A stretch of 16,956 nt of DNA from assembly GCA_036170655.1 (NCBI GenBank), contig JAVHPP010000043.1, positions 1-16,956 of the forward strand, in the 5' to 3' direction. Below the pieces are notes generated by a model, which worked only from the letters and a program-made list of their open reading frames with translations, searched no databases and had not been told where the DNA came from. Origin of the DNA: Candidatus Zixiibacteriota bacterium. Its GTDB lineage: Bacteria > Zixibacteria > MSB-5A5 > WJJR01. Numbering within the stretch: the stretch's first letter is position 1; each line of letters opens with the position of its first letter. Made by a program: the position numbers and the translations under genes. This document shows, piece by piece, positions 1-16,956 of this stretch.

Positions 1-635
1 GCCACCGCGCCGAGTGACGTGGCGGCCTGAAGCTTATCGTCGCGGATATCCACCGCAATGACGCTCGCGCCAAAAGCGGTGGCCACCTGAACGATGTTCA
101 AACCGATCCCCCCGCAGCCGAAGACGATAACTTTGTCCCCGCCCCGAACCTGGCCGCGATTCTTCACCGCATGATACGGAGTCGAAACAGCGTCGGCGAT
201 TATTGCGCCTTCGATAAGCGGAATCGACTCGGGCAGGATAAACGAGTCTTTGGCTGGCGCAACCACATATTCTGCATAGGAGCCGTCTATATCGTTGCCG
301 AACATCTTCATATTCACGCAGATATTCTCGCGCCCCGTGCGGCAGTTGAAACATCGTCCGCAGGTGAGCACGGCGGGAAGCAGAACGCGATCGCCGACCT
401 TGCGGTCGGTGACGCCGGCGCCGACGGCCGCGACGATACCTGACGCTTCGTGTCCGAGGATCAAGGGCGGTTTCTTGAAGGTCGGGACGCCATGATCGAT
501 GTAGTGCAGATCGGTGTGACAGACACCGCAAGCGGCAACTTTGACAAGAATGTCGCCAGCCTGCGGCTGGGGCGTGGGCCATTCGCCAACAGTCAGTGGG
601 ACATTCGGTTTCTCGAAGATGGCGGCTTTCATCAT
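1..635 (-). CDS. had: Zn-dependent alcohol dehydrogenase (MDR), probable 6-hydroxycyclohex-1-ene-1-carbonyl-CoA dehydrogenase (Had/BamQ-like); 3' end lies outside the window
   Basis: Not in the ORF track because no stop lies in the window. Manual translation from ATG 635: MMKAAIFEKPNVPLTVGEWPTPQPQAGDILVKVAACGVCHTDLHYIDHGVPTFKKPPLILGHEASG...CGRCFNCRTGRENIC...VIVFGCGGIG. It shows the catalytic-Zn CHTD/GHE motifs, the four-Cys structural Zn site and a Rossmann GxGxxG. RBS-like AGAGGGA upstream. The Had assignment rests on context (dch/oah neighbours); the family call is firm. Confidence 0.8.
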   Translation of the reverse strand, partial: MMKAAIFEKPNVPLTVGEWPTPQPQAGDILVKVAACGVCHTDLHYIDHGVPTFKKPPLILGHEASGIVAAVGAGVTDRKVGDRVLLPAVLTCGRCFNCRTGRENICVNMKMFGNDIDGSYAEYVVAPAKDSFILPESIPLIEGAIIADAVSTPYHAVKNRGQVRGGDKVIVFGCGGIGLNIVQVATAFGASVIAVDIRDDKLQAATSLGAV

Positions 636-699
636 GGTCTTCCCTCTTTGATGCCAATTCCCGGATTCCGACGGCGCAGGTCAACCCAGTGGGTCGCCT

Positions 700-1470
700 C
701 TACTGGTCTTTCCAGACCGGTTTGCGTTTCTCCATGAATGCGGCAAGACCTTCGCTGGGGTCCTGCCCAGTCATCAGATCGTTTAGATAAATCGCTTCCG
801 CCTCATCCAATGCGTGCCCGAAATCCGGCATGACGATACGCTGAAAGGCGCGCTTGGCCTGCATCAGTGAGAAAACGGACAGCAACCTGAACTGGCCCAT
901 AAATTGTTCCACCCTCTGCGCGAAATCCGCCGCGGGGAAAACATGATTCACCAACCCGATGGACGACGCCTCGGTAGCGTTCAGGACACATCCCGTAAAA
1001 ACCAACTCGGCGGCTTTCTTGACCCCCACGATCTGCGACAAATGCGCGATGGCCAGGGGCGGAAAGACACCCAGTTTGATTTCGGGCACACCGATCTTCA
1101 AATCGTCAGAGGCCAGCACGATGTCGGCGAAGATGGCTAATTCCATGGCGCCACCATAGGCACCCCCATGCGCTGCGCACACAGTCGGCATCGGCAATCG
1201 GTGCATCAGACGGAATGTCTGGTGAAATGTCCCGATCATCTGTCCTGCCATTTCCTTCTTGTGTTCCGGGACATCGACACCGGAGGAAAACATCTTGCCC
1301 TCGCCGTCAATCAGCAGTGCGCAGACGTCATGCCTTCCAATCAACGATTCGAGATAGGCGTTGATTTCCGAGAGCATTGCGATATTGAGCACGTTCAAGG
1401 GCGGACGGGCCAGCGTGAGATGCGCGAGGCGATCGGATTCGGCGGTCTTGATCAGTTGGAAGTTCTTCAT
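700..1470 (-). CDS. dch: Enoyl-CoA hydratase, cyclohexa-1,5-diene-1-carbonyl-CoA hydratase (Dch/BamR)-like, 256 aa
   Basis: Crotonase motifs FSSGVDVPEH, AYGGAMELA and PEIKLGVFPP (both catalytic Glu). The C-terminus EAIYLNDLM...EGLAAFMEKRKPVW resembles Dch proteins. Start set at ATG 1470 (MKNFQL) after RBS GGGAGGGG; the longer track start at 1518 falls inside a REP element. Confidence 0.8.
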   Translation of the reverse strand: MKNFQLIKTAESDRLAHLTLARPPLNVLNIAMLSEINAYLESLIGRHDVCALLIDGEGKMFSSGVDVPEHKKEMAGQMIGTFHQTFRLMHRLPMPTVCAAHGGAYGGAMELAIFADIVLASDDLKIGVPEIKLGVFPPLAIAHLSQIVGVKKAAELVFTGCVLNATEASSIGLVNHVFPAADFAQRVEQFMGQFRLLSVFSLMQAKRAFQRIVMPDFGHALDEAEAIYLNDLMTGQDPSEGLAAFMEKRKPVWKDQ

Positions 1471-1507
1471 TCCCCTCCCGATGACGCTGCGGTCAGGCCT
1501 TGAGAGC

Positions 1508-1531
1508 GGGCACGGCAAGCCGTGCCCCTAC
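1508..1531 (-). repeat. GTAG-family REP-like palindrome, copy 1
   Basis: Minus strand reads GTAG-GGGCACGGC-TT-GCCGTGCCC: a GTAG tetranucleotide followed by a perfect 9-bp stem, intergenic. Confidence 0.75.
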
Positions 1532-1557
1532 GCATAATTGATTGATCATCGAAAGAA

Positions 1558-1579
1558 GGCGCACGCCGTGCACCCCTAC
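1558..1579 (-). repeat. GTAG-family REP-like palindrome, copy 2 (variant)
   Basis: Minus strand reads GTAGGGGTGCACGGCGTGCGCC: same GTAGGGG head as copy 1 and an imperfect GC-rich stem. Confidence 0.65.
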
Positions 1580-1640
1580 ATTCCGGGTTATCATCCGTCC
1601 TATCCCTTGAGCCTTTAGTCATCGTCCGTTGCCTTTGTCC

Positions 1641-2396
1641 TCAGATGTACTGCCCACCGTCCACCTTGATGACTTCGCCGGTGATGTGGCGTGACCCATC
1701 GGAGCAGAGGAACAGCACGACCGCAGCGACGTCGTCACAGGTGCCGAGACGGCCGAGCACTGTCTCCGCCAGCGACTTCGTCTTCGCCTCTTCCGGCATG
1801 GTCGCGACCATGTCGGTTGCGATCAGACCGGGCGCGACCGCGTTCACGTTCACGTTGGCAGCGCCGAGTTCGCGCGCGAGCGTCTTGGTCAAACCAATAA
1901 TCCCCGCTTTCGACGCGGCGTAGTTGGCCTGCCCGAACTTCCCTCTCATGCCATTGATGGAGGTCATATTGATGATGCGGCCCGACTTTTGCTGACGGAA
2001 CACGGGGACCGCTGCACGAATAAAATTAAATGTCCCTTTCAGATTCGTATTGATGACGGCATCCCACTGCTCGTCCGTCATTTTCCAAGTGACACCATCG
2101 CGGTTGATACCCGCGTTGTTCACGAGAATGTCGAGGCCGCCGAAGTCAGCACGGACCGAGTTAACCATTTGCTGAACTTGCGGTGCGTTGGCGACGTCGC
2201 ACGCATAAGCATGGGCCCGTCCTCCGGCGGTTTCGATCGCAGCGGTCACGCTCTGCGCTTCGCTTTCGTGACGGCGGTAGTTGACGGCAACGCGGCAACC
2301 CTGGGCACCCAAGGCGCGGGCGATCGCGGCGCCGATACCCAATGATGCACCGGTAACAATCGCGACGCGATCCTTCAGTTCGGGATAGATTGTCAT
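1641..2396 (-). CDS. Short-chain dehydrogenase/reductase (FabG/3-oxoacyl-CoA reductase-like), 251 aa
   Basis: TGASLGIG, NNAG, YAASK and VDGG motifs. ATG 2396 overlaps the upstream TGA (ATGA), indicating translational coupling. Confidence 0.9.
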   Translation of the reverse strand: MTIYPELKDRVAIVTGASLGIGAAIARALGAQGCRVAVNYRRHESEAQSVTAAIETAGGRAHAYACDVANAPQVQQMVNSVRADFGGLDILVNNAGINRDGVTWKMTDEQWDAVINTNLKGTFNFIRAAVPVFRQQKSGRIINMTSINGMRGKFGQANYAASKAGIIGLTKTLARELGAANVNVNAVAPGLIATDMVATMPEEAKTKSLAETVLGRLGTCDDVAAVVLFLCSDGSRHITGEVIKVDGGQYI

Positions 2397-3373
2397 TGCC
2401 TGACCTGAGATGCGGGCGGGGTCAGGGCATGACCACACTGCCCACAGAAAGCAAACTCTGACGGGAGGGCATCGGCGCCGCACGACGGGCAAGTTACGGA
2501 GTACGATCCCCAGAGAAATTCGACGCTTCCGCCCTCAGCCATTTTGCGCCGCAACCCACGGTAGTCAACTTTGCGTTTTTGCACAAAGGCACGCATGCCT
2601 TCGTTGGGTTCGCCGCAGGCGAAATGTGTGGTCAGCCAGTCCCGGGCATGACCGATGGTTTGGTGCCAGGCCAGTTCCTTCCAGAAGTTGACCTGCGTAC
2701 GTGTATAGCGTGTGCACTCGGTGAACTTGTCGAGCAACTGCTGGACCAGTTCATCGACGGCATCATCCAGTTGCGCCCGCGGGACGACGCGGTTGACAAG
2801 TCCCCACTCGAGGGCTTGAGCTGCCGGGATGCGCTGGTTGAGCAGGAGCATCTCGCGGGCACGGCGGTCGCCGACCATGATCGGCAGCCATTGTGTCCCT
2901 CCGCCGCAGGCGACCGACCCGACATTGGTGCCGATCTGACCGACAAAGGTATCGTCGGCCATGACGGCGAGATCGCAGGCCATCTGCGATTCATTGCCGC
3001 CGCCGACGGCCATTCCGTTGATGCGGGCGATCGAGGGCTTGCCCAGGTTGAGAAGCGATTCCAGATACGCGCGGAACAGGCCCATGTACTTGTAGTAATC
3101 GCGCGGCCTCTTGGTGTAGTACGCCTGGTATTCCTTGACGTCGCCACCGGTGGAGAATGCTTTGTCACCGGCCCCAGTGTAAACGACGACCGCGATGGCG
3201 TCATCCCAGGCGGCATCGGTGAAGGCGGCGATCAGCTCCTTGAGGGCTTGCGTGTTGTAGGCATTGTAATGACCGGGCCGGTTGATCGTCACTCGCGCCA
3301 CCGGACCTTTCTTCTCGTACAGGATCTCGGTGAACCGGCAATCTGCGGGTTGGCGTGCCTCAAACAGATTCAT
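2393..3373 (-). CDS. oah: Crotonase-family ring-opening hydrolase, 6-oxocyclohex-1-ene-1-carbonyl-CoA hydrolase (Oah/BamA)-like, with C-terminal zinc ribbon, 326 aa
   Basis: GDKAFSTGGDVKEYQAYYTKRPRDYYKYMGLF resembles the Oah/BamA segment (TGGxxKEYxxYYxxxPxxYxxYMxLF). Also RINGMAVGGG and GSVACGGGTQWLP. Tail CPSC-x11-CGQC. ATG 3373 follows RBS GAGGAGG. Confidence 0.75.
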   Translation of the reverse strand: MNLFEARQPADCRFTEILYEKKGPVARVTINRPGHYNAYNTQALKELIAAFTDAAWDDAIAVVVYTGAGDKAFSTGGDVKEYQAYYTKRPRDYYKYMGLFRAYLESLLNLGKPSIARINGMAVGGGNESQMACDLAVMADDTFVGQIGTNVGSVACGGGTQWLPIMVGDRRAREMLLLNQRIPAAQALEWGLVNRVVPRAQLDDAVDELVQQLLDKFTECTRYTRTQVNFWKELAWHQTIGHARDWLTTHFACGEPNEGMRAFVQKRKVDYRGLRRKMAEGGSVEFLWGSYSVTCPSCGADALPSEFAFCGQCGHALTPPASQVRQ

Positions 3374-3441
3374 GCCACAAATCCTCCTCTTGTCCCATGT
3401 GACGCAGTTCGTTTTTACACCGAACGCGACCGGCGGAAGCA

Positions 3442-4047
3442 TCATGGTTCACGGTCAACCCCCTGCAAGAAAACCGTTGTCATCTGGCGCGCCAGATGTT
3501 CGGCGGGACCATCCGTGGCCGGTTTGTACCATGTGTAGATCCAGTTGATCATGCCAAAGAGAGCCATCGTAGTAATCCGGGGATCGAGATCGCGACGCCG
3601 CCGCGACTTGAGCAACTCGGCCACGATTCCAAGGCACAGGTTATAGTAACTGCGCCGCATGCGCCGCATCCGGCGTCCCATCTCCCCGTCCAGGGCTTCC
3701 GATTCATGCGAAAGGACCTTCATTTCGGTGATGTGAGCGGCGAAGAACTCCAGATGATTGCGGATCAGACGTTCGACCTTCTCTGCTGGCGTCGCCGCCG
3801 GGGAACACTGCGACAGGGGTCGGATCAATTGTTCGAAGGCGGCGCGCTGCAATTCATAGAGCAGTTCATCCTTACCGGCAAAATAGTGGTAGAGTCCCGA
3901 CAGACTCATCCCCGCGGCCCGGGCCAGATCCCGCATCGAGGCCCGCGCGAACCCCCGCTCGGCAAACAGCCGCGCTGCGGCAGAGCGCACACGGTCCCCC
4001 GGTGTTTCGACGTCAGGGTTGGATGTCTTGGTGGTCCGTCGCGGCAT
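3442..4047 (-). CDS. TetR/AcrR-family transcriptional regulator (KstR2/PaaR-like, probably acyl-CoA sensing), 201 aa
   Basis: HTH AARLFAERGFARASMRDLARAAGMSLSGLYHYFAGKDELL and C-terminal GMINWIYTWYKP. ATG 4047 with RBS GGAG; the track's TTG start at 4116 coincides with the -35 box. Confidence 0.9.
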   Translation of the reverse strand: MPRRTTKTSNPDVETPGDRVRSAAARLFAERGFARASMRDLARAAGMSLSGLYHYFAGKDELLYELQRAAFEQLIRPLSQCSPAATPAEKVERLIRNHLEFFAAHITEMKVLSHESEALDGEMGRRMRRMRRSYYNLCLGIVAELLKSRRRRDLDPRITTMALFGMINWIYTWYKPATDGPAEHLARQMTTVFLQGVDREP

Positions 4048-4064
4048 GGCATCTCCGGTGGAAC

Positions 4065-4082
4065 CGAGCGAACGTTCGTTCG
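4065..4082. promoter_or_regulatory. Putative TetR operator palindrome
   Basis: CGAGCGAAC|GTTCGTTCG (8 of 9 positions symmetric), lying between the -10 box and the tetR RBS. Confidence 0.7.
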
Positions 4083-4087
4083 AAGGC

Positions 4088-4116
4088 AATGTCGCCTGGC
4101 CGAGCTCTTGTGTCAA
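4088..4116 (-). promoter_or_regulatory. Putative sigma70 promoter of the tetR-oah-SDR-dch-had operon
   Basis: Minus strand TTGACA (4116-4111), 17-bp spacer, GACATT (4093-4088). Confidence 0.6.
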
Positions 4117-4178
4117 GGATGTTCATGACATTTTCTGCGAGAAACGAAAGGACAGACCCTCGAACATAACTAAATTAG

Positions 4179-5633
4179 TTACAATTGCGGAGGGACGGGA
4201 TCCCCGGGGCCTTCGCTCTCACCGGCGGCCTCTCCCGGAGAAGCGAGGCGATTACGCAGGGTCTGGCGTGAAATCCCCAAGAGACGCGCCGCGTGGACCT
4301 GATTGCCCCGTTCCCGCGCGAGCGCCCGCGCCAGCATCTCGCGTTCGAGGACTGGCAGGATCGGACATTGCGGGTCCTGGTCAAACTGCGCCGCCAACCG
4401 GCTGAAGACAGCGTCCAAAAGCGACTCTGCCTCCCAATCCTCACGGGAGATTTGGGGCGAAACGGCCTCACCCGCAAAAGAGACCGATTCCGGCAGCAAG
4501 GTTGGCCCTGTGGACACGATCAGGGCGCGGTCGATCACGTTCTCGAGTTCGCGGACATTCCCTCGCCACGAGTGCGCCATGATCTTGTCCATCGTCTCCG
4601 GCGGGATCTGATTGACCTGTCGGTCCCGGCGGCGGTTGCTGCGGGCGAGGAAGTAGCGAACCAGACGCGGGATGTCCTCGCGGCGTTCGTCCAGCGGCGG
4701 CAGCTCGATCGTGAAGACATTCAGACGGAAGTAGAGGTCCTCGCGAAAATGCCCTTCACGGATGAGTTGTGTAAGATCGCGGTGGGTGGCTGCGATGATG
4801 CGCGCATCGACGTGGATCGATTCGCTGCCGCCGACACGCTCCATCACCCCGTCTTGAAGAACACGGAGAATCTTGGCTTGGGTGCCCGGGCTCATGTCGC
4901 CGATTTCGTCGAGAAACAGGGTCCCGCCATTGGCGCGCTCAAATTTCCCCAGTCGGCGATGCTCAGCCGATGTGAAGGCGCCGCGTTCATGACCAAAAAG
5001 CTCGCTTTCCAGCAATCCTTCGGGGATGGCGGCGCAGTTGACTGCAAGAAAAGGCTTCTCGGCGCGGCGGGAATGGTGATAGATCGCGCGGGCGACCAGT
5101 TCTTTGCCGGTGCCGGAGGCGCCGCGAATCAGCACACTGGCATCAGACTGAGCCACCCGTCCAATCTGCTTGTACACCTCCTGCATGGCGCGCGATTGTC
5201 CGACCAGCGTGTCGGTATCGCCGACAGACTCCTCACCACCATCGAGCAGGTCGACCTTCCGGGTCATGAGACGATAGGCATTGGCCGCCTGTTCCGCGAG
5301 ACGTTTGATGTCGTCGACCTCGAATGGCTTGAGCACGAAGTCGTAGGCGCCGCGTTTGACCGCCTCGATCGCCACCTCGGTCGTGCCGAAGGCGGTGATG
5401 ACAATCACCGGAATCTTGTTGTCGATCTGCTGGACCCGGGAGAGCACGTCCATGCCCGACAAACCGGGCATGCGCAAGTCGAGAAAGATCACGGAATACG
5501 CGCCTGGGTGAATCCTGGCCAGCGCCTCTTCGCCCGAAGCGGCTTCGTCGATTTCGTAAAGTTTGGGATCGAGGAGGCGGCGGAATGCGAACCGCAGGTT
5601 CTTATCGTCATCAACGATGAGCACGTGATACAT
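4179..5633 (-). CDS. Sigma54-dependent response regulator (NtrC/AtoC/ZraR type: REC - AAA+ - Fis HTH), 484 aa
   Basis: REC: VDDD, FLDLRMPG (phosphoacceptor), VITAFG, KP. AAA+: GASGTGKE, ESELFGHERGAFTSA, LFLDEIG, FREDLYFRL, WRGNVREL. HTH: GNQVHAARLLGISRQTL. Confidence 0.95.
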   Translation of the reverse strand: MYHVLIVDDDKNLRFAFRRLLDPKLYEIDEAASGEEALARIHPGAYSVIFLDLRMPGLSGMDVLSRVQQIDNKIPVIVITAFGTTEVAIEAVKRGAYDFVLKPFEVDDIKRLAEQAANAYRLMTRKVDLLDGGEESVGDTDTLVGQSRAMQEVYKQIGRVAQSDASVLIRGASGTGKELVARAIYHHSRRAEKPFLAVNCAAIPEGLLESELFGHERGAFTSAEHRRLGKFERANGGTLFLDEIGDMSPGTQAKILRVLQDGVMERVGGSESIHVDARIIAATHRDLTQLIREGHFREDLYFRLNVFTIELPPLDERREDIPRLVRYFLARSNRRRDRQVNQIPPETMDKIMAHSWRGNVRELENVIDRALIVSTGPTLLPESVSFAGEAVSPQISREDWEAESLLDAVFSRLAAQFDQDPQCPILPVLEREMLARALARERGNQVHAARLLGISRQTLRNRLASPGEAAGESEGPGDPVPPQL

Positions 5634-7305
5634 GGGCCTCTTCCTTTCGCCGGCCGTGCAGGGTGATGATAAAACTGGTTCCCTTGTCTTCGTGGCCCTC
5701 TGCGCGGATCGTCCCCTGGTGTTTGTCCACGATGATGCTGGCGATGGACAGACCCAGCCCGGTACCGGTCGCCTTGGTGCTGAAGAACGGTTCGAAGATT
5801 CTCTCTTTGAGTTCGTTGGGCAGACCCGGCCCGGAGTTCCAGATTGTCACCGTAACGCCATCGTCGCCGTCGGGTGCGGTGGTCATCCGGATCTCGCCGC
5901 CGCGCGGGGTGGCCTCGACCGCATTGAGCAGGATATTGACGAAGACCTGACCGATCTGGTCGCTGTCAGCCCAGACAGTTCCCGCATGGGGGTCATATTG
6001 TTCGCTCAGTTGCACACCCTGAATCTGGACCTGCGGTCGCATCAGACTGGCGATGCGCGAGAGGGTTTCGTCCAGCCGCACGAGGGAAAATTCCGGCTCA
6101 CGCGGACGGGCAAATTGGAGGAAGCGCAGAACGAGCGCTTTGATCTTGTCAATCTCGGCCGCCACGATCCCGAGGTCGCCGTTCCTGACATCATGGGGGG
6201 GCGTTTGCTCACGCAACGAGTGAATCAGCACTTTGATGGTCGTCAGCGGGTTGTTGATCTCGTGGGCGACGGAGGCCGCCATCATGCCGACCGAAGCCAG
6301 ACGGTCGGCGGTGATCAATTGTTCGCTGGTTGTGCGGAGCGCAATCTCTCGTTTCTCGAGCTTTTGCACGGCGACACTCGCGAGGGTGGTTGCGGCGCCA
6401 ACGGCAATCAGAAGAATGATTCCCATCACGAACCAGAAAACACGTCGCAGACGGTTCAAGCCCGCGAAAACCTCGTCAGAATCCTGCTCGACCAGAATAG
6501 TCCATCCCAGTGACGGAAGCCGCTGGTAAGCGCCGAGCATCACGGCGTCACGGGCGTTACGATACCGCAGGATGCCTGCCAGGTTGCCATTGTTCTGGTG
6601 TACGCCCAGCGAGCCGGGCCAGCGTATGCGGGCGCCCTGTTCAACGCAGTTCAGGGCGAGTCCTGTGGAATCAAAGAGAAACACCCGCAGTTTCTCACCG
6701 GCGAGACCGTCGTCCAGTAGTTGATACATGGGACCGGGTGAGACAACTCCAAGGATGAAGGCACGGCGTGTGCCATCGCGATCAACAACCGGCGCATAGA
6801 TGGGCAACTCGGCGCGGGTAGTGTCTGGACTCAGCCGGTGGGTGGCAACAAATGTTTGCCCGGTTTGAATGGCTGTGAGACCATCATGGTCGGGGATCGA
6901 GGAAAAGGTACTGGGCGCACGCCACTCCCCGCTGTTAGCGAAGACAGCAATCGATCGATAGCGGCCGCCGAAGACACCCCGCACACGGTCGAGCACGTCG
7001 GCAAGAGAGTCTACGGCGGGACCATCACCGGCGTCCGCACGTTTCACCCAATGATTGATCGAGGCAAGATGGCCAACTGCCGCCAGATCAAACTCGCGTT
7101 CCCCAACCCAATCTCGGAGCCGCGCGGCCTGATCGGTGGCCAAGGTGGTCAGCCGAATCTCGACTTCGCTGGTGATCGATCCGCGGGCGCCCCAGAAGAG
7201 TGCCAGACCGGCGATGAGGACGGGCACACAGATCATACCCACGAGCAGCATGACAACTGTGAACCGGAGCCGTTGATAAGGGGATTTGGGGAGCGAGATC
7301 GGCAT
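5611..7305 (-). CDS. Membrane sensor histidine kinase (2 TM, Cache-like extracytoplasmic domain, HisKA, HATPase); start uncertain
   Basis: Two hydrophobic TM stretches, a Cache-like end (GAYQRLPSLGWTILVEQD), H box AHEINNPL, N box NILLNAVEA, F box FEPFFSTK and G2 GTGLGL. Overlaps the regulator start by 23 bp. Start could be ATG 7305 or further upstream (track start 7404). Confidence 0.92.
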   Translation of the reverse strand: MPISLPKSPYQRLRFTVVMLLVGMICVPVLIAGLALFWGARGSITSEVEIRLTTLATDQAARLRDWVGEREFDLAAVGHLASINHWVKRADAGDGPAVDSLADVLDRVRGVFGGRYRSIAVFANSGEWRAPSTFSSIPDHDGLTAIQTGQTFVATHRLSPDTTRAELPIYAPVVDRDGTRRAFILGVVSPGPMYQLLDDGLAGEKLRVFLFDSTGLALNCVEQGARIRWPGSLGVHQNNGNLAGILRYRNARDAVMLGAYQRLPSLGWTILVEQDSDEVFAGLNRLRRVFWFVMGIILLIAVGAATTLASVAVQKLEKREIALRTTSEQLITADRLASVGMMAASVAHEINNPLTTIKVLIHSLREQTPPHDVRNGDLGIVAAEIDKIKALVLRFLQFARPREPEFSLVRLDETLSRIASLMRPQVQIQGVQLSEQYDPHAGTVWADSDQIGQVFVNILLNAVEATPRGGEIRMTTAPDGDDGVTVTIWNSGPGLPNELKERIFEPFFSTKATGTGLGLSIASIIVDKHQGTIRAEGHEDKGTSFIITLHGRRKEEAHVSRAHR

Positions 7306-7490
7306 CGGGATCGACAGGTGTTGTCGGCCGGACAGAGTGCCTGCCAGACGGCGGACACGCAGGCCCACACCTTCTAATGTGTGCAATTTAGGACCGGCAG
7401 ACAATCAGGAGATAAAGAAATGCCGAGGCCATGCGGGCGCTCGTACGCCCGCACGACCCCGGCCGCGAGGTTTCAGGCTGGGAGGCGGGC

Positions 7491-7664
7491 CTACTTGGCC
7501 ATCGCCGCCTGATCCTGACCGAGCGAACGTGAGTACGCCACATGGAGGTCACGGTAGGTCGTGCGGAGCGATACTCCACAGGCCTTGGCGATTTCCTCGA
7601 GCGGCATTTGCCGATTGGTCCAGAGCAGTTGGTGCACCAGATTGATGCGTTGCTTGCGGTTCAT
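7491..7664 (-). CDS. Small stand-alone HTH protein (HTH_11/DeoR-like, resembling the N-terminus of WYL regulators), 57 aa
   Basis: MNRKQRINLVHQLLWTNRQMPLEEIAKACGVSLRTTYRDL contains the EIAxxxGVSxRTxYRD pattern. RBS GGGAGG before ATG 7664. Confidence 0.7.
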   Translation of the reverse strand: MNRKQRINLVHQLLWTNRQMPLEEIAKACGVSLRTTYRDLHVAYSRSLGQDQAAMAK

Positions 7665-7761
7665 CGTTCCTCCCATAGGTGAGACTGTTCGGGTTAAAAG
7701 TTGTCTGCCTCTGCTTTCAGCTCCAAGTCAGTGATCCATGTGGTATGACGCCAAGCGCTGC

Positions 7762-7956
7762 CTACACGCGCCCGGGGTCGGCTGGTCTTTTCGGGCGAAG
7801 GTCTTCATCCCGTGGCGATACATCCTTTGTCGAGTGAATGAGTTCGCCTCCATCAGATAACTCAGCCCAACAGTGCGGGCAATAGTGTCCTCCGGGCACG
7901 TTGCAGAGGAGCCAGTCGCTTTCTGTCAGCTTACTTGAGCATCGTGGACATTGCAT
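7762..7956 (-). CDS. Small zinc-ribbon protein (CPRC...CPHC), 64 aa
   Basis: MQCPRCSSKLTESDWLLCNVPGGHYCPHCWAEL...; strong RBS GGGAGG before ATG 7956; lies directly downstream of a sigma54 promoter. Confidence 0.7.
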   Translation of the reverse strand: MQCPRCSSKLTESDWLLCNVPGGHYCPHCWAELSDGGELIHSTKDVSPRDEDLRPKRPADPGRV

Positions 7957-7990
7957 CGCGGCCTCCCAAACAACCGTCACAGACAGTGCC

Positions 7991-8006
7991 AGCAACCGTC
8001 GTGCCA
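7991..8006 (-). promoter_or_regulatory. Sigma54 (-24/-12) promoter
   Basis: Minus strand TGGCACGACGGTTGCT matches the consensus TGGCACGNNNNTTGCW. Predicted TSS ~7980, 24 nt before ATG 7956. Confidence 0.85.
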
Positions 8007-8100
8007 CCGCGCAATTCCGACAGATTATCACGTAACGAATTACACGCCTTTGCATTAGAGTGAATTGAATACTGCGTCGCAGTCCCTGCTCCGAGCCGGC

Positions 8101-8148
8101 CGCCAATTTTTAGACAGAATGCCTAATCTTGTTGTCAAAAAGTGGACA
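8101..8148. promoter_or_regulatory. Pair of putative enhancer (bEBP UAS) sites
   Basis: CGCCAATTTTTAGACA (8101-8116) and TGTCAAAAAGTGGACA (8133-8148): TGTC-N8-GACA-type dyads with AT-rich cores, 32 bp apart, about 120-170 bp upstream of the sigma54 TSS. Confidence 0.6.
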
Positions 8149-8407
8149 CCAAAAGCGATCCGGGTCGGCTGTGCAGACAAGACCGCTGGATGACGTAGCG
8201 GAGCCGCTTTCCGTCTTGGTATCTGGTTTGCGTTTATGCTTGACAGCCTTCAGGGACTGAAAAGCAGCCCGTCTTAGGCGGGCAGTACAATTGAATGAAG
8301 GCCAAAGGGATGCGAAGATTGGGACAAGCACCCCAGAGAGCAGGCAGACAATGGCTGGTCAACGGTTTGCGGATTCTATGAATATGAATTATCTCAGCGG
8401 TGGTAAC

Positions 8408-8436
8408 TTGACAAAAGCGCCTTCAAGTGCTACATT
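8408..8436 (+). promoter_or_regulatory. Putative sigma70 promoter of giant protein gene 1
   Basis: TTGACA (8408-8413), 17-bp spacer, TACATT (8431-8436), with an extended -10 TG. Confidence 0.65.
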
Positions 8437-8759
8437 GGTGAGTGTTCGTGAAGAACTTAGGAGGATCGAACGTACTCCATTATACCGCAATCGATTACTG
8501 TCTGGGACGGGTGTCACGCAGCCAGCCCCGCTGGCATTGCAAAGCCACCTTGCCCGAGGCGACTCGACCAGTAGAACAAGTCTCTACTACCGGGTCAGCA
8601 ACACAAAGTGGGCTGGCTCAGCCCATCACAGGATGATTCAAGAGTCTTTCGCGAGCCGGGGGGCTTGCGTCCAATTTCTCGCGTGGGCGAAGACTTTTTG
8701 TGGCACTCAGTGCGGATTCCCGGGGGTGACGCTTGAATAATGTCTGCTCAGGAGGCGCG

Positions 8760-11700
8760 TTGCGTAAATTCCCTTTGATCCTTCGCGTGGCTGGTCTGGC
8801 TCTTTTTGTGATGATCGCCATGTGGCCACCGGCACAGGCCACAATGCCAGCGTCCAACCTGTCAACAGAACAGTCGGAGACGAGACCAGGGGTGATCGCC
8901 GATTCCCTGTCGCAGATCGCCGCCGGTTACTACGTTGCCGAACCTTCGGTACAAACCATTCTCGACGAAGCGGCGCCGGGCCTGTCGGCAGCGAGAGACG
9001 AGCGAGTGTCGGAATGGTTCTGCACGCCTCCGGGCATGGTCGTGGTCCGGGTCGTGGCCAGGTATAGTAATGCGTCCCGTGAAAATGGTGTTGGGTGGTA
9101 CTCGATCCATTCGCCTTCGGACCCGCTCGTTGTGCTGCCACCGTCTGTCCAGGTGGGCGATTCGGCCGTGTTCTTTTTGAGCGCTGGCGACTCGCTCGGA
9201 TGGACGTTGATTCGTACCTCCGGGAGCTCATGGCGCAGCCAAATGGCGCTTAATCGCGACAGGCAGTCCCATGTCAAGGTCTACCAGACCGCGAATCCGG
9301 AAGAGTATCTCCTGTTCTGGGAAGATCTTGGCGGCCTGACCGACAATGATTTCAATGATTTGGTGCTGCTGGTCCGCCTGCCGGTCAGCGCCCCCAAGCT
9401 GTCGGTCACACCGATGCGGACACCCGGTCTGCGATGGCGTCCGGGTACTCCCATCGACTTGAGCATTACTGCGAGTCACTACGATTGTGACAACGATTCC
9501 TTGACGCTGAAATTGGTCGATGGTCCCGGCACATTTGGCGGGGCACGTGGCATCGGGCTGGTCAAAGGCCAGCACCAATTTACTCCTCCAGCAACCGGCT
9601 TGTATTCGTTCGTCTTCGCGGCCAAGAGCAGCGCGGGAGCGTCAGCGTACGACACATTGACGCTGGGCGTGAACGCACCGCTGACCCCGGAGATCTCTAT
9701 CAACATGAACAACACGATGACGATTTGCCGTCCGGAGACCGTCTGTGTTCCGTTTCACGTTCTCAGTCCCTGTCCGTTGAGTGGATTCCGGACCAGTTCA
9801 CCGGCGTTTGTCAAGTTGCCGGACAGTTCGCTGTGCATTTATGTTGACCGCACGAGCAGTTTCTCTGTCAGTCTGGTGGCGCTCGATCAGTGCGGCGGCA
9901 AGGATTCCGTCCGGGTGGGCTTCAACATCACGCGGAATCAGCCAGCGGCGGTAATCGCCCCAAGTGTGATCGATACGCTGCTATGCAAGGCCAGCTGGAT
10001 ATGTATTCCCATCGGTGTCACCGGGACCGCGCCAGTCAGCGTCAGCGCGGTCTCCCCTGCCGTCTACAATGCCAACACGAAGACCGTTTGCTACAAGGTG
10101 AACACTCCGGGGACGCATCACGTGAAGATGATTGCCGCCAACAGTTGCGGGCCGGAGACCACCGTGACGGAGATCCACGCGGTGTTCAACTCGCCGCCGA
10201 CGATCTCCGGCATTCCCAATGACACGGTCAAGGTTTGCCAGACAAGCGGGCCGTATTGCTTTGGGCCAATCACGTGCAGTGATCCAGACGGGAATGGGAA
10301 CGGTTGCCTGCTGGGGCAGTGTCCCGGATCGTTTGACGGACAGTATTGGTGCTACACACCGTCAGGCCCCGGAACCGTGGTCGCCCTCTTTTACTCCAGC
10401 GATGCCTGCGGCGCCGTGACCCTGGACACATTGATCATCCGGTTCGGCGCGGGCAGCGTCAAGCCGAATATCACGTTCACCGACGTGGCGGCAAAGCTCT
10501 GTGCACCAGATTCGGTTTGTGTTCCGTTTTCCATCTCGAATCCAAGCCAACGCCCGCTGCATCTCTCCTTGTCTGGCGTGGGCGCGTTGCATGCGAACGA
10601 CTCCACTGTTTGCCGCATGATCAGTGCAGCCGGTATCTACACAGTTAAGCTCATCGCGACAGACGATTGCGGAAGCGCTGATACGGCGCAGGGTCAGATC
10701 ACCGCGACGATGAACCAGGCACCTGTGGTCGCCTGCACACCGCCGGCAGCAACGACCATCTGTGCGGGCGCGCCGGCGTGTGTGCGGTACACGGCTTCTG
10801 ACACCGATGGCGGCCTCCTGCGGATCGACATCGACGCCGGCGGAACGAAAATCGTGCGACAGGCATTCTCCCCCACGACGGATTCTGCCTGTATCAATGT
10901 CACACAGCCCGGCGCTCAGACCGTACGCGTCATTGTGACGGACTCGTGCGGAGCGGCCGATACGTGCACGTCGATATTCACCATGACGGTCAACACGCCT
11001 CCCACCGCTTCCGTTCGCGACACGGCAATCAATCTTTGCAGTCCACAGTCGATCTGCATTCCATACAGTTGTTCCGACCCGGATAACAATCTTGTGTCCT
11101 GCGCGGCCTCCGGTACAAAATCCGGAACGGCAAATGGGACGACTTTCTCTTTCACACCGGACACCGCCGGTGTCTATCGCGTGACCGTGCTGGCCACCGA
11201 TGCTTGCGGACAGACGAGTCAGAAGATCGCCAATGTTGACGTGCGCTACAACGCGGCGCCGACGATCACATTGACGGACTCGATCATCTTCAACGCGACC
11301 GACAAGGAAACGGTGTGTGTCAGCTATACGGCCACCGATCCGGAAGGAAAACCGCTCACAATTGCGAACATCGGCGGCATCTTGCGGACCGCGACGCACC
11401 AGTTCTGCGTAGTGGCGAGCGCTGGCAATGTTGTCTGCGGACGGATCATTGCCACGGACCCGTGCGGCAAGGCCGACACATCCCAATTGTGTGTCCAGAC
11501 GATCGCGAACCCGACACCCAAACCGAACATTCCTGACACCATCCGGACACGCTTCTGCGGCACCGGCGATGTCTGCGTACGCTTTTCCCTCGGCCCTTCT
11601 AATTGTCCGCCGTTGACGCTGTCGGCGCTTAATGGCGGGGTGGTGCACACGCAAGATTCGACTTTGTGCCTCATGGTGTACGGACCGGGGACCTATCTCA

Positions 11701-14700
11701 CGGGCTTGGTTGCACGGGACAACTGCGGCGCCGAGACGACGATCGTGATCATCCAGGTGAAGGCCAACAACCGACCAGTAATTGTCTGCCCGCAACCCGA
11801 AGTGTTCCGGATCTGCCACGATACGACCATCTGCCTGATCGTGGCCTACGCCGATCCAGACAGCAATTTCGCCAATGCGTCGGTATCGTACGGCACGGTG
11901 GCGCCCGCCTTCAAAGGGCTCTTCAAAGTGTGCATGCCGGTCGACACGAGCGGATGGTACACATCGCGGCTGATCGTACGGGATTCGTGCGGCGCGGCCG
12001 ACACCTGTGACCTCGCGATGCGTGTGTTGCGCAACACGCCGCCGAAAGTCCTGATGCCCAATGACACAGCCCTGTTCCTCTGCTTCCCGCGCGAACTGTG
12101 CTTTCCGGTCAGTTGTTTCGACCCGGATTACAACATTGTACAGTGCGGCCCTGTCAGCCTTGGTGATGCTCACTGGGACGGGACCAGTCTCTGCCTAACG
12201 CCCATCGCCAATGGAACTTATCAATGGGTATTTACGGTGCTGGACGCCTGCGGGGCGCTCGCGGTGGACACATTCCGGGTCACAATTCAGCTCAACCGTC
12301 CGCCGACGATCACGGCGCCGCCCAGCACCCATTTTGTGCTGTGCCAACCGGAGACCGTGTGTGTGCCGTTCACGGTTTCTGACCCGGACGGGGGAACCTT
12401 GATCGTCCTTTCGGACAAAGGTGTCGTCCGTAACGGTCAAGTCTGCCTCTATCGTCAGACCATCGGGACAGAGAACGTCCAGTTGATCGTGAAGGACTCC
12501 TGCTGTTTTGCGGACACGACAACCATCGCAGTCACATTCGATCTGAATGCGCCGCCGACGGTAACAGCGCCGGGAGATTTCACTCGCAATGTCTGCGGGC
12601 TGGGCCAGGTCTGCTTCGGTGTGAACATCCATGATGACCGGCCCCAGTGGACAGCGTCGGTCGCGCCGATTGGCGTCTTCAATCCCACCGATACGACCGT
12701 GTGTTTCTATGCGGATACATCGGGGACGTACCGATTGATCGTTACGGCCACCGATTCCTGCAAAGCCATATCGTCCGACACAGTCAATGTCCGGGTGAAC
12801 TTCAACCATGCGCCGGTGGTTGTTGCGCCGAGCAGCACGCCGTTGACCGCCTGCAGCCCCGGAACGGTCTGCGTGGGCGGAATCTCGGTTACCGATCCAG
12901 ATGGCAATTTGAAACGCACCTACCTGACCGCCGGCACCGGCACGCTCGACGTCCCGGCGGGGACACTCTGCTTTGCCGCCAGCACGTCGGGGACATACTG
13001 TTTTGACATCACGGCCGAGGATTCCTGCGGGACCACAAGCACGCGGCGCATGTGTGTCGTGGTGTCGCTGAACCATGCGCCAACCGTTACGATCAGCGGC
13101 CTGCCGACAACAGCGTTGTACCTGCACCCGACACAAGTCTGCTTTAGCGTGGGGGCAACCGATCCGGATCCGGGGCAGCTCTTTGATCTGCAAATGGTTG
13201 AGGGCGCCGGTGTGTTCACGCGCCAGATCGGACGGTCGAGCATCAATGCGCAGCATTGTTTCACGGCTGACACGACCGGCTGTTACCGGTTCATTTTTGC
13301 GACCGCCGATTCGTGCGGCCTTGCTGGCCGCGACACGGCGACGATCTGTATCCGGATCGAGCCGCCCGATTCGCTATTTCAGATCTGCATCGATACGGTT
13401 CAGTCGCTGAGCGGCCGTAATGTCACGGTCAAGACACGCGGCATTCGCCTGATGGAGATGGGCGGGTACAACTTCCTCATCTGCTATGACCCGACCATGC
13501 TGCACTTTGTCGAGGCCGCTCCGGACACTGCCTTGTCACAGTGGGAGTACTTTACTTTCCGCATCGGCTCGGGGACGAATTGCCTGCCCTGCGGTACCGG
13601 GGTTATCCGTCTGATCGGGATTGCGGACATGAACAACGGTTCACCGCACCCGCCGACAGAGGCCTTCCTGCCGAAGGGTCCGATGCACAACCTCACCTTT
13701 TTCGTGACCGCCGACCGGACATTCATCAATATGTGCGGGGCGGTACGGTTCTGCTCATACGAGTGCGGCGACAACACGATCTCGAGCCGTTCGGGGGACA
13801 CGCTGTATACGGCGTTCACCGGCGTGGCCGACTCCTGCTTCCGGGGCCCCAAGAACATTCCGGTCCGGGCCATCGATTTCTGCGACGGGAGTGTCTGCAT
13901 CATCCCGCCGCCAGACGACCGCGGTGACATGAACTTGAACGGGATCGCCAACGAAGTGGCCGATGCAGTCCTGTACAGCAACTACTTCATCTATGGCCTC
14001 AAGGTCTTTGATCCGATTTACAAGGAGAACCAGATCCTGGCGTCGGATGTGAACTGCGACGGTCTTGTTCTCACCATCTCCGACCTCGTGCGCATGATTC
14101 GTATCGTGACTGGCGAAGACCAGGCACAAGGGTGCCCCGGTGGTCCGGCGAAGGTTGTCGCCGCCGAATACCGGGCGACGGTGACGGCAGAACGGGAGTC
14201 GGGACGGCTCACGGTGTACGTAACCGGCGAGACGGACTTGGGTGGTGTCTTTGTCCGCCTGACAACCAAGAGAGGCAAAGTGAGCCCAATAACATGGGCC
14301 GCTGATTTGGGAGGGCTGACGTCCTACCAGAGTGTGGGGGACGGAGAGGTGCGGGCGCTATTGGTCGCGCGGCGCTCCGGCACAAAGCTGGCGAGCGGTA
14401 CCCACCTTCTGTTCACAATGCCTTGGGATGGAGTGGGAGAATGCCAGGTGCAGGACGCTCAGGCGTCGACCGTCATGGGTGATTTCGTCGAGACCGAGCT
14501 CCTCAACAAGGGAACCGGCATCCCGGCATCATTTGATCTGGAGCAGAACTACCCGAACCCGTTCAACGCCAGCACACAGATTCGCTTCAGCCTGGGTTCG
14601 CCAGCCAAGTGGGACCTGACGATTTTCAACGTACTGGGGCAGCCGGTACGACAGTTCCAGGGGACGAGCGAGCCCGGGCTCGTCACTGTTGAATGGAACG

Positions 14701-14801
14701 CAACCACAGATGATGGGGCTGCTGTCGCGTCGGGGATTTACTTCGCCCGTCTTAAGGCAGGCGACTTCACCGCCACGAAGAAAATGGCGCTTCTAAAGTA
14801 A
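8760..14801 (+). CDS. Giant secreted multidomain protein, 2013 aa: signal peptide, DUF4114-like domain, 15 Ig-like repeats (14 Cys-rich), cohesin-like, dockerin-like, beta domain, FlgD-Ig/T9SS-type C-terminal domain
   Basis: TTG 8760 follows RBS AGGAGG and gives a signal peptide MRKFPLILRVAGLALFVMIAMWPPAQA. FWEDLGGLTDNDFNDLV is DUF4114-like. Repeats follow N-x-x-P...C...C...SDPD...C...G-x-Y...D-x-CG. Paired GDMNLNG/SDVNCDG Ca-loop motifs. C-terminus LEQNYPNPFN...IFNVLGQ...VASGIYFARL...KKMALLK. Confidence 0.9.
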   Translation: MRKFPLILRVAGLALFVMIAMWPPAQATMPASNLSTEQSETRPGVIADSLSQIAAGYYVAEPSVQTILDEAAPGLSAARDERVSEWFCTPPGMVVVRVVARYSNASRENGVGWYSIHSPSDPLVVLPPSVQVGDSAVFFLSAGDSLGWTLIRTSGSSWRSQMALNRDRQSHVKVYQTANPEEYLLFWEDLGGLTDNDFNDLVLLVRLPVSAPKLSVTPMRTPGLRWRPGTPIDLSITASHYDCDNDSLTLKLVDGPGTFGGARGIGLVKGQHQFTPPATGLYSFVFAAKSSAGASAYDTLTLGVNAPLTPEISINMNNTMTICRPETVCVPFHVLSPCPLSGFRTSSPAFVKLPDSSLCIYVDRTSSFSVSLVALDQCGGKDSVRVGFNITRNQPAAVIAPSVIDTLLCKASWICIPIGVTGTAPVSVSAVSPAVYNANTKTVCYKVNTPGTHHVKMIAANSCGPETTVTEIHAVFNSPPTISGIPNDTVKVCQTSGPYCFGPITCSDPDGNGNGCLLGQCPGSFDGQYWCYTPSGPGTVVALFYSSDACGAVTLDTLIIRFGAGSVKPNITFTDVAAKLCAPDSVCVPFSISNPSQRPLHLSLSGVGALHANDSTVCRMISAAGIYTVKLIATDDCGSADTAQGQITATMNQAPVVACTPPAATTICAGAPACVRYTASDTDGGLLRIDIDAGGTKIVRQAFSPTTDSACINVTQPGAQTVRVIVTDSCGAADTCTSIFTMTVNTPPTASVRDTAINLCSPQSICIPYSCSDPDNNLVSCAASGTKSGTANGTTFSFTPDTAGVYRVTVLATDACGQTSQKIANVDVRYNAAPTITLTDSIIFNATDKETVCVSYTATDPEGKPLTIANIGGILRTATHQFCVVASAGNVVCGRIIATDPCGKADTSQLCVQTIANPTPKPNIPDTIRTRFCGTGDVCVRFSLGPSNCPPLTLSALNGGVVHTQDSTLCLMVYGPGTYLTGLVARDNCGAETTIVIIQVKANNRPVIVCPQPEVFRICHDTTICLIVAYADPDSNFANASVSYGTVAPAFKGLFKVCMPVDTSGWYTSRLIVRDSCGAADTCDLAMRVLRNTPPKVLMPNDTALFLCFPRELCFPVSCFDPDYNIVQCGPVSLGDAHWDGTSLCLTPIANGTYQWVFTVLDACGALAVDTFRVTIQLNRPPTITAPPSTHFVLCQPETVCVPFTVSDPDGGTLIVLSDKGVVRNGQVCLYRQTIGTENVQLIVKDSCCFADTTTIAVTFDLNAPPTVTAPGDFTRNVCGLGQVCFGVNIHDDRPQWTASVAPIGVFNPTDTTVCFYADTSGTYRLIVTATDSCKAISSDTVNVRVNFNHAPVVVAPSSTPLTACSPGTVCVGGISVTDPDGNLKRTYLTAGTGTLDVPAGTLCFAASTSGTYCFDITAEDSCGTTSTRRMCVVVSLNHAPTVTISGLPTTALYLHPTQVCFSVGATDPDPGQLFDLQMVEGAGVFTRQIGRSSINAQHCFTADTTGCYRFIFATADSCGLAGRDTATICIRIEPPDSLFQICIDTVQSLSGRNVTVKTRGIRLMEMGGYNFLICYDPTMLHFVEAAPDTALSQWEYFTFRIGSGTNCLPCGTGVIRLIGIADMNNGSPHPPTEAFLPKGPMHNLTFFVTADRTFINMCGAVRFCSYECGDNTISSRSGDTLYTAFTGVADSCFRGPKNIPVRAIDFCDGSVCIIPPPDDRGDMNLNGIANEVADAVLYSNYFIYGLKVFDPIYKENQILASDVNCDGLVLTISDLVRMIRIVTGEDQAQGCPGGPAKVVAAEYRATVTAERESGRLTVYVTGETDLGGVFVRLTTKRGKVSPITWAADLGGLTSYQSVGDGEVRALLVARRSGTKLASGTHLLFTMPWDGVGECQVQDAQASTVMGDFVETELLNKGTGIPASFDLEQNYPNPFNASTQIRFSLGSPAKWDLTIFNVLGQPVRQFQGTSEPGLVTVEWNATTDDGAAVASGIYFARLKAGDFTATKKMALLK
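9387..13373 (+). repeat. Array of 15 protein-level Ig-like repeats of ~84-100 aa
   Basis: Approximate repeat starts: R0 9387, R1 9681, R2 9936, R3 10188, R4 10455, R5 10713, R6 10992, R7 11250, R8 11508, R9 11766, R10 12033, R11 12294, R12 12546, R13 12804, R14 13071. Divergent at the DNA level. Confidence 0.85.
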
Positions 14802-14832
14802 TCCGCTCAGAGACAATGCCTTATATGAGAAC

Positions 14833-14870
14833 CAGGGCGTCGGAAAGAGAACTCGCGGCGCCCTGTTTGT
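14833..14870 (+). terminator. Possible intrinsic terminator after giant gene 1
   Basis: Stem CAGGGCGTCG (14833-14842) / CGGCGCCCTG (14856-14865, one G-U pair), followed by TTTGT. The U tract is short. Confidence 0.5.
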
Positions 14871-14929
14871 CTGGTCGTTGGTCGACATTGATTCGCCTCA
14901 ATTCGACATGAGTTTTTTCTGATAACCCC

Positions 14930-14957
14930 TTGACAATTCTGGGGAGTAGGTTACATT
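14930..14957 (+). promoter_or_regulatory. Putative sigma70 promoter of giant protein gene 2
   Basis: TTGACA (14930-14935), 16-bp spacer, TACATT (14952-14957): the same hexamers as the gene 1 promoter. Confidence 0.55.
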
Positions 14958-15184
14958 TGCACTGGTCGGGAATGGATGCCCGGCGCGTTTGTCGTGATTA
15001 TTACTCGCTCTTGGTGGTAATGAGAATCTGAAGATCGACTGCTTGACTTGTCGCGCGTCCGAAGGGATCGGCCGTATCGGCAAGGAAAGAGCAACACGTT
15101 ACGCTACGTTTAGCAAGATACATTGGCAGCGTCAATCGAATCAGAAGGAGTCACCCTTAGAACCTTAGCGAGAGATTTCCAGCC

Positions 15185-16956
15185 ATGTCTCACAACGCGT
15201 GCTCTCCCCGTCGCCGCGCACGATCAGGCCAACGCCTTGGCGTTGTTGTTCTCGGGATTCTTCTCAGCATCTCCATAACCGGCGTGGCATCGGCCTTCTA
15301 TTGGCCCCCCACCAACATTCCGCCCGGTCCGCCGCCGAATTACAACGGCACGGACACGTCGTATTTCGGCGGCGCCCCCTCGCTGCCGCTGCCGCCGCCC
15401 GACAGCGGCGGGGTCTATGTCTATCGCGACTCGGTCAACGGTTCTTGGACGGTCGCCAACCACATCTATTCGGCGGGAAACTCCCTGGAACAATTCCACG
15501 GCTCGATTCTGGCGTTGATGACCGAGCCACCCCAGTTGAACGTGAACGTCTTCATTCAAGGGTTCGAACTCTGGCGTGACACGACCGCGAACAAATGCCT
15601 GCTGGAGAATGACCGTTGGGGATGGGCACGCTGGGATACAAGCGGGCTTTATGAAATCTGGTGGGACGTCACGACCAAGGAGTGGAAGAACGGCGCGGGC
15701 GATCCCAACGACTTTCTCAAGTTCAGTTTGCAGGGTTGTGCAATTGATTTCAATGTGTGGTCGAGCGGGCATTCCAGTCCCTTCGGCGCGAATCAGATCT
15801 ACTTGGGGCGGAACAAGATTCCATTGTCGAGCGTTGCCGGCTGGACAGATTTCGGCAGCTTCCAGACACTTGATCCATATCAGGCCGCCGTGGGCTCCAA
15901 CCCAACGTCCGACCCCAACACGAGCATTTTCACCCACTACACGGGTCCCGGCGAATCCTACAACCTGCTCGGAAAGATTCTGGGAACCGACAGCTACCCC
16001 TGCGACCTTTCGTACGGAACACACTACAGCGGCGCCTTTGTGTATCAAGGAGACGGGATTCAGTTTTCGACGGAATGCCTGAATCATCCGCCGCGTCTGA
16101 CGATCACACGTGACACCACGCTCTTCCTCTGCACACCACAGGAAATCTGTATCGGGATGCACGGGGAGGACGACGACCACGACCGGTTGCGCCTGTCCAA
16201 GCTGTCGGGACCGGGGGCTTTTTCGAAGATTACATGCGATTCCACCATCGACTCGGTCTACTGCTTCACGCCTGATTCGTCCGGTGTCTATTGTTCGGTT
16301 TTCGAACTGGATGACGATGCGTTTCTCAACAGCATCGCCGAAGGTGACGATGACATCGACACGATTTGCGTTACGGTGTATCTGAACGCGCCGCCCAATG
16401 TGACGGGCCCACTGGACAAGAATGTTTCTCTCTGCTCGTTGCCCGCAACTATCACCGTCAAGCCGTTCTCCTTCAGCGACCCGAACAACAACATCCAGTC
16501 GAAGACAACTAACAAGGGGACACTGGCCGGAGACTCGGTGGTTTACACGGCAACTACCAGCATGCCGGACACGATCATTGTGACGGTCACCGATTCATGC
16601 GGCGCCATCGACAAAGATACCGTAATCGTGACCAAGACGGTCAACGGGGCGCCGATAATCGCCTTCGGGAATGATACGACAGTGGCCCAGTGCGCGGCCG
16701 CCCCGATCTGCGTGGCCTACACCGTGTCCGACCCCGATGGACTGACCGGTCTGGTGGAGACGCTGGTCTCCGGTCCAGGGTCGATTGACACGCTAAACAA
16801 CAAGGTTTGCTTCACCCCGGCGGGCGCCGGCAGTTACACGATCGTAGGCAAAGTGACTGATGCTTGTGGCGCCACTGACTATGACACCGTAGTCGTCACC
16901 GTTGACATGACGAAGCCGGTGTTGAGCTGCGCCGGTGATGAACTGACCTGCGACAG
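15185..16956 (+). CDS. Second large secreted Cys-rich Ig-repeat protein (paralogous stalk, different N-terminal domain); truncated by the window end
   Basis: Not in the ORF track because no stop lies in the window. The frame is open from ATG 15185 (in-frame TAG at 15158) to the end: MSHNACSPRRRARSGQRLGVVVLGILLSISITGVASA|FYWPPTNIPPGPPP..., a ~260-aa Trp/Pro-rich domain, then repeats NHPPRLTITRDTTLFLCTPQEIC..., NAPPNVT...TDSCG..., NGAPIIAFGNDTTVAQC...TDACG. Confidence 0.88.
   Translation, partial: MSHNACSPRRRARSGQRLGVVVLGILLSISITGVASAFYWPPTNIPPGPPPNYNGTDTSYFGGAPSLPLPPPDSGGVYVYRDSVNGSWTVANHIYSAGNSLEQFHGSILALMTEPPQLNVNVFIQGFELWRDTTANKCLLENDRWGWARWDTSGLYEIWWDVTTKEWKNGAGDPNDFLKFSLQGCAIDFNVWSSGHSSPFGANQIYLGRNKIPLSSVAGWTDFGSFQTLDPYQAAVGSNPTSDPNTSIFTHYTGPGESYNLLGKILGTDSYPCDLSYGTHYSGAFVYQGDGIQFSTECLNHPPRLTITRDTTLFLCTPQEICIGMHGEDDDHDRLRLSKLSGPGAFSKITCDSTIDSVYCFTPDSSGVYCSVFELDDDAFLNSIAEGDDDIDTICVTVYLNAPPNVTGPLDKNVSLCSLPATITVKPFSFSDPNNNIQSKTTNKGTLAGDSVVYTATTSMPDTIIVTVTDSCGAIDKDTVIVTKTVNGAPIIAFGNDTTVAQCAAAPICVAYTVSDPDGLTGLVETLVSGPGSIDTLNNKVCFTPAGAGSYTIVGKVTDACGATDYDTVVVTVDMTKPVLSCAGDELTCD

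Follow-up and report, generated by a model that had tools for sequence, protein, structure and literature searches.

Within the window (the whole stretch of DNA analysed, 16,956 nucleotides), the open reading frame P0001 occupies positions 8733–14801 of the forward strand, on which all features given below lie. Its translation of 2,022 residues and its Pfam/NCBIfam matches mark it as a giant T9SS cargo surface protein. P0001 comes from an uncultured Zixibacteria-like bacterium and is secreted, with 15 antibody-like beads in a chain. The domain order is a signal peptide, a DUF4114 head, the repeats R0–R14, a cohesin fold, dockerin-like helices, a β-sandwich and a sorting domain. The signal peptide-like segment (residues 1–36; 8733–8840), read from the translation by eye rather than with a predictor, has basic residues, a hydrophobic run and the motif AQA. 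DUF4114 (PF13448) covers part of the N-terminal head (residues 151–215; 9183–9377), scoring 26.9 bits on whole P0001, against a cut-off of 27, and 32 bits on the cut-out head. Downstream of the repeats, the cohesin-fold domain (residues 1544–1723; 13362–13901) was recognized by AlphaFold2, by Foldseek (5nrm_A, TMt 0.83, rmsd 4.0; 1aoh_A, TMt 0.80, rmsd 2.9) and by weak profile matches, and Pfam Cohesin is present in 5 of 20 aligned homologues. The dockerin-like helical segment that follows (residues 1738–1792; 13944–14108) corresponds to AlphaFold2 helices at model positions 195–249, with a weak match of profile positions 187–245 to dockerin 3ul4_B (E 0.045). A β-sandwich defined by its AlphaFold2/DSSP fold, with no family assigned (residues 1813–1927; 14169–14513), precedes the T9SS type A C-terminal sorting domain (TIGR04183; 14550–14786), which scores 46 bits against a cut-off of 23. 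The genome itself carries a SprA translocon gene and 32 sorting-domain matches, 31 of them above the family cut-off. With the start and signal peptide called crudely, mature P0001 has 88 cysteines. A second open reading frame, P0002 (15185–16954), is truncated and open at its 3′ end and carries the repeats Q1–Q3 at 16085–16909, as judged from translation and repeat alignment.

The repeats were defined from the translations by segmentation and MAFFT alignment, and by HMM alignment. The P0001 array comprises 15 PKD/Big_9-like repeats at 9387–13361; the start given in the earlier note, 9387, stands, while the end moves from 13373 to 13361. Repeats exceed the Pfam cut-offs for PKD (PF00801, PF18911), K319L-like PKD (PF22352) and Big_9 (PF17963), the last reaching significance in just three stretches among the 15 repeats, and their Atlas look-alikes carry the same PKD/K319L-like PKD/Big_9 families. 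The nearest solved sequences are PKD domains of collagenases. The four core cysteines described previously for each repeat fall at HMM columns 16 (C1), 22 (C2), 53 (C3) and 72 (C4). In alignments, the closest PKD and CDHL chains of solved structure differ in having no cysteine at the C3 and C4 positions, and to our knowledge the four-cysteine pattern is not part of the descriptions of the PKD, K319L-like PKD and Big_9 families.

The gains and losses of these cysteines agree with those listed in the earlier note. In both the MAFFT and the HMM alignments, C1 is missing solely from R0, R7 and R14 of the P0001 array, and C4 is missing solely from R0 and Q1 among R0–R14 and Q1–Q3. R0 (9387–9674) is a divergent first repeat without C1–C4 and with a single cysteine, C252. 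A cysteine in the loop after C2 is confined to R1 (C347; codon 9771–9773) and R8 (C958; codon 11604–11606), both of which have an upstream neighbour without C1; by our own arithmetic, random placement of two loop cysteines among R1–R14 would land on this pair once in 91. The repeats of P0002 obey the same rule linking C1(n) to C4(n+1), Q1 having C1 and no C4, and Q2 having lost C2 and C3 together, with C1 and C4 alone retained. Additional cysteines form pairs by HMM column (7/78 in R5 and R9, 27/37 in R3, R6 and R10, 63/81 in R7 and R13, 61/83 in R14), and the cysteines previously listed as single, C252 of R0, C530 of R3, C775 of R6 and C1258 of R11, have no assigned partner in the alignment. 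The single cysteine of R6 is C2 itself, left alone because Ser806 (codon TCT, 11148–11150) occupies the C3 position of this repeat, where aligned orthologues have cysteine. Q1 has one additional single cysteine, within an insertion.

An AlphaFold2 model of R6–R9 (pLDDT 92.5) gives, by DSSP, the strand order A-A′-B-C-C′-E-F-G. In R8 as modelled, strand A′ (182–187) is followed by C1 at 188, strand B (191–196) contains C2 at 194, strand E (223–228) contains C3 at 225, and strand F ends at 242, two residues before C4 (244), which lies in the F–G turn. C2 and C3 are in register on adjacent antiparallel strands of the model, and the cysteine pair at columns 63/81 is symmetric about the F–G turn. 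C1, just past A′, and C4, in the F–G turn, are modelled at opposite poles of a repeat, which in a PKD/Ig topology rules out an intradomain C1–C4 bond.

Covariation was analysed in 178 proteins with 2,811 repeats and 2,216 junctions, a data set made up of 150 representatives (≤50% identity), 20 giant open reading frames of relatives and open reading frames of the genome itself. Cysteine frequencies over the 2,811 repeats are 0.813 for C1, 0.815 for C4 and 0.712 for both C2 and C3. With strict columns, C2(n) and C3(n) are coupled in homologue repeats with a phi of 0.978, which upholds the intradomain reading of this pair. The earlier note had also proposed that C1 of one repeat bonds C4 of the next, and in homologues this coupling is strong (phi 0.882, 38 of 2,216 junctions discordant), the opposite of the uncoupled outcome that would speak against it; the corresponding values are 0.673 for C1(n)–C4(n), with 167 of 2,529 discordant, and 0.600 for C4(n)–C1(n+1). 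In a second tally of the junctions of the 178 proteins, with a tolerance of ±1 column on cysteine positions, C4(n+1) is present after C1(n) in 2,043 of 2,044. The 68 discriminating junctions, from 55 proteins, have C1 in repeat n but not in n+1; all of them have C4 in n+1, so that C4 tracks the upstream C1 and not the C1 of its own repeat. By the same tally, where C4 is absent from n and present in n+1, repeat n has C1 in 64 of 70 cases; where C4 is present in n and absent from n+1, repeat n lacks C1 in 21 of 22. The ends of arrays are asymmetric: first repeats have C1 without C4 in 43 cases and C4 without C1 in 2, and last repeats have C4 without C1 in 35 and C1 without C4 in none. For the 150 representatives by themselves, the counts are 49 of 49 discriminating cases, 39 versus 1 for first repeats and 26 versus 0 for last repeats.

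When repeat order was permuted within 205 arrays (1,857 junctions, 2,000 shuffles), mismatched junctions averaged 93.6 (sd 4.2, minimum 78) against 10 observed; in the same arrays, C1 or C4 occurs without the other within a repeat 105 times, and the reverse direction gives 106 mismatches. Among all cysteine-column pairs compared, 16(n)–72(n+1) ranks third (0.912), with the controls 16(n)–72(n+2) and 16(n)–72(n) at 0.773 and 0.714. In an unbiased MI-APC analysis over all residues, 16(n)–72(n+1) is the strongest inter-domain pair; the next are those of linker Asn87(n) with Asp29 and Asp70 of n+1, non-cysteine evidence that the end of repeat n lies opposite the F–G and B–C loops of n+1. These statistics overstate independence, as repeats and homologues share ancestry. 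Core cysteines without a partner also occur in array-terminal repeats (C1 in 147 of 204 last, C4 in 114 of 181 first, the array ends being as called and perhaps not the true ones), and a parity test gave moderate agreement: of 93 interior repeats in which just one cysteine is predicted to take part in a C1(n)–C4(n+1) staple, 61 show an odd total, as predicted, whereas 32 depart from the prediction.

Shared ancestry, or the placing of repeat boundaries, could also generate a neighbour effect as an artefact while C1 bonds C4, and C2 bonds C3, within one repeat; C1(n) and C4(n) do co-occur at the phi of 0.673 given above, and Q2 retains just these two cysteines. We regard this reading as scarcely credible. 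An intradomain C1–C4 bond is contradicted by the junction counts (mismatches of 105 within repeats against 10 across junctions, and C4 following upstream C1 in 68 of 68), by the end asymmetry (43 versus 2, 35 versus 0) and by the opposite poles of the model, and, wherever the unit boundary is drawn, an 87-residue unit that contains both C1(n) and C4(n+1) also contains C4(n).

Repeats whose C4 has no upstream C1 were searched for a cap cysteine, defined as a cysteine at HMM columns 29–34, in the B–C loop. It is found in 11 of 18 repeats with such an orphan C4 and in 8 of 2,043 with a partnered C4; a loop cysteine is nearly restricted to the former, as expected of the compensating cysteine proposed earlier. 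The 11 capped cases are mostly orthologues of P0001 and represent about two events, and the other 7 of the 18 have no recognised cap. First-in-array repeats with C4 have a cap in just 17 of 132 cases, with array ends as called, perhaps not true. First repeats of another subtype carry a second class of cap, 'TDNCD', at column 31.

In P0001, six staples are predicted from the alignments and the family rule within R1–R7 (9675–11510), namely C332–C472, C418–C559, C502–C646, C590–C739, C677–C825 and C769–C911, and six from the alignments and orthologue rows within R8–R14 (11511–13361), in which R14 lacks C1: C942–C1086, C1028–C1173, C1117–C1257, C1204–C1343, C1288–C1432 and C1374–C1528. Their spacing is 139–154 residues. 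The caps C347 and C958 are predicted to pair with C387 (C4 of R1) and C998, respectively. At the R7|R8 junction (11505–11516) no staple is predicted, R7 having no C1 and R8 having the cap cysteine and no DxD loop. The break between the runs, placed near 11508 in the earlier note, stands, with the boundary at 11510/11511 in the alignments, and it is kept in 7 of 7 orthologue rows, in 2 of which the N-terminal run has nine repeats; R1–R7 and R8–R14 are real as a cysteine pattern. We consider it likely that C2–C3 bonds within domains and C1(n)–C4(n+1) bonds between them give two laddered runs separated by one unstapled junction. 'Rigid rods' and 'hinge' are what we infer from this pattern; the pLDDT of 83 at R7|R8 (block 171–180), against 95 and 93 at stapled junctions, is weak evidence for a hinge.

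The principle of interdomain disulfides is not new. According to the available part of its description, the stem of GhpA, a grappling-hook protein and T9SS cargo of Aureispira sp., has intramolecular disulfides between nearby Ig-like domains, for example Cys2988–Cys3140, 152 residues apart, and its authors tie these bonds to a straight, rigid stem (10.1101/2024.01.29.577165). Both proteins are giant T9SS cargo with successive Ig-like domains, and the span of 152 lies beside the 139–154 predicted in P0001; the GhpA host, however, belongs to a different phylum, and neither a cap cysteine nor a conserved unstapled junction was found in the available part of that description (10.1101/2024.01.29.577165). 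The four-repeat model aligns with residues 4587–4930 of 9fly_A (GhpA) at Z 9.5 (rmsd 13.0, 319 aligned), below generic cadherin/titin arrays (Z 11–12), so that just a general architecture is common to both, and a PDB search with the repeat profile gave 28 matches at E ≤ 10, none of them a GhpA chain. Among the best structural matches of the repeat model are protocadherins (Z 12.2), 4p99 (Z 10.0) and 6xi1 (Z 9.3). As far as the accessible text of their reports goes, RTX adhesin extenders (MpIBP RII, 4p99; Aeromonas, 6xi1) and cadherin ectodomains share extended head-to-tail Ig-like beads with stiffened junctions, but are braced by bound Ca2+ only, whereas a covalent cysteine pair is predicted in the P0001 family, and RTX adhesins are exported by T1SS rather than T9SS (PMC4083281; PMC7493085). 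As in Ca2+-rigidified arrays, a conserved Asn/Asp cluster co-varies across the P0001-family junction, its motif suggesting Ca2+ binding. Gram-positive adhesins (isopeptide, ester, thioester; Mobiluncus mulieris) likewise have Ig-like stalk repeats strengthened by covalent side-chain bonds; in the accessible account of the M. mulieris adhesin, these bonds, including a strand 2–5 disulfide, are intradomain and the interdomain linker is flexible, whereas the P0001 bond is predicted across the junction (PMC10619420).

The C1(n)–C4(n+1) bonds might instead join different chains, lying parallel with a one-repeat stagger in a cross-linked bundle, an arrangement that predicts identical covariation and end effects. 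P0001 has several single cysteines, and its cohesin and dockerin-like module could bring chains together. GhpA is a seven-stranded bundle, yet its disulfides are intramolecular and its strand–strand contacts are hydrogen bonds, in the part of the report available (10.1101/2024.01.29.577165). In P0001, the modelled fold topology and the 2–3-residue linker would bring both positions together in cis, and the coupling of Asn87(n) to loop residues of n+1 is as expected of a cis interface; we hold inter-chain bonds to be very improbable.

It is rather unlikely, though less so, that C1 and C4 meet at the junction but stay reduced, or metal- or ligand-bound, in vivo, as an anoxic habitat and an envelope without a known thiol oxidase could favour. 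Pfam searches of the genome (estimated 100% complete) found no DSBA, DsbB, VKOR or Thioredoxin_4 and only a DsbD-type membrane domain, and among 41 genomes (this one and 40 relatives) Thioredoxin_4 occurs in 3 and VKOR in 0. A crude cysteine count over 27 T9SS cargo whose 5′ ends are complete gives no bias towards even numbers (11 even, 12 odd, 4 without cysteine), and the acidic cluster co-varying at the same junction makes it likely that ions are bound nearby. Metal sites, however, usually need 3–4 ligands, and the strict pairing (phi 0.98; 0.88–0.91) with one-for-one cap replacement is a disulfide signature. The same four Pfam searches also found no match in the Bacteroides thetaiotaomicron control, and, in the accessible parts of the reports, T9SS-bearing Bacteroidota are documented to have disulfides in the periplasm (PMC12635249; PMC12365241) and the solved structure of GhpA contains such bonds (10.1101/2024.01.29.577165).

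With disulfide staples formed within a single chain, the far pole of repeat n (the end of A′ and start of B) would abut the near pole of n+1 (the F–G turn and B–C loop), and the thiols of C1(n) and C4(n+1) would meet across the junction, beside a 2–3-residue N-x-P-P linker; in R1 and R8, where the upstream C1 is missing, the B–C loop cysteine of the same repeat would pair with C4 instead. Oxidation could take place in the periplasm ahead of T9SS export, or outside the cell. Tension would then pass from C4(n) through C1(n) into C4(n+1), skipping strands A/A′, G and the linker, and C2–C3 would shunt most of the remaining loop, so that each bead would be nearly inextensible, with junction tilt and twist restrained. 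The DUF4114 head would be carried by the chain to a position far from the cell, and the cohesin/dockerin-like module and T9SS anchor would form the chain's base.

The giant open reading frame on the forward strand (8733–14801; 2,022 residues in translation) lies on a window that constitutes an entire contig of a 2.6-Mb genome bin. Of the named relatives in the collection of genomes, L073 (Candidatus Zixiibacteriota) is the nearest, at 68% identity. It opens with a signal-peptide-like segment, judged by eye from the translation, followed by an N-terminal head that includes DUF4114 (Pfam). Fifteen PKD/Big_9-like repeats of ~87 residues each, R0–R14, occupy positions 9387–13361, as delimited by Pfam, segmentation and HMM alignment. 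The repeats score above the curated family cut-offs of Big_9 (53.7 bits against 23.6) and PKD_4 (43.5 against 27), also match K319L-like_PKD (36.5 bits, cut-off 27) and PKD (25.0, cut-off 23.5), and fold into β-sandwiches of 7–8 strands each when an AlphaFold2 model is analyzed by DSSP, as is typical of PKD/Big_9-type domains. Downstream lie a C-terminal module of ~400 residues (13362–14513) and a T9SS type A sorting domain, TIGR04183 (14550–14786; 46 bits, twice the cut-off of 23). The sorting domain, the signal-like N-terminus and the presence of a gene for the SprA translocon in the same genome (SprA_N, 130.8 bits, C33:5621-6910) identify the protein as a T9SS type A cargo, one of 32 sorting-domain matches in this genome, 31 of which exceed the family cut-off. 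Pfam and NCBIfam scans of the protein returned no RTX family, and its C-terminus is a T9SS sorting domain, not a T1SS/RTX signal.

The C-terminal module combines a cohesin fold, dockerin-like helices and a β-sandwich, as recognized by AlphaFold2/Foldseek and profiles. Foldseek aligned the cohesin portion to type I cohesins with a TM-score (target) of 0.78–0.83 and an rmsd of 2.9–4.2 Å; sequence support is weak (profile E 0.004; Pfam Cohesin in 5 of 20 homologues), and the dockerin-like piece has a single weak profile match (3ul4_B, E 0.045), with helices 195–249 modeled at low-to-middling pLDDT. If these models are right, each chain has both a cohesin and a dockerin and could bind other fibres through them. 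The module is conserved, with phmmer matches in most of the 178 homologous proteins assembled below. Upstream of the giant gene are a two-component sigma-54 pair, a TetR regulator, enoyl-CoA hydratases and an SDR, which have no obvious connection to it; the pair, a sigma-54-dependent response regulator and a Cache-domain histidine kinase (4179–7404, reverse strand), is divergent from the giant gene. A second forward-strand reading frame with three further repeats, Q1–Q3, is cut by the contig end (15185–16954). Other members of the family are likewise broken at contig ends (G000:C48:1-505 and G000:C147:7055-7579, G000 being the same genome), so the full set of repeat proteins in this genome is unassembled.

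Each repeat is built around up to four core cysteines, C1, C2, C3 and C4, at profile columns 16, 22, 53 and 72. The cysteine table drawn up from sequence in the earlier note proved correct in every element when the repeats were segmented anew and aligned by HMM. R0, R7 and R14 have no C1, and R0 and Q1 have no C4; a loop cysteine after C2 occurs solely in R1 (C347) and R8 (C958); and C2 and C3 are lost jointly in Q2. The other cysteines form pairs, as had been listed, and the single cysteines of R0, R3, R6 and R11 are real. The one in R6 is C2 (C775), left single because Ser806 (codon TCT, 11148–11150) replaces C3, a position at which the orthologues shown have cysteine; this serine may reflect either a cysteine lost recently or an assembly variant. 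An extra F–G cysteine pair is carried by R7 (11253–11510) and by R13 and R14 (12807–13361).

From this table, the earlier note had proposed that C2 and C3 pair within a domain and that C1 of one repeat bonds C4 of the next, a predicted disulfide that we call a staple. The proposal was examined across homologues using a profile built on the 17 complete window repeats, which gave 19,441 matches at E ≤ 0.001, 559 of them at E ≤ 1e-30, among 1.84 billion proteins. The best 150 representatives from this protein search (pairwise identity <50%) were combined with 20 giant reading frames from 17 same-class relatives and with those of the same genome, yielding 178 proteins and 2,811 repeats, all placed on one 87-column model. 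About 154 junctions that lack both partners come from 13 Cys-free arrays; these raise all phi values equally and play no part in the discriminating counts.

The column frequencies of cysteine fall into two matched couples, C1 and C4 (0.813 and 0.815) and C2 and C3 (0.712 each). Within a repeat, C2 and C3 nearly always occur together or not at all (phi 0.978, 19 discordant of 2,529), and in the predicted structure they lie in register on strands B and E, as their likely intradomain pairing would have it. For C1, the coupling to C4 of the following repeat (phi 0.882; 38 discordant of 2,216) is tighter than that to C4 of its own repeat (phi 0.673; 167 of 2,529), and C4(n) with C1(n+1) reaches only 0.600. 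Where C1(n) is present, C4(n+1) follows in 2,043 of 2,044 junctions when a cysteine may sit one column off, the sole exception being a truncated alignment.

Own-domain and next-domain pairing are best told apart where neighboring repeats differ. When C1 is present in one repeat and missing from the next, C4 of the latter is retained in 68 of 68 cases, drawn from 55 proteins (49 of 49 among the 150 representatives alone). A repeat without C4 followed by one with it has C1 in 64 of 70 cases, and C1 is absent in 21 of 22 cases of the reverse order. The ends of arrays behave in the same manner: first repeats have C1 without C4 in 43 cases and C4 without C1 in 2 (39 and 1 among the representatives), and last repeats have C4 without C1 in 35 cases and the converse in none (26 and 0). 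Shuffling repeat order within arrays gave 93.6 ± 4.2 mismatched junctions (minimum 78 in 2,000 shuffles), against 10 observed. Column pair 16(n)–72(n+1) ranks third of all cysteine-column pairs, at 0.912, below only 22–53 and 63–81 and above its n/n+2 (0.773) and n/n (0.714) controls; by MI-APC over all residue types, it is the top inter-domain pair. Homologue covariation thus upholds the proposed coupling of C1(n) to C4(n+1). The rule fits incompletely: 61 of 93 interior repeats with one staple cysteine have the predicted odd cysteine total, a moderate result for a parity test, and many array-terminal repeats retain an apparently unpartnered C1 or C4.

AlphaFold2 modeling of R6–R9 on 137 aligned four-repeat windows (pLDDT 92.5, pTM 0.51) returned the PKD/Ig strand order by DSSP. 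In this model, C1 directly follows strand A′, C4 sits in a two-residue F–G turn, and the extra loop cysteine of R8 lies in the B–C loop. Because the number of strands is odd, the N- and C-termini of each repeat would lie at opposite poles, with the A′–B turn at the C-terminal pole and the F–G and B–C loops at the N-terminal pole. Given this assignment, a C1–C4 bond inside one domain would have to reach from one pole of the bead to the other; C1(n) and C4(n+1) would face each other over the junction, and the B–C loop cysteine would adjoin C4. The remaining covarying pairs (7–78, 5–76, 27–37, 37–68 and 63–81) likewise connect neighboring strands. Family-wide, Cys37 is accompanied by Cys27 or Cys68 in 346 of 353 repeats and by both in 1, which suggests two alternative partners for column 37 in two repeat subtypes. 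MI-APC also couples linker Asn87(n) to Asp29, Asp31, Asn/Asp33 and Asp70 of the following repeat (for example, at 12297–12806), couplings that would independently put the B–C and F–G loops of repeat n+1 at the junction. This Asn/Asp cluster is reminiscent of a cadherin-type Ca2+ site adjoining the staple. The DxD loop is present in 11 of the 15 repeats and missing from R1, R2, R4 and R8, so both repeats with the extra loop cysteine are among those without it.

That extra cysteine had been interpreted as compensation, capping a C4 whose upstream partner is missing. In keeping with this role, a B–C loop cysteine (columns 29–34) is nearly confined to such orphan-C4 repeats, occurring in 11 of 18 versus 8 of 2,043 with a partnered C4; orthologues of this protein account for most of the 11, which amount to about two events. 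Seven orphans lack a recognized cap. A second, independent cap class is provided by a ‘TDNCD’ cysteine at column 31 in first repeats of another repeat subtype, found in 13 of 131 first repeats and in none of 2,024 partnered ones. Last repeats that retain C1 are enriched in cysteine at columns 40 and 65 (26 and 27 of 169, versus 1 and 8 of 2,024), which may be the C-terminal counterpart of the cap.

Applied to the window, the rule predicts 12 staples, in two series of six, each preceded by an unstapled junction. The two seven-repeat runs proposed earlier, R1–R7 and R8–R14, are borne out by this pattern and by the break between R7 and R8, which recurs in all seven orthologue rows; the length of the first run is not fixed, being seven repeats in five rows but nine in two. 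What is conserved is the joint itself: a C1-less repeat with an extra F–G cysteine pair, then a capped repeat, then always a run of seven. Family-wide, runs span 2 to 28 repeats, internal breaks are rare (~38 among ~2,060 junctions of stapled arrays), and the commonest run length above one is seven (33 runs), but as this count takes in orthologues it gives no ground for treating seven as a special rod length. Among the 150 representatives, the extra F–G pair is commoner in run-terminal repeats (14 of 52, versus 134 of 1,840). A pLDDT block of 83 at the R7–R8 junction, compared with 95 and 93 at stapled junctions, is a weak hint of a looser joint in the model. We infer that the stapled runs would be rigid and that the R7–R8 junction may act as a hinge.

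Findings on the oxidation route count against such bonds. Profile searches of this genome, estimated to be 100% complete, did not find DSBA, VKOR, Thioredoxin_4 or DsbB and returned only a DsbD-type membrane domain (G000:C3:40608-41243); in a set of 41 genomes made up of this one and 40 relatives, 3 had Thioredoxin_4 and none had a VKOR match. These genomes still carry dozens of Cys-paired repeats. By a crude count, the T9SS cargo of this genome has no even-cysteine bias (11 even, 12 odd and 4 without cysteine). The same four oxidase searches were also blank in a Bacteroides thetaiotaomicron control, and PMC12635249 documents disulfides in the periplasm of Bacteroidota that bear a T9SS; for both reasons, the missing-oxidase and even-cysteine results carry little weight. 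In one rather unlikely scenario, a whole lineage devoid of all known periplasmic thiol oxidases would make surface fibres as long as 28 beads whose junctions are braced twice, by a C1(n)–C4(n+1) disulfide and a cadherin-like Ca2+ site, with a conserved junction devoid of both braces, its C4 capped in cis, as a built-in hinge. If so, either oxidative folding would follow a route not yet described or the cysteines would oxidize by themselves once T9SS has exported the protein, and the mechanically almost inextensible chain would be a design without description among the Ig-like stalks of bacteria. The question raised is how dozens of cysteine pairs per protein become oxidized in a lineage where searches did not turn up DsbA, DsbB or VKOR.

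Known means of reinforcing bacterial surface fibres of Ig-like beads are calcium binding, which stiffens them, and isopeptide or ester bonds within single beads, which strengthen them. Bonding each junction between beads covalently solves the problem in another way and has been seen to date in one solved T9SS fibre, the Aureispira grappling-hook protein GhpA, from which the staple principle is already known. As described in 10.1101/2024.01.29.577165, GhpA is a T9SS substrate of 52 Ig-like repeats with inter-domain disulfides, exemplified by Cys2988–Cys3140, which its authors tie to a straight, rigid stem. The resemblance is not one of ancestry that our searches could detect: no GhpA chain appeared among PDB matches of the repeat profile at E ≤ 10, and no sequence relation was found. 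Nor is it specific in structure, as GhpA (9fly_A) matched the four-repeat model with Z 9.5 at rank 45, generic Ig arrays being as good or better, including cadherins (Z 12.2) and extended cadherin/titin arrays (Z 11–12). GhpA-like inter-domain bonding is proposed here from covariation. In the PDB, the repeat profile matched only Cys-less PKD and CDHL domains, and a three-repeat sequence gave no matches. Apart from GhpA, we found no literature report of inter-domain disulfides in tandem Ig-like, PKD, T9SS or fibrillar adhesins, or in Zixibacteria. New here are another repeat family and phylum, a connectivity rule drawn from ~2,000 junctions, capping in cis, a conserved joint without a brace and an oxidase that was not found. 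The family yields an explicit rule for which cysteines bond, how chain ends behave and how a missing partner is compensated. Its ~2,000 natural examples, in runs from 2 beads to 28, would allow both rod lengths and flexible joints to be predicted from sequence alone, offering a design rule for inextensible protein rods.
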